A stretch of 64,000 nucleotides of DNA from an uncultured Holophaga sp. (lineage in GTDB: Bacteria > Acidobacteriota > Holophagae > Holophagales > Holophagaceae): the NCBI GenBank assembly GCA_963664825.1, contig OY761614.1, positions 416,001 to 480,000 on the forward strand. The letters are read 5' to 3'. Position 1 is the stretch's first letter; each line of letters starts with the position of its first letter. The position numbers and the translations under genes are program-made. This document shows, piece after piece, positions 1 through 64,000 of the stretch. The notes below the pieces were generated by a model, which searched no databases, was not told the DNA's origin, and saw nothing but the letters and a program-made list of their open reading frames with translations.

Positions 1-33
1 ATTGAGCCAGGGTTCCTTCTTCTCTTCGGTCAT
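1..33 (-). CDS. 5' end of a gene running off the window (MTEEKKEPWLN...), possibly a DUF4337-like membrane protein
   Basis: ATG at 33 on the minus strand, preceded by a GAGGAG Shine-Dalgarno. Only 11 codons are visible, so the family guess is weak. Confidence 0.4.
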   Translation of the reverse strand, partial: MTEEKKEPWLN

Positions 34-190
34 GATCTCCTCTCGCACATTCCTGCGCCGCAGGAACCATTGCAACCACACGAATTCCGGCCGTCAAGAA
101 CTGCCTCCCCAACGGCCCGCGGCCCTGGTAAGCAGTACAACCAGCCGGGGCACCCCTACACTGGCCTCCGACTCCGATGAAAGGAATCCC

Positions 191-1036
191 ATGCGCCCTT
201 CCCATCACATCTGTTTGGCCATCTTGGCCGTGTCCGTGTTCCTGCGGGCCGACGAGGCCCCGCGGACGCAGGATGCCTCCGCGGCCTTGATCCCACCCAA
301 TGTCACGCTGCGGATTCCACTCCGGAACTACTGCGAAGGTCTCAAATGCCTGGATCTCCAGGTCGGTGGCAAGGCCCGCACCTTCCTTTTCGATTCCGGA
401 GGCGGATCCACCCTCATCACCCCGGAACTGGCCAAGGAACTGGGCAGCGCGCCCTATGGCCGGGGCGTCGGGTACCGGATGAACGGCCAAGCCGTCGAGT
501 TCAACTACTGCGCCCGCTTTCACGGATCCCTCGGGGCCTGGGAGCTCCAACATGCGCCCGTGGCCGTGTTTGATCTCCGGAAGCTCCTGCCTCCCGAACT
601 GCCGCGGCTGGATGGAGTCGTGGCCCTGGATAGTTTCCGAGGACAGGTGCTGACCCTCGACTGGGCCGCCAATGAGCTTCGGATCCTGGCCTCCTCCGAT
701 ATTCCATCCGCCCTCGGCAAGACCGGGGTCGAGACACGCATCGCGACCGGGGAGAACGGCGCGAGCCTGTGCGTGCTGCTGCCCGTCACAGGGGAGCGCG
801 AGACGCTCTGGTTCCTCCTGGATTCGGGGGACAGCGCGGGCACCCTCGTGGCCCCGCACCTTCAGAAGGAGCATTCCATTCGGGTCGATGCCAGGTCCAC
901 CGCCCGACTCCAGGTCGGAACCCGCGCATCGGAATCCCTGCCGGTCACGGTGGAGGCCATCAACTATGACGGAGTCCTGGGCACTCACTACCTCAAGGAC
1001 CATGTCATCACCCTGGACCTCCGCCACTTGCATTGA
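191..1036 (+). CDS. Secreted retropepsin-like aspartyl protease with two protease lobes
   Basis: AAGGA then ATG at 191; hydrophobic N-terminal signal; two D-S-G motifs (FLFDSGGG, FLLDSGDS), each followed later by a DGV(V/L)(A/G) motif. Confidence 0.75.
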   Translation: MRPSHHICLAILAVSVFLRADEAPRTQDASAALIPPNVTLRIPLRNYCEGLKCLDLQVGGKARTFLFDSGGGSTLITPELAKELGSAPYGRGVGYRMNGQAVEFNYCARFHGSLGAWELQHAPVAVFDLRKLLPPELPRLDGVVALDSFRGQVLTLDWAANELRILASSDIPSALGKTGVETRIATGENGASLCVLLPVTGERETLWFLLDSGDSAGTLVAPHLQKEHSIRVDARSTARLQVGTRASESLPVTVEAINYDGVLGTHYLKDHVITLDLRHLH

Positions 1037-1211
1037 ATGGCGGGAGGTTCCCCACCCCTTAGAGCGTGCGGATTCGCGTCAAGATGTGGGGAATCAGTCC
1101 GGCCGATCAAGGGCGCAAGCTCGGCCTTCGTCGCCCCCCCTGCGGGGGTAGGCCGGTTTGCGTCGAATCCCTTAACGAGGGATGTCGCCACATTCCTCCA
1201 TCCTTCTGGTA

Positions 1212-4200
1212 TCAGTAGATCCAGCTCAGGCCGCAGCCCGTCTCCTTCGCCAGTTTTTCCGCCAGGTCCGGGTCGAAGCGCAGCTTGAAATCATGGCCCG
1301 GCTTCACCTTGGCGATGACCCCATCCTGGCTGCGGTATTCGAGGGTGAGCGGCAGGGAACCGTGGTGGAGGCGGAGGAGGGGGAGCAGGTTGCTCGGGTA
1401 TTCCCCCAAGGGCAGCTTCACCACGGCCCCCGTGAAACCCCGCCCCTGGAAGCCTTCCAGGGGTTCCAGGGCCGAGACGAAGAGTTTGAGCACGGTCTGT
1501 TCGTCCTCCTCCTCGCCTTCCCCGTTTCCATTGCCATTGCCGTTGCTCGTGACCGTCTCCACCTTCAGCTCCCCCGTCACCCGCAGCAGGGCGTCGGGCA
1601 TGGCGAGATGGCTGAAGAGTTCGAAGGGGCGGGAGCGCTTCTTGGTCACCGGATCGAAGCGTGAGGAATACATCAGCGCCTCGATCTTGTCGGTGAGGTC
1701 CTCCAATTGCAGGATGGCCCAGGGCTCGCCCTTCTGGTTGGTCTTGAAGGCCACGTTGCTGACCATGACCCCCAGGGTCACCTCGTCCTTGTCCTTGATT
1801 TTCCCGCTGGCCACCTGTTCCTTGAGTACCGTGATCCCGCCGAGTGTATGGACCTTCACCGCATCGATGAACTCCTCCAGTGGATGGCCCGAAACGTAGA
1901 GCCCGAGGGCTTCCCGCTCGTTCTTGAGGCGTTCCTTGCGGCTCAAGGGTTCGATGTCCTCCGGCAGGCTCCAGTTATCGGCCAGGCTGGCCATCTCGGC
2001 CTCGTCGAAGAGCGAGGTCATGCCCAGATCGGCGCCGCCTCCCGAAGAGGCGTTCTGGATGGCCGAGGGCAGCCCCTCCAAGAGGGCTGCGCGATTGGAT
2101 TCCATGGAATCGAAGGCCCCGGCCTTGATGAGACATTCCCAGACCTTGCGATTGGCCTTTCCCAGGTCCGTGCTCTTGAGGGCATGGAAGAAATCCTTGA
2201 AACCCCCCTCGGCCTTGCGGGCCTCCAGGATGGCATCCAGCGCGGCCTCCCCCAGCCCCTTGATGGCCGCCAGGCCGAAGCGGATCTGGTTCTCGCCGGT
2301 GATGGTGAAATCCAGGCGGGAGGTGTTGATATCCGGGCCCAGCACTTCGATGCCGATCTCCCGGCAGTTCTGGATGTACTTCACCACATCGTCGGTGCGC
2401 TGGCTCTTGGTGCTGAGCAGGCCGGCCATAAACTCCGTGCGGTAGTGGGCCTTCAGGTAGCCCGTCTCGTAGGCCACCATGGCGTAGGCGGCGCTATGGC
2501 TCTTGTTGAAGCCATAGCCAGCGAAGTATTCGATGAGATCGAAGAGCTCCGAGACCTTGGTGCCGTCGAAACCCCGAGCCTTCCCCTTCTCGATGAAGCC
2601 GGCCTTCTCCTTCTGCATCTTCGCGACATCCTTCTTGCCCATGGCGCGGCGCAGCATATCGGCCTCACCCAGGGAGAAGCCCGCGATGGCCTGGGCGATC
2701 TGCATGACCTGCTCCTGGTAGAGGATCACGCCATAGGTGGGGCTGAGGATGGGCTCCAGTTCCGGGAACATGTAGACCACGGGCTTGCGGCCGTGGCGGC
2801 AGTCCACGTAGGTGTCGCCCATGCCCGCGCCCAGTGGCCCCGGGCGAAAGAGCGCGTTGAGCGCGATGAGATCATCGAAGCGGTCCGGCTGGAGCTTGCG
2901 CAGCAGGCCCTTCATGCCTCCCGATTCGAACTGGAACACGCCATCCGTATCCCCATTGGACAGGAGATCGAAGGTCGATTTGTCATCGAAACCCCGGATG
3001 GTGAGCATATCCAGGGGCGCGCCGTGGGTCTCGGCGATATAGCCCTGGGTCTTGGCGATCTGGGTGAGGGTCTCCAGCCCCAGGAAGTCCATCTTCAGCA
3101 GGCCCGCCCGCTCGGCCTCGGTCATGGTGTACTGCACCATCACCTTGTCGTCCTTGTCCTTGCACAAGGGGGCGAATTTGGTGAGCTCGTCGGGGGCGAT
3201 GATGACCCCGGCGGCGTGGATGCCCGTATTGCGGGCGAGCCCCTCGAGCCGGGCTGAGATATCCAGCACCTGCTTGACCTCGGGATCGCTCTCGTAGCGC
3301 TCCCGCAGCTTATCGATCCATTCCAGGCAGTTGCCCACGGTGAGTTTCTTGGAGGGATCGGGGGAGAAGGCCGGGATCAGCTTGGTCAGTTCGTTGGACC
3401 AATTGAAGTCCTTCTCGAAGACCCGCGCCACGTCCTTGATGACGGCCTTGGTCTTGAGCTGGTTGATGGTGACGATGCTGGAGACGCGGTCCCGGCCGTA
3501 TTTTTCGGTCACGTAGTCGATGACCCGCTGGCGGCCGTCCCGGCAGAAGTCGATATCCACATCGGGCATGGACACGCGTTCCGGGTTCAGGAAGCGTTCG
3601 AAAAGCAGGTCGTACTGCATGGGGTCGATATCGGTGATCTTCATGGACCAGGCCACGATGGACCCGGCGGCCGATCCGCGGCCAGGCCCCACGGGAACGC
3701 CCATCTCCCGGGCCTTGGCGATGAAGTCCCACACCAGCAGGAAGTAGCCCGGGTATCCCATCTTCAGGATGGTGCTGAGCTCGAATTCCAGGCGCTCCCG
3801 GTAGACGTTCTCGGGGTGCTTGAGCTTGCCGATCTGCCAGAGGGGCTGGCTCTCGAGGATGCGCTGCTCGAACATCTCCCTGGCTACATGGACGAAGTAG
3901 CTCTCCAGGGTGAAGCCGGAGGGCACCGGAAACTGGGGCGGGATGGGCTTTCGGGTGATGGGGAAGAATTCGATCTTGGAGGCGATCTCCAGGGAACGCT
4001 CCAGCACCTCCGGGTTCTGGCCAAAGGTCTTGGCCATCTCCTCGGGGGTCTTGACGAAGAACTGGTCGGTGGAGAAGCGCATGCGGCGCTGGGTGCTCTT
4101 CAGCGTCTTGGTGCCGATGCAGAGCAGCGTATCGTGGAAATCCGCATCGTCCTGGTTGAGGTAGTGGGCGTCATTGGTGGCCACCAGGGGAATGCCCGTG

Positions 4201-4856
4201 CGCTTGGCGAGTTCGTACTGGGCGGGGATGATGAGGCGCTCGGCCTCGAAACCCTGGTCCTGGATCTCCAGGTAGTAGTCCTCCCCGAAGATCTCGCGGT
4301 AATCCCTGGCGATGCGCTCGGCGGCCTCGGTCTTGCCCGCCATGAGCCGCGCCTGAACTTCGCCGCCCAGGCAGGCCGAGAGCGCGATGAGCCCTTCGCT
4401 GTTCTCCCGCAGCAGCTCCTTGTCGACCCGCGGCTTGTAGTAGAAGCCCTCCGTGAAGCCCTTGGAGACCATCTTCGACAGGTTCGAGAACCCGGTGGCG
4501 TTCTTGGCCAATAGCACCAGGTGGTAGCCTGCGTCCCGGTGGCCCGAGGGATCCTGGCAATCCTCCATGCCCTCCTGGTTCTGCTGGCTGGAGGCGTCGA
4601 ACTTGCGCTCGAAACGCGAGCGCGGCGCCACGTAGACCTCGCAACCCAGGATGGGCTTCACGGCCCAATTGCCATCGGCGTCCTTCGTCTTCTCGCAGGC
4701 GTCGAAGAGCTTCATCATCCCGAACATGTTCCCGTGATCCGTGACGGCCACCGCGGGCATGCCGGTGGCCTGGCACTTCTTCACGAGATCCGGGATGCGC
4801 GTCATGCCGTCGAGGAGGGAATTTTCGGTGTGCGTGTGGAGATGGACGAAGCTCAT
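1212..4856 (-). CDS. dnaE: DNA polymerase III alpha subunit
   Basis: N-terminal PHP domain (FVHLHTH, TDHGN), GRGSAAGS, RVSMPDVDIDF, LLKMDFLGL, GYGFNKSHSAAY, C-terminal OB fold; 1214 aa. Confidence 0.98.
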   Translation of the reverse strand: MSFVHLHTHTENSLLDGMTRIPDLVKKCQATGMPAVAVTDHGNMFGMMKLFDACEKTKDADGNWAVKPILGCEVYVAPRSRFERKFDASSQQNQEGMEDCQDPSGHRDAGYHLVLLAKNATGFSNLSKMVSKGFTEGFYYKPRVDKELLRENSEGLIALSACLGGEVQARLMAGKTEAAERIARDYREIFGEDYYLEIQDQGFEAERLIIPAQYELAKRTGIPLVATNDAHYLNQDDADFHDTLLCIGTKTLKSTQRRMRFSTDQFFVKTPEEMAKTFGQNPEVLERSLEIASKIEFFPITRKPIPPQFPVPSGFTLESYFVHVAREMFEQRILESQPLWQIGKLKHPENVYRERLEFELSTILKMGYPGYFLLVWDFIAKAREMGVPVGPGRGSAAGSIVAWSMKITDIDPMQYDLLFERFLNPERVSMPDVDIDFCRDGRQRVIDYVTEKYGRDRVSSIVTINQLKTKAVIKDVARVFEKDFNWSNELTKLIPAFSPDPSKKLTVGNCLEWIDKLRERYESDPEVKQVLDISARLEGLARNTGIHAAGVIIAPDELTKFAPLCKDKDDKVMVQYTMTEAERAGLLKMDFLGLETLTQIAKTQGYIAETHGAPLDMLTIRGFDDKSTFDLLSNGDTDGVFQFESGGMKGLLRKLQPDRFDDLIALNALFRPGPLGAGMGDTYVDCRHGRKPVVYMFPELEPILSPTYGVILYQEQVMQIAQAIAGFSLGEADMLRRAMGKKDVAKMQKEKAGFIEKGKARGFDGTKVSELFDLIEYFAGYGFNKSHSAAYAMVAYETGYLKAHYRTEFMAGLLSTKSQRTDDVVKYIQNCREIGIEVLGPDINTSRLDFTITGENQIRFGLAAIKGLGEAALDAILEARKAEGGFKDFFHALKSTDLGKANRKVWECLIKAGAFDSMESNRAALLEGLPSAIQNASSGGGADLGMTSLFDEAEMASLADNWSLPEDIEPLSRKERLKNEREALGLYVSGHPLEEFIDAVKVHTLGGITVLKEQVASGKIKDKDEVTLGVMVSNVAFKTNQKGEPWAILQLEDLTDKIEALMYSSRFDPVTKKRSRPFELFSHLAMPDALLRVTGELKVETVTSNGNGNGNGEGEEEDEQTVLKLFVSALEPLEGFQGRGFTGAVVKLPLGEYPSNLLPLLRLHHGSLPLTLEYRSQDGVIAKVKPGHDFKLRFDPDLAEKLAKETGCGLSWIY

Positions 4857-5034
4857 GGAGCCATTGTCCCAAAGCCGGGGCCCCTTGTGGGAAGGATCGC
4901 CGGGCCTGCACTTGGGGGAGGGCAGGCCGAGGGGGACGATTCAGCGCTAAACCGCAAAGAGTGTCGGGGCACCCTTCGCCACAGCTTGCGGGATAGGATG
5001 CGCGGGCGCGATGAGAGACATCCGCACGGAGGCC

Positions 5035-5062
5035 TTGCATGACGCCAAATGGCGCGTAATAT
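5035..5062 (+). promoter_or_regulatory. Putative sigma70 promoter of the TA operon with a palindromic operator in the spacer
   Basis: TTGCAT (5035-40), 16 nt, TAATAT (5057-62). The spacer contains the inverted repeat CGCCA-AA-TGGCG (5043-5054). Confidence 0.55.
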
Positions 5063-5085
5063 TAAGTCAGATGCCGGAGGGCCCC

Positions 5086-5526
5086 ATGGCCGTCGCCGAA
5101 CGACCTTCAAACCATCCAAAGAGGCGTCCAATCCTAGAGGTCCAGTATCTCAAGGCTACCCCGCTGGATCTAGTCAACTTGGTCCGAGAGGGGTTGCCAT
5201 GGACGCTCTATCAGGGAGTCATGACCGACCTTGGATTAACCGACCAGATGGCGGCTGGCGTGCTGCATATCCCGCTCCGCACCCTGACCCGTCGCAAGGG
5301 TGGGGGGCGTCTTGATCCGCAGGAAAGCGAGCGGGTCATGCGGTTGGTCCGACTGAGAGCAAAGGCCGAGGATGTGCTTGGGACCAGGGAGAAGGCTCTC
5401 CACTGGCTGGAGGCCTCCAATCGGGCACTGGGGGGGGCGACTCCTCTCTCTTTGCTGGATACCGACATCGGCACCCAGGCTGCGGAAGCCGTGTTGACAC
5501 GGATCGAATTCGGCATCTTCTCCTGA
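5086..5526 (+). CDS. Xre/MbcA/ParS-family antitoxin
   Basis: GGAGG then ATG at 5086; HTH region (LHIPLRTLTRRK, LDPQESER); C-terminal WLEASNRALGGATPLSLLDTDIG...IEFG motif; stop overlaps the toxin start. Confidence 0.92.
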   Translation: MAVAERPSNHPKRRPILEVQYLKATPLDLVNLVREGLPWTLYQGVMTDLGLTDQMAAGVLHIPLRTLTRRKGGGRLDPQESERVMRLVRLRAKAEDVLGTREKALHWLEASNRALGGATPLSLLDTDIGTQAAEAVLTRIEFGIFS

Positions 5527-5990
5527 TGCGGGTTCATCGCATCGTGAAGGCCCGGCACGCGCTCTCGCCGCTGGATGGCGAAGGGGCTCGACGAGTCGGA
5601 GGGCGCTGGAACTCCCCGGGCCTTCCGGTGGTCTACTGCGCCTCTTCCCTGTCCCTCGCGGTGTTGGAACTGCTCGTGCATGTGGATCCCGCCGACATTC
5701 CAGATGATCTGGTCGCCATCGTCGCGGAGATCCCGGACCACCTTCCGGTGGAGCAATGGCTCCCGAGGGATCTCCCGGGCCCCTGGCGGGAAGAGGCCAG
5801 CAAGCCCGTCTTGCAGGCGATGGGTGGAGCCTGGGTCAAAGCCGCCACGTCCGCCGTGATCTTGGTTCCATCTGTGATTGTGCCATCCGAAACGAACGCC
5901 CTCATCAATCCAGCGCACCCGGATACCCCAAAAATCATGGTGATTGAACGGTCCGCCTTCACCCTCGACCCCAGGTTGTTCCACTCCTGA
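5526..5990 (+). CDS. RES-domain toxin (NAD+ phosphorylase family)
   Basis: R-E-S motifs GGRWN, SLAVLE, LVPSVIVP, plus NALINPAHPD; coupled to the antitoxin. Confidence 0.93.
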   Translation: MRVHRIVKARHALSPLDGEGARRVGGRWNSPGLPVVYCASSLSLAVLELLVHVDPADIPDDLVAIVAEIPDHLPVEQWLPRDLPGPWREEASKPVLQAMGGAWVKAATSAVILVPSVIVPSETNALINPAHPDTPKIMVIERSAFTLDPRLFHS

Positions 5991-6315
5991 CGCCACCGGA
6001 AGGTCGTGGAGTTCTCCTTGAGCCGCGATCTGAGCAATCCCCCCGGCAGCAAGAGGCACACGGGGGAATTGGAAGGGCCCATTTGTTCGAGCGGCGCCCC
6101 CTCTCGCCTTAGCTGTGCTGCGCTCGGAGATAGCTCTCGAAAGCGGCCTTCTCAGGGGCAGCCTCCTCAGTATCCAAGGCGGCGGTGATAGGAAAGAGCA
6201 CGCCGGTCATAGGGAAGGAGATGAAGGGGATATCGTCCCACTCCAGACAGAAGAGTCGCCACCGACCCGCCAAGCGACGCTGCGCCCGTTCCGCGGGGCC
6301 TCCGCAGCCAGTGAA

Positions 6316-8853
6316 TCAGGCCATCTTCACCGGCTCGGGCATCCGCGTGAGGGCCAACTCGATCACGTCGTCCATGTGATGGACCAGGTGGATGGTCATC
6401 TGTTCCCGGATTTCGGAAGGGATTTCCTCCAGGTGGCGGGCGTTTTCGGAAGGGATGAGCACGGTCCTGCAGCCCAGGCGGTGGGCCGCCAGGAGCTTCT
6501 CCTTGAGGCCGCCGATGGGGAGGACCATGCCCCGGAGGGTGAGTTCGCCGGTCATGGCCAAGTCGCTGCGGACAGGAATGCCCGTGAGCGCCGAGATGAG
6601 CGCTGTAGCCAGGGTGATGCCGGCGCTGGGGCCGTCCTTGGGAATGGCCCCCTCGGGCACGTGGACGTGGAGATCCATCTTCTCCAGGAAATCCGGCGAG
6701 AGCCCCAGGCGCTCGGCCCGGGCCCGCACGAAGGAGAGGGCGATCTGGGCGCTCTCCTGCATGACCTCCCCCAGTTTTCCGGTGAGTTTCAGCTTCCCCT
6801 TGCCGGGCAGCGTGGCGGCCTCGATGGTGAGCAGATCCCCGCCGGTGGAAGTCCAGGCCAGGCCGCTCACGACGCCGGGCAGCATCTCTTCATCCCGGCG
6901 CGTTTCCAGGAAGCGCTCGGGGCCGATGAGCTTGGGCAGGCGCTCGGAGGTGACGGTGGCCTGGAAGACCTCCCCGGCCAGGTCCCCCTTGTCGGGCTGT
7001 AGGCTATGGCGGGCCAGCTTGCGCAGCACGGCGCTGATCTCCCGCTCCAGTTGCCGGACGCCGGCCTCCTTGGTGTAGGCCTGGATCATCTTTTCCAGGG
7101 CGCTATCCCGGAAGACGATCTCCAGGGCCTTCATGCCGTGGCGCTCCAGGGCCTTGGGCACGAGGTGGCGCTGGGCGATGGCCAGCTTCTCCTTGAGGGT
7201 GTAGCCGGAGAGTTCGATGACCTCCAGGCGGTCCTCCAGAGCCTGGGGAATGGCGTGGCGCACATTGGCCGTGCAGAGGAAGAGCACCTGGCTGAGATCG
7301 AAGCCCAGATCCAGGTAGTGGTCCTGGAAGGCCTGGTTCTGCTCGGGGTCCAGCACCTCCAGCAGGGCCGAGGCGGGGTCGCCCCGCCAGTCGGAGGCCA
7401 TCTTGTCGAGCTCGTCCAGCAGCATGAGGGGGTTTCTCACGCCGGATTTCTTCATCAGCGAGATGATGCGCCCAGGCATGGCTCCGATGTAGGTGCGGCG
7501 ATGGCCCCGGATCTCGGCCTCGTCCCGCAGGCCCCCCAGGGAGAAGCGCAGGAAGGGGCGGTTGAGGGCCCGGGCGATGCTGCGGGCCAAGGAGGTCTTG
7601 CCCACGCCCGGAGGCCCCACCAGGCAGAGGATGGGAGACAAGCCTTTCCGGGGAGGACCGGCCGGCCCTGCGGGCCTCGTCCTCCCCGGACCCCTCGCCT
7701 CGGAGCTCGGCGGAGCCGAGTCCTCGGCCTCGCCTGTCCAGGGAGAACCGCCCAGCCCTTCGGGCCTCGCCCCCCCCGGACCTGCTTCTGGCCTCGGTGA
7801 AGCCGAGTCCTCGGCCTCCTCATTGGCGTCCTTCAGGCGCCGCATGACGGCCAGGTATTCCAGGACCCGGGCCTTCACCTTTTCGAGGCCCGCGTGGTCC
7901 TCCTCCAGGATGCGCTCCGCCTCGTCCAGGTCCAGGTGCTCGTCGGCCAGTTTCTGCCAGGGCAGCGCCAGCAGCCAATCGATGTAGGTGCGGCTTACGG
8001 TGCTCTCCGCACTCTGGGGAGGCATGGCCTCCAGGCGCTCGAGCTCCTCCAGGGCCTTCTTCTCGGCCTCTTCGCTCATGCGGGCGTCCAGGATCTGATC
8101 CTTGAGCCGCGCGAATTCGCCCTTCTCGTCCTTCTTCCCCATCTCCTGCTGGAGCACGCGCATCTTCTCGCTGAGGACGTACTGCTTGTGGTCCTCGTCC
8201 AGGCGGGCCCGGGTCTTCTCCTCCAGCACCTGGTCCACCGAATGGCGGGCGGCGTCGACTTCCAGGAGCTTCAGCACGGCCTGGAGCCGCGGCTCGATCT
8301 CGAGCTGCTCCAGCACGCCCTGCTTCTCCCGCACGTCCGAAGGCAGGAGGCCCGCCACGGTATCGATGGCACTCCCCAGGGGCAGCTCCCGGATCTGGTC
8401 CATGGACATGAGCCGGGAGGCATCGGGGTTCCGCCCGAGGAATTGTTCCACCGCGCCGTTGAAGGTCGGCAGCAGGGCCGCTTCTTCGGCCAGCGCCATC
8501 GGTTCGGCCAGGAGGCTCACATCGGCCTGGATGACATCGCCCTCGTCTTGGTAGCGCTCCAGCCTCACCCGGGCGATGCCCTTCACGCCCACCTTGTAGA
8601 AGTCCTTGGGTAGCGCGATGAGGGACTCCACCAGGGCCAGCGTGCCCGTGAGGTAGAGGCTCTCTTGCTTGGGCTCGTCCTCCTTGGGATCCCGCTGGGT
8701 CAGCATCACCAGGTGATCACCGGCCTTGATGGCCAGTTCCAGCGTGCGCACCGAGCCCCTGCGCCCCACGACGAAGGGCACCCGGGAACCGGGAAAGAGC
8801 ACCATGTCCCGGATGGGAATGGCAGGCAGTGTGAGGATTTTAGGCGTGTCCAA
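6316..8853 (-). CDS. lon: Lon ATP-dependent protease with a ~60 aa low-complexity insertion before Walker A
   Basis: LON N-domain, [25 protein letters not shown], catalytic KDGPSAG and GGLKEKL; TTG start with GGAG RBS. Confidence 0.97.
7647..7818. repeat. Two tandem ~87-90 bp palindromic (REP/RPE-like) units inside lon
   Basis: Perfect 12-bp stem TCCGGGGAGGAC/GTCCTCCCCGGA (7647-58/7679-90); degenerate copy at 7737-7780; GCCGAGTCCTCGGC recurs at 7715 and 7802. Confidence 0.8.
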
Positions 8854-8903
8854 CGAAGTCTCCGGTACTCTGATTCTAACGATAAGGCGGCTAGACTTAA
8901 TTC

Positions 8904-11117
8904 ATGACTAGTTTAATAGTCCCTGCCCTACTATTCCTACTGGGTAGCAGCGCCCAGGCCCAGGACCCCTGGGGCTCCGTCCACCAAATGGTGGTCGACG
9001 TTCGTGCGCCGGAGGCCTTCAAATTGGTGGTCACGGATACTCGACTCAGCTTCGCCTGGTACGGTGAGCATCCTCTAGGAGCCGCGGATGGCCGAGAACT
9101 TCGCCAATTATCGGCCGAGAAGGGCAAGGCCGGAGAAGCCCTCACCAATATCATGAAAGGGCCAGGCTGGGCCCTTTTCGGTCCCTCAGATACGCGGCTA
9201 GCCGAAGGCGCTGGGCACCCCACACCCGAGGGAATACAGTCCCTCATGGAAGAAGCGGGATGGAAGCCGCTTCGGGAGGGATTGAAGGCTCACCTCCGCC
9301 TCCACCCAGACGATGGGCAGGCATGGATGGAGCTGGCCTTCGATCTCAGCCGCCAAGCATCCTCCGCCAAGATTTCCGGGACTCTCGCAAAGCCCCTTGG
9401 GGTAAGCCTTCGGAATGAACTCCTGCCCTGTCTCCAGAGAATCGCCGAAATCCCAAGCGCAGGAGATATCTGGCGCGAGCCGTATCCCCAGCCATTCGCG
9501 CTTATGCTGCTCTACCTCAAATTCACAGAGATGGACCAGGATCCGGAGCTGAAACAGTCCGCGAGACAACTCCAAGCCTCCATTCCTAAACTCATTGCCC
9601 AGGACCCCGAAGCGGAAGCACTCTGGCAGGTCCTGGATTGGACAAATAATCCAGAGGAAGCAGACTTCGGAATAGCGTCCAAACGAAACCTATTCGCCTC
9701 TCTCGAAGGTGTGCCGGGACACCCCTGGCCACCCCTCTTCCTCGCGAGCTATCTCAATAGCTTCTACATCTATCCTCTGAATCAGCTGGAAGAGGCCTAC
9801 CGGGTCGCCGAGGCGGCCATTGCCACCAGCCAGGCTCTCTGGATGACGGGCAGGCTGGGCCGGGCCCATGTCGTCCAAAATTTAGGTGCCTGGGGAACGG
9901 CCCAGTTTGATTCTCTTCTTCTCCAAGGCAAAGTCGAGGAGGCCATGACCCTTGCTTCCTCCCTGCGGACACAAGCAGGGAAAGGTTGGCCCGAAATTTC
10001 GACCCGACTCGGGAATAGCTTGGAGGACCATGTCCGCTACGAAGAGGAGCATAAGAGTAAAGGCGAGGTTCTCCAGCTAAACTCGCAACAACAAGAGACG
10101 CTCCGTAGGGCCCTCCATGAACCACCCACGGCCGACCCACCGGCACCGGAACACGCCCCCTTGCGCTTGGCTCTGTTGGAGAATGCCGCGGATCCCTTGG
10201 CCTGGGGGAGGCTTCAAATTCACCCAATCTTTGCGCCCTGGGGACCTGCAGAATTGAGCTGGCAGCCCCTCACAAAGCTCATGGCAACACGATTGCGCGA
10301 GCGCTATATCTGGCCTCAGGGCCAACGGTGGCTGCTACTGCAAAAGGACCAAGTTTTGGCTTCGGGGCCGGGTCTACCCAAGGCTGAGGTGCTCGAATCG
10401 ACTCTGCGCAGCCAAGGCGTGCCGGAATTGGAACAGCTGAGCGCCTTCATCAAGGCTCACCCCGAACGCCTAGACGCTCACCGCGCTAGGCTGGAACTCC
10501 TACGTCCCCGCCTACCCAATCCCGCCCTCGAGGGTCTATTCCTGGAGGACCTGGAAGTCACAGAAGAGCCCCCTGGCTCCCTACCCTTCGAACCCGATTT
10601 CGCAGTATGGGGTCCGGTGGCACGGCGCCTATGCACTCAAACCTCGGAACGGATCCGTCACTGGCCATTCAATGCCTCGGCCTGGGCATGCTACGCGAGC
10701 TGGTCCCTCCTTGATCCCCGGATTCAGAGACCCGCAGCCCTGCTATCTACCCTGGAAACATGGCCACATCAGAGGGGTCTGCGCGTACCAGGCCCAATTC
10801 CCTTGGTGGCCTCCAAGGCTGTCATGGGTGTGTTCCGGAGCCAGGAACGCCACCAGGACCTCGATGCTTGGATGCAGGTCCTTTGGGAGAGAGGCCTGAA
10901 GGCCTGGGTCACCCAGTGGGCCTCCCTTCCGCCTCTCGGGAAGAAGGCCGAGGGCGTTTCACTGGACCGTGCAGCTCTGGATGTGAAACAGATGTTGGCC
11001 GCCTGGGGGGATGCCCTCGCGAAACAGGGTCAAAAGGCCCGTCTAGCGGCCCTCCGGCAGGATCTTGAGAACATACGAAACGGGCTATCCGCCCTGTTAC
11101 AGGGATCTGCGAACTGA
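8904..11117 (+). CDS. Secreted hypothetical protein with an internal domain duplication
   Basis: 737-aa ORF with signal peptide (SAQA/Q); visibly more A/T-ending codons than its neighbours; two similar W-x-L...LA-x-G-x-G-x-P segments. Confidence 0.75.
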   Translation: MTSLIVPALLFLLGSSAQAQDPWGSVHQMVVDVRAPEAFKLVVTDTRLSFAWYGEHPLGAADGRELRQLSAEKGKAGEALTNIMKGPGWALFGPSDTRLAEGAGHPTPEGIQSLMEEAGWKPLREGLKAHLRLHPDDGQAWMELAFDLSRQASSAKISGTLAKPLGVSLRNELLPCLQRIAEIPSAGDIWREPYPQPFALMLLYLKFTEMDQDPELKQSARQLQASIPKLIAQDPEAEALWQVLDWTNNPEEADFGIASKRNLFASLEGVPGHPWPPLFLASYLNSFYIYPLNQLEEAYRVAEAAIATSQALWMTGRLGRAHVVQNLGAWGTAQFDSLLLQGKVEEAMTLASSLRTQAGKGWPEISTRLGNSLEDHVRYEEEHKSKGEVLQLNSQQQETLRRALHEPPTADPPAPEHAPLRLALLENAADPLAWGRLQIHPIFAPWGPAELSWQPLTKLMATRLRERYIWPQGQRWLLLQKDQVLASGPGLPKAEVLESTLRSQGVPELEQLSAFIKAHPERLDAHRARLELLRPRLPNPALEGLFLEDLEVTEEPPGSLPFEPDFAVWGPVARRLCTQTSERIRHWPFNASAWACYASWSLLDPRIQRPAALLSTLETWPHQRGLRVPGPIPLVASKAVMGVFRSQERHQDLDAWMQVLWERGLKAWVTQWASLPPLGKKAEGVSLDRAALDVKQMLAAWGDALAKQGQKARLAALRQDLENIRNGLSALLQGSAN

Positions 11118-11145
11118 TTTCTCGGCGATTGTCAGAGGCTGCGCC

Positions 11146-12375
11146 TTAGAGCAGGAGCCCGTAAAGCACAGGCACCAGTTCCTCGTAGGAGCCGCGCTTG
11201 TCGTGGACATGGATGGCCTGGAGTTCTTCCACCACACTCGGCAGGCTGGCATCCCGGCCATCGGCCACCAGGATGATCGGCGTCTCCAGCAGGAGACCGT
11301 GCTGCCTCAGGGCATCGAGGATCATCTGTCCGAAGTAGCCCCCGACCTTCATGTCCAGCAGAAGGAGATCGAAGCGGGTATCGGTGGCGAGGTGCTTGGC
11401 CTCCAGGAAGGAACCGGCCACCTGCACCTGCCGGAACCCGTCCTGATGGAGATCTGCGGCCAGGGCCGCCCGATCCTCCAGGTTGCCGGAGATGATCAGG
11501 ATCTTCCGAGAGACCTTGCGGAGCCGCATGGCCGGCGCGCAGGGACGGGCGGACTGCTCGGGTGCGGCAGGAACGCTGGGGGCCGGGGCCAGGATCACTT
11601 CGGAGGCCTTGGCGGCCACCGGCAGTTGGAGGGGCGCTCCCAGGCGGTCCCCGAGATCGGTCTTCCGCTTCTTCTTGGGAAAGGCCTGGCCGAAGGTGGT
11701 GGGGAAGCGCCGGGCCAGGATCCGCTCGATGTTCCGCTGATCGTGGGTCAGGAGATCCTCCAGCAGAAAGCCCGCGGAATCGCCCTCCTTCCCGTGGAGC
11801 ACGTGCGTCAGCACCGCCCGGCAGAGGATATCGGGCGTGTGGGGCAGGCCCTGGATGCACATCAGAGCAAAGGTGTCGCCGCGCTTCAGCTCAGGGGATT
11901 CCCCACCCGGACAGTCCAGCTCTTCGATGGCCATCCGGAGGCCCTGGAGGCTCAGATCCAGGAGCGTTCCCAGGAGGAGCCTCCCGATCACGAAGGTCTC
12001 GGCCAGGGTCTCGAGGGCGAAGACCTGGATCCCCGCCGAACGAGGGAAGGTGGCCCGGAAGCGCTCCCGCCGTTCCCCTTGGGTGATGCTGGTGGGAATC
12101 CGGAAGACCCCCGTGGAGACCACCTGGGTATTGGCGTTGAAACGCCGGGCATCCAGGAGAAAGGAGATGCAGAGCGCCTGCTCCACGGCCAGGGGGGGCG
12201 TGGTGGCAGTGACAAAGGCATTTCCGGAGATCCGCTCGATGGTGGTCTCGAAGGGGAGCGCGTCGGACTGGGGGAGCCACAGCTGGACCGGCGTCTTCAG
12301 GAGCACCAGCTCATCCAGATAGGCGCGGATCGTATCTCCGTCCCTCAGTTCGGCTTTAAGACCAAGATTGGACAC
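11146..12375 (-). CDS. PilZ-like domain plus C-terminal receiver (REC) domain protein
   Basis: RERFR (RxxxR) and DLSLQG (DxSxxG) c-di-GMP-binding motifs; C-terminal KILII...FDLLLLDM...PIILV...K receiver pattern; GTG start. Confidence 0.75.
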
Positions 12376-12411
12376 GAGCTATCATCCCACGGATCCGCGG
12401 TGCGCCTTAGC

Positions 12412-13671
12412 TCAGCCCGCCGCGGAAATCGGCAGACTGGGGAGTTCCAGCACCTTTTCCACACGCTCTCGCGTCACGCGGAGCGTCCCCCTGCCCTTCC
12501 GCTCCTCGCTGGGCATATCGAACATGGGCTCCAGCAGAATCTGCTCAAGCATGGAGCGCAGGCCCCGGGCGCCCAGCTTGCGCGTCACCGCCTGGTCCGC
12601 GATGGCGTCCAGGGCGCCGGCCTCGAAGCTGAGATCGATCTCGTCCATATCGAAAAGCTTGGTGAATTGTTTGGTGACGGCGTTCTTGGGCTCGGTGAGG
12701 ATACGCACCAGGGACTCCCGATCCAGGGGATCCAGGGTGGCCACCACGGGCATGCGGCCCACCAATTCGGGAATGAGGCCGAACTTGATGATGTCCTCGG
12801 GTTCCACATGCTTGAGGAAGGCATCCTTGCTCATCTTGGAGGTCACCTTGGCGCCGAAGCCCACGGCCTTGGCCCGGATGCGCTGCTTGATGATCTCGTC
12901 GATGCCCACGAAGGCCCCGCCGCAGATGAAGAGGATGTTCGACGTGTCCACCTGGATGAACTCCTGGTGGGGGTGCTTGCGGCCGCCCTGGGGGGGCACA
13001 TTGGCCACGGTGCCTTCGATGAGCTTGAGGAGGGCCTGCTGCACGCCCTCGCCCGACACATCCCGGGTGATGCTTGGGTTCTCGCTCTTGCGGCCGATCT
13101 TGTCGATCTCATCGATGAAGACGATGCCCCGCTGGGCCCGTTCCACATCGTAATTGGCCACCTGGAGCAGCTTGGTGAGGATGTTCTCCACGTCCTCACC
13201 CACGTAGCCAGCTTCCGTCAGCGTCGTCGCGTCGGCCATGGCCAGAGGCACATCCAGGAAGCGGGCCAGGGTCTGGGCCAGCAGCGTCTTGCCCGTGCCC
13301 GTGGGCCCGATGAGGAGGATATTGCTCTTGGCCAGCTCCACCTCGGATTCAGGGGTGCCCAGGGCCTTCTGCACGGGCACCAGGATGCGCTTGTAGTGGT
13401 TGTAGACCGCCACGGCGAGACGCTTCTTGGCAGGCTCCTGGCCGATGACATAGTCGTCCAGGAAGGCCTTGATCTCCTTGGGCCGGGCCAGCTTAGGCGT
13501 ATGGGCTCCAGCCGTCTTGCCTTGGCGGCTCATGCGCAGCTGGAGCTGGCCGGCCTCGACACATTCATTGCAGATGAACGCTCCGGGGCCCGCCAGAAGC
13601 TGCTCGACTTCGTGCGGCGCCTTGCCACAAAAGGAGCACTTCTGATCCTTCTTGATCTGCTTGGTGGTCAT
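12412..13671 (-). CDS. clpX: ClpX ATPase
   Basis: C4 zinc finger (CSFC, CNEC), [38 protein letters not shown] loop. Confidence 0.98.
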
Positions 13672-13707
13672 GCTGGCGTCCCCCGGAGAGCCGGTCCCGT
13701 CGAAATT

Positions 13708-14175
13708 CTACTGCTGGTGGATGGTGACCAAGGCCAGGACTTCGAAGCGTTTGGTGCCCGCGGGGATGCGGATCTTGACCTCGTCGCCCTCCTTCAGGCC
13801 CACGAGGGCCGAACCGATGGGGCTGCTGATGCTGAGGTATTCGGTATTGGAATCCAGTTCCTCGGGGAGCACCAGCTTGTAGGTGACCTCCTTGTCGGAA
13901 TCCAGGTCCAAAAGGGTGATGCGGCTGCCGTAGGCGGCCTTGTCCTTGGGCAGACGGCCCACGTCCAGGCTGGCGATCTCGGTGATCCGCTTCTCCATGG
14001 CCACCAGCTTGGCCTGGAACATATCGCGTTTAGAAAGGGCCTGTTCGTACTCGGCGTTCTCCGAGAGGTCCCCCTGGGAGGCCGCGGCTGCGATTTCCCT
14101 TGGGATTTCCTCGAGAAGCGCGTGCTTCAGGGCTTTGTACTCGGCTTCAAGCTTGACAAGAACGTGCTTCGGCAT
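13708..14175 (-). CDS. greA: Transcription elongation factor GreA/GreB
   Basis: GDLSENAEY acidic tip and SISSPIGSALVG. Confidence 0.92.
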   Translation of the reverse strand: MPKHVLVKLEAEYKALKHALLEEIPREIAAAASQGDLSENAEYEQALSKRDMFQAKLVAMEKRITEIASLDVGRLPKDKAAYGSRITLLDLDSDKEVTYKLVLPEELDSNTEYLSISSPIGSALVGLKEGDEVKIRIPAGTKRFEVLALVTIHQQ

Positions 14176-14212
14176 GGCTAGTTCCGTGGGGTGGGCCCTC
14201 GGGCCGAGGGAT

Positions 14213-14243
14213 AAAAAAAGGTGCGCCTCGAGGGGCGAGGCGC
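14213..14243 (-). terminator. Intrinsic terminator upstream of greA (possible attenuator)
   Basis: 8-bp stem GCGCCTCG/CGAGGCGC with a 5-nt loop, followed by ACC-T7 on the minus strand. Confidence 0.75.
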
Positions 14244-14287
14244 GGAGGAGTCATGCTATCACCATTCCCCTGGAGAGAGGCAAGGCC

Positions 14288-14770
14288 CTACTCCGCCAAA
14301 GCCACCTCCACGGGGCGGGCCTCCACGAGACCCAGCAGCTCCCGGGGATCCAACCCCACCAGGAAGCCCCGGGAACCTCCGTTGATATAGATGCGGTCCA
14401 GCTCCAGGATGCCCCTTTCCACATAGACCGGCATGGCCCGCTTCAATCCGAAGGGGCTGGTGCCGCCCACCAGGTAGCCCGAATACCGATTGGCCGCTTC
14501 GGGCTTGCAGATATGGATGGCCTTGGCGCCGATCTGTCGGGCCAGGGCCTTGGTGCTGACCTCCCGGTCACCGTGCATGAGCACCACCAGCGGCCTGCCC
14601 CCTTCGTCTTCCATGATGAGGGTCTTCACCACCGCATGCTCGTCGACGCCCAATTCCCGGGCGGAAACGCCTGTGCCGCCGTGTTCCTCGTAACGGTAGA
14701 GATGCTCCGTGAAGGGGACCTCCCGCGCCTTCAGGAAGCGGATTGCGGGCGTCGAGGGAGCCTTGCTCAT
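14288..14770 (-). CDS. ybaK: Cys-tRNA(Pro) deacylase, YbaK/EbsC family
   Basis: STPAIRFL, VVKTLI, SGYLVGGTSPFG, INGGSRG; GGAGG RBS upstream of ATG 14770. Confidence 0.92.
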   Translation of the reverse strand: MSKAPSTPAIRFLKAREVPFTEHLYRYEEHGGTGVSARELGVDEHAVVKTLIMEDEGGRPLVVLMHGDREVSTKALARQIGAKAIHICKPEAANRYSGYLVGGTSPFGLKRAMPVYVERGILELDRIYINGGSRGFLVGLDPRELLGLVEARPVEVALAE

Positions 14771-14895
14771 GGGAGACCTCCAGGCGAAACCAGGACAGTG
14801 TCCCACCCAATTATCGGCCAACCCGGGCGCCAGGGATCACCCCCGCCGGAGTACGCGCATCCGAGCGGTTAGGATCAAGCAAAGGATCCTCCAGA

Positions 14896-15795
14896 ATGAC
14901 GCCACGCCCCCCTCGAAGCCTCCTGCGTATCGCGCGAAGGCAGACGGTGCGCCTCCTGAGATCCTCCGTGGAACCCGATGAGATCGAGAAGACTCTGCGG
15001 AAGACCGTCCACAGGACACTGGATCTCATCCCCCTGGATACTCGGCTGCTCATGAAGCACCACCAGCGCAACAAGCGACTCAACCGCCAGCTTGCATGGT
15101 CCCTGGCCTTCATCGCGGGGGCAGTCAACGCGGGCGGATTCATGGCGGTCAAGACCTACACTTCCCATGTGAGCGGGGCCATCTCCCGGGCTGCCGACGA
15201 ATTCGCCATCGGCAACCGGACCCTCGCACTGGGCGCAATCAGCACGGTGGGGTGCTTTGCCGCCGGGGCCTTCTTCACCTCCATGCTCATCAGCTTCGGG
15301 CGCCGCCACCGCTTCCGCAGCCATTACGCCCTGAGCCTCGCCCTCGAAGCCGGACTGATGATGGTGCTGGGCGTGATGAGCCGTGAGCTCCACCAGATGC
15401 ACCACCTTGCGTTGCCCCTCACGGTGGTGATGCTGGCCTTCCTCATGGGGATGCACAATTCCGTGGTGACCACCATTTCCAGCGCCGAGGTGCGCACCAC
15501 CCACATGACGGGCATCGCCACCGATATCGGGCTGGAACTGGGGCGCCTCTTCTACTTCAACCGGGACCGCCATCGGAAAATGAAGGAGATCAGGGCCAAT
15601 CGAGATCGCCTCAAGCTGCACGGACTGATCCTGGCCGCCTTCTTCGTGGGTGGGCTGGTGGGAGCCGTGGGTTTCCAGCACATGGGCTACAGGATCGTGT
15701 TCTTGCTTTCGGCCTTCCTCCTGCTGCTGGCGTTCCAACCCATTCTCTATGACCTACGCGTCCGGAGGCGGCTCCTGCGGCAAACGGCCTCCTGA
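14896..15795 (+). CDS. YoaK/DUF1275 family membrane protein (start uncertain)
   Basis: LAFIAGAVNAGGF, YTSHVSG, MGMHN, VRTTHMTG...TDIG, FFVGGLVGA. Confidence 0.85.
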   Translation: MTPRPPRSLLRIARRQTVRLLRSSVEPDEIEKTLRKTVHRTLDLIPLDTRLLMKHHQRNKRLNRQLAWSLAFIAGAVNAGGFMAVKTYTSHVSGAISRAADEFAIGNRTLALGAISTVGCFAAGAFFTSMLISFGRRHRFRSHYALSLALEAGLMMVLGVMSRELHQMHHLALPLTVVMLAFLMGMHNSVVTTISSAEVRTTHMTGIATDIGLELGRLFYFNRDRHRKMKEIRANRDRLKLHGLILAAFFVGGLVGAVGFQHMGYRIVFLLSAFLLLLAFQPILYDLRVRRRLLRQTAS

Positions 15796-15947
15796 TCCCC
15801 TTCACTCCGCGGCCCACCGGGGCCTGGGTGCCGGAAGTGGCGTTCCTGGCTATACTGGGACTGAAATGAGTCCTACCAGTTAAGGATAATTGATTTGGAT
15901 CTCCGCCCTCTGGCTCATTCGGGGTCGGCCTTCCAACGGGAGTCCGA

Positions 15948-17891
15948 ATGTGGGCGGTACTGCTAATCCTCGCGGCCATGGGATGTTGGGTCAGCGCGTC
16001 GCTACTGGCCCTGACCGGGTCCGATGACCGCTTCCACATCGGAATGGGCCTGCTGGGCTCCCTGCTGGCCTGCGGGGGGGCCCTGTCCGTGCTCCTGGGA
16101 GCGCAGGTCTCCACCCTGACCTTCCCCTTCTGGGGCCTCCCGGCGCATCTCCAGGTGGACGCGCTTTCCGCGGCCTTCCTCCTGCCCCTTCATCTGGTGG
16201 CCGGGGCAAGCGCCATCTATGCCAAGGCCTACTGGCCCGCCATTACGCCCAAGACGGGCCGCCAGATGCGCTTCTTCTTCGGCCTCCTGGTGGCGGCCAT
16301 GACCCTGGTCTTCACGGCCCGCCAGGGCCTCCTCTTCCTCATGGCCTGGGAAGCCATGGCCATGGCGGCCATGTTCCTGGTGGGCACCGATCACGAAAGG
16401 CCCGAAGTCCTGCGGGGCACCTGGGTCTATCTCATCTGCACCCATACCGGGACGCTGATGCTGATGGCCATGGTGGTACTCCTGGCCCAGCGGCTGGGCG
16501 GCTACGGATGGATGCCCTTCCAGGGTGCCCCGGCCCCCCTCCTAGATGGCCTGATCCTGACGCTGGCCCTCCTGGGTTTCGGCTTCAAGGCGGGCCTCGT
16601 GCCGCTGCACTTCTGGCTCCCGGCGGCCCATGCCGGTGCTCCCAGCCATGTCTCGGCCATCCTCTCGGCGGTCATGCTCAAGGCGGGCGTCTACGGCATC
16701 CTCCGCATCTCCAGCCTGCTGCCTCCCGTCCCTAATCTGGGCGGCCTGGTCATGGGGCTCGGGGTCCTCACGGCCCTCTTCGGGGTGGGGTGCGCCCTGG
16801 CCCAGCGGGACTACAAGCGCCTGCTGGCCTATTCCAGCATCGAAAATATCGGCGTCATCCTCATGGGCGTGGGACTGGGCTGGGCGGGGCGCTCCCTGCA
16901 CAATCCCTGGCTGGCCGCCCTGGGCTTCGGTGGTGCGATCCTCCACGTTTGGAACCACGCGGCCTTCAAGAGCCTCCTCTTCTTCGGCGCGGGCTCCGTG
17001 CTCCAGGCGACAGAAACCCGGGACATGGAGGCCCTGGGAGGCCTGGCCCAGCGGATGCCCCGGACGGCCCTGCTCATCTTCCCCGGCATCCTGGCCGTCT
17101 CCGCCCTGCCCCCCTTCAATGGCTTCCTGAGCGAGTGGTGCCTCTACCGAGGCTTTTTCGCCTCCCTGATGAATGGCGGTTCCTGGACGGCGGGGCTCGC
17201 CCTCTCGGGCCTGGCCCTCACGGGAGGCCTGGCGGCCGTGGTCTTCGCCAAGTGCTTCGGGTTCATCTTCCTGGGCGTGCCCCGCAGCGCTGCGGCCGCA
17301 GAGGCCCATGATCCCGGCGCCTGGATGTGGGGGCCCATGGCCTTCCTGGCCCTCCTTTGCCTGGCCCTCTCCCTGGGCAGCGTCCTGCTCCTGCCCCTCC
17401 TGGACCGGGTCCTGGCCGTGCTCGCTCCCGGCAATGGCCCCATGCTGGCCACCGGCCTCGGCCGGGACATGGCCCTCATGGCCTCCATGGCCCTGCTCCT
17501 CCTGGTCCTGGGGGCGGGATGTGCCCTCTGGCTCCGGCGGCGCCCGGCCCCTTCGGTGCCCACCTGGGATTGCGGCTATGCCCGGCCGAATGCCCGGATG
17601 CAGTACACCGCCACCTCCTTCTCGGATGGCTGGGCGGCCCTCGTGCCGGGGATGAAGTCCCGGATCCGGCGAATCCAACAGCTCTTCCCCGGCCCCATCT
17701 CCTTCCATTCCCAATTCCAGGATCCCATTGGGGAGGGTTTCTTCGCCGAGCGCACGGAGCGGCTGACCCTGCGCCTCCAGGGCTTCCGGCGCCTCCAGCA
17801 CGGGCAGCTGCCCATCTACCTGCTCTACATCCTGGGCACGCTGGTGGCGGGCTTCCTGTGGATGCTCCTCCGCCCCCGGCTGCTGGGATGA
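15948..17891 (+). CDS. hyfB: Hydrogenase-4 component B-like (MrpD/NuoL-type antiporter-like) membrane subunit, copy 1
   Basis: FLMAWE, GFKAGLVPLHFWLPAAH...APSHVSA, KRLLAYSSIENIG, LPPFNGFLSEW, TWDCGY, MQYTATSF. Confidence 0.88.
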   Translation: MWAVLLILAAMGCWVSASLLALTGSDDRFHIGMGLLGSLLACGGALSVLLGAQVSTLTFPFWGLPAHLQVDALSAAFLLPLHLVAGASAIYAKAYWPAITPKTGRQMRFFFGLLVAAMTLVFTARQGLLFLMAWEAMAMAAMFLVGTDHERPEVLRGTWVYLICTHTGTLMLMAMVVLLAQRLGGYGWMPFQGAPAPLLDGLILTLALLGFGFKAGLVPLHFWLPAAHAGAPSHVSAILSAVMLKAGVYGILRISSLLPPVPNLGGLVMGLGVLTALFGVGCALAQRDYKRLLAYSSIENIGVILMGVGLGWAGRSLHNPWLAALGFGGAILHVWNHAAFKSLLFFGAGSVLQATETRDMEALGGLAQRMPRTALLIFPGILAVSALPPFNGFLSEWCLYRGFFASLMNGGSWTAGLALSGLALTGGLAAVVFAKCFGFIFLGVPRSAAAAEAHDPGAWMWGPMAFLALLCLALSLGSVLLLPLLDRVLAVLAPGNGPMLATGLGRDMALMASMALLLLVLGAGCALWLRRRPAPSVPTWDCGYARPNARMQYTATSFSDGWAALVPGMKSRIRRIQQLFPGPISFHSQFQDPIGEGFFAERTERLTLRLQGFRRLQHGQLPIYLLYILGTLVAGFLWMLLRPRLLG

Positions 17892-19828
17892 TCCTCTTCG
17901 GGCTGGGCCTGCTCCTCATCGGATGCTCCGGCCTGCCGGGGCTCTTCCTGCGGGAGCGGGGTGCCGTCATCGCCACCCTCATGTTCGGCTTGGGCGCCCT
18001 CGCGGGCCTGGGGGCCGCGGCGCGGGTGCTGTTCGGAGGGCCGGTCGGAAGCGCACTCCTTCCCGCCCTGCCATTGAGTTCCCAGGGACTCCTCAGGCTG
18101 GACCCCCTGGGCGCCTTCTTCCTGGTACCGGTCCTGCTGCTCCCGGCCTGTGGGTCGATCTACGGCCTCGGGTACTGGGGCGACCACCAGGAGAACCCCC
18201 GCCGCCTCCGGATGCTGTATGGATTGACCACAGCCTTCCTGGCCCTCCTGGTGGCCGCCGCCCATACGCTCGTCTTCCTCCTGGCCTGGGAGGGCATGGC
18301 CATCACGGCCTTCTTCATGGTGATCACAGAGGACAGGGAGCCCCAGACGCGACGAGCCGCCTGGATCTACCTGGTGGCCACCCATTCCGGGACGCTCTGT
18401 CTCTTCGCGGCCTTCGCGCTGATGGCTGCGGCCACGGGTAGCTTCCTGTTCTCGCCCCTGGGCCAGGGGTTTGCCGCCAGCCCCCGGGGCACGGCCACCT
18501 TCCTGCTCTTTTTAACGGGTTTCGGCCTGAAGGCGGGGGTCCTGCCCCTGCACTTCTGGCTCCCCGAGGCCCATACGGCCGCCCCCAGCCACGTCTCGGC
18601 GGTCATGTCGGGGATCCTCATCAAGATGGGGATCCTGGGCATGATCCGCCTGATCTCCTGGGTGCCGGATCCCCCTTATTGGTGGGGAGGCCTCTTCATT
18701 ACCCTGGGCGCCCTCTCCGGCCTCCTCGGTGTGGCCCTGGCCCTGGGCCAGCATGATCTCAAGCGCCTCCTGGCCTACCACTCGGTGGAAAATATCGGGA
18801 TCATCCTGCTGGGCCTGGGCCTGGGCACACTCGGCAAGAGTTCCGGGAATCCGGTTCTCCAGCTCCTGGGATTTGCCGGGGCCCTCCTCCATGTGCTCAA
18901 CCACAGCCTCTTCAAGAGCCTGCTCTTCCTGGGGGCCGGTTCCATCCTGCACGCCACCGGGACGCGGAACCTGGAGCGCATGGGGGGGCTCGCCCACACC
19001 ATGCCCTTCACGGCCGGCACCTTCCTGGTGGGCTCCTGGGCCATCTGCGGCCTGCCCCCCCTCAATGGCTTCGTCAGCGAATGGCTGATCTACCTGGCCG
19101 CCTTCCAGGGGGTGCTGCATTCCCCCTCGGCCTGGGCCATCCTCACACTGGCCGCTCTCGCCCTCATCGGCGCCCTGGCGGCGGCCTGCTTCACCAAGGT
19201 CTTCGGCGCGGCCTTCCTGGGGACCCCCCGCTCGGTGGAAGCCGTGGGCGCCGTGGAATCCCCCAACAGCATGCGGCTCCCCATGGGAATTTTGGCCTGT
19301 GCCTGCCTCGTGATCGGCCTAGCCCCGGCCCTGCTGGTCCCCATGCTGGAGCGCGTCGTCTCGGTCATCGCAGTCCCCGGAGCGGCCAGCCTGGCGGGGC
19401 TCGCCCATCTCCCCCTCCTCACCTGCATCGCCCTGCCCCTCCTGGCCCTCGCGGCCCTCCTCTGGCAGTGGGCCCGGAAGGGGGCCTCCACGGGAGCCGA
19501 TCTCCCCACCTGGGATTGCGGATACACGGTCCCCCTGCCCCGGGCCCAGTACACGGCCTCCTCCTTCGCCGATGGCCTGGTCTCGGGAATGCGCATCGCC
19601 CTCTGGCCCCATGTGCACCTGCCGAAGCTGAAGGGCTTCTTCCCCTTCCCGGGGCGCTTCCAGAGCCATGTGCCGGACCCGATCCTCGACCGCCTGGCCG
19701 CCCCCACCCTGGCCTTCACCGCCAAGGGGTTCACCCTGCTGCGATTTTTCCAGAGCGGCCAACTCCAGGTCTACCTGCTCTACATCCTGCTCACCCTCGT
19801 TGCCCTCCTCGTCTGGATGGTGGTCTGA
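17888..19828 (+). CDS. hyfB: Hydrogenase-4 component B-like membrane subunit, copy 2
   Basis: ATGA overlap with copy 1; KAGVLPLHFWLPEAH, KRLLAYHSVENIG, LPPLNGFVSEW, TWDCGY. Confidence 0.88.
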   Translation: MILFGLGLLLIGCSGLPGLFLRERGAVIATLMFGLGALAGLGAAARVLFGGPVGSALLPALPLSSQGLLRLDPLGAFFLVPVLLLPACGSIYGLGYWGDHQENPRRLRMLYGLTTAFLALLVAAAHTLVFLLAWEGMAITAFFMVITEDREPQTRRAAWIYLVATHSGTLCLFAAFALMAAATGSFLFSPLGQGFAASPRGTATFLLFLTGFGLKAGVLPLHFWLPEAHTAAPSHVSAVMSGILIKMGILGMIRLISWVPDPPYWWGGLFITLGALSGLLGVALALGQHDLKRLLAYHSVENIGIILLGLGLGTLGKSSGNPVLQLLGFAGALLHVLNHSLFKSLLFLGAGSILHATGTRNLERMGGLAHTMPFTAGTFLVGSWAICGLPPLNGFVSEWLIYLAAFQGVLHSPSAWAILTLAALALIGALAAACFTKVFGAAFLGTPRSVEAVGAVESPNSMRLPMGILACACLVIGLAPALLVPMLERVVSVIAVPGAASLAGLAHLPLLTCIALPLLALAALLWQWARKGASTGADLPTWDCGYTVPLPRAQYTASSFADGLVSGMRIALWPHVHLPKLKGFFPFPGRFQSHVPDPILDRLAAPTLAFTAKGFTLLRFFQSGQLQVYLLYILLTLVALLVWMVV

Positions 19829-19831
19829 ACC

Positions 19832-20758
19832 ATGTCCGATTCCACGTTCCTCCGCATCCTCCACCTCCTGCTGCACGTCCTCACGGCCCTACTGCTCTCG
19901 CCGCTCATCCCGGGCCTGATCAACAAGGTCAAGGCCGTGATGGCCGGGCGCAACGGCCCGCCGGTCCTCCAGCTCTACTTCGATCTGGCCAAGCTGGCCC
20001 GCAAGCGGGCCGTGTTCAGCCGCACCACCACCTGGGTCTTCCTGGCGGGCCCCGTGGCCACAGTGGCGGCAGGCTTCATGGCCTCCCTGCTGGTGCCCTT
20101 CGGCCACTCCCCGGCCCCCATCCACTTCGAGGGGGACATGATCCTCTTCGCTTACCTATTCGGCCTGGCGCGCTTCGCCACGGTGCTCTCGGCGCTTGAT
20201 ACGGGATCGAGCTTCGAAGGCATGGGGGCGGCCCGGGAGGTCACCTTTTCGGCCCTGGCCGAACCCACCCTCTTCCTGGGATTTGCCGCTCTGGCCAGAT
20301 CCTCGGGCAGCCTCTCCCTCTCCGGGATGCTGGCTTCCCCCGGCTTTGCCATCTCCAAGGCCACAGGCCCGCTGATCCTGGTGCTGGCGGGCTGGGTGAT
20401 CGTCTTTCTCGCGGAGAATTCCCGCATCCCCGTGGATGATCCCAATACCCATCTGGAGCTCACCATGATCCACGAAGCCATGATCCTGGATCACTCCGGG
20501 CGCCCTCTGGCCCTCATCCTGTACGGCGCCAGCCTCAAGCTGCTGGTGCTGGGGGCGCTCATCGTGGGGCCCCTCCTGCCCCGCACCCATAGCGTCTGCC
20601 TGGACTGGGGCGTCTACTTTCTGGGGATCGGCCTGCTGGCCTGTGTGGTGGGCCTGGTGGAGAGCGCCACGGCCCGCTTCCGCATGATCAAGGTGCCCCA
20701 GTTCCTGGTGGCGGGCCTCCTGGCCACGGCCTTCGCCTTCTTCCTGATGCAGGCATAA
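19832..20758 (+). CDS. hyfC: HyfC/HycD (NuoH-like) membrane subunit
   Basis: GRNGPPVLQ, LDTGSSFEGMGAARE, AENSRIPVDDPNTHLELTMIHE. Confidence 0.9.
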   Translation: MSDSTFLRILHLLLHVLTALLLSPLIPGLINKVKAVMAGRNGPPVLQLYFDLAKLARKRAVFSRTTTWVFLAGPVATVAAGFMASLLVPFGHSPAPIHFEGDMILFAYLFGLARFATVLSALDTGSSFEGMGAAREVTFSALAEPTLFLGFAALARSSGSLSLSGMLASPGFAISKATGPLILVLAGWVIVFLAENSRIPVDDPNTHLELTMIHEAMILDHSGRPLALILYGASLKLLVLGALIVGPLLPRTHSVCLDWGVYFLGIGLLACVVGLVESATARFRMIKVPQFLVAGLLATAFAFFLMQA

Positions 20759-20760
20759 CG

Positions 20761-21396
20761 ATGTTCAGAGACTTCCTCATCGCCCTCCTCATGCTCACCA
20801 ACTTCACCCTGGTGGCCACCAGCCGGATCAACAAGGCGATCCAGGTCACGGTGGTCCAGGGTGTGCTCCTGGGCCTCTTGCCCATCGCCATGGGCCTGGG
20901 CCGCCATGTCCACATCCTCCTCATGGTGGGCGCCGCCCTCACGGTGAAGGCCTGGCTCATCCCCTTCCTCTTCCGGAAGGCGCTGCGCGCGGTGAAGACC
21001 CAGCGGGAGGTCGACCCCACCATCGGCTTCACCACCTCCCTGATCCTCTGCGCCCTGGGCACGGGCCTCAGCCTGCTGCTCACCAGCAACCTGCCCATGC
21101 CCCAAGGCCGGAGCGACACCATGTTCGTATCGGCCGCCCTCTCGACCCTGCTGACGGGATTCCTGCTGCTCATCTCCCGAAGGAAGGCCCTGACTCAAGT
21201 CGTCGGCTACCTGGTGCTGGAGAATGGCATCTACATCTTCAGCCTCCTGCTCATCGAGGAGATGCCCCTCCTGGTGGAGACGGGGATCCTGCTGGATCTC
21301 TTCGTGGGCATCTTCGTGATGGGCATCGTCATCCACCACATCAGCGTGGCCTTCGATTCCACGGACACCCGGCACCTGGCCGCACTGAAGGACTGA
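20761..21396 (+). CDS. hyfE: HyfE membrane subunit
   Basis: SRRKALTQVVGYLVLENGI, VETGILLD; position in the operon. Confidence 0.88.
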   Translation: MFRDFLIALLMLTNFTLVATSRINKAIQVTVVQGVLLGLLPIAMGLGRHVHILLMVGAALTVKAWLIPFLFRKALRAVKTQREVDPTIGFTTSLILCALGTGLSLLLTSNLPMPQGRSDTMFVSAALSTLLTGFLLLISRRKALTQVVGYLVLENGIYIFSLLLIEEMPLLVETGILLDLFVGIFVMGIVIHHISVAFDSTDTRHLAALKD

Positions 21397-21399
21397 GAC

Positions 21400-22833
21400 A
21401 TGGCCTGGTATCTCATCGTTCTCCCCCTCCTGGCCGCCGTCCTGGCCTTCTTCACCCGGTCCATCACGCTGAGGGTCCGACTCCTGCCCGCCACGGCCAC
21501 CCTCCACCTGATCGGCCTCGTCTTTGCCTTGCGGGGCTGGGGCCGACTGCCCCCCACCGCCTGGCTGGGCCTGGACGCCCTCGGGGGATGGGTGCTGCTG
21601 GTCATCAGCGTCCTGTTCTGCATTTGCGCCTTCTACGCCCCGGCCTACCTCGCCCTCCGCCCCGAGCGGGATAACCGCGTCTTCACCTTCAGCTTCCTCA
21701 GCATCCTGGGCCTGGCCTCCCTGCTGGCCCAGGCCCGGCATCCGGGGCTGGTGTGGGTGGCCATGGAGACGACGACGCTGGCCACTGCGCCCCTGATCTA
21801 CTTCAATCACAACCGGCGCTCCCTGGAAGCCACCTGGAAATACCTGATCCTAGGCTCCGTCGGCATCGCGCTGGCCCTGCTGGGCACCCTGTTCATCGCC
21901 TACGCCGCCCACATGGCCGGCATCCGGGAAGCGCTCACCTTCAACACCCTGATGCACCACGCGACCAGTCTGCCCAAACCCTGGTTGAGGGCGGGCTTCG
22001 TCCTCACCCTGGTGGGCTACGGCACCAAGATGGGCCTGGCGCCCCTCCATTCCTGGAAGCCGGACGCCTATGGCGAGACGCCGGGGGTCATCGGCGCCCT
22101 CCTGGCTGGCGGCATCACCAGCTGCGCCTTCCTGGCGCTGCTGCGGATCTTCGCGGTGCTCTCCGCGGCCGGAGAGGCTCCCTTCGCCCGAGAGCTCATG
22201 GTGGCCCTCGGCCTCCTGTCGATGGCCTGGGCCATGGTCTTCATGGTGCGCCAGCTGGATATCCGGCGCCTGCTGGCCTATTCCAGCGTCGAGCACATGG
22301 GAATCCTGGTATTCGGCATCGGCATCGGGGGCGTGGCCGCGCGCTTCGCCCTCTTCCACCTGGCCGCCAATGCCCTGGTGAAGGGCGTCCTCTTTATGTC
22401 GGCCGGCAACATCCACCGGAGCTACGGGAGCCATCAGCTGCCCCATGTGACCGGCGCCATCCGACGCACGCCGGTATCCGGCTGGCTCTTCATCCTGGGC
22501 TTCCTGGCCATCACGGGCACGCCTCCCTTCGCGCCCTTCATCAGCGAATTCAATATCGCCGCGGTGGCCCTCTCCCGGCAGAACCTCTGGCTGGGAGCGG
22601 CCTTCCTCCTCTTCCTGGGGGGCATCTTCATCGCCATGAGCGATACCGTGTTGCAGGTGATCTTCGGAACCCCCAGTCCCAACCGCATGCGGACGCCCTA
22701 CCGGGATACCTTCGCCACCACCGCGCCCCTGGTGATCGCCCTCCTGCTCTCACTGACCATGGGCCTCTGGCTGCCGCGGCCCCTGGCTTCGATGATCCAG
22801 AACGCCGCGGCCCTCGTGGAGGGAAGGCTGTGA
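21400..22833 (+). CDS. hyfF: HyfF antiporter-like membrane subunit
   Basis: WVAMETTTLA, SLEATWKY, GYGTKMGLAPLHSWKPDAY, RRLLAYSSVEHMG. Confidence 0.9.
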   Translation: MAWYLIVLPLLAAVLAFFTRSITLRVRLLPATATLHLIGLVFALRGWGRLPPTAWLGLDALGGWVLLVISVLFCICAFYAPAYLALRPERDNRVFTFSFLSILGLASLLAQARHPGLVWVAMETTTLATAPLIYFNHNRRSLEATWKYLILGSVGIALALLGTLFIAYAAHMAGIREALTFNTLMHHATSLPKPWLRAGFVLTLVGYGTKMGLAPLHSWKPDAYGETPGVIGALLAGGITSCAFLALLRIFAVLSAAGEAPFARELMVALGLLSMAWAMVFMVRQLDIRRLLAYSSVEHMGILVFGIGIGGVAARFALFHLAANALVKGVLFMSAGNIHRSYGSHQLPHVTGAIRRTPVSGWLFILGFLAITGTPPFAPFISEFNIAAVALSRQNLWLGAAFLLFLGGIFIAMSDTVLQVIFGTPSPNRMRTPYRDTFATTAPLVIALLLSLTMGLWLPRPLASMIQNAAALVEGRL

Positions 22834-24341
22834 ACGGGAACCGCTTCGCCCTCATCGGAAACGGCCAGGCCCTGGCCCTCAAGGAGGTCCCGGAACTGGG
22901 CCTGGCGGAATTCCGGGCCTCCATCCTCCAGGGCGTGCGCACCGGCAGCCGCTTGGCCTGCCTCTGCGCCGACGGACAGCATCGCCTCTTCGCCGTCCTG
23001 GCCGACGATGCCGAGGGCCGACTCCGTGTTGGACGCACTCGAGTCGAGGGCAACGCCTACCCCTCCCTCACGCCGGAATGCCCCCAGGCCCACCTCTTCG
23101 AGCGGGAGATGGCCGAACAGTTCGGCCTGCGCCCCGAGGACCATCCCTGGTTCAAGCCCCTGCGTTTCCACGCCCCCTGGTCGGGAGAGGACCCCTGGGA
23201 CCGGAAGGAGATCCTGCCCGGCGTCCTGGACTTCTACCAGGTCCGGGGCGAGGAGGTCCACGAGGTCTCGGTGGGCCCCGTCCACGCCGGGGTCATCGAG
23301 CCCGGTCACTTCCGCTTCCAGTGCCACGGGGAGCGGGTCTTCCACCTGGAGATCGCCCTGGGCTTCCAGCACCGGGGCATCGAGCGGACCCTCATGGGCG
23401 GCCCCCATCCCTTGAGCCTGAAGCACGCCGAGACCGCCTGCGGCGACACCACCATCGGCCACGGATGGGCCTACTGCCAGGCCCTGGAGGCCCTGGCGGG
23501 TGTGAGGGTGCCTCCCCGCTCCCAGCAGGTCCGCAGCGTGGCACTGGAACTGGAGCGCATGGCCAATCATACGGGGGACCTGGGGGCCATGGCCGGGGAC
23601 GTGGGTTTCCTGCCCACGTCATCTTTCTGCGGGCGCATCCGGGGCGAGTGGCTGAACCTCAGCGCCGAAGTCTGCGGCAGCCGCCTGGGACGGGACTGGC
23701 TGCGTCCCGGAGGGCTGCGCATGGAGCTCGAGCCCGAGAGGGCGGCCCTGCTCCTGGAGCGCATGACCCAGATTTGGAAGGACACTCAGGATGCCGTGGA
23801 ACTCCTGTGGGGCGCGGCCTCGGTCCTGAACCGCTTCGACGCCTGCGGCAAGGTCGACCCCATCCAGGCCCGGGAGATCGGCCTGGTGGGCGTCCCGGCC
23901 CGGGCCTGCGGCATCGCGCTCGATGTGCGCAAGGATCATCCCTTCGGCCCCTATGGCCAGCATCCCGTGAGCCCGTCCACGGCCCACAGCGGCAGTGTGC
24001 ATTCCCGCGCCTGGGTGCGCTGGGTGGAGCTGGGCGAGAGCCACCGCTTCCTCACCGAGCGATTGGAAGCCCTGGCAGGCAGCGAGCCCGACCCGAGCCC
24101 AGAGCCCCTTCCCCCCCTGGCACCGGAGAGCCTGGCCGTGTCCTTGGTGGAGGGCTGGAGGGGTGAGGTGCTCCACCTGGCCATCACCAACGCCGAGGGC
24201 CGTTTCGAGCGCTACAAGCTCGTGGATCCCTCCTTCCACAACTGGTACGGATTGGCGCTGGCCCTGCGGGGGGAGCAGATCTCGGATTTCCCCTTATGCA
24301 ACAAGAGCTTCAATCTCTCCTACTGCGGACACGATCTCTGA
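22830..24341 (+). CDS. hyfG: HyfG/HycE-like (NuoC+NuoD-like) large subunit lacking NiFe-binding CxxC motifs (EhrL-type)
   Basis: GTGA overlap; VGPVHAGVIEPGHFRF, HRGIE, VEGWRGE, DPSFHNW. The N-terminal site reads ETACGDTT and the C-terminus DFPLCNKSFNLSYCGHDL instead of CxxC / DPCxxC. Confidence 0.88.
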   Translation: MNGNRFALIGNGQALALKEVPELGLAEFRASILQGVRTGSRLACLCADGQHRLFAVLADDAEGRLRVGRTRVEGNAYPSLTPECPQAHLFEREMAEQFGLRPEDHPWFKPLRFHAPWSGEDPWDRKEILPGVLDFYQVRGEEVHEVSVGPVHAGVIEPGHFRFQCHGERVFHLEIALGFQHRGIERTLMGGPHPLSLKHAETACGDTTIGHGWAYCQALEALAGVRVPPRSQQVRSVALELERMANHTGDLGAMAGDVGFLPTSSFCGRIRGEWLNLSAEVCGSRLGRDWLRPGGLRMELEPERAALLLERMTQIWKDTQDAVELLWGAASVLNRFDACGKVDPIQAREIGLVGVPARACGIALDVRKDHPFGPYGQHPVSPSTAHSGSVHSRAWVRWVELGESHRFLTERLEALAGSEPDPSPEPLPPLAPESLAVSLVEGWRGEVLHLAITNAEGRFERYKLVDPSFHNWYGLALALRGEQISDFPLCNKSFNLSYCGHDL

Positions 24342-24348
24342 GGCACCC

Positions 24349-25128
24349 ATGATCCACATTCTGCTCTCCCGGTGGCGCCAGGGGCATCGCACGATGGCCT
24401 ATCCCAAGTCCCTGCCCCCCCTGCCCCAGCGGCTCCGGGGCAGGCCGGAGCTCCGCCCAGGCGCCTGTCCCGAAGGCTGCCGCGCCTGCGCGGAGGCCTG
24501 TCCCACCGGGGCCATCGAAATCGGCATCAAGGGCCCAGCCCTGGATCTCGGGCGCTGCCTCTTCTGCCCCGATTGCACGGAGGCCTGCCCTGAAGGAGCC
24601 ATCACCTTCACCCAGGATCACCGCCTGGCCGTGCGGGAACGGGGGGATCTGTGCTTGGAACCAGGCGACGGGCTCTTCCTCGCCAAGGCCCTGGAGGCTC
24701 AAGTCATGCGCGTCTTCGGGCGCAGCCTGAAGCTGCGGGTGGTGAGCGCGGGGGGCTGCAACGGATGTGAAGTGGACGTGAACGTGCTCCAGACCATCGG
24801 CTGGGACCTGGGCCGCTTCGGCATCCAGATGGTGGCCAGCCCCCGCCACGCCGACGCCGTAGTCATCATCGGCCCGGTCACCAAGCACATGGATCTGGCC
24901 CTCCGGAAGACCCTGGACGCCACCGCGGAGCCCAAGCTCGTCATCGCCGTCGGCTCCTGCGCCATCTCCGGCGGCCCCTTCCTCCACCAGGAGGAGCAAC
25001 TGGGCGGCTGCGGCGGCGCAGGCATTCCCGTGGATCTCTACATCCCCGGATGCCCCCCCCACCCCCTCACCATCCTGGATGGGCTCCTGAGGCTCCTGGG
25101 GAAAGTGGGAGCCAACGTCGGGGCGTGA
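24349..25128 (+). CDS. Fused 2x[4Fe-4S] ferredoxin (HyfH-like) and NuoB/HyfI-like small subunit
   Basis: CPEGCRACAEACP and CLFCPDCTEACP, then GGCNGCE, SPRHAD, GSCA, IPGCPPHP. Confidence 0.88.
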   Translation: MIHILLSRWRQGHRTMAYPKSLPPLPQRLRGRPELRPGACPEGCRACAEACPTGAIEIGIKGPALDLGRCLFCPDCTEACPEGAITFTQDHRLAVRERGDLCLEPGDGLFLAKALEAQVMRVFGRSLKLRVVSAGGCNGCEVDVNVLQTIGWDLGRFGIQMVASPRHADAVVIIGPVTKHMDLALRKTLDATAEPKLVIAVGSCAISGGPFLHQEEQLGGCGGAGIPVDLYIPGCPPHPLTILDGLLRLLGKVGANVGA

Positions 25129-25286
25129 AGAACAAAATCCGCCACAAGGGCACAGAGAAAAGCGCGGGGGAGAACCCCTCGGGGGTCTGGATTTGATCCT
25201 GTGGCCGGTTGCATGTACTTGACTGCGGCTCGGTCTTCTCTGCGACACTCCGACCCATCACGGCATCCCAGGTATCGGAGACCAAC

Positions 25287-25715
25287 ATGAACCCTTCGGG
25301 CATTCTCGATGTCGCCCACAGCATCCAACTCGCCGTGGCGCCGGTCTTCCTGCTTTCCGCCGTGGGCGTCTTCCTGACGGTGCTCACGAACCGCCTCGCC
25401 CGCATCATCGACCGGGCGCGGCTGCTGGAGCGCTCCCTGGCCGAACCGGAGGAGAGTCACGTCGAACTGCGGGACCTGGCGAAGCGGGCCCGCATGATAC
25501 AGATCGCCATCGCCCTCTCCACGGTCTGCGCGCTCCTCATCTGCCTGGTGATCGTCACCCTCTTCGCGGGGGTGGCCCTCTCCCGGGATCTCTCTCGGCT
25601 CATCGTCATCTTCTTCGTGGTGGGCCTGGGGGCCTTCATCGGCGCCCTGCTGGTCTTCCTCCTGGAGATCCGCGCGGCCATCACCGCCCTGCACCTCGGC
25701 CCGGAAGGCCGCTGA
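25287..25715 (+). CDS. DUF2721-family membrane protein
   Basis: IQLAVAPVFLL, LTNRLARIIDRAR, FLLEI; GGAG RBS. Confidence 0.8.
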   Translation: MNPSGILDVAHSIQLAVAPVFLLSAVGVFLTVLTNRLARIIDRARLLERSLAEPEESHVELRDLAKRARMIQIAIALSTVCALLICLVIVTLFAGVALSRDLSRLIVIFFVVGLGAFIGALLVFLLEIRAAITALHLGPEGR

Positions 25716-25722
25716 GGAACGC

Positions 25723-26388
25723 TCAGGCGCGCCGGGAGGCGATCCGCTCGCTGAGGCGATAGACGCCATAGGTGATGGCGTAGGCGGCGATGATATCGAG
25801 GGTGTAGTGCATGTGGGCCAGGAACACCACCCCCAGCGTGAAGAGATTCAGGACCAGGAAGACCCGGCTCGCCTTGCCGAAACGGCGACTGAAGAGGTAG
25901 AGCAGGAAGGTCGTGGCGATGTGGCCACTGAAGAAGAGATCCTTGGTCAGGTAGACGCCCGCGGCATTGCCCCCGATGGCCTTGAAGGGATTGAGGATGG
26001 CGAGGAGGGCCGGCCAGACCGCGAAGGGGTGAAGCGCATTGAGATCCGGGCCCATGACCGGGCCGATCCCCGCCAGGGGGATCATCAGCCCCCGTAGCAG
26101 GGAGAGGGCCGCGTCCGTAAGGACCAGGCGGATGAAGAGGGAGCGGTTCTTCCAGCCGATCCAGAGGGCCGGGGGGATGTAGCACAGGAGCCAGAGGATG
26201 TAGTTCCACCGGGCCAGCCAATCGATATAGGGCATGTGCTGCAACAGCAGATCCGGAACCGCAACCCCGGGCCGCAGCTCGTGGGGCAGGATGAGCAGCA
26301 GCGCGATGCCGTGGCAGAGATAGCGGAATGCCAGCACAGCCAGGAGGATGAGCCAGAAGGGCTGGGGCGTCTTTCCATTCCTGTCCAT
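25723..26388 (-). CDS. PAP2-superfamily membrane protein, sphingomyelin/IPC-synthase-like
   Basis: DLFFSGH and HMHYTLDI motifs (His-His-Asp triad pattern); multiple TM helices. Confidence 0.75.
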   Translation of the reverse strand: MDRNGKTPQPFWLILLAVLAFRYLCHGIALLLILPHELRPGVAVPDLLLQHMPYIDWLARWNYILWLLCYIPPALWIGWKNRSLFIRLVLTDAALSLLRGLMIPLAGIGPVMGPDLNALHPFAVWPALLAILNPFKAIGGNAAGVYLTKDLFFSGHIATTFLLYLFSRRFGKASRVFLVLNLFTLGVVFLAHMHYTLDIIAAYAITYGVYRLSERIASRRA

Positions 26389-26716
26389 GAGCCATGATAG
26401 CGGCGGCCAGCCCCGGGAAGACCGACAGCGTCCATCCTCGAAGGACTGGGTCAGGAAGGAGAGGGCCCCCAGTTCAGGCGCAGGCCGTGCCGAGACCGCC
26501 ATGGGCGGCTGAAGTCACATACGCTCGAAACAAGGACACGATCCATCCCGGAGCCACACCCGATACCAAGCCCAGGCCGGCCGACCCATCATTCAGCAGT
26601 TCGCCCACTGCTTCCCTCCGCTGGGAACAACCCTCCTGCGGCCCGCGGGCAGGACCTTTAGCCTGAACTCAGCGCGGTTTCCAATTGGAATCCTCCGCGC
26701 CATTCGGGAGGATACC

Positions 26717-27877
26717 GTGCTGCCCATCGCGCTCAAGATGCTCTTCGGGGACCGGGGGAAATACCTCGGCATCGTCATCGGCATCGCCCTGGCGACGGTC
26801 CTGATGATTCAGCAACCGGGCATCCTCATTTCGATCCTCAAGACCGTCAACGGGGTCATCAACGATGTCTCGGGCGTGGACATCTGGGTCATGGATCCCA
26901 TGGTGAAGAGCGTCGACGATGCCAAGCCCCTGATGGACACGCAGCTCTATCGGGTGAAGGGGGTGCAGGGCGTCGCCTGGGCCGTTCCGTTCTACAAGGG
27001 CAGCTGCAAGGTTCGCATGGCCAACGGCGAGACGGTGCAGTCCGTCGCCATCGGCTTGGACGACGCCACCCTCATCGGCGGTCCCGGCCAGCTCCTGCAT
27101 GGCAGCCTCGCGGACCTTCGCCAGCCCGACAGCATCATCGTGGACAAGGCGGGTGCGGATGGGCGCCTGGCCAAGCCCTCCAGCACACCCGGAGGCAAGC
27201 CCACACCCCTCCAGGTGGGAGACACCCTCGAGATCAACGACCGGCGCGCCGTCGTAGTCGGCATCGCCCAGGCCACCCAGACCTTCGCCTCCCAGCCCAC
27301 CATCTACACCACCTACACCCGGGCGAAGACCTTCGCGCTCACCGAACGCAAGATGCTCACCTTCATCCTGGCCAAGGCCCGACCGGGGGAGGACCCGGGC
27401 GCCGTGGCGGCCCGCATCGCCCGCCAGACGGGACTCGGGGCCTATTCGGCCCAGCAGTTCAAGGCCAAGAACCTGGAATACATGGTGAAGAACACCAGCA
27501 TCATCGTCAATTTTGGCTTCGTGGTCCTGGTCGGTTTCATCGTCGGCGCGGCGGTCACGGGCCAGATCTTCTACAACTTCACCTTGGACAACCTGCGGCA
27601 CTTCGGGGTGTTCAAGGCCATGGGTGCCACGGACGGCATTCTCAGGCGCATGATCCTGCTCCAGGCCGCGGTGGTGGGGCTGATCGGCTTCGGGCTGGGA
27701 GCCGGTTTCACGAGCCTGTTCGCGCTCAACAGCAGCAGCTCGGACCTCGGCATGACCTTGAACTGGACGCTCCTATTGGCCAGCGGAGGCGCCGTCATGA
27801 TCATCGTCCTGCTGGCGGCCCTCCTGAGCATCCGCAAGGTCATGAAACTCGAACCCGCCATCGTCTTCAAGGGCTAA
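26717..27877 (+). CDS. ABC exporter permease (MacB/FtsX/DevC-like)
   Basis: N-terminal TM, large periplasmic domain, FGVFKAMGA, C-terminal LEPAIVFK. Confidence 0.9.
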   Translation: MLPIALKMLFGDRGKYLGIVIGIALATVLMIQQPGILISILKTVNGVINDVSGVDIWVMDPMVKSVDDAKPLMDTQLYRVKGVQGVAWAVPFYKGSCKVRMANGETVQSVAIGLDDATLIGGPGQLLHGSLADLRQPDSIIVDKAGADGRLAKPSSTPGGKPTPLQVGDTLEINDRRAVVVGIAQATQTFASQPTIYTTYTRAKTFALTERKMLTFILAKARPGEDPGAVAARIARQTGLGAYSAQQFKAKNLEYMVKNTSIIVNFGFVVLVGFIVGAAVTGQIFYNFTLDNLRHFGVFKAMGATDGILRRMILLQAAVVGLIGFGLGAGFTSLFALNSSSSDLGMTLNWTLLLASGGAVMIIVLLAALLSIRKVMKLEPAIVFKG

Positions 27878-27879
27878 CC

Positions 27880-28581
27880 ATGCACACGCCTTTTCCACTC
27901 GCCATCCGCTGCTCCGGCATCGCCAAGACCTACGGTACCGGCGACACGCAGGTCCAGGCCCTGCGCGGCATCGATCTCGAGGTGCTCCCGGGGGAGCTGA
28001 TGATGCTGGTCGGACCCTCGGGTTGCGGCAAGACCACCCTCATCTCCATCATCGCCGGCATCCTCGACCAGACGGAGGGGGACTGCCACCTGTTCGGGCA
28101 GAACCTGCGGGACCTGGATCCGGAGGCACGCACCCGCTACCGAGGCAAGCACATCGGCTTCGTGTTCCAGGCCTTCAACCTCATTCCCACGCTCACCGTG
28201 GCCGAGAATGTCGCGATCCCCCTGCTCATCCTGGGGGAGGGACAGGACAAGGCCCTGGCCCAGGCTCGGCGATGCCTGGAGGAGGTGGGCCTGGGCGACA
28301 AGGTCAATGCCTTCCCGAGCCAGATCTCCGGCGGCCAGCAGCAGCGGGTCGCCGTGGCCCGCGCCCTGGTGCACGACCCGAAGCTGATCGTCTGCGACGA
28401 GCCCACCTCCGCCCTGGACCACCAGACGGGGCACCGGGTGATGGAGGTCCTGAAGGGCCTGGCCATGGATGGCAAGCGCTCCCTGGTCATCGTCACCCAC
28501 GACGCCCGCATCTTCGATTTCGCCGACCGCATCGCCCATATGGACGACGGCCGCATCCAGGACCTCGAAACCCACCACTGA
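27880..28581 (+). CDS. ABC transporter ATP-binding protein (LolD/MacB-like)
   Basis: GPSGCGKT, ISGGQQQR, CDEPT, VTHD. Confidence 0.95.
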   Translation: MHTPFPLAIRCSGIAKTYGTGDTQVQALRGIDLEVLPGELMMLVGPSGCGKTTLISIIAGILDQTEGDCHLFGQNLRDLDPEARTRYRGKHIGFVFQAFNLIPTLTVAENVAIPLLILGEGQDKALAQARRCLEEVGLGDKVNAFPSQISGGQQQRVAVARALVHDPKLIVCDEPTSALDHQTGHRVMEVLKGLAMDGKRSLVIVTHDARIFDFADRIAHMDDGRIQDLETHH

Positions 28582-28594
28582 AGGGATTACCGCC

Positions 28595-29539
28595 ATGATG
28601 AAGATCAAGATGCTCCCCCTGGCCGCCGGGTTGGGGATCCTGCTCGCCGCCGGCGTCGCCATGAAATCGGGCGTGAAAAAGCCCGAAGCCGTGCCCATTG
28701 CCCCACCGGCCGAGGCTCCCTATGCCACCTATATCGGCGGCGCAGGCCTCGTGGAGGCCGACAATGACAACATCAGCCTGGGCACTTCCCTGCCCGGCAT
28801 CGTCAAGACGGTCTACGTGAAGGCGGGCGACCGGGTCAAGGCCGGGCAGGCCCTCTTCCAGATCGATGACCGCGAATACCAGGCCGACTTGCTCGTCAAG
28901 CAGGCGGAGCTGGCCAAGGCCGAAGGCGCCCTGGAGGAGGCCCTGGCTGCGCAAAAAGACAGCACCTCCCAGTACGCCCTGGTGAAGGATGCGAGCGGGC
29001 TTGCCGTCAGCGTGGACGATATCCAGAAGCGCAAGCATGCGGCCGAATTGGGGGATGCCAAGCTCCTGAGCGCGAAGGCCAATGTGAAGGCCGCCCAGGC
29101 CAGCCTCCAGGCGGCCCGCACCGTTCTGGATCGCTTGACGGTCCGGGCACCCATGGAGGGGGAGGTCATCCAGTTGAACACCCGGCCTGGCGAATACGCT
29201 CCCACCGGTGCCCTGGACAAGCCCTTGATGCGCCTCGGCAGCCTGGAGACGTACCACATCCGGGTGGATGTGGACGAGAATGATGCCTGGCGCTTCCGGA
29301 CGGGGGCGAGGGCGACGGCCTTCCTCCGGGGCAACCGTGACTTCAAGGCAGAGGTGCGGTTCGCCCGCGTGGAACCCTATGTCACGCCCAAGCTCTCCCT
29401 GACCGGCAGCAGCAGCGAGCGGGTGGATACGCGCGTCCTCCAGGTGATCTACAGCTTCGACCGCAAGGCCTTGCCGGTCTACGTGGGCCAGCAGATGGAC
29501 GTCTTCATCGAGACGACCGAAGCGGGAGGCCACCGGTGA
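28595..29539 (+). CDS. Membrane fusion protein (HlyD/efflux adaptor)
   Basis: Lipoyl-like halves (VKAGDRVKAGQ; VRAPMEG), coiled coil, ERVDTRVLQV. Confidence 0.9.
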   Translation: MMKIKMLPLAAGLGILLAAGVAMKSGVKKPEAVPIAPPAEAPYATYIGGAGLVEADNDNISLGTSLPGIVKTVYVKAGDRVKAGQALFQIDDREYQADLLVKQAELAKAEGALEEALAAQKDSTSQYALVKDASGLAVSVDDIQKRKHAAELGDAKLLSAKANVKAAQASLQAARTVLDRLTVRAPMEGEVIQLNTRPGEYAPTGALDKPLMRLGSLETYHIRVDVDENDAWRFRTGARATAFLRGNRDFKAEVRFARVEPYVTPKLSLTGSSSERVDTRVLQVIYSFDRKALPVYVGQQMDVFIETTEAGGHR

Positions 29540-30942
29540 GAACGACGCGAACCCTATCTGCCGTGATGATGTTCCTGCTGGCCGGCGTCGCCCAGGCCCA
29601 GCCGAAACCCCTGGTCAGCGCACCCCCCGCCTTCAGTCAGGGCGAGGCAGGCGACGCCTCCCACCTGGAATCCCAGGCCTGGTGGGAAGCCTTCGGGGAC
29701 CCCACCCTCACCGACCTCGTGCGCCGGGCCACCGGGGGCAGCCTTACGCTCCAACAGGCCCAGGCCCGGATTCTTCAAGCCAGGGCCGCGCTGGGGAGCG
29801 CCAAGGCCGATCAATGGCCCTCCGTGACGGCAACCGCGCAGGCTTCCCGGAGCCGGACGAGCACCAACGCGATCACCCCCGCCCAGGCCGCTGGGGCGAC
29901 CACGCTCTACCAGGCCGGCTTCGACGCCTCCTGGGAGGTGGATCTCTTCGGGAGCAAGCGCAGGGCTCGGGAAGCAGCCCAGGCCCGGTACGAGGCGAGT
30001 GTCGAGGACCTCCGGGCCGCCCTCCTGACCCTGGAGGGGGACGTCGCATCGAACTACATCACGCTCCGCGGCAACCAGGCTCTGCTGGAGGTCACGCGCC
30101 AGAACGCCGAAACCCAGCGGCAGGCCGTGAACGTGACCGAGGAGCGGCAGCGTCTCGGCCTCACCAGCGGGCTGGACGCCGCCCAGGCCAGGGCCCAGCT
30201 CGCCGCCACCGAGGCGGAGCTCCCCTCACTCGAAGCCTCCATCCGGCAGTCCTGCCACCGCCTCGGCGTCCTGCTCGGGCTGGAGCCCACGGCGCTGGTG
30301 GCAGAACTGTCCCAGGCGAAACCCCTGCCTGCCGCCCAGGGCGCGGTCGCCACGGGACTGCCTTTGGAACTGCTGGCCCGGCGCCCGGACCTCCGGAGCG
30401 CGGAGCGGAACCTGTGCGCGGCCCTGGCCGAGGTCGGCGTGGCCCGGGCGGAACTCTATCCCAAATTCGACCTCACTCTCGGGCTGGGGCTCCAGAGTGC
30501 CGGGACCTCCAACTTCGCGTCGATCTCTAGCCGCTACTGGTCGATCATTCCCGGCCTGAACCTGCCGGTCTTCAACCGGGGGGCCATCAAGGCCAACATC
30601 GCCAAGAAGGAGGGCGTCTACCAGGAGGCCCTGGCGGCCTTCCGGGCCTCCTACCACTCGGCCTTGGAGGATGTGGAGAACGCCTTGGCGAACTACTATG
30701 CGGAAAGGGCCCGGGCGGCAGGCCTTGCGGAATCGCTGAGCCAGAGCCGCCAGGCCCTGACCCTGGCGCAGGAGCGGTACCGGCGTGGCTTGACCAGCTT
30801 CCTGGATGTCCTGACGGCCCAGTCCTCGGTCCACACGGCCCAGCGAAGCCTGACGCAGTCCCAGTCCCTGATCCTGACCGACCTGGTCGCCCTCCACAAA
30901 GCCCTCGGCGGGGGATGGGCCGTTTCGGGACTGTCCGCCTGA
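29536..30942 (+). CDS. Outer membrane efflux factor (NodT/TolC family)
   Basis: WWEAFGDPTL, ASWEVDLFG, LLARRPDLRSAE, KALGGGW. Confidence 0.93.
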   Translation: MRTTRTLSAVMMFLLAGVAQAQPKPLVSAPPAFSQGEAGDASHLESQAWWEAFGDPTLTDLVRRATGGSLTLQQAQARILQARAALGSAKADQWPSVTATAQASRSRTSTNAITPAQAAGATTLYQAGFDASWEVDLFGSKRRAREAAQARYEASVEDLRAALLTLEGDVASNYITLRGNQALLEVTRQNAETQRQAVNVTEERQRLGLTSGLDAAQARAQLAATEAELPSLEASIRQSCHRLGVLLGLEPTALVAELSQAKPLPAAQGAVATGLPLELLARRPDLRSAERNLCAALAEVGVARAELYPKFDLTLGLGLQSAGTSNFASISSRYWSIIPGLNLPVFNRGAIKANIAKKEGVYQEALAAFRASYHSALEDVENALANYYAERARAAGLAESLSQSRQALTLAQERYRRGLTSFLDVLTAQSSVHTAQRSLTQSQSLILTDLVALHKALGGGWAVSGLSA

Positions 30943-30967
30943 CCAGGCCCAGCCTACACTCACCCCC

Positions 30968-32029
30968 ATGCGGATCGACCAGTTCCCGACAAGCACCCTG
31001 CACATGTTCAGGAACCCGGCCACCTGGGTCGCGATCGCCGTCTACGGCATCGCCTGGATCGGGGCGCGGGTGGTGCTCGTACCGCCGGGCGTGGTGCCGG
31101 AGGGCATGGAGTTCGTCATGCCCTTCCTGTTCGTGGCAGCCCAGGTGGCCCTTGCGCCGCTGCCTTGGCTCTGGACCGGGGACGACCGGCCCCAGGCGCC
31201 GCCCCTTCGCGGCCTCCTCCAGGCCATCCCCTGGAATGCCCTCTGGATAGGGGCTGGCATTGGCCTCCTCGTCCTCCTGAGTTCCGGAAGAGGCACCGGG
31301 GAGCTCCGGGCCCTGGGCTACCAGCCCCCCTTCCGCCCCGAGTGGCTGCTGTTCGTGGTCAACTTCACCCTGGCCATGATCCTGGGGCTCTTCCTGGCCG
31401 AGAAGGAGCGGGTGGAGTCCTCGGAGCGAGCCCTAAAGCTGCTGGCGGACCAGACCCGTGTCCAGGTGCTCCAGGCCCAGCTCAACCCCCACGTGCTGTT
31501 CAATGTGCTCGGCGGCTTGACGGAGCTGGTGCACGAGGATCCCGACGCGGCCGAATCCGCCCTGGTGGCCCTGATCCAGATGTACCGGGAGCTTACGACC
31601 CATGGGGTGGCCCTTGCCGCTCCCCTTCGGGATGAGCGGAGGATCCTGGAGCACTACCTCGATATCGAGGAGATCCGGCTGGGAAAGCGCCTGGAGGTGG
31701 CCTGGGAATGGCCCGGCTGGGCGGACAGACTGGAACTGCCTCCCCTGCTGCTTCAGCCCTTAGTGGAGAATGCGATCAAGCACGGGATCTCCCCCCTTCC
31801 AGAAGGAGGAGCCGTACGGATCGCGGTGGAACGCAAGCCCGGAAGGCTGGCCCTGTCCGTGGCGAACAATGGGGTGCCGCTCGATGTCAGGGCCGGTGAA
31901 GGGACCGGGATCGGGAACCTGAGGGAGCGGCTTCGCCTCATGCCTGACCTTGATCCCCGGCTGGACCTCCTCGTCGAGGACGGCTGGACGGTGGTGAGGC
32001 TGAACCTCGCGTGGCGCTGGAAGCCATGA
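30968..32029 (+). CDS. LytS/YehU-type sensor histidine kinase
   Basis: TM N-terminus, LQAQLNPHVLFN, LQPLVENAIKHG, GTGIGNLRERL. Confidence 0.92.
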   Translation: MRIDQFPTSTLHMFRNPATWVAIAVYGIAWIGARVVLVPPGVVPEGMEFVMPFLFVAAQVALAPLPWLWTGDDRPQAPPLRGLLQAIPWNALWIGAGIGLLVLLSSGRGTGELRALGYQPPFRPEWLLFVVNFTLAMILGLFLAEKERVESSERALKLLADQTRVQVLQAQLNPHVLFNVLGGLTELVHEDPDAAESALVALIQMYRELTTHGVALAAPLRDERRILEHYLDIEEIRLGKRLEVAWEWPGWADRLELPPLLLQPLVENAIKHGISPLPEGGAVRIAVERKPGRLALSVANNGVPLDVRAGEGTGIGNLRERLRLMPDLDPRLDLLVEDGWTVVRLNLAWRWKP

Positions 32030-32757
32030 GCCGACCGCTGCAGGTGCTGGTCGCCGAGGACGAACCCATGAACCTGCGAAGGCTCGTGCGGCTGCTCCAG
32101 GAATGCGGCTGTGAAATCGCCGCGACCTTCGGGAACGGACTCGAGGTCGAGGAATGGCTGGCTGCCGGCAATGCGGTGGACGTCCTCTTCCTGGACATTC
32201 AGATGCCCGGGCTGGACGGATTGAGTCTGAGGGCTTCGATCCGGCCCGACCTGCCCGTGGTCTTCGTCACCGCCCACCCGCACCATGCGGTGGAGTCCTA
32301 CAATTTGGACGCCGTCGATTTCCTCCTCAAGCCCGTCACCACCGAGCGCCTGGCCAAGGCCGTGGCGAAGGTGCGCCGGGCCTTGGCGCAGGACCAGCCC
32401 CCAGGCGGGGACGCACCCCCCATGGACCAGCGCTACCCCGTCATCGCGGGCTCCGGCGTGGTGCTCCTCGATCTGGCGAAGACGGCTTTCTTCGAGGTGG
32501 AGGACCAGGTCGTCTGGGCCTTCGTGGGTGAGCGTTTCCGCACAAAATGGAGGACCCTGGGTGAAGTCGAGACCTTCTTCCCGGATGCGGACCTCTTCCG
32601 AATCCATCGTCATCTGCTGATCCGGCCCGCCGCCGTCCTGGGGATCCGTTCCTCGGGAAACGGTAACCGGGTACTGATCCGGATGATGGGCGGCGTGGAA
32701 CTGGAGGCCAGCCGGGGGGCTACGCCGGAACTGAAACGGCGCTTGCGGCTGGGGTGA
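32026..32757 (+). CDS. LytTR-family response regulator
   Basis: AEDE, FLDIQMP, FVTAH, LLKP; C-terminal FRIHR; ATGA overlap with the kinase. Confidence 0.92.
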   Translation: MSRPLQVLVAEDEPMNLRRLVRLLQECGCEIAATFGNGLEVEEWLAAGNAVDVLFLDIQMPGLDGLSLRASIRPDLPVVFVTAHPHHAVESYNLDAVDFLLKPVTTERLAKAVAKVRRALAQDQPPGGDAPPMDQRYPVIAGSGVVLLDLAKTAFFEVEDQVVWAFVGERFRTKWRTLGEVETFFPDADLFRIHRHLLIRPAAVLGIRSSGNGNRVLIRMMGGVELEASRGATPELKRRLRLG

Positions 32758-32808
32758 GACTGCGTCCAGCCTCGTTCAAACGCCCTTCTTCACTCAAGGC
32801 CCGCCTGA

Positions 32809-34395
32809 TCAGCGTGCCGCGAGCATCCATGCGGTGGCCAAGGCGAGCCTGGCCATCTTCTGGACCTGGACGGCATCCAGGCTCTGGGCGGTATCGCTGG
32901 GCTCGTGGTAGCCGGGGAAGTAGTTCCCGAAGAACCGGATGAAGGGGACGTGCGCCCGGGCGAAATCCCGGTAGTCGCTGCCGCCGCTGCATCCGTCCGT
33001 GCGGTCCAGATGGAGGGCCATGCCCGTGCCCCGGCCCGCCTGGGCCAGGATGGGGCCCAGTTCCGGCGCCCATTCGGCGAAACCCGGTTCGGCGAAATCG
33101 GCGGGGTGGACCTGCGCCAGGAAGGCCTCGCTCTTCCCGGGATCCAGCTCCAGCACCAGCTTGCGGAGTTCCTCGGCGGTCCAGGGATGGCCGATCATAT
33201 CCAGGTTGAGATAGGCCGAGGTCTGCGCCAGGGGCCAGCGCGGATGGCGGACGTAGTGGCCGGATCCGAATTTGCCCTCCTCTTCCCCGGTCCAGAAGGC
33301 GAAGATCACCGTCCGCCGAGGGCGGCTGGGAGAGGCTTTGAAGGCCCGGGCAATCTCCATCAGGGCCGCCACCCCCGAGGCATTATCATCGGCGCCAGGA
33401 TGGAGGAGGCCCCCCTGCATGCCCAGGTGATCCATGTGGGCGCCCAGGATCACGGCTTCACCCTTCAGCTTGGGGTCCGAGCCCTCGAGCACGGCGATCA
33501 CGTTGCGGCTGGAGGCGGGCCGGACCTGCCCCGTGACGTGAAGCGTGGCCAAGGCCCCGGGAAGGGCCCGGGGGCGCAGCGTCGCAGGTTGGCTGGGATC
33601 CACGCCCAAGGCCTTCAGCAGCTTTCCCGCCTCCTCCCGCCCCACCCGCACCAAGGGCGGTTCGTCCGTAGAGACGACGCCCGCCTCGGGCCTGAAGAAG
33701 GGTTCGGCAGGGTGTTGGAACGCGGCCAGTTCGGCACCGAGGCCCTCCTCCAGGGCGATCACGGCCTTGGCGCCCAGATGATCCAGCACTTCCACCCTGG
33801 CCTCGTATCGTTCCTGGGGCTTGGTGCTTCCGTACTTGGCCCTGAGTTCGGGCGTCTGCCACGCCTCCCCAGGGGGCAGGCCCCCCAGCAGGAGGACGAT
33901 CTTCCCCTTCACATCCAGACCCCGGAAATCGTCGTGGTCCCCTTCCCGGATGCCGTAGCCCGCAAATACGAGCCCCCCCTGGAGGACCTGGGGCTCCAGC
34001 TCCGGCAGGATGCAGCTGAGGCCATGCTTCCAGGCGAGGGCGCTCTGGCCCGGCAGTTCCAGCCTCAGTTCCCCTCCCAGTTCTCGGATCTCCCTCAGGG
34101 GCACGGCCTGGACGTAGGATTCACCTAATGGATGAAGGCCCAGTGCCGCCAGGTGATCCACCAGATGCTGGGCCGTGGCCTCCAGCCCCTGGGTGCCCAG
34201 GCCCCGGCCCTCCCGGGCGGGATCGGCCAGATAGGCGATGTGGCGGGCCAAGTCCCGAACCTGGATCCCCGCCAGGGCATCCGAAAGCGCAGGCGGGAGG
34301 GCCGAAGGCGCCGCACTGATGAAATCATTGGAGGCGGGCGGCGCGGCAAAGGCCACGCACAGGGAGAGGGGGGCAAGCAGGGCGAGGGTTCTCAT
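32809..34395 (-). CDS. Secreted M28 peptidase with PA domain
   Basis: Signal peptide; GAHMDH, GADDNASG, GEEEG, NLDMIG, YHEPSD; PA insert (FAGYGI...DVKGKIV). Confidence 0.92.
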   Translation of the reverse strand: MRTLALLAPLSLCVAFAAPPASNDFISAAPSALPPALSDALAGIQVRDLARHIAYLADPAREGRGLGTQGLEATAQHLVDHLAALGLHPLGESYVQAVPLREIRELGGELRLELPGQSALAWKHGLSCILPELEPQVLQGGLVFAGYGIREGDHDDFRGLDVKGKIVLLLGGLPPGEAWQTPELRAKYGSTKPQERYEARVEVLDHLGAKAVIALEEGLGAELAAFQHPAEPFFRPEAGVVSTDEPPLVRVGREEAGKLLKALGVDPSQPATLRPRALPGALATLHVTGQVRPASSRNVIAVLEGSDPKLKGEAVILGAHMDHLGMQGGLLHPGADDNASGVAALMEIARAFKASPSRPRRTVIFAFWTGEEEGKFGSGHYVRHPRWPLAQTSAYLNLDMIGHPWTAEELRKLVLELDPGKSEAFLAQVHPADFAEPGFAEWAPELGPILAQAGRGTGMALHLDRTDGCSGGSDYRDFARAHVPFIRFFGNYFPGYHEPSDTAQSLDAVQVQKMARLALATAWMLAAR

Positions 34396-34410
34396 CGATT
34401 CACCAGGGGC

Positions 34411-35844
34411 TCAGATCGGTCCCCAGTGGGCGTAGACGGGCCAGATGAGCAGCAGGAAGGCCGTCACCACCAGGATGAGCATGAGGGGCAGGAACCACTT
34501 AGCCCAGCGTTCCCAGGGGATCTTGGCGGCGCCCAACACGCCCATGGCGACGGCGCTGGTGGGCAGGATGGGCACCACCAGTTCGCAGAGTTCGAAGCTG
34601 TAGACGCAGGTCTGGCGGGTGATGCCCACGAGATCCGAGAGGGGCGCCATGATGGGCATGGTGAGCGCGGCCTGGGCCGTGCCCGAATGGATGAAGAAGT
34701 TGATGATGCACTGGACCAGGAACATCACCTGGGCCGTGATGGCCTTGGGCAGGATCTGGATGAGGTGGGAGCCATAGAAGAGGATCGTGTCCATGATCTT
34801 GGCGTCATTGGCGATCACCAGCAGGGCCCGGGCGCAGGCCACGATCATGACCACGCCGACCATATCCTTGGCCCCTGAGACGAAGTGCTTGGCCAGGAGG
34901 CTGGGCCCCATGCGGCTGGTGAGGCCGATGACGATGCCCATGCCCAGGAAGAGCGCCGCGATCGCGTCGATATCCCACTTGTAGTGGATCACGCCGTAGA
35001 CCAGCAGCACCAGGGCGGCCACGAAGAGCAGCAGCACCAGGATATGGCGGAAGTCCCAGGATTCCTGAGCATCCGGGTGGTGTTCCACCGTCTCCCGCTG
35101 CAGATCGATATCCCGCACGATGCTGAGCTCCGGGTTCCGCTTCACCCGGCGCGCATAGATCATGACGTAGGTAATCACCACAGAAGTGACGAGCACCCAG
35201 GCGCCGATGCGATAACCCAGGCCCGAATAGAGGGGCACCCCCGCGATGCCCTGGGCGACGCCCACGGTGAAGGGATTGATGAAGGCGCAGGCAAATCCCG
35301 CCGCCGACCCCAGGAAGGGGATGCACATGCCCACCAGGCTGTCGTAGCCCAGGGCCCGGGCCATGGGGATGAAGATGACGATGAAGGGGATGGTCTCTTC
35401 GGCCATGCCGAAGATGGCCCCGGCCAGGGAGAACACCACCATGAGGAGGGGGATCACCAGCCATTCCAGGGCCGGCCGCGCGCTGATGACCCGGACCAGA
35501 CGCTTGATGCCGAATTCCACGGCGCCCGTCTCCTGGAGGATATTGAAGGCGCCGCCGATGATGAGCAGGAAGGCGATGAGCTTGGAGGCCCCGATGAAGC
35601 CCGTGATGGGGGCCAGCAGCAGATGCTGGAGGCCCAGATGGAACTTGGGGACCACCTGGTAGCTGTCTTTGACGGCCACCTTGAGGGTGCTGCCATCGGG
35701 CAACTGGGTGGCGATGCGCGTGTATTCGCCCGAAGGGATGATCCAGGAGAGGATCAGCACCAGGGCCACCAGGGCGCCCACGATGACCAGGGTGTGGGGC
35801 ATCTTGAGGGTCTTCGCCCACTCGCGGAAACGGGTCGTCATCAT
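34411..35844 (-). CDS. yfcC: YfcC/DcuC-like inner membrane transporter
   Basis: KMPHT, WIIPSGEY, FGMAEETI, NPFTVGVAQGIAG, NFFIHSGT, MPIMAPLSD; about 12 TM helices. Confidence 0.9.
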   Translation of the reverse strand: MMTTRFREWAKTLKMPHTLVIVGALVALVLILSWIIPSGEYTRIATQLPDGSTLKVAVKDSYQVVPKFHLGLQHLLLAPITGFIGASKLIAFLLIIGGAFNILQETGAVEFGIKRLVRVISARPALEWLVIPLLMVVFSLAGAIFGMAEETIPFIVIFIPMARALGYDSLVGMCIPFLGSAAGFACAFINPFTVGVAQGIAGVPLYSGLGYRIGAWVLVTSVVITYVMIYARRVKRNPELSIVRDIDLQRETVEHHPDAQESWDFRHILVLLLFVAALVLLVYGVIHYKWDIDAIAALFLGMGIVIGLTSRMGPSLLAKHFVSGAKDMVGVVMIVACARALLVIANDAKIMDTILFYGSHLIQILPKAITAQVMFLVQCIINFFIHSGTAQAALTMPIMAPLSDLVGITRQTCVYSFELCELVVPILPTSAVAMGVLGAAKIPWERWAKWFLPLMLILVVTAFLLLIWPVYAHWGPI

Positions 35845-35865
35845 TGAAATCCTCTTTCCTAAAGC

Positions 35866-37029
35866 CTATTCGAAGATGCCCTTGGCGAGCAGTTTGCGGG
35901 CCTTCATCAACGGGCGGCCCTTGGCGATGACGGTGTGGATCTCGAGATTCTTCGGGTCGAGGAGGACGACATCGGCATCCAGTTCGGGCGCCAGCCGCCC
36001 CTTGGCATGGAGCTTCAGGAGGCTGGCGGGATTGGAGGTGATCACCCGCAGGGCCGTCTCCAGGGGCACCTTCTCCTCCAATACCGCAGCGCGGATGGCG
36101 GCAAAGAGCGTCGTGACGCGCCCCACGGAAATGCCCCGCAGGCGGCCCTGGCCATCGAAGTCCGGCAGGCTGCCCTGGCCGTCGGAAGTGAAGGTGATGT
36201 GGCCGGGGTCCACCCCCGCCTCCAGCATCCGGCGCAGGGCCACGCCGCAGGGCACTTCGCCGTCATCCAGGTAGGCCTGCACGGTGGAGGTGGTGAAATC
36301 CACGAAGCCCCCGGCCTTGGCGTAGGCGATGCCTTCCTCGAAGAGATGAGGATTGCGATTGATGTGGGTGGGCAGGAACTGGGTGGCGGGAATTTCGGTC
36401 TCTTCCAGGATGCGCCGCAGATAGGCCAGGCCCCGGAGTCCATCCCCCAGATGGAGGTTCACGATCCCGGCCTTGCCGGAGAGCATGCCCCCCCGCCGCG
36501 CCGTGCCCGCCAGCTGGGCGATGGCCTCGAAGGTGGGCTGGTCCGAGCGGTGATCGGAGATGGCCACTTCCCCGGCCCCAATCACCTTTTCGATGAAGAG
36601 CAGATCCTCTTCCAGGGTCCCGAAGAGCGTCCGCAGAGGCAGGCCGTAGGATCCGGAGTACAGGAAGGTGCTGATGCCCTCCTCCTCCAGGCTCTTGGCC
36701 TTGGCCAGAAGCGCCGGCATGCTGCGGGTGTAGCCATCGGTGCCCAGGCAGCCCACCACCGTGGTGATGCCGCCCCTTATGGCATCGGTCAGGGGGAGAT
36801 CCGGCGTGCGCGTCTTGAAGCCGCCCTCGCCGCCGCCGCCCATGATGTGCACGTGGGCGTCGATGAAGCCCGGCACCGCCACCAGGTTGCGCGCGTCAAT
36901 GACCTCGCAGTACTTCCGAGGGATGCGGATACCTGCTTCCATCCGGAGGATCCGCCCCCCGCCGAGGAGGATATCGCAGCGCCCTTGCGGTTCAGGGGTG
37001 AGGATCTCGGCATTCTTGATCAAGAGCAT
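35866..37029 (-). CDS. iadA: Isoaspartyl dipeptidase (beta-aspartyl peptidase)
   Basis: PGFIDAHVHIMGGGGEGG, VVGCLGTDG, SGSY, AISDHRS, PTHINR, TSDGQGSLP; no signal peptide. Confidence 0.95.
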   Translation of the reverse strand: MLLIKNAEILTPEPQGRCDILLGGGRILRMEAGIRIPRKYCEVIDARNLVAVPGFIDAHVHIMGGGGEGGFKTRTPDLPLTDAIRGGITTVVGCLGTDGYTRSMPALLAKAKSLEEEGISTFLYSGSYGLPLRTLFGTLEEDLLFIEKVIGAGEVAISDHRSDQPTFEAIAQLAGTARRGGMLSGKAGIVNLHLGDGLRGLAYLRRILEETEIPATQFLPTHINRNPHLFEEGIAYAKAGGFVDFTTSTVQAYLDDGEVPCGVALRRMLEAGVDPGHITFTSDGQGSLPDFDGQGRLRGISVGRVTTLFAAIRAAVLEEKVPLETALRVITSNPASLLKLHAKGRLAPELDADVVLLDPKNLEIHTVIAKGRPLMKARKLLAKGIFE

Positions 37030-37057
37030 GGGGACTCCAATTCCGGAATGGGCAGCT

Positions 37058-38572
37058 TTAGGGCAGGCGCTGGACGGGCAGCGTCCCGTCCGGCAGCTTC
37101 AGGGCGCGGTATTCGGGATAGCTGTAGAGGCCATAGAGCAGACAGGGTTCGAGCACCTGGATGGCCCGGCGGGCCAGGGGCTGATCCAGGGCGACGATCA
37201 GGGTGCCGACGGGCAGCTCGCGCTCCGCGGCCGCGTCCCGGGCCACGATCTGGCGGTTCTCGTAGCGCTGGTAGAGCTCGTCGTAGGGCTCCTCCAGCCG
37301 CACCAGGCGACAGCGCTCGGTCTTCAGCGTCTCAGGAGCCTTGAGCTCCCGGTAGCGCAATCCGTGGTGCTCGAGCAGGGGCAGGAAGGCCTTGGCCACC
37401 CGGGCCTCGATCACGTAGGCCCTTGGCGTGGGCACGCTGTACTTCACCACCAGGTCCAGCATGAGATTGGCCGTGGGGATCTCCAGCACCTGGTTGGAGG
37501 CGGGATGGGACATCTTCACGACGCCCACCTTGCCGCCCACATTGGCCCAGAAGGTGTTGGTGGCGATGAAGGGCGGCAGGGGCTCCCGCCGGGCCGCTTC
37601 GGAGAGCTCCAGGATGCGGGCTCGGGATTCAGGGCTGCCCAGGAGATGATTGAAGAGCCCCAGGTAGGCGTCCACCCGCTCCCCCAGATCCTCCTGGGGA
37701 TTGGCGGCGCTGCGCCGCACACCGGCTTCGATGATGAAGGAGAGGGCGCCGTGGCTGCCCAGGCTATTGCGGGCATCGTCGACTTCGGGGGCGGAGGGGC
37801 GGAGTTCTTCTTCCGGCGCGGGACCCCCCACCAGGTAGCGCGCGTAGCGGTGTCCAGCCTTTTCCATCACGGGGCTGGCCGTTTCCACCAGATGAAGGGC
37901 GGTCTCCTTGAGGTTTGATGGGATCAGCGGGTGATTGCAGCCGTCCATGGTGATCAGGGGCCAGCGTTCCCAGGCCCGGCGCACATGATCGGCGCCCACC
38001 CGCACATAGTCCTCGGCATCCCGGGTGAATTCGTGACAGTCCGTGGCCAAGTGGGGCATCACCCTCCGCACGACCCGGTAGAAGGCTTGGGTCTCGGGCT
38101 GGGCCAGCAAGAGATGGTCCCGGTTCAGATCGGCCTTGGCATCGGTGACGCGCCGATTGGCCACGGCCCCATCGGGATTGACCATGGGCATGAGAAAGAG
38201 ATCCACATCCTCGGGCAGGCGCTCGGGATGCTCGGCGATGGCGCGTATCAGATAGAGCTGGGCGTCCTTGCCCGAGACCTCGTTGCCGTGCTGCTGGGCA
38301 TAGAAGAAGACCCTGAAGCGCGCCTTGGCCCCCCCGCGATTCAGGTGCACGAGGAAGAGGGGCCTCCCGCCGGCGCTGCGGCCCACCTCGCTGACCTCGA
38401 TGAGGCCGGGCTTGTGGAGGGTTTGCAGGAAGGCCTTCATATCCTCGAAGGAGAGGGTGGCCTTCAGATGTTTTGGATCGGCGGGGAAGCGGGATTCCGG
38501 GATCCCCGCCAGGAGGGCGCAGCCGCAGAACAGGGCGGCCAGGGCGCGCTGCCAGATCTGCCCGCCCCTCAC
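37058..38572 (-). CDS. Secreted M14 zinc carboxypeptidase
   Basis: Signal peptide; QHGNE (HxxE), NPDG, DLNRDH, DCHE; GTG start overlaps the cyanophycinase stop. Confidence 0.88.
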   Translation of the reverse strand: MRGGQIWQRALAALFCGCALLAGIPESRFPADPKHLKATLSFEDMKAFLQTLHKPGLIEVSEVGRSAGGRPLFLVHLNRGGAKARFRVFFYAQQHGNEVSGKDAQLYLIRAIAEHPERLPEDVDLFLMPMVNPDGAVANRRVTDAKADLNRDHLLLAQPETQAFYRVVRRVMPHLATDCHEFTRDAEDYVRVGADHVRRAWERWPLITMDGCNHPLIPSNLKETALHLVETASPVMEKAGHRYARYLVGGPAPEEELRPSAPEVDDARNSLGSHGALSFIIEAGVRRSAANPQEDLGERVDAYLGLFNHLLGSPESRARILELSEAARREPLPPFIATNTFWANVGGKVGVVKMSHPASNQVLEIPTANLMLDLVVKYSVPTPRAYVIEARVAKAFLPLLEHHGLRYRELKAPETLKTERCRLVRLEEPYDELYQRYENRQIVARDAAAERELPVGTLIVALDQPLARRAIQVLEPCLLYGLYSYPEYRALKLPDGTLPVQRLP

Positions 38573-39399
38573 GGACGGAGCTTCCGGGCGGTCAAGTCGA
38601 GGCTCTGGCCCCGGCGCAGGAGATGGATCTTCATATTCCGGAAGCCGTCCACCTTGTCCAATTTCAGGGCGCTGGGGTCGAAGACCATCACGCCGTGTTC
38701 TCCCAGCACCTTCGCCTTGCCGCCCTTCACCACCAGGGCCGTGGCCTCATCGATGCCGAGGCCCAGGTGATCCGTGTGCTCCATCATCACGCTGAAGAGC
38801 CGGTTCTGGCGGTTGCGGCGCAGGAAGTGCTGGTCCACGATGCAGAAACTGGGCAGGAAACCCATGCCTTCGCGGGTGCCGTAGGCGCCCTTGCCGAGTT
38901 CTTCCAGGGCCTCCTTGCCGTGGCGATCATCGCCGGTGAGCATGATCTTGGACATGATGGCCGCCCCGGCGCTGGTGCCGCCGATGCCGGCACCCTCGGC
39001 GTAGCGAGTCAGGATCAGCTTCTGCAGGGGCGTGCCCACGATCTTATCCCCCACGCGGTTCTGGTCCCCTCCCGAGAACCAGAACCCTGTGCACGTTTTG
39101 GCCGCGTCCAGGATGGCCTGGGAGGAGGCATCCTCCCGCTTGCGCACATCCAGCGGCACCATGGTGAGACCGGCCTTATCCAGATCCTCCTTCCACTCCT
39201 TGAGGGCCCCATCGGGATCCTCGGTGGAAGTGGGCACGATGCCCACGCGCCCGCCCTTGCCGCCACTGGCCGCCAGGAAGGCGTCCAGGATCTCCTGGGG
39301 CATGCCCCCTCCCCCGACGATGACGAGCGTGCCCTTGGGGGCGGGAGCGGCCGTGAGGAGCGCGGCGGAACACAGAGCTATAGCGAGACGCTTGAGCAT
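38569..39399 (-). CDS. Secreted cyanophycinase (S51 serine peptidase, CphB/CphE-like)
   Basis: Signal peptide; LVIVGGG, FSGGDQ, GGTSAGA (Ser), DQHF (His), RNRQNR, GIDE (Glu). Confidence 0.9.
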   Translation of the reverse strand: MLKRLAIALCSAALLTAAPAPKGTLVIVGGGGMPQEILDAFLAASGGKGGRVGIVPTSTEDPDGALKEWKEDLDKAGLTMVPLDVRKREDASSQAILDAAKTCTGFWFSGGDQNRVGDKIVGTPLQKLILTRYAEGAGIGGTSAGAAIMSKIMLTGDDRHGKEALEELGKGAYGTREGMGFLPSFCIVDQHFLRRNRQNRLFSVMMEHTDHLGLGIDEATALVVKGGKAKVLGEHGVMVFDPSALKLDKVDGFRNMKIHLLRRGQSLDLTARKLRP

Positions 39400-39432
39400 C
39401 GGAGGACCTTCAGGAATGAAACCGGATTGGGA

Positions 39433-42189
39433 TCAGAAGTTGATGCGGAAGCCCAGGCGCACGCGGCGACCACTCTCCACGCTGGAGGGGAGCATGTAAC
39501 TATCCACATCGGCGCGTTCCTTCCAGGCTAGCGCGGCGCCGATATTGAATACATTGAAGACCTCTACGAAGGCTTCCGCATTGATCTTCTGGGTGAGGGG
39601 CACGATCTGGGTCAGGCGCAGATCAAGGAGACTCTCGCTGGGATAAGTGCGGGAGCCTCGGGGCTCGACGTTGATGTAATAGCGGGTGCCATTGATCCGG
39701 CTGGTCCGAACGTAGGGGGTCCAGTGCTCGCCGCTCAGGTAGGTGAAGGTGCCCGAAACGCGCATCTTCCAGGGGAATTCATAGAGGCCGTGGATCTTGA
39801 CCTCGTCATCATCGAAGCCCGGCAGCAGTCCATTTGAATTGGTGAGGTTATTGGGATTCTCGAAGAGTGTATCGTAGCCGTTGCTCTTGAAGGTGTTGCC
39901 GTAGCGCCGCGCCCGCGTGTAGCTGGCGTTCAGGCTCCAGTTGTCCTGGAAGGACCTGGACACGGCCAGTGTGGCGGACCAGAAGGCGCGCTTGGCCTCG
40001 GGGATATTGGTCACGACCCACTGATGCGCGTCTGAAGCGACCGAGGAGTACCAGACCGGCACGCTCACGGTGCCCGCCTGACCGCTGCGGTAGTCGTCGA
40101 AGTCTTCCACGACCGAGGATCCGCTATCCGCGGCCACATCCTTGCGCAGCAGATTGTCCTTGTTCACGCGATAGAGATAGGTGGCGGAAGCCGTCCAGGG
40201 GCCCTTGAACTTGTGCTCCAGGGAAAGGGTCGTCTCGTCCATGTACGGCTGCTTGGCATCGGGATCCGTGACGGAATAGCTGGAAACGGTCGCCTGATGC
40301 ACCCAGGTCGCAGGGTCGCCGGGCATGGGCCAGGAGGCGTAGTTGCGGGGATCGATCTGGACGCTGGAATAGCCATTGGCCGGGTCGCCCCACTTGTACT
40401 GCACTTCCGCCGGAGCCATTTCCGGGTACTGACGATCGATGTAGGAAGCGCTGAAGGCGGAGTAGAAGCGACCCCAATGGAACTTCAGGAGATTCCTCTG
40501 ATCGGCCGTGAGGGCGTAGGTCACGCCGAAACGGGGCGCCACGGTCTTGGTGTTCCAGAGGGTGGAATGGCCGAAAGCATTGGCCTTCTGCTGTTCGAGG
40601 CGGATCCCCGGGCGCAGGGTGAGGCGGTCGTTGATGGTCCAGGTGTCCTGGACGAAGGCGCTCGTGCGGTTGGCGTGCTCCTTGATGTCGTAGCCGCCCC
40701 CCGTCCAGAAGTAATCGGTCATCACGATATCGTTGCCGTTGGCATCCGTATCCAGCGTTCCCATGAGACCGATGCCACCGGGATTGCGCTGCAGTTCCTT
40801 GTCCGTCACCCATTCCTGCTCGATGCCCATGCGAAAGGCGTGATTGTCCCCGGGCACGATGAGGCTGGTCTTGAAGAAATCGAAGGTGGCGGAAACGGAG
40901 GAACGGGCCCGGTAGTTGTAGTTCACGGGCAGGGCGTTGTGATAGTATTCCACGCCCTTGTAGTTGTCGGAGGCGTCCAGGCCGTATTGCTCGCCGTTGT
41001 AGCCCGGCTCGTCATAGTGGCCCGAGTATCCGAAGGCCTTGAGGGTCAGGACCTTATCGGAGCCGATGGATTGGGTCCAGGTGAGGCCGTAGGAGTGATT
41101 GGGCGCCGTCTCCTTGTTGGTGGCCTCCGGATCGATGTAGCTCTTGATGCCCCGCCGGTCATGGGAGGTGTAGTCGTACTCGAAGACGCCCTCCAGGGTC
41201 GCGCTGGGGATCACCTGCCAGGTGAGCTTGGTGAGGGCCAGGAGCTCACTCCGACGGGAGGAGATGGCCGCACCGATGGGCGTTTCCTCGCTTTCCTTGC
41301 GCTCCACGGAGGCGAAGTACCAGAGCTTGTCCTTGAGGATGGGACCGCCGATGTTCAGGGCCATGTCCCAGTTCTTGGCGGGGGCCAGCTGCCGATCCTC
41401 CGAGGTGAACCTGGAATCCTTGTTCGAGGAGAGGGCCTCCCACTTGTTGTCCGCGTAGTAGCCGCTGAAGCTGCCCGTGGTCTCGTTGCCACCCCGCTTG
41501 AGGATGCCGTTGACGAAGCCGCCATTGAAGTTGCCGAATTCCGCCGGGGCGCCGATGCCGCCCACCTGGATCTCGCTGAACCAGTCCGGATTGGGTTCGA
41601 TCCACCTCGAATTGCTCTGGGGATCGCTGATATTGATGCCATCCATCATGTAGGCGTTGTCCCGGGAATCGCCGCCCCAGGCCCTTGTGCTATTGACGCC
41701 CGGCGTGAGGTTCATGATGCCGCTGAGGGTGCGCTCCGTGGGCAGTGTAGCCAATTCGGTCGTGTTGTAGTTGGCGGTCACGCCCACGGGGGTGGCATCC
41801 ATGTTGGCCGCGGATTCCACCACCTCCACCACCGCGCTGGCGGCGGCGGCGAACTTCCAGTTCACCGTCGAGGTGCGGCCCAGTTCCAGGAGCTCCGAAC
41901 CGGAGAGGGAGGTCAGGCCAGGGGTCTCCACGACAATGCGGAAGCGCCCGGGAGGCAGCATGGGGAAGCGGTAGGTGCCATTTTCCGCCGTCCTCATCAC
42001 CTTTTCGCCTCCGATCATCGCAGACGACGAGATGCGCACGGTGGCGCCCGGAAGGGGCTTCCCCTTGGCGTCCCTCACCAGGCCCGTCAGGGCAGACGTG
42101 GTGCTGCTCTGCGCGAGCAGGGCGGCAGGCGTCGCCACAAGCGCGAGCATGAGCGCGCTGAATCCAGTGAAGCTTTTGCCTCGAGCCAT
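39433..42189 (-). CDS. TonB-dependent receptor (Oar-like, with N-terminal carboxypeptidase-regulatory-like domain)
   Basis: Signal peptide; GLVRD...LPGATV; plug motif GAPAEFG...GGFVN...KRGGN; GGPILKDKLWYF; terminal Phe (GFRINF). Confidence 0.92.
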   Translation of the reverse strand: MARGKSFTGFSALMLALVATPAALLAQSSTTSALTGLVRDAKGKPLPGATVRISSSAMIGGEKVMRTAENGTYRFPMLPPGRFRIVVETPGLTSLSGSELLELGRTSTVNWKFAAAASAVVEVVESAANMDATPVGVTANYNTTELATLPTERTLSGIMNLTPGVNSTRAWGGDSRDNAYMMDGINISDPQSNSRWIEPNPDWFSEIQVGGIGAPAEFGNFNGGFVNGILKRGGNETTGSFSGYYADNKWEALSSNKDSRFTSEDRQLAPAKNWDMALNIGGPILKDKLWYFASVERKESEETPIGAAISSRRSELLALTKLTWQVIPSATLEGVFEYDYTSHDRRGIKSYIDPEATNKETAPNHSYGLTWTQSIGSDKVLTLKAFGYSGHYDEPGYNGEQYGLDASDNYKGVEYYHNALPVNYNYRARSSVSATFDFFKTSLIVPGDNHAFRMGIEQEWVTDKELQRNPGGIGLMGTLDTDANGNDIVMTDYFWTGGGYDIKEHANRTSAFVQDTWTINDRLTLRPGIRLEQQKANAFGHSTLWNTKTVAPRFGVTYALTADQRNLLKFHWGRFYSAFSASYIDRQYPEMAPAEVQYKWGDPANGYSSVQIDPRNYASWPMPGDPATWVHQATVSSYSVTDPDAKQPYMDETTLSLEHKFKGPWTASATYLYRVNKDNLLRKDVAADSGSSVVEDFDDYRSGQAGTVSVPVWYSSVASDAHQWVVTNIPEAKRAFWSATLAVSRSFQDNWSLNASYTRARRYGNTFKSNGYDTLFENPNNLTNSNGLLPGFDDDEVKIHGLYEFPWKMRVSGTFTYLSGEHWTPYVRTSRINGTRYYINVEPRGSRTYPSESLLDLRLTQIVPLTQKINAEAFVEVFNVFNIGAALAWKERADVDSYMLPSSVESGRRVRLGFRINF

Positions 42190-42210
42190 GAGCCCTCCCA
42201 GGGGGTCGGT

Positions 42211-42248
42211 TTGACCAAAAAACTATGCTCCAACCGTCACCTGGTCAA
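42211..42248 (-). promoter_or_regulatory. Putative sigma70 promoter of the TonB-receptor operon flanked by an inverted repeat
   Basis: Minus strand TTGACC (42248-43), 17 nt, TAGTTT (42225-20). TTGACCA (42211-17) and TGGTCAA (42242-48) form an inverted repeat; A-tract upstream. Confidence 0.55.
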
Positions 42249-42477
42249 GTTTTTTTTCATCCTGCCTCAAATGGATACACTGCGACAAGTTCGCAACAAC
42301 TTCGAGTCCCCCGGCCCCATTCGCTTTTATCCACCATGCTTGATTTCCGGTGGCTTTCCGGCCAGCCCTACTGGGTCGCGATTCCCACGCTTGGGGAGGA
42401 ATGAAAAAATACTGGGACCCGAAGCCCGCGACGCAAGCCACCCGGCGCGACGGACCTTCCGGCCACAGGAAGCGGTA

Positions 42478-43320
42478 TCAGTTCTTGGCGAACTTGGGCC
42501 GGGCCACCCGTTCCACTTCGTGGAGCTTCTTCAGGGAACTCTGGGGATCCTCCCGGGCCAGGGAGGTGGCCAAGCCGTGGGCCAGCACGCCGAAGGCCGC
42601 CAGGCTATGGGAGAAGAGCAGGTTCTTCCCGGGAATGGGGAGCGTGACATTGGCGATCTTGGCCAGGGGGGAATGGGGGCCATCCGTGAAGGCCAGCACC
42701 GGGATCCCCCGCTTGCGCGCGTAGGCCGCCGCATCCAGCGTCTCCCGGGTGTAGGGGGTGATGCTGATGGCGATGAGCAGATCCTTTGCACCCAGATTGC
42801 CCACCTGGCTGGCGAAATCCGCGGGACAGCCCTCCAGGGTGGGCAGCCCGGTGTTGATGAGGAGGTAGGCCAGCTGGCGGGTCATCAGCGCGGAAACGCC
42901 ATCCCCGATGGCCAGGCGGAACCGGCTCGCCTTGAGCAGCCGCGTGGCGCTCTGGAGGAGCTGCTCGTCCACGGCCTGCACCAGCAGTTCGATGTTGCGG
43001 ATATCCCGTCGGGCCACTTCCACCAGGGTCGCCGCCGCCTGGGCGGGCGCCTCCAGGAGCTGATCGCCGCGCTGGTAGTGGGTCTTGGCCGAATTGACGA
43101 GGGCCTTGCGCATCTCCAGGTAGCCCGAATAGCCCAGTTTCTTGGCGAAGCGCACCACGGTGGCCACGCAGGTATGGGATTCCTGGGAGAGTTCCTCCAC
43201 CCCCCAGAGGGCCGCTTCGTTCATGTTGGCCCGCAGGCAATCCGAGATGCGGCGCTGGCTGGCCGAAAGTTCCTTGGCGCCGTTCAATCGAGACAAGAGG
43301 GCAGGCTTCGAAATCGACAT
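42478..43320 (-). CDS. RpiR/MurR-family transcriptional regulator (HTH + SIS)
   Basis: LSASQRRI, ATVVRFAKKLGYSGY, SIS domain (IAISITPY, FTDGPHSPLA). Confidence 0.92.
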   Translation of the reverse strand: MSISKPALLSRLNGAKELSASQRRISDCLRANMNEAALWGVEELSQESHTCVATVVRFAKKLGYSGYLEMRKALVNSAKTHYQRGDQLLEAPAQAAATLVEVARRDIRNIELLVQAVDEQLLQSATRLLKASRFRLAIGDGVSALMTRQLAYLLINTGLPTLEGCPADFASQVGNLGAKDLLIAISITPYTRETLDAAAYARKRGIPVLAFTDGPHSPLAKIANVTLPIPGKNLLFSHSLAAFGVLAHGLATSLAREDPQSSLKKLHEVERVARPKFAKN

Positions 43321-43384
43321 GGTTCCAGAGTAGCTCCATCCCAGGCGGCGGGACGGGGAACCCGCGGGGCCTCTTCCGACTTCC

Positions 43385-44290
43385 CTACTTCACGCTGAGG
43401 GCCGCCAACGCGATGGAGTAGAGCTTGGTCCGGGCCGAATCGCCCCGGCTGGAGAGCACGCAGGGGGCGTTGGCGCCCACCACCATGGCCGCCAGTTCGC
43501 AGCCCGCCAGCTTGGTGTTGGTCTTGTAGAAGACATTGCCCGCGTCGATATTGGCAAACATGAGGCAATCCGCATCCCCGGCCACGTTGCCCCGGACCCC
43601 CTTGGCCTTGGCGCTCTCGGGGTCGATGGACACGTCGAGGGCCATGGGCCCATCCACGAAGGCGCCCTTGATCTGGCCGCGCTCGGCCATCTTGCTGATG
43701 ACGGCCGCATGCACGGTGGCTTCGATGCCTTCGCTCACCTGCTCGGTGGCGCACACCAGCGCCACCTTGGGCTTCTCGATGCCCAGGGTGTGGGCCACGC
43801 CGATGAGGTAGTTGGTGATGGCCGTCTTCTGTTTGAGATCCGGATAGGGCAGCACCGCCACGTCCCCGCAGATGATCAGTTTGGGATAGCGGGCATTCTC
43901 GATGACCGTGACGTGGCTGAGCACGGCGCCGGGTTTCAGGAGGCCCTTTTCCTTGTTGAGGATGGCGCGCATGTATTTATCGGTGCTGAGGAGGCCCTTC
44001 ATGAGGATCTGCCCGTGCCCAGAGCGCACCAGCCCCACGGCCCGCGCCCCCGCAGCCGTATCTGTGGCCTCGTGGATGATCTCGAAGGCCGAGGCGTCGA
44101 TCCCCAGTTCGGCGCAGACCTTGTGGATCTGGGCCTCGTCACCCACCAGCGTGGCATCGATGATGCCCTGCTCCCGGGCCGCATTGACCGCCTCGAGGGT
44201 ATGGGCATCCACGGCCCAGGCCGCCACGAGCCGTTTCCTGTCCTTGGACTTCACGGCCTCAAGGATTTGGTCGAGCTTGGTGATCGGCAT
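43385..44290 (-). CDS. ptb: Phosphate butyryl/acetyltransferase
   Basis: LMKGLLST, LSHV, GDVA, DGPMALD, GDADCL, AGNVFYK, SSRGDS. Confidence 0.88.
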   Translation of the reverse strand: MPITKLDQILEAVKSKDRKRLVAAWAVDAHTLEAVNAAREQGIIDATLVGDEAQIHKVCAELGIDASAFEIIHEATDTAAGARAVGLVRSGHGQILMKGLLSTDKYMRAILNKEKGLLKPGAVLSHVTVIENARYPKLIICGDVAVLPYPDLKQKTAITNYLIGVAHTLGIEKPKVALVCATEQVSEGIEATVHAAVISKMAERGQIKGAFVDGPMALDVSIDPESAKAKGVRGNVAGDADCLMFANIDAGNVFYKTNTKLAGCELAAMVVGANAPCVLSSRGDSARTKLYSIALAALSVK

Positions 44291-44379
44291 GGAATCTCCC
44301 AAAAATGAATGCGCTCAACTGCTGAGAATACCACTCCCACCGTGGCTCCCAGGGCCATCCGAGGCCCGTCCAGGGGTCA

Positions 44380-44395
44380 TGTGATGCAAGTCATG
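44380..44395. promoter_or_regulatory. Possible Crp/Fnr-type site in the ptb/SDR divergent region
   Basis: TGTGA-N6-TCATG versus consensus TGTGA-N6-TCACA. Confidence 0.3.
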
Positions 44396-44455
44396 CCCCC
44401 ACCCCTGGCATGGCCATCACGACCATTCGCTTAGACAATGAAAGCAGGAGACTCC

Positions 44456-45031
44456 ATGCCCCATCCCCTCGCCCTGGTCATCGGAGTCGGCCCCGGAATC
44501 GGTCTGGCCGTGGCCCGCCGCTTCGCCCAGGGTGGCTTCCGGGTGGCCCTGGTGGCCCAGCAGGAGGAGCGCCTCGAAGCCTTCAAGGCGGCCGTGGGCG
44601 GAACGGAGGTCCACGCCTTCGCGGCCGATGTGCGGGATGCCCAGGCTTTGGGGCGGGCCCTCGATCGAGTGAGGGAGGCCGCTGGCGAGCCCCATGTGCT
44701 CATCTACAACGCCTCCCTGGGACCTGCCGCCCCCGCCAGCCAACTCCCTTCCGAGGACCTGGCCGAGGCCTTCCGAGTCAATGTGCTCGGGGCCCTGGAG
44801 AGCGCCCGCAGAGTCATCCCCGCCCTGCGCGCCGCCGGGAAAGGCAGCCTTTTATTCACGGGCGGTGGGCTGGCGCTGGCGCCCCAGGCCCGGGAAGCCA
44901 GCCTCTCCATCGGCAAGGCGGGCCTGCGGGCCCTCGCCCTCTGCCTGGCGGAAGAACTCGAACCCGAAGGCATCCATGTCGCCACCGTCACCGTCGCCGG
45001 ATTCGTCAACGGGGTACGAGCCATCGCGTAG
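44456..45031 (+). CDS. Short-chain dehydrogenase/reductase, probably C-terminally truncated
   Basis: AGGAG RBS; GVGPGIG, LIYNA, LLFTGG, SIGKAGLR, GIHVATVTV. The ORF stops 11 residues later, at the composition shift before cas3. Confidence 0.8.
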   Translation: MPHPLALVIGVGPGIGLAVARRFAQGGFRVALVAQQEERLEAFKAAVGGTEVHAFAADVRDAQALGRALDRVREAAGEPHVLIYNASLGPAAPASQLPSEDLAEAFRVNVLGALESARRVIPALRAAGKGSLLFTGGGLALAPQAREASLSIGKAGLRALALCLAEELEPEGIHVATVTVAGFVNGVRAIA

Positions 45032-45207
45032 CCATACCGAAAAGCCTTCTTCAACTTTGATGAACGCAGATTAGGCCTGCGCAGAAGGAATGAGGGCAGG
45101 GGCGGAAGGGGTAAATTCCAGATCCTTATCTTTGAAAAACGAGTTGTCAGCCACTATCGAATGAGGTGTGCTAGGATGAATTCATAATTTCCCAAAGCCG
45201 AATATTC

Positions 45208-47862
45208 ATGGATACCTCAACCATCTGGGCGAAATCAGGCGATGCCGCCGGGGGCGCCTATCTCCCCCTATCGCTTCATCTCATCGATGTGGCTTGCTGC
45301 GCAGATGCCATCCTCGACCTCGAGCCCGAGTCGACCCGTGAACGCATGGGCGCCTGCCTGGGTTTGCCCTGGGAACAGGCACGGCCATGGGTCCTCCTTC
45401 TCGTCGCTTGCCATGACATCGGGAAGGCCTGCGCGCCCTTCCAGGCAAAGTGGGCTGCCGGGCGCACCGCGATCGAAGCCGGGGGCCTTCGTTTTCCTCC
45501 CGCAGTTGATACTCACATCAACCACGCTTGGGTAAGCCAGGCCTACCTGGAGGAGGAACTCACCCATTGTGGATGGCCGTCGGCACTTGCCACGCTAGCT
45601 GCTGATGCCGTTGGATGCCACCACGGCGAGCGGGCCGGAGAATCCCGCCTCAGCCACTTGCGAGATAACCGCTACGTTTGGCAAGACTCTGTCTGGGCCC
45701 AGGCTCGGGACCTCCTATTCAAGGCCCTTCTTGGTTTATTCAAGCCCGGCCTCCCGCCTCCTCGGGAATGCCTCGATGGGCCCGATTTCATGTTGTTGTC
45801 AGGCCTGACCAGCTTTGCCGATTGGATCGGCTCCAGCGAAGTGCACTTCCCCTTCGGAAACCTCACGGATTGCCAGGATCTGGAAGGTTGGTGGAAGACG
45901 AGGCTGGTCGCAGCAAATGAGGCCCTGGCCAGCATTGGCTGGTCACCACGCACACCGCTCTTCCATACCGACTTGGACTTCCAGGAAGTGTTTCAGTTTC
46001 CTCCACGCCCCCTGCAAGAAGCCGTCGCACAGGCTGTGGAAACAGTCTCGGGTCCATGCGTCCTGCTCGTGGAAGCCCCCATGGGAGAAGGCAAGACCGA
46101 GGCCGCCTTCTTCGCCCACGGCCAGCTTCAGCGGCGTTTCGGCCATCGAGGACTCTATGTCGCCCTCCCCACCAAAGCCACCGGCAACGCCATGTTCGCA
46201 AGGACCATCGCGTTCATCACCCAGCAGGCACCCGAGCGAACGGTTGACCTCCAGCTCCTCCATGGGGCGACTGAGCTTAACGAGCGATTCCAGGAACTCC
46301 GACAAATTTCCATCCTGGATCCGGAAGGCGAAGGCCGAATGCGGGCGGGAGAGTGGTTCACGCACCGCAAACGCGCCCTGCTCTCCGAATATGGCGTTGG
46401 AACCGTGGATCAGGCCCTCCTTCCGATCCTGCCGGTTCGGCATCAGTTCGTCAGACTCTGGGGTCTCGCCAACCGCGTGGTGATCTTCGATGAGATCCAC
46501 GCCTATGACACCTACACAGGCACTCTGATGATCCATCTCATCCAATGGCTGGTCGCCCTTGGTTCCTCAGTGGTGCTCCTCTCTGCGACCCTGCCTCCAA
46601 AAATCCGCCGATGCCTTGCAAGCATCCTGGGCGCTTCCATGCCGGACGAGGAGACTCCTTATCCTCGCCTCACGGTGATCCAGTCGGGAAACGTGCACCA
46701 GGTCCACTTCGAGGCCGATCCGAACCGGAGGCGCACTCTCCAGGTGCAAGCCATCTCTGCCGACCTCACATCCATCCAGGCTGCTCTGGAATGTCGGCTC
46801 GGATCTCGCGGATATGCGTTGGCCCTGCTCAATACCGTCCAGCGCGCCCAGGCACTCTACAGCCTTTACCCCGCAGGAGAACCCATCCTCGTCGGAGAGG
46901 TCCAGGTCGGCAAGCGTTTGCCAGATGGCACGGAAGTGCTGCTCTTCCATGCGCGCTTCCCGGCTGACCTCCGCCAGATCCGGGAGAACCATGTCATCGA
47001 GACCTTCGGAAAGAAGGCCACCCGCACCACGCGCCGCATCCTCATTGCGACCCAAGTAGCAGAGCAGAGCCTCGACCTGGACTTCGATCTGATGCTGACG
47101 GACCTAGCGCCCATCGACCTCATCCTCCAGCGAGCGGGTCGGCTTTGGCGGCACGAACGGGAGAACCGACCCGCAAAGACGCCCATCCTGCTGATTGCGG
47201 GCTTGGAGGGTCCCGAGCCGCCCTCTTTCGGCACCCCCTTGTGGTGGGGTGCCGTCTACCGCGAGGATGTCTTGCTTCGCACCTGGGCGCTGCTGAAGAA
47301 TCGGGACAGCCTCACCCTTCCAGACGAGATCGACACGCTTGTCATGGCGGTCTACGAGGACGGAGTCCCGATTCCAGATTCCCTGATCCCCCGGTTGGAC
47401 GTCGCCATTCAAGAGTCGCTAGGCAAGGGTTATGCAGAACGGACCAAGGCTCTCATGGCCACCATTGGTTCTCCAGACGACAGTTCCTGGAATGACCCTT
47501 CGCGCTACATCAAGGCCGACGAGGATGAGCCCGGCCTCCACCCCAGCCTACGCGCCCTCACGCGCCTGGGGGACGAATCCGTGACGGTCATCCCGATCCG
47601 GGACAGCGAGGACTTCCACCCCGCTCAGATCCCGAGTGCCCCTCAGGCCCGAGCCTGGTCCCTCCGATCGCTCAGTCTGAGTCGAAAGCAAATCGTCAAG
47701 CAGCTCCAGGCCCAGGGGATCCCAGAGGGATGGCAGCAATCCTCCCTGCTCCGCCATAGCTACCCGATGCACCTGGACGCGGAAGGCCGCTGGCACGAAA
47801 ACCCGCTCGTCCACTTGGATGAGGCCCTTGGGTTGGTGTTCGAGACAAAGGAGGTCCATTGA
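45208..47862 (+). CDS. cas3: Cas3 HD nuclease-helicase
   Basis: WAKS, HLID, CHDIGKA, FADWIGS, APMGEGKT, FDEIH, LSAT, QRAGRLWRH. Confidence 0.97.
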   Translation: MDTSTIWAKSGDAAGGAYLPLSLHLIDVACCADAILDLEPESTRERMGACLGLPWEQARPWVLLLVACHDIGKACAPFQAKWAAGRTAIEAGGLRFPPAVDTHINHAWVSQAYLEEELTHCGWPSALATLAADAVGCHHGERAGESRLSHLRDNRYVWQDSVWAQARDLLFKALLGLFKPGLPPPRECLDGPDFMLLSGLTSFADWIGSSEVHFPFGNLTDCQDLEGWWKTRLVAANEALASIGWSPRTPLFHTDLDFQEVFQFPPRPLQEAVAQAVETVSGPCVLLVEAPMGEGKTEAAFFAHGQLQRRFGHRGLYVALPTKATGNAMFARTIAFITQQAPERTVDLQLLHGATELNERFQELRQISILDPEGEGRMRAGEWFTHRKRALLSEYGVGTVDQALLPILPVRHQFVRLWGLANRVVIFDEIHAYDTYTGTLMIHLIQWLVALGSSVVLLSATLPPKIRRCLASILGASMPDEETPYPRLTVIQSGNVHQVHFEADPNRRRTLQVQAISADLTSIQAALECRLGSRGYALALLNTVQRAQALYSLYPAGEPILVGEVQVGKRLPDGTEVLLFHARFPADLRQIRENHVIETFGKKATRTTRRILIATQVAEQSLDLDFDLMLTDLAPIDLILQRAGRLWRHERENRPAKTPILLIAGLEGPEPPSFGTPLWWGAVYREDVLLRTWALLKNRDSLTLPDEIDTLVMAVYEDGVPIPDSLIPRLDVAIQESLGKGYAERTKALMATIGSPDDSSWNDPSRYIKADEDEPGLHPSLRALTRLGDESVTVIPIRDSEDFHPAQIPSAPQARAWSLRSLSLSRKQIVKQLQAQGIPEGWQQSSLLRHSYPMHLDAEGRWHENPLVHLDEALGLVFETKEVH

Positions 47863-49382
47863 AAGAATTCAACCTCATCGACGAAGCCTGGATCCCTGTG
47901 CGTTTCCAGGACGGGAGCCGCGGCGAGTTCGGTATTCTTGAAACCCTCCGAAGAGCACCGGATATCGCCGCCCTCGAAGATCCATCTCCCCTGGTGACCG
48001 CCGCACTCCATCGCCTGCTGCTCGCCGTGCTCTACCGTGCCCTTCGCGGCCCCTGCGACATCGACGAAGCCAGAGCCCTCTTCAAGAGTGGGCTTCCGAT
48101 GGATCGGATTGAAGCCTATCTCCAAGAGTGGCGTCATCGATTCGGGCTATTCAACGAGACGCATCCGTTTGGGCAGATCCCGGATTTCGAACCAAAATCG
48201 TGGCGAGCCTGGACCGTGCTGGCCGCTGAGCACAACGCCGACAACGCGAAGGTTCTCTTCGACCATATCGATGTCCAGGCACCCGGGAGCATCCCTGAAG
48301 CCGAAGCGACTCGGTGGTTGATGGCCACCCAAACCTTTTCCGTAAGCTGCGGGAAGAGTGAACTCTCTCACACGGGAACCGCGCCATCCGCGACGGCAGC
48401 CCTCCTGCTCCCACTTGGGATGAACCTCCAGGACACTTTGCTCCTCTCGCTTGTACCTCAGAGTCGGCATCTGATCGAAGACGACCTGCCCATTTGGGAG
48501 CGAGAACCTGAGCGAGTGGAGGAGCTCAAGCAAGGAATCGAACGTGAGAGTTGCGGTCTAGCCGACCGATATACCTGGCGGACAAGGTCCGTCAGATTCC
48601 AGCCCGATGGTGAAGGGATCAAGAATCTGGCCTTTGCCTCTGGAATCCAATCCACTTCGCAGGACCAGCTGGACCCCATGCAGGCCTACCGAGAAATTAA
48701 GGACAAAGGCTTACTTCCCCTGGCGTTTCAGGAACGAGGGCTATGGCGTGAATTTGATACCCTACTGCCCGATCAAAATGATCATTCCCCCCAAAACATT
48801 CGCCACGCTGTGGAAGTTTCAAAGGGCTTTCCTGCACGCTTTCCGGCCACAGTGCTCATCCTTGGTCAGAGCAATAACAAGGCCAAGATCGAGTATTGGC
48901 GCATGGAGCGGTTCGCCCTTCCACGGTCCATTCTTGGCGCACGATTCGTTCGGGAGGACATCCGTTCGTTCCTCAATCAGGCCCAGACCAGCCAGTCTGC
49001 CCTCTGGTCCGCTTGCAGCACCTACGCCCGCCTTCTGATTGCCCGCGGAGAGCGCAGCCCTGACAAGAAGGACATCCGTGCCTTCGTGGATCAGATGCCC
49101 TGCATACCCGCCTACTGGTCCAGCCTGGAAGCGGCCTTCCATGCCCTTCTCCAGGTCTACACGGAGGAGGCGATCTTCGAGGTCATCCGTCGAAGTTGGC
49201 TGTATTCCGTGCGGGAGGCCCTCCGCGATGCATGGAATCTCCATCGGCAGTCTGCCCGCACGGGTGATGCCTGGGCCATTCGTGCCCTGGTCCGGGCCGA
49301 AGGCTACATCGGTGCGGAGCTGAAAAAGTTGGATGCCGTCATCCGGGAAATCGATGCGGATCTGGAAAAGGAGAAAGCATGA
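47859..49382 (+). CDS. cse1: Type I-E large subunit Cas8e/Cse1
   Basis: FNLIDEAWIPV, ALHRLLLAVL, FDH, YTWRTR; TTG start overlapping the cas3 stop. Confidence 0.92.
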   Translation: MKEFNLIDEAWIPVRFQDGSRGEFGILETLRRAPDIAALEDPSPLVTAALHRLLLAVLYRALRGPCDIDEARALFKSGLPMDRIEAYLQEWRHRFGLFNETHPFGQIPDFEPKSWRAWTVLAAEHNADNAKVLFDHIDVQAPGSIPEAEATRWLMATQTFSVSCGKSELSHTGTAPSATAALLLPLGMNLQDTLLLSLVPQSRHLIEDDLPIWEREPERVEELKQGIERESCGLADRYTWRTRSVRFQPDGEGIKNLAFASGIQSTSQDQLDPMQAYREIKDKGLLPLAFQERGLWREFDTLLPDQNDHSPQNIRHAVEVSKGFPARFPATVLILGQSNNKAKIEYWRMERFALPRSILGARFVREDIRSFLNQAQTSQSALWSACSTYARLLIARGERSPDKKDIRAFVDQMPCIPAYWSSLEAAFHALLQVYTEEAIFEVIRRSWLYSVREALRDAWNLHRQSARTGDAWAIRALVRAEGYIGAELKKLDAVIREIDADLEKEKA

Positions 49383-49900
49383 GCACGTTCATCGAATGGC
49401 TGGAGGCCAGGCAGGCCGAGGATACTCGTGTTCGCGCTGTGTTGAAGCGAAGCCTTGCCTTCGAACCAGGTACGTACGTGCCAGCATTCCCTTGGGTGGA
49501 GCCCTTCCTTCAGGGACCCGAAAGACCATGGCGCAGGAAGGCCCATTACCTCGTGGCAGGACTCTGGGCAGCCCAATGGCGCGAAGGCCAAACAATGCCA
49601 GGGTGCACCCTTGGCCGAGTCGCCGCGATGTACCAGAACGATCGAAAGGCGGGCAGTACGGAGCGGCGCTTCATCACGCTCCTGGATGCCGACGAGGACC
49701 AGCTTCCCCACAGGCTTCGCCAGATGGTTGCCTTGCTTAAGGAATACACCCTCGACTTCGAAGATCTCCTTTCATCCCTTCTTCACTGGCAGGACGACAC
49801 CAAGTGGGTCCAGAACGCCATGGCCCGCGACTTCTATCGAAACCTCCACACCAATGGCGACATGAGCGCTCAAACCACACCTTCCGAGGAGAACCTCTGA
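49379..49900 (+). CDS. cse2: Type I-E small subunit Cas11/Cse2
   Basis: RAVLKRSL, ERRFITLLDAD, LRQMVALL, ARDFY. Confidence 0.92.
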   Translation: MSTFIEWLEARQAEDTRVRAVLKRSLAFEPGTYVPAFPWVEPFLQGPERPWRRKAHYLVAGLWAAQWREGQTMPGCTLGRVAAMYQNDRKAGSTERRFITLLDADEDQLPHRLRQMVALLKEYTLDFEDLLSSLLHWQDDTKWVQNAMARDFYRNLHTNGDMSAQTTPSEENL

Positions 49901-51060
49901 TGAAGACCCTGATCGAGATCCACGCCCTGCAGAACTACGCTCCTTCCAACCTCAACCGGGACGACACCGGTGCTCCGAAGGATGCTTTCTTCGGCGGAAC
50001 CCGCCGGGCGCGAATCAGCAGCCAGTGTCTCAAAAGAGCCGTGCGCCAGCACTTTTCGGCACTCGTGGAGACAGGCGCCTTGGTTCAAGATGACTTGGCC
50101 GCTCGGACCAAGCGCATCACCGAATCCCTCACGAAGCGTCTCGTAGCGCTTGGTCACGACGAAGCGGAAGCCGAGAACAAGACCCGCCTCGCCCTCGCAG
50201 CCATGGAACTGAGCGTCAAGGAGGATGGAAAGACCGAATGCCTGCTCTTCCTCGGGCAACGCGAAATCACCGGAATCGCAGATATCATCCACGAGAAATG
50301 GGATGTTCTCATCGCTTCCGAAGCACCTGTGGCTGAGGGAAAGAAGGCTGGGAAAGCCAAAAAGCAGGCCGCCCAAGGCGCTGATCCTGAACTCAAGAAG
50401 GCCCTCGACAAAGTCTTCAATGGCGGCAAGGCCCTGGACGTAGCCCTCTTCGGCCGCATGTTGGCCGACATGCCAAAGAAGAACCAGGAGGCCGCCTGCC
50501 AGGTAGCCCATGCGATCTCCACGCACGCGGTCGAGCGTGAATTCGATTTCTACACGGCCGTGGACGACCTGAAACCTGATGACACAGCCGGGGCGGACAT
50601 GATGGGCACGGTGGAATTCAATTCCGCCTGCTTCTACCGCTATGCGGTCCTTGACTGGACCAAGCTTGTAGAAAACCTCCAGCAGGATGAAGACCTCGCT
50701 TCCAAGGGCCTCCAAGCCTTCCTGCATGGCTTCGTGCTGAGCGAACCCACGGGCAAACAGAACAGTTTTGCCGCCCACAACCCGCCTGAATTCGTGGCAA
50801 TCACCGTGCGCCGGAATGGCGCACCCAGGAATCTTGCCAATGCTTTTGAGATGGCCCTGCGAGTGAAGAAGGGCGATTCCATCACCCGCCTTTCGGCCGA
50901 GAAGCTCGCCCAGAAAGCCTGTCAGTTCAGGACTGCCTTCGGCGGTGAGGATACGACCTATGTCCTCAATCTGGTGGACGCAGGCATCGACGGATTCGGA
51001 ACCACTGTCGACTCTCTCGACAAGCTGGTCGAGGCATCTATGAAGGCCGTGAGGTCCTGA
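49900..51060 (+). CDS. cas7: Cas7e backbone subunit
   Basis: NLNRDDTGAPK, RARISSQCLKR, ALFGRM, QVAHAISTH, DFYTAVDD, PTGKQNSFA. Confidence 0.96.
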   Translation: MKTLIEIHALQNYAPSNLNRDDTGAPKDAFFGGTRRARISSQCLKRAVRQHFSALVETGALVQDDLAARTKRITESLTKRLVALGHDEAEAENKTRLALAAMELSVKEDGKTECLLFLGQREITGIADIIHEKWDVLIASEAPVAEGKKAGKAKKQAAQGADPELKKALDKVFNGGKALDVALFGRMLADMPKKNQEAACQVAHAISTHAVEREFDFYTAVDDLKPDDTAGADMMGTVEFNSACFYRYAVLDWTKLVENLQQDEDLASKGLQAFLHGFVLSEPTGKQNSFAAHNPPEFVAITVRRNGAPRNLANAFEMALRVKKGDSITRLSAEKLAQKACQFRTAFGGEDTTYVLNLVDAGIDGFGTTVDSLDKLVEASMKAVRS

Positions 51061-51768
51061 ATGGCGACCCTCCTTCTGCGCCTAGCAGGGCCCATGCAAT
51101 CCTGGGGCACCACCAGTCGCTTCGATGAGCGGGACACCGGGCGGGAACCGAGCAAGTCGGGCATCCTTGGCCTGCTCGCCGCCGCCTTGGGCATCGACCG
51201 CGAGAACTGGGTGGATCTGGAACCGCTCACTCGTCTAGCCATGGGTGTGCGGCATGACAGGCCCGGGCATCCAGCCAAGGACTACCAGACAGCCGGATGT
51301 TCCAGGTCCGATACGATCATCCGGGCAGACGGTTCCCCGGCCAAGGATGGCGGAGTGGTCTCCACCCGCCATTACCTCGCCGACGCCGCCTTTCTGGTGG
51401 CCCTGGAATCGCCCAGCCGCAATCTACTGGAACGCCTCCATGCCGTGCTCCAAGACCCCACATGGCCTCTGGCTCTGGGGCGCAAGTCCTATCTGCCTTC
51501 GGAGCCAATCTGGCTTCCTGATGACTCAAACCCCATCCAGGAAGCCCCACTCCGGGACGTGCTGACCCGGCAGCCCTGGATGACCAAGCGCCGCAAGGAG
51601 GAACCTCTCCCGGAGCGCCTGCGCCTGTCCCTTGAGTCCCCGGATGGTACCGGCTCCCTCCGCATGGATCAGTTGCTGTCTTCCTTCGCGGAACGGCGCT
51701 TTGGGGCCCGGTTCATCACCTCTGAATGGATCCCGTTCCCGGGGGAGGCTGCCAATGTTCCTGCATAG
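51061..51768 (+). CDS. cas5: Cas5e
   Basis: LRLAGPMQSWG, PSKSGILGLLAAALG, RHYLADA, LGRKS. Confidence 0.96.
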   Translation: MATLLLRLAGPMQSWGTTSRFDERDTGREPSKSGILGLLAAALGIDRENWVDLEPLTRLAMGVRHDRPGHPAKDYQTAGCSRSDTIIRADGSPAKDGGVVSTRHYLADAAFLVALESPSRNLLERLHAVLQDPTWPLALGRKSYLPSEPIWLPDDSNPIQEAPLRDVLTRQPWMTKRRKEEPLPERLRLSLESPDGTGSLRMDQLLSSFAERRFGARFITSEWIPFPGEAANVPA

Positions 51769-52435
51769 GCTTCACCTCAACCTCCGCAGCAAGGAAGCGC
51801 GCCGGGATCTCGCCGATCCCTACCAGCTTCACGCAACCCTGAGTCGAGCCTTCAGTCCCGCGGATGTGCCATGCCCGCCCGGGGCCTTCTTGTGGCGCCT
51901 GGAGCCCGAGACAGACACTTCTGGCGCCGCCCGCATCCTGGTTCAGAGTCGCGAGCTTCCGGAATGGGATCGCATTGCCTTGAAGGACTGGCTGGAACGT
52001 GCCCCCGATCCTGCGGTGGATCTCCGCAATCGTTTGGGATTGGACCACCTTCACGTCGGTCAACATTTTCGTTTCCGCTTAAGGGCCAATCCCAGCGCAA
52101 TCAAGGCTGGGCGCCGAGTCGGGCTTCTCAAACCGGAGGACCAGGAAGCTTGGCTCATCCGCAAGGGACAAGATCAGCACGGGTTTGAACTCCTACACCA
52201 GGATTCAGTCGATTTCTTCGATGGGGCTGATTCCAGACCTGACATTAGGACCTCCCAGCCCCAAACGCTCCGAGGCCGCCAGGTTTCAGGCAACACCATC
52301 CAAATTTTCTCAGCCCTCTTCGATGGAACCCTTCAGGTGACCCATCCGGATGCCTTTCGCGACGCCTTGGCCCGCGGCATCGGGCACGGGAAGGCTCTCG
52401 GCCTTGGCCTTCTGTCTGTTGTGCCCCTGCCATGA
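51755..52435 (+). CDS. cas6e: Cas6e/Cse3 crRNA endonuclease
   Basis: YQLH, LWRLE, FRLRANP, G-rich loop GIGHGKALGLGLL. Confidence 0.95.
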   Translation: MFLHRLHLNLRSKEARRDLADPYQLHATLSRAFSPADVPCPPGAFLWRLEPETDTSGAARILVQSRELPEWDRIALKDWLERAPDPAVDLRNRLGLDHLHVGQHFRFRLRANPSAIKAGRRVGLLKPEDQEAWLIRKGQDQHGFELLHQDSVDFFDGADSRPDIRTSQPQTLRGRQVSGNTIQIFSALFDGTLQVTHPDAFRDALARGIGHGKALGLGLLSVVPLP

Positions 52436-53343
52436 AACTCGAATCCAACCCCATCCCGATGAAGGAACGTTCCACCATGGTCTGGCTTCAGTACGGCCAG
52501 ATCGATGTGCAGGATGGTGCGCTGGTGCTCATCGACAAGGACGGGGTCAGGATCCACATCCCCGTGGGTGGGCTGGCTTGCCTGATGCTCGAACCAGGCA
52601 CACGCATCACCCACGGAGCCGTGGCCCTGGCGGCCTCGGTGGGTTGCCTGATCCTATGGGTCGGAGAAGGTGGCGTGCGCCTCTATTCGGCAGGGCAACC
52701 CGGCGGGGCTCGCTCGGATCGCCTGCTGTACCAGGCGAAACTGGCGCTGGATGACGATCTGCGCCTGAAGGTGATCCGATCCATGTACCGCTTCCGGTAC
52801 AAGGAGGAGCCCCCCGCTAGGCGCAGCATCGAGCAGCTCCGGGGCATCGAAGGCGTCCGAGTGAGGACCATGTACAAGCTCCTGGCCCAGGAGCATGGGG
52901 TGGAATGGGGGAGGCGCGAATATGACCCTGACGATTTCGAAAGCCAGGACCCTATCAACCGCTGCCTGAGCGTGGCCAATCACTGCATGTACGGCCTGTG
53001 CGAAGCCGCTGTCCTAGCGGCAGGCTACGCCCCGGCCATCGGGTTCATTCACACAGGGAAACCCCTCTCCTTCGTCTATGACATCGCTGATCTCTTCAAG
53101 TTCGAGACGGTGGTGCCCATCGCCTTCAAGGTCGCCGCCAGGAAGGGCAGCGAGCCCGAACGGGAGACGCGCCTCTACTGCAGGAACAGTTTCAGGAAGC
53201 ACAACCTGCTGGAACGTGTGATTCCAACCATCGAAGAGATTCTGGCTACGGGCGGTATCGCAATCCCCAAGCCCCACGAGGAAGCTGTTCCCATGGCCAT
53301 TCCCAACAAGGAGCAGACAGGAGATGCTGGTCATCGTGCTTGA
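52432..53343 (+). CDS. cas1: Cas1 (type I-E)
   Basis: LMLEPGTRITH, WVGEGGVRLY, LRGIEG, GFIHTGKPLSFVYDIAD. Confidence 0.97.
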   Translation: MKLESNPIPMKERSTMVWLQYGQIDVQDGALVLIDKDGVRIHIPVGGLACLMLEPGTRITHGAVALAASVGCLILWVGEGGVRLYSAGQPGGARSDRLLYQAKLALDDDLRLKVIRSMYRFRYKEEPPARRSIEQLRGIEGVRVRTMYKLLAQEHGVEWGRREYDPDDFESQDPINRCLSVANHCMYGLCEAAVLAAGYAPAIGFIHTGKPLSFVYDIADLFKFETVVPIAFKVAARKGSEPERETRLYCRNSFRKHNLLERVIPTIEEILATGGIAIPKPHEEAVPMAIPNKEQTGDAGHRA

Positions 53344-53659
53344 GAATGCCCCGCCCAGACTCAAGGGCTATCTGTCCCGCCTCCTGCTGGAACTCCGGGC
53401 CGGTGTCTTCATCGGCACCTATTCCACCCGAGTGCGGGAGCGCCTGTGGGAGACGATCCGGAAAGAGATTGGCCCAGGTAATGCCGTTCTGGCATGGGCA
53501 GCTCCCAACGACGCCGGATTCGATTTCGACACCTGCGGCGAGAACCGGCGAATCCCCGTCATCCTGGATGGCCTGAAGCTCTGCGCCTTCCGCCCGGAAG
53601 AGACCCCAAATCCAGTTGAAAAATCCGGTAGGTTCTTTGACAACGACACAAAGACTTGA
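53324..53659 (+). CDS. cas2: Cas2 (type I-E) with a C-terminal tail running into the leader
   Basis: MLVIVLENAPPRLKG, LLELRAGVFIG, RERLW, DGLKL. Confidence 0.93.
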   Translation: MLVIVLENAPPRLKGYLSRLLLELRAGVFIGTYSTRVRERLWETIRKEIGPGNAVLAWAAPNDAGFDFDTCGENRRIPVILDGLKLCAFRPEETPNPVEKSGRFFDNDTKT

Positions 53660-53681
53660 ATCAAGATGGTTAGAGGGAAGT
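53600..53681 (+). promoter_or_regulatory. CRISPR leader, largely overlapping the cas2 3' end
   Basis: AT-richer segment directly before repeat 1; IHF-like AATCAAGATGGTTA at 53659-53672 (near-consensus, one extra base). Left boundary approximate. Confidence 0.6.
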
Positions 53682-56600
53682 CCGTTCCCCGCACACGCGG
53701 GGATGATCCGTGAGTCGCTTGTACGTCCCTGGCTACGTCCCACCGTTCCCCGCACACGCGGGGATGATCCGAGCTGGCCGCCACCTCGCGTGCCGCCCTC
53801 CAACCGTTCCCCGCACACGCGGGGATGATCCGACGTTGCGTGATGAGGACGCCGAGGATCTGCGCCGTTCCCCGCACACGCGGGGATGATCCGGCTGATC
53901 TCTGCTCACGCGGGAGGCTGGGAGCCCGTTCCCCGCACACGCGGGGATGATCCGTGGGATTTCCTGTCCAAGGTGGACCTTTCCAACCGTTCCCCGCACA
54001 CGCGGGGATGATCCGCCAAGGCCACGGCCCAACCAGTGAGGTTGAGCCCGTTCCCCGCACACGCGGGGATGATCCGCGGCCATGCGAGAGGCTGGGGACC
54101 TCTCGGGCCCGTTCCCCGCACACGCGGGGATGATCCGATAGAGATGGCAATGCAATCAATGCCTCTCTTCCGTTCCCCGCACACGCGGGGATGATCCGAA
54201 GGACACCGCGACCCGGCGCATTGCCATCTACCGTTCCCCGCACACGCGGGGATGATCCGATCAATCAGGTCCTCGTCGCCCCTCACCAACTCCGTTCCCC
54301 GCACACGCGGGGATGATCCGCTCATGCGCCATGTGGAGCGGGCCGGACAGTTCCGTTCCCCGCACACGCGGGGATGATCCGTCCCATCGTCAATCCCGAA
54401 TTCGAGATCGGAGCCGTTCCCCGCACACGCGGGGATGATCCGGAGATCAGCAAACAAGGCGCCTTCTACACCGGCCGTTCCCCGCACACGCGGGGATGAT
54501 CCGGGACGTAGAGACAGGAAGGTCGGCACCCGGGACCGTTCCCCGCACACGCGGGGATGATCCGGCCACGGGCATTGAAAGCGCCACCCTCGATTACCGT
54601 TCCCCGCACACGCGGGGATGATCCGGGCTTCAGGCCGCCCCCCTTGCTCTCGGTGGACCGTTCCCCGCACACGCGGGGATGATCCGTCGGCGTGCCAGTA
54701 TTTGCCCACCTTGTGGAGCCGTTCCCCGCACACGCGGGGATGATCCGTTGCTGCTGGGTTAATCCTTTTTGTTCCCTAGCCGTTCCCCGCACACGCGGGG
54801 ATGATCCGCCTTCCTGGTCCCTGCCCTCCAGGCCCTGGGTCCGTTCCCCGCACACGCGGGGATGATCCGCTGCCCGTAGATGCTGGGCTTGCCCATGTCT
54901 TCCGTTCCCCGCACACGCGGGGATGATCCGTCTGATGTATTCCATGGTTGCCCCGCTGCACGCCGTTCCCCGCACACGCGGGGATGATCCGAAAGGAACT
55001 GAATCCCCATGGAAAACGAACTGCCGTTCCCCGCACACGCGGGGATGATCCGCCCGAGGCGACCTCGTCTTCCGTGCTGAATCGCCGTTCCCCGCACACG
55101 CGGGGATGATCCGGTTCACATGTGGCACTCCGGCAGCCGGGTCTGCCGTTCCCCGCACACGCGGGGATGATCCGCGCGGCTTTGATGAGCCCGTAGCCAT
55201 CAGGGTCCGTTCCCCGCACACGCGGGGATGATCCGAGAGGTGATGTAGGTGCCAGCCGCAACACCAGCCGTTCCCCGCACACGCGGGGATGATCCGGATC
55301 TCCAGAACATCCATGGCATGACTAAACGCCGTTCCCCGCACACGCGGGGATGATCCGATCGCATTGCGGGAAGCACTGGCACGAACGCTCCGTTCCCCGC
55401 ACACGCGGGGATGATCCGTGGCAGCGAGCGAGGATGCTTTCTCTATCGCGCCGTTCCCCGCACACGCGGGGATGATCCGGCCACGGGGATACCTCCCGCT
55501 GGGTGGCCCTGCCGTTCCCCGCACACGCGGGGATGATCCGGTGAGGTGGGGTTTCATCTGGCCGCCTTTGGCCCGTTCCCCGCACACGCGGGGATGATCC
55601 GATCACCCTGGCGGAGGCGCAGGCCTTGAAACACCGTTCCCCGCACACGCGGGGATGATCCGCATCCATCATCGCCTGTTGGGTAGGCCTGGCGCCGTTC
55701 CCCGCACACGCGGGGATGATCCGCGCCATTGCTACCGCCATGTGGTCGTTGTTTCCCGTTCCCCGCACACGCGGGGATGATCCGGTGTTGAGTTGATTCA
55801 TGGCTACTCCTCTCCCCCGTTCCCCGCACACGCGGGGATGATCCGCCAGTAATCGACGTAGGGCTGGGCTAGCTGGCCCGTTCCCCGCACACGCGGGGAT
55901 GATCCGCTCTACACCGATCCCAAGGGCAAGGCGCTCCTCCGTTCCCCGCACACGCGGGGATGATCCGCGGGTTTCGAGCCTATTGAGCACATCACTCACC
56001 CGTTCCCCGCACACGCGGGGATGATCCGCTCGACCTGGGTGAGGTGGTGGTTACTCGCCACCGTTCCCCGCACACGCGGGGATGATCCGTCCTGAGCGGC
56101 GGTCGCATTGTCAGCGGCCAGCCGTTCCCCGCACACGCGGGGATGATCCGGCCGCGTCCACGTTCAACAACCTTCCGCTCATCCGTTCCCCGCACACGCG
56201 GGGATGATCCGGGTGATCAGGAACGCATCAATGATATTCGCCACCGTTCCCCGCACACGCGGGGATGATCCGGCCGCGTCCACGTTCAACAACCTTCCGC
56301 TCATCCGTTCCCCGCACACGCGGGGATGATCCGAGATGCTGGCCATCGCCCTGGAGAACCGGATGCCGTTCCCCGCACACGCGGGGATGATCCGGACGGT
56401 GCGGCATGACGCGCTGGACCCTCCGACCGTTCCCCGCACACGCGGGGATGATCCGGGCCTCCCGCGCCGCGTTCTCCCAGCTCACGCCCGTTCCCCGCAC
56501 ACGCGGGGATGATCCGACCCAGAGCTGGATCCAGGGGTTCCCGGATGTCCGTTCCCCGCACACGCGGGGATGATCCGCTCGTAGCCGCAGCGAGATTAAT

Positions 56601-59600
56601 TGCAGAACTCCGTTCCCCGCACACGCGGGGATGATCCGCCGGTCCTGAATCCCGTGGCAACCTCCGCGTCCCGTTCCCCGCACACGCGGGGATGATCCGG
56701 GATGCCATCCATGGAAATGACGGCATGACATCCGTTCCCCGCACACGCGGGGATGATCCGAGCACGCGGCATGGAGTGACTCCGGGGAAACTCCGTTCCC
56801 CGCACACGCGGGGATGATCCGCCATCGGCATCTCTGGCGCCTACCTTTCCGCACCGTTCCCCGCACACGCGGGGATGATCCGCGAAACGGCGGACCCAAT
56901 ACTATCATCGCATCCCGTTCCCCGCACACGCGGGGATGATCCGTGTGGCCACGAGTTCATCGTCACCACTGCTTACCGTTCCCCGCACACGCGGGGATGA
57001 TCCGGTCTTCATGATGCTTTCTCCTTCCGCTCTGCCCCGTTCCCCGCACACGCGGGGATGATCCGTCCTCCCGATGCAGGTGACTGGCGAGGATGGCCCG
57101 TTCCCCGCACACGCGGGGATGATCCGGGAGGCAGCATGAGCGGAGGCGGCGGTCACATCCGTTCCCCGCACACGCGGGGATGATCCGCACCGGAAACGCC
57201 GGGAACTGATTCGGCTGGGCCGTTCCCCGCACACGCGGGGATGATCCGTTTTTCCGAGAACCATTCGAGAGCGGGATGCACCGTTCCCCGCACACGCGGG
57301 GATGATCCGACTCCGATCACCATCGAGTCCGAGGCGGACGGCCGTTCCCCGCACACGCGGGGATGATCCGGAAGCCGACCGCTCGGACATGCGCTGGGCC
57401 TTCCGTTCCCCGCACACGCGGGGATGATCCGCGGCTAAACATCCACCGTTCCGGCGATGGCACCCGTTCCCCGCACACGCGGGGATGATCCGTCCTTCAG
57501 GCGAATCTCGACATGGCCAAAATCCCGTTCCCCGCACACGCGGGGATGATCCGCGGGAAATGGGACTCGCATCGCGGGCAATGAACCGTTCCCCGCACAC
57601 GCGGGGATGATCCGGGGCAGCAAGAGAGCCTCCAGCAGGCCAAGACCCGTTCCCCGCACACGCGGGGATGATCCGCATCTCGCCTTTTTCCATGGCCCAC
57701 TTAGCAGCCGTTCCCCGCACACGCGGGGATGATCCGATCATTCCCGGACCCCACGCGGATCGTATTCGCCGTTCCCCGCACACGCGGGGATGATCCGCCC
57801 ACGGCCCCAGGACCATGGACGAGGCGAACCCGTTCCCCGCACACGCGGGGATGATCCGATTGGCGTCACGGGCGGTCGTTTCCAGCACGGCCGTTCCCCG
57901 CACACGCGGGGATGATCCGTAGCCATGTCAGACCACCCGCTTCAGGAGTTGCCGTTCCCCGCACACGCGGGGATGATCCGATCCGCCCGTTCATCGCGCC
58001 GCCTCCGAGCTGCCGTTCCCCGCACACGCGGGGATGATCCGCGTTGTAGTACCCGTAGCCCATCCCGACCCGGCCGTTCCCCGCACACGCGGGGATGATC
58101 CGAGCCACCCTGGTTTTAATCCCCAGCATGACCTCCGTTCCCCGCACACGCGGGGATGATCCGCAGTATCACAAGGTGTCGCTGATCCTCACGGGCCGTT
58201 CCCCGCACACGCGGGGATGATCCGTCCTGCTTTTTGATCTGATCTTGAGCCTCCAGCCGTTCCCCGCACACGCGGGGATGATCCGGGAGCGGGACTGGAG
58301 GCACGTAGGGCTGGCATCCGTTCCCCGCACACGCGGGGATGATCCGTGGGGGGCCTACAACGACACTCTCTCCACCGGCCGTTCCCCGCACACGCGGGGA
58401 TGATCCGGCACCTCGTACCCGTGGACCGTTGGCGCGGGCCCGTTCCCCGCACACGCGGGGATGATCCGATCTCGGCACCCTGGGCCAGCCAGTCACGGAG
58501 CCGTTCCCCGCACACGCGGGGATGATCCGTTCCGCGCCTGGCTGGAATTCCTTCATGCGGCCCGTTCCCCGCACACGCGGGGATGATCCGCAGCTCACGC
58601 ATGACCAACTTGGGAAACTGCTCCGTTCCCCGCACACGCGGGGATGATCCGCTGGCGTCATGAGCGAGAAGCAAACCTTCATCCCGTTCCCCGCACACGC
58701 GGGGATGATCCGTTCTCCCGATGCAGGTGACTGGCGAGGATGGCCCGTTCCCCGCACACGCGGGGATGATCCGGTGAAGCAGAACCCGATCGACAGCGAC
58801 CCGAACCGTTCCCCGCACACGCGGGGATGATCCGCGCAATGGCAGCTCTTAGCGCCAAATTGACGGCCGTTCCCCGCACACGCGGGGATGATCCGATTTA
58901 CCACGATCAAGGCACCAGCCATGCAGACCGTTCCCCGCACACGCGGGGATGATCCGTTCAACCTCATGGCGGCCATCTGCGCACAGGACCGTTCCCCGCA
59001 CACGCGGGGATGATCCGGATTTTCGGTCCTTCTCCGGGATCTCGGTCCACCGTTCCCCGCACACGCGGGGATGATCCGTCGAGATCCGTGTCCAGCACCA
59101 CGTTGATGCGCCGTTCCCCGCACACGCGGGGATGATCCGTGGAAACCGGATTCTTAGTTGTCGGGTGCCATCCGTTCCCCGCACACGCGGGGATGATCCG
59201 GAGACCCGATGCCGCTTGAAATTGAGCCCGAACCGTTCCCCGCACACGCGGGGATGATCCGTTCAGCGCCTGGCTGGAATTCCTTCATGCGGCCCGTTCC
59301 CCGCACACGCGGGGATGATCCGTGGGATTTCAATCCCTGGACAGGTGCCAGGGTCCGTTCCCCGCACACGCGGGGATGATCCGGGCGACGCGGTGATTAT
59401 GGCGGCCAGCGCGGACCGTTCCCCGCACACGCGGGGATGATCCGACTCCCGGGCAGCGGGGCCAGGCAGTAACGCCCCGTTCCCCGCACACGCGGGGATG
59501 ATCCGTCTTCGTAGTGGGCGGATAGGGCTGCAATCATCCGTTCCCCGCACACGCGGGGATGATCCGCCGGTGCTCATCGGCTATGCGGTTCACTTCAACC

Positions 59601-60341
59601 GTTCCCCGCACACGCGGGGATGATCCGCCGCGATCCGCGTGGCTGAGATGCTGTCCACCCCGTTCCCCGCACACGCGGGGATGATCCGCCCCGGGATTAC
59701 CGCTGGTGCGCCACCTGTTCCCGTTCCCCGCACACGCGGGGATGATCCGATTGGAGGTATGAGCAGGATTCCCCTCCCCCACCGTTCCCCGCACACGCGG
59801 GGATGATCCGGATTCAACCAAGGTCGAGATCATCCATCCCGTCCGTTCCCCGCACACGCGGGGATGATCCGCCACGAGACGGCTGTCCTTGCACTCCGGG
59901 GGACCGTTCCCCGCACACGCGGGGATGATCCGCAGCGCCCCCGATTCGTCCGGGCCACAGGCCGCCGTTCCCCGCACACGCGGGGATGATCCGTCCAGGA
60001 CGAGGCTCAAGCGGGCGGGGGAGATCCGTTCCCCGCACACGCGGGGATGATCCGCTGCTGGAGTTCGACCGTCATGCCGTGGCCTTCCGTTCCCCGCACA
60101 CGCGGGGATGATCCGGGGTTCAGGGTCGCCATCTTCTCGGGTGCAGACCGTTCCCCGCACACGCGGGGATGATCCGCGGAGCGCAGAACAGAGCCAAAGG
60201 CTGCGCATCCGTTCCCCGCACACGCGGGGGTGATCCGAGCACCCGGAAGCCCCATCAATGCGAGTGGTGCCGTTCCCCGCACACGCGGGGATGATCCGTT
60301 AGCTAGGGGGCGAGGCCCCCGGAAAGAGGACCGTTCCCCGC
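53682..60341 (+). CRISPR. Type I-E CRISPR array: 109 full 29-nt repeats (CCGTTCCCCGCACACGCGGGGATGATCCG), 1 truncated repeat, 109 spacers of 32 nt
   Basis: Exact 61-bp period from 53682 to 60331; CCCCGC/GCGGGG hairpin; one variant repeat seen (A>G at 60230); last repeat stops after 11 nt. Confidence 0.99.
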
Positions 60342-60393
60342 TGTCAGGCGACATCTAAAACTGACCCCCTGGCGACAGAAGTATTGACCCCCG
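60342..60393 (+). mobile_element. Solo IS21-family-like terminal sequence (no transposase in the window)
   Basis: Starts TGT, then two tandem ~24-nt units GGCGACATCTAAAACTGACCCCCT / GGCGACAGAAGTATTGACCCCCG, the multiple-repeat architecture of IS21 ends. Confidence 0.7.
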
Positions 60394-60400
60394 TGTTCCC

Positions 60401-60606
60401 CAGACGCTGAGGCCAGGCTCCGCCCGGTCGCAGCGTGGGGGTTCCGGGGAGGCATCGTGAGCGCCAGCAAGCAGGCGGTTCCGCCGAACAGCGCCAGACG
60501 CTGAGGCCGGGCTCCGCCTGGCCGCGGCGTGGGGGTCCCGGGGGGACACCGCGAGCAATAGCGAGCAGGCGGTCCCCCCGGACAGCGCCGTCTCCCCCCG
60601 GACAGC
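60401..60606. repeat. Two tandem 94-bp palindromic units plus a partial third
   Basis: Units at 60401-60494 and 60495-60588 both start CAGACGCTGAGGCC(A/G)GGCTCCGCC; unit 2 has a CCGGGGGGAC/GTCCCCCCGG stem; CCCCCCGGACAGC is repeated at 60594-60606. Confidence 0.8.
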
Positions 60607-60624
60607 ATCGGCTAGAATCAGGCC

Positions 60625-60944
60625 ATGCCCCACCCCTCCCCAACCCCCGGCACCAGCACGACCACCAAGACCCGGTCCAAGGCCAAGCTGCAGCCGCCGG
60701 TCCTCTGGAAGGTGATCCTCCACAACGACGACTACACCACCCAGGACTTCGTGGTGTGGGTGCTCCGGGACGTGTTCCGGAAGGCCGAGGACGAGGCCGT
60801 GCGCATCATGCTGGATGTGCATCGCCGAGGCAAGGGCGTGGCGGGCATCTATCCCATGGACGTGGCCGACACCAAGCTCGCCAAGGTGAAGGAACTGGCC
60901 GAACGCAACGAATTCCCCCTGCTCTGCACGCTGGAGCCCGAATA

Positions 60945-60945
<1 letters not shown>
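60625..60945 (+). CDS. clpS: ClpS adaptor
   Basis: KVILHNDDYTTQDFV, MLDVH, FPLLCTLE; TAATG overlap with clpA. Confidence 0.96.
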
Positions 60946-63197
<2,252 letters not shown>

Positions 63198-63227
63198 GGC
63201 TAGGCCGTTGTCACGGGAAGAGGCTGT

Positions 63228-64000
63228 ATGCACCAGGCCGCACAGATCCGGGAGACACTGGAGCTGAATAACGAGCTCCGCTGGAGGCTCAGCCAATACC
63301 TCCAGGAGGCTCCCCGGGCCATCACACGGGAATGGATGGAGGAGGTCAATCCCGGTGGCGATCTCTCGGAGGAGGCCGCCTTCACCGCGCTCCTGGCGGC
63401 CCTCTGCGGGCTCGACACCGGAGGAAGCGAACGGGACAAGAGGCTGGCCGACGAATACCTGCGCCCGGGGGTCCGGCGCCTGGACCCGGGCGTCTACGCC
63501 GCAAACCCCTACTACCGGGATATCCGCATCCCGGAGGAGCGCTTCGGCCGCTGGGAATTGCGGCGCGAACACTACGCCCCGTTCGAGGGCTTCGTCTGCG
63601 GCGATCTCATCCTGGGGCCCGGGCTCCGGGAGATCCCGCGCATCGGTTTCTTCTCGGAAGCCTTCTCCTTCCCCGTCGTCCTGGAGGAGGGACGGGAATG
63701 GATGGCCATCAAGCCCAACGAGATCGAGACCATGCAACCGGCCCTGGACCGGGTGGAAGGCCGGGTCCTGGCCCTGGGACTGGGCCTCGGATACTTCGCC
63801 TACATGGCTTCCCTCAAGGCAGGAGTCCAAAGCGTCACCATCCTGGAGCGGGACCCGGAGGCGATCCGGCTCTTCGAGAGCCGCATCCTCCCCCAGTTCA
63901 GCCACGCAGAGAAGATCGAGATCTGCCCGGGGGACGCCTTCGCATACCTCGAGAAGCGGATGCCCCAGGGGCCTTTCGATTTCGCCTTCGTGGATCTCTG
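63228..64000 (+). CDS. Class I SAM-dependent methyltransferase / spermidine-synthase-like protein, 3' end beyond the window
   Basis: Own translation (absent from the ORF track): MHQAAQIRE...WMAIKPNE...VLALGLGLGYFAY...TILERD...GDAF...FDFAFVDL; open to the window end. Confidence 0.8.
   Translation, partial: MHQAAQIRETLELNNELRWRLSQYLQEAPRAITREWMEEVNPGGDLSEEAAFTALLAALCGLDTGGSERDKRLADEYLRPGVRRLDPGVYAANPYYRDIRIPEERFGRWELRREHYAPFEGFVCGDLILGPGLREIPRIGFFSEAFSFPVVLEEGREWMAIKPNEIETMQPALDRVEGRVLALGLGLGYFAYMASLKAGVQSVTILERDPEAIRLFESRILPQFSHAEKIEICPGDAFAYLEKRMPQGPFDFAFVDL

Follow-up and report, generated by a model that had tools for sequence, protein, structure and literature searches.

The closest described system is type I-E CRISPR-Cas as found in Escherichia coli K-12 (Cascade-Cas3 with Cas1e-Cas2e), in which an eight-gene operon accompanies an array of 29-nt repeats ending in CCG and 32-nt spacers, the targets are preceded immediately 5' by AAG, and spacers are added at the leader-proximal end; the accessible part of PMC8482600 links AAG to the repeat end. 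According to the available text of PMC4678831, interference in E. coli is often intact despite a single seed mismatch. The excerpts of PMC6212716 (Kunne et al.), also on E. coli, give guanine on the target strand (dG) as the most harmful class for interference, with dG:rA clashing sterically and dG:rU forming a favorable wobble away from the thumb positions in the modeling, and predict an excess of G in natural escapers, the detection of which would need very deep metagenomes. In the available part of an E. coli preprint (PMC12871591), rA-dG at position 4 does more harm than rU-dG at position 1 or 2. The portion of PMC6568314 at hand lists AGG among the interfering PAMs of E. coli, and that of PMC6282206 describes, as a priming signature in the same species, a scarcity of internal AAG that is most marked at the seed end. 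The locus described here has the same operon, repeat and spacer lengths, repeat end, PAM and leader-proximal addition as the K-12 system, and differs in that cas2 lies directly before the array; the seed tolerance data used for comparison are those of E. coli Cascade. As in the reports on seed escape and priming cited above, as far as their available text goes, it holds one-base seed differences between older and newer spacers with dG on the target strand, AAG PAMs and some depletion of internal AAG. It is unlike priming as described in those excerpts, where spacers come from DNA in cis to the priming site and recapture of the priming site itself is not among the descriptions.

The window, a stretch of 64,000 nucleotides, contains a complete type I-E operon (45208..53659) comprising cas3, cse1, cse2, cas7, cas5, cas6e, cas1e and cas2e, followed by a type I-E array (53682..60298); both are on the forward strand, as are the leader, the trailer end and all spacers given below. 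All eight genes had NCBIfam matches above the curated cut-off, cas3 through the core and HD domain models. The array consists of 109 full repeats of 29 nt with 108 spacers between them, every spacer being 32 nt and every unit 61 nt, and only one of the 3161 repeat bases deviates, in repeat 108, leaving 108 of the 109 repeats perfect. The leader region (53600..53681, approximate) overlaps the 3' end of cas2, and a by-eye comparison found similar sequence in front of the array of a same-genus genome (G001); a search of the region for a sigma-70 consensus site found none. The operon, the 29-nt repeats and 32-nt spacers with a leader, and a 5' PAM of the AAG/AWG type together identify the system as standard type I-E, as the original prediction had it, and its biology is ordinary CRISPR biology with one testable idea. 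Since the leader adjoins cas2, decayed repeats occupy the opposite end and AAG lies 5' of the targets, spacers with lower numbers are newer; spacer 83 is thus older than spacer 56, also as predicted, and spacer 92 is older than spacer 80.

An all-against-all comparison of the 108 spacers singled out three pairs, which scored 30 to 32, while every other pair scored 12 or less, so that the resemblance of spacers 56 and 83 is far beyond chance. Spacer 56 (57066..57097) and spacer 83 (58713..58744) are identical at 31 of 32 positions, with C in the former and T in the latter at position 2; they lie 27 units apart and have unrelated neighbors, which agrees with what had first been noticed. The comparison also disclosed two pairs beyond the original prediction. 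Spacer 80 (58530..58561) and spacer 92 (59262..59293) differ solely at position 4, where the newer has C and the older A, and spacers 41 and 43 (56151..56304) have the same sequence and flank a spacer 42 that differs from them, reflecting either a local duplication or a double capture in the same episode. Both one-base pairs consist of single units rather than blocks, the target strand of the newer allele carries dG in each, and they are the two non-adjacent single-mismatch pairs among the 5778 spacer pairs of the array.

The target of spacers 56 and 83 was sought through a 21-nt core, which gave one metagenome match, a contig (L016) with 30/32 identity to spacer 56. The match forms the 3' end of an 84-aa ORF assigned to phrog_11043, directly before the terminase large subunit gene, and the spacers correspond to its coding strand. 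The frame that had been guessed from the array, VLPMQVTGEDG, proved to be that of this ORF, in which the C/T change is synonymous. A small gene is located directly upstream of terL both in L016 and in L025, a relative matched by several spacers, and from this gene position we regard the target as a putative and widespread terminase small subunit gene. For phrog_11043, to which the protein of L016 alone was assigned, no function is listed; there was no Pfam match and no Atlas name for a terminase small subunit, the Atlas clusters being unnamed and viral. The family occurs in phages with a P22-like portal (PF16510) and coat (PF11651), and its C-terminal motif peptide is shared by the spacers. 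Of 133 family members, 4 carry phrog_11043, and the regions of these 4 had no spacer match within 7 mismatches.

Homologous sites were collected with a back-translated pattern, which yielded 22 viral loci, and with a protein search (best 80 of 97), and all loci examined carry the motif at 48 distinct sites; because the patterns fix the peptide, this sample is biased toward silent variation. The peptide encoded by the spacers is identical to the C-terminal motif in 36 of the 48, and the variation falls almost wholly at third codon positions. Position 2 of the spacer corresponds to a silent Val wobble base, which was G at 22 sites, T at 17, C at 8 and A at 1. The seed accounted for 33% of site heterozygosity, or 39% among the 36 sites with the identical peptide. 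The three bases upstream, which depend on a Lys codon, were AGG at 37 sites, AAG at 9 and AGA at 2, which supports a PAM slot of the AAG/AGG kind at the target site, and we take AAG to have been the probable PAM in the true invader. AAG was combined with the C allele at 2 of the 48 sites and with the T allele at 3. The suggestion that both alleles would be found among protospacers was thus borne out in part: both occur among homologues, and the exact 32-mer of neither spacer was present at the 48 sites, the closest having 2 mismatches. The best natural matches reached 30/32, for spacer 56 in L016, L023, L028 and L262 and for spacer 83 in L031 and L262. Exact cores of the two spacers were absent from the viral contigs, and none was found at 3 mismatches in 156 other genomes of the class, searches that may miss records very near the host. 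The closest matches sit in records without a link to the host by other spacers, and L025 has 5 mismatches to spacer 56 and 4 to spacer 83.

One phage record (G157, comprising L025 and L092), which has the P22-like portal and coat, was matched by spacers 11, 61 and 94 in addition to 56/83, and relatives (L042-L045, L079, L080 and L303) repeated matches of the G157 type. Spacer 61 (57371..57402) matched the P22-like portal gene (PF16510; 29/32 in L025 and L042, 28/32 in L043-L045), spacer 94 (59384..59415) the terminase large-subunit gene (26/32 in L025, 25/32 in L079 and L080), and spacer 11 (54321..54352) a large ORF of the group (30/32 in L303, 27/32 in L092). AAG lay 5' of each of these targets and of that of spacer 79; weaker matches of spacers 36, 74 and 103 (6 to 7 mismatches) were without AAG, and one diverged site of spacer 61 had CAG. 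Reversed-spacer controls gave no matches in 0.68 Mb, two in 1.06 Mb and one in 0.09 Mb of partly overlapping loci, all with 7 to 8 mismatches. As the matches extend from spacer 94 to spacer 11, this P22-like group was sampled over most of the history of the array, which links the bacterium to the group through at least 83 spacer additions. G157 has 646 AAG sites in 24.6 kb, or about 1000 per 38 kb, and the expected number of same-site pairs is 0.4, 1.4 or 5.8 if 30, 54 or 108 spacers, an assumed share, came from one 38-kb lineage; only 4 sites are tied to the group among the 108 spacers. With sampling through most of the array's history, chance alone predicts about one to six same-site pairs, and hot prespacers, as described in the available text of PMC6282206, would raise this number.

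All four AAG/AGG target sites in G157 were on the coding strand, a number too small for a trend, and spacer 79 was antisense in the more distant L081. Spacers 36 (55846-55877) and 79 (58469-58500) matched the antisense strand of head-region genes at 26/32 in phage records L037 and L081, which suggests further invader groups. No P22-like prophage was detected in the host by tblastn with the four phage proteins, no full-length spacer match was present in the host outside the array, and the host had no spacers in common with four same-class genomes. An apparent match in one genome (G018) was rejected, since it was GC-rich, covered spacer 46 only in part and lay next to bases resembling the repeat.

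As a baseline, we assembled at least 122 loci found by repeat pattern and 9 loci from relatives into a control set, which is not a random sample, of 131 I-E loci with 2366 spacers and 45,823 within-locus pairs. Among the matches listed, 17 pairs were exact and 6 were near (1 to 5 mismatches). Two of the six near pairs, again among the matches listed, differ at every third base only, as expected from separate capture from related phage genes, and seed positions hold 6 of their 23 mismatches, compared with 22% expected (P = 0.39, among the matches listed). Recapture of a site from a diverged allele therefore recurs in arrays without seed bias. Same-site spacer pairs with 3 to 5 mismatches were seen in L207, L186, L206 and L114, two of them purely codon-periodic. 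The one single-mismatch control pair among the matches listed (L110) is adjacent and differs at position 6. The four same-class genomes, which partly overlap the control set, contributed 319 spacers and 24,723 pairs, with 6 exact and no near pairs. Non-adjacent single-mismatch pairs were found neither among the 45,823 control pairs, as listed, nor among the 24,723 same-class pairs, and it is unusual for one array to have two; pairs of this kind may be merged in short-read assemblies. A literature search that covered few subscription journals found no precedent for a natural one-base pair in the same array, which is not evidence of absence.

The mismatches that the older spacers would form with the newer alleles were derived from the sequence. 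Spacer 83 would face rU:dG at position 2 and spacer 92 would face rA:dG at position 4. The former is of the mild class in the available E. coli data (PMC6212716 and PMC12871591), unlike that of the seed-escape cases. Pair 56/83 is therefore a poor candidate for escape, and 80/92 is a better one. Internal AAG was counted in the spacers (53711-60269) and was less frequent than CTT (21 versus 43, P = 0.008); relative to a phage reference it was the most depleted triplet (21 observed, 47 expected, z = -3.8), and relative to the spacers' own dinucleotides the depletion was only z = -1.6. The deficit lies in the PAM-distal half (positions 17-30, 4 AAG versus 27 CTT; positions 1-16, 17 versus 14), the opposite of the positional pattern reported for E. 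coli priming in the available part of PMC6282206. Control arrays lean likewise, with 655 AAG versus 812 CTT among the matches listed.

In our judgment, spacers 56 and 83 were probably captured independently from two alleles of a persistent phage group. Cas1-Cas2 would have taken one PAM-flanked 32-mer on two occasions, separated by 27 acquisition steps. The two donors, both of the P22-like group, would have differed silently at a third codon position within a conserved motif of the putative terminase small subunit. The limited number of AAG-flanked sites and the frequent sampling of the group would explain why this site was captured again. That the donors were two members of the group and that ordinary allelic variation was the cause has about an even chance; spacer 83 would then probably still have recognized the variant allele, and the base at position 2 would have been under no strong selection. 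The original prediction had instead proposed that a seed mutation permitted escape and that the variant was then re-acquired. Its second element, capture from two alleles, is likely; the seed share at the site and the mild rU:dG count against escape as the cause. In a fuller form of this proposal, spacer 83 would have selected a phage with a silent seed change, either a new mutation or one already present among standing variants. The host would then have acquired the variant site, probably by priming, and 92 would likewise have been followed by 80. We regard it as tentative and somewhat unlikely. Both one-base pairs do fall in the seed, a coincidence with a chance probability of about 0.05 to 0.09 that is partly post hoc, the first pair having been chosen for that property. 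Both newer alleles also carry the most harmful class of target-strand base (PMC6212716, available text), the rA:dG at position 4 ranks with the more harmful mismatches in the excerpts of PMC12871591, a silent change would cost the phage nothing, and the under-representation of internal AAG is a reported priming signature (PMC6282206, in part). Against this, the prior for seed placement at the terS-like site is already 33 to 39%, the control arrays show no seed bias, the AAG deficit is slight against the spacers' own dinucleotides, is PAM-distal and is shared in direction by the controls, and no time-ordered phage alleles were found. That the array keeps two time-ordered records of phage escape, both with seed changes placing guanine on the target strand, is unlikely. 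If it were true, one-base pairs in single long-read arrays would provide a polarized record for testing escape rules, as regards both position and the identity of the base, in thousands of genomes with no need for phage sequence, and natural escape could be measured from the host side alone. A codon-aware baseline is needed before a one-base spacer pair in the seed can be taken as a sign of escape.

Duplication of one repeat-spacer unit within the array followed by a point mutation is decidedly unlikely. Spacer duplications are well documented in the available part of the review PMC8047081, which allows for an identical spacer to be gained at a second encounter and treats blocks as a sign of duplication; unlike the repeated spacers described there, the copies here differ by one base, which for 56/83 is silent in the identified phage gene. 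The array does have the exact pair 41/43, exact control pairs outnumber near ones among the matches listed (17 versus 6), and the one control single-mismatch pair is adjacent. Spacers 56 and 83, however, are 27 units apart with unrelated neighbors. With the substitution rate of the repeats, P is 0.02 for one pair to have changed (0.11 if the upper 95% rate is used) and 0.002 for two changes among three pairs (0.046 if the upper rate is used), although this clock is possibly slow because repeats may be purged or homogenized. By a hand count from the codons, about 24 of 96 random changes would be silent, as the observed one is. An assembly artifact, whether a single wrong consensus base or a chimera joining the arrays of two strains, is very improbable. 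The host genome, a single contig with a completeness of 96.6%, is probably a metagenome assembly, which leaves room for such an error, as do the other-strain-like loose ends and the variant at 58935 in one sequencing run (X1; contigs, word share 0.30), and no contig spanning spacer 56 or 83 was among the 8 of its 281 pieces examined. Sequence of the run falls in all 30 bins of the region, with no alternative base listed for either spacer. In addition, 108 perfect repeats of 109 and a uniform unit of 61 nt imply a very low base error rate, and it would be unlikely for two errors of this kind to have arisen with one being silent in the target gene. Two separate captures remain the reading that we prefer for 56/83.

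Run X1 has exact pieces in common with the array; one of its contigs had a C-to-T variant at 58935 in repeat 87, and loose ends resembled spacers of other strains.

The target of spacers 80 and 92 was also sought. The exact core and two degenerate frames gave no target in viral contigs, and none was found in genome contigs or in the 156 class genomes. Ten phage records contained only chance-level pattern matches, the examined loci had no peptide match, and phage and plasmid collections returned repeat matches or weak matches only. The best plasmid match (E = 0.2, gapped) was rejected as chance.

The trailer end of the array (60299..60341) consists of the last 32-nt spacer and an 11-nt half repeat. 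The final repeat stops after these 11 bases and is followed by sequence that is single-copy in the genome (60331-60400), and similar ends occur in several genomes of the family; the sequence after the broken repeat looks like what we take to be an IS21-family end. Between the clpA region and the array there is a 94-bp GC-rich tandem duplication (60400-60589). Three to four I-E-like repeats form a degenerate mini-array outside the window, far from the cas genes (G000:C1:2797584-2797760). In the same-genus genome, inspection of L002 (G001:C352) by eye suggests that a remnant of the cas2 3' end, the leader and the array come directly after cas5; cas6e, cas1 and most of cas2 seem to be deleted or misassembled there.
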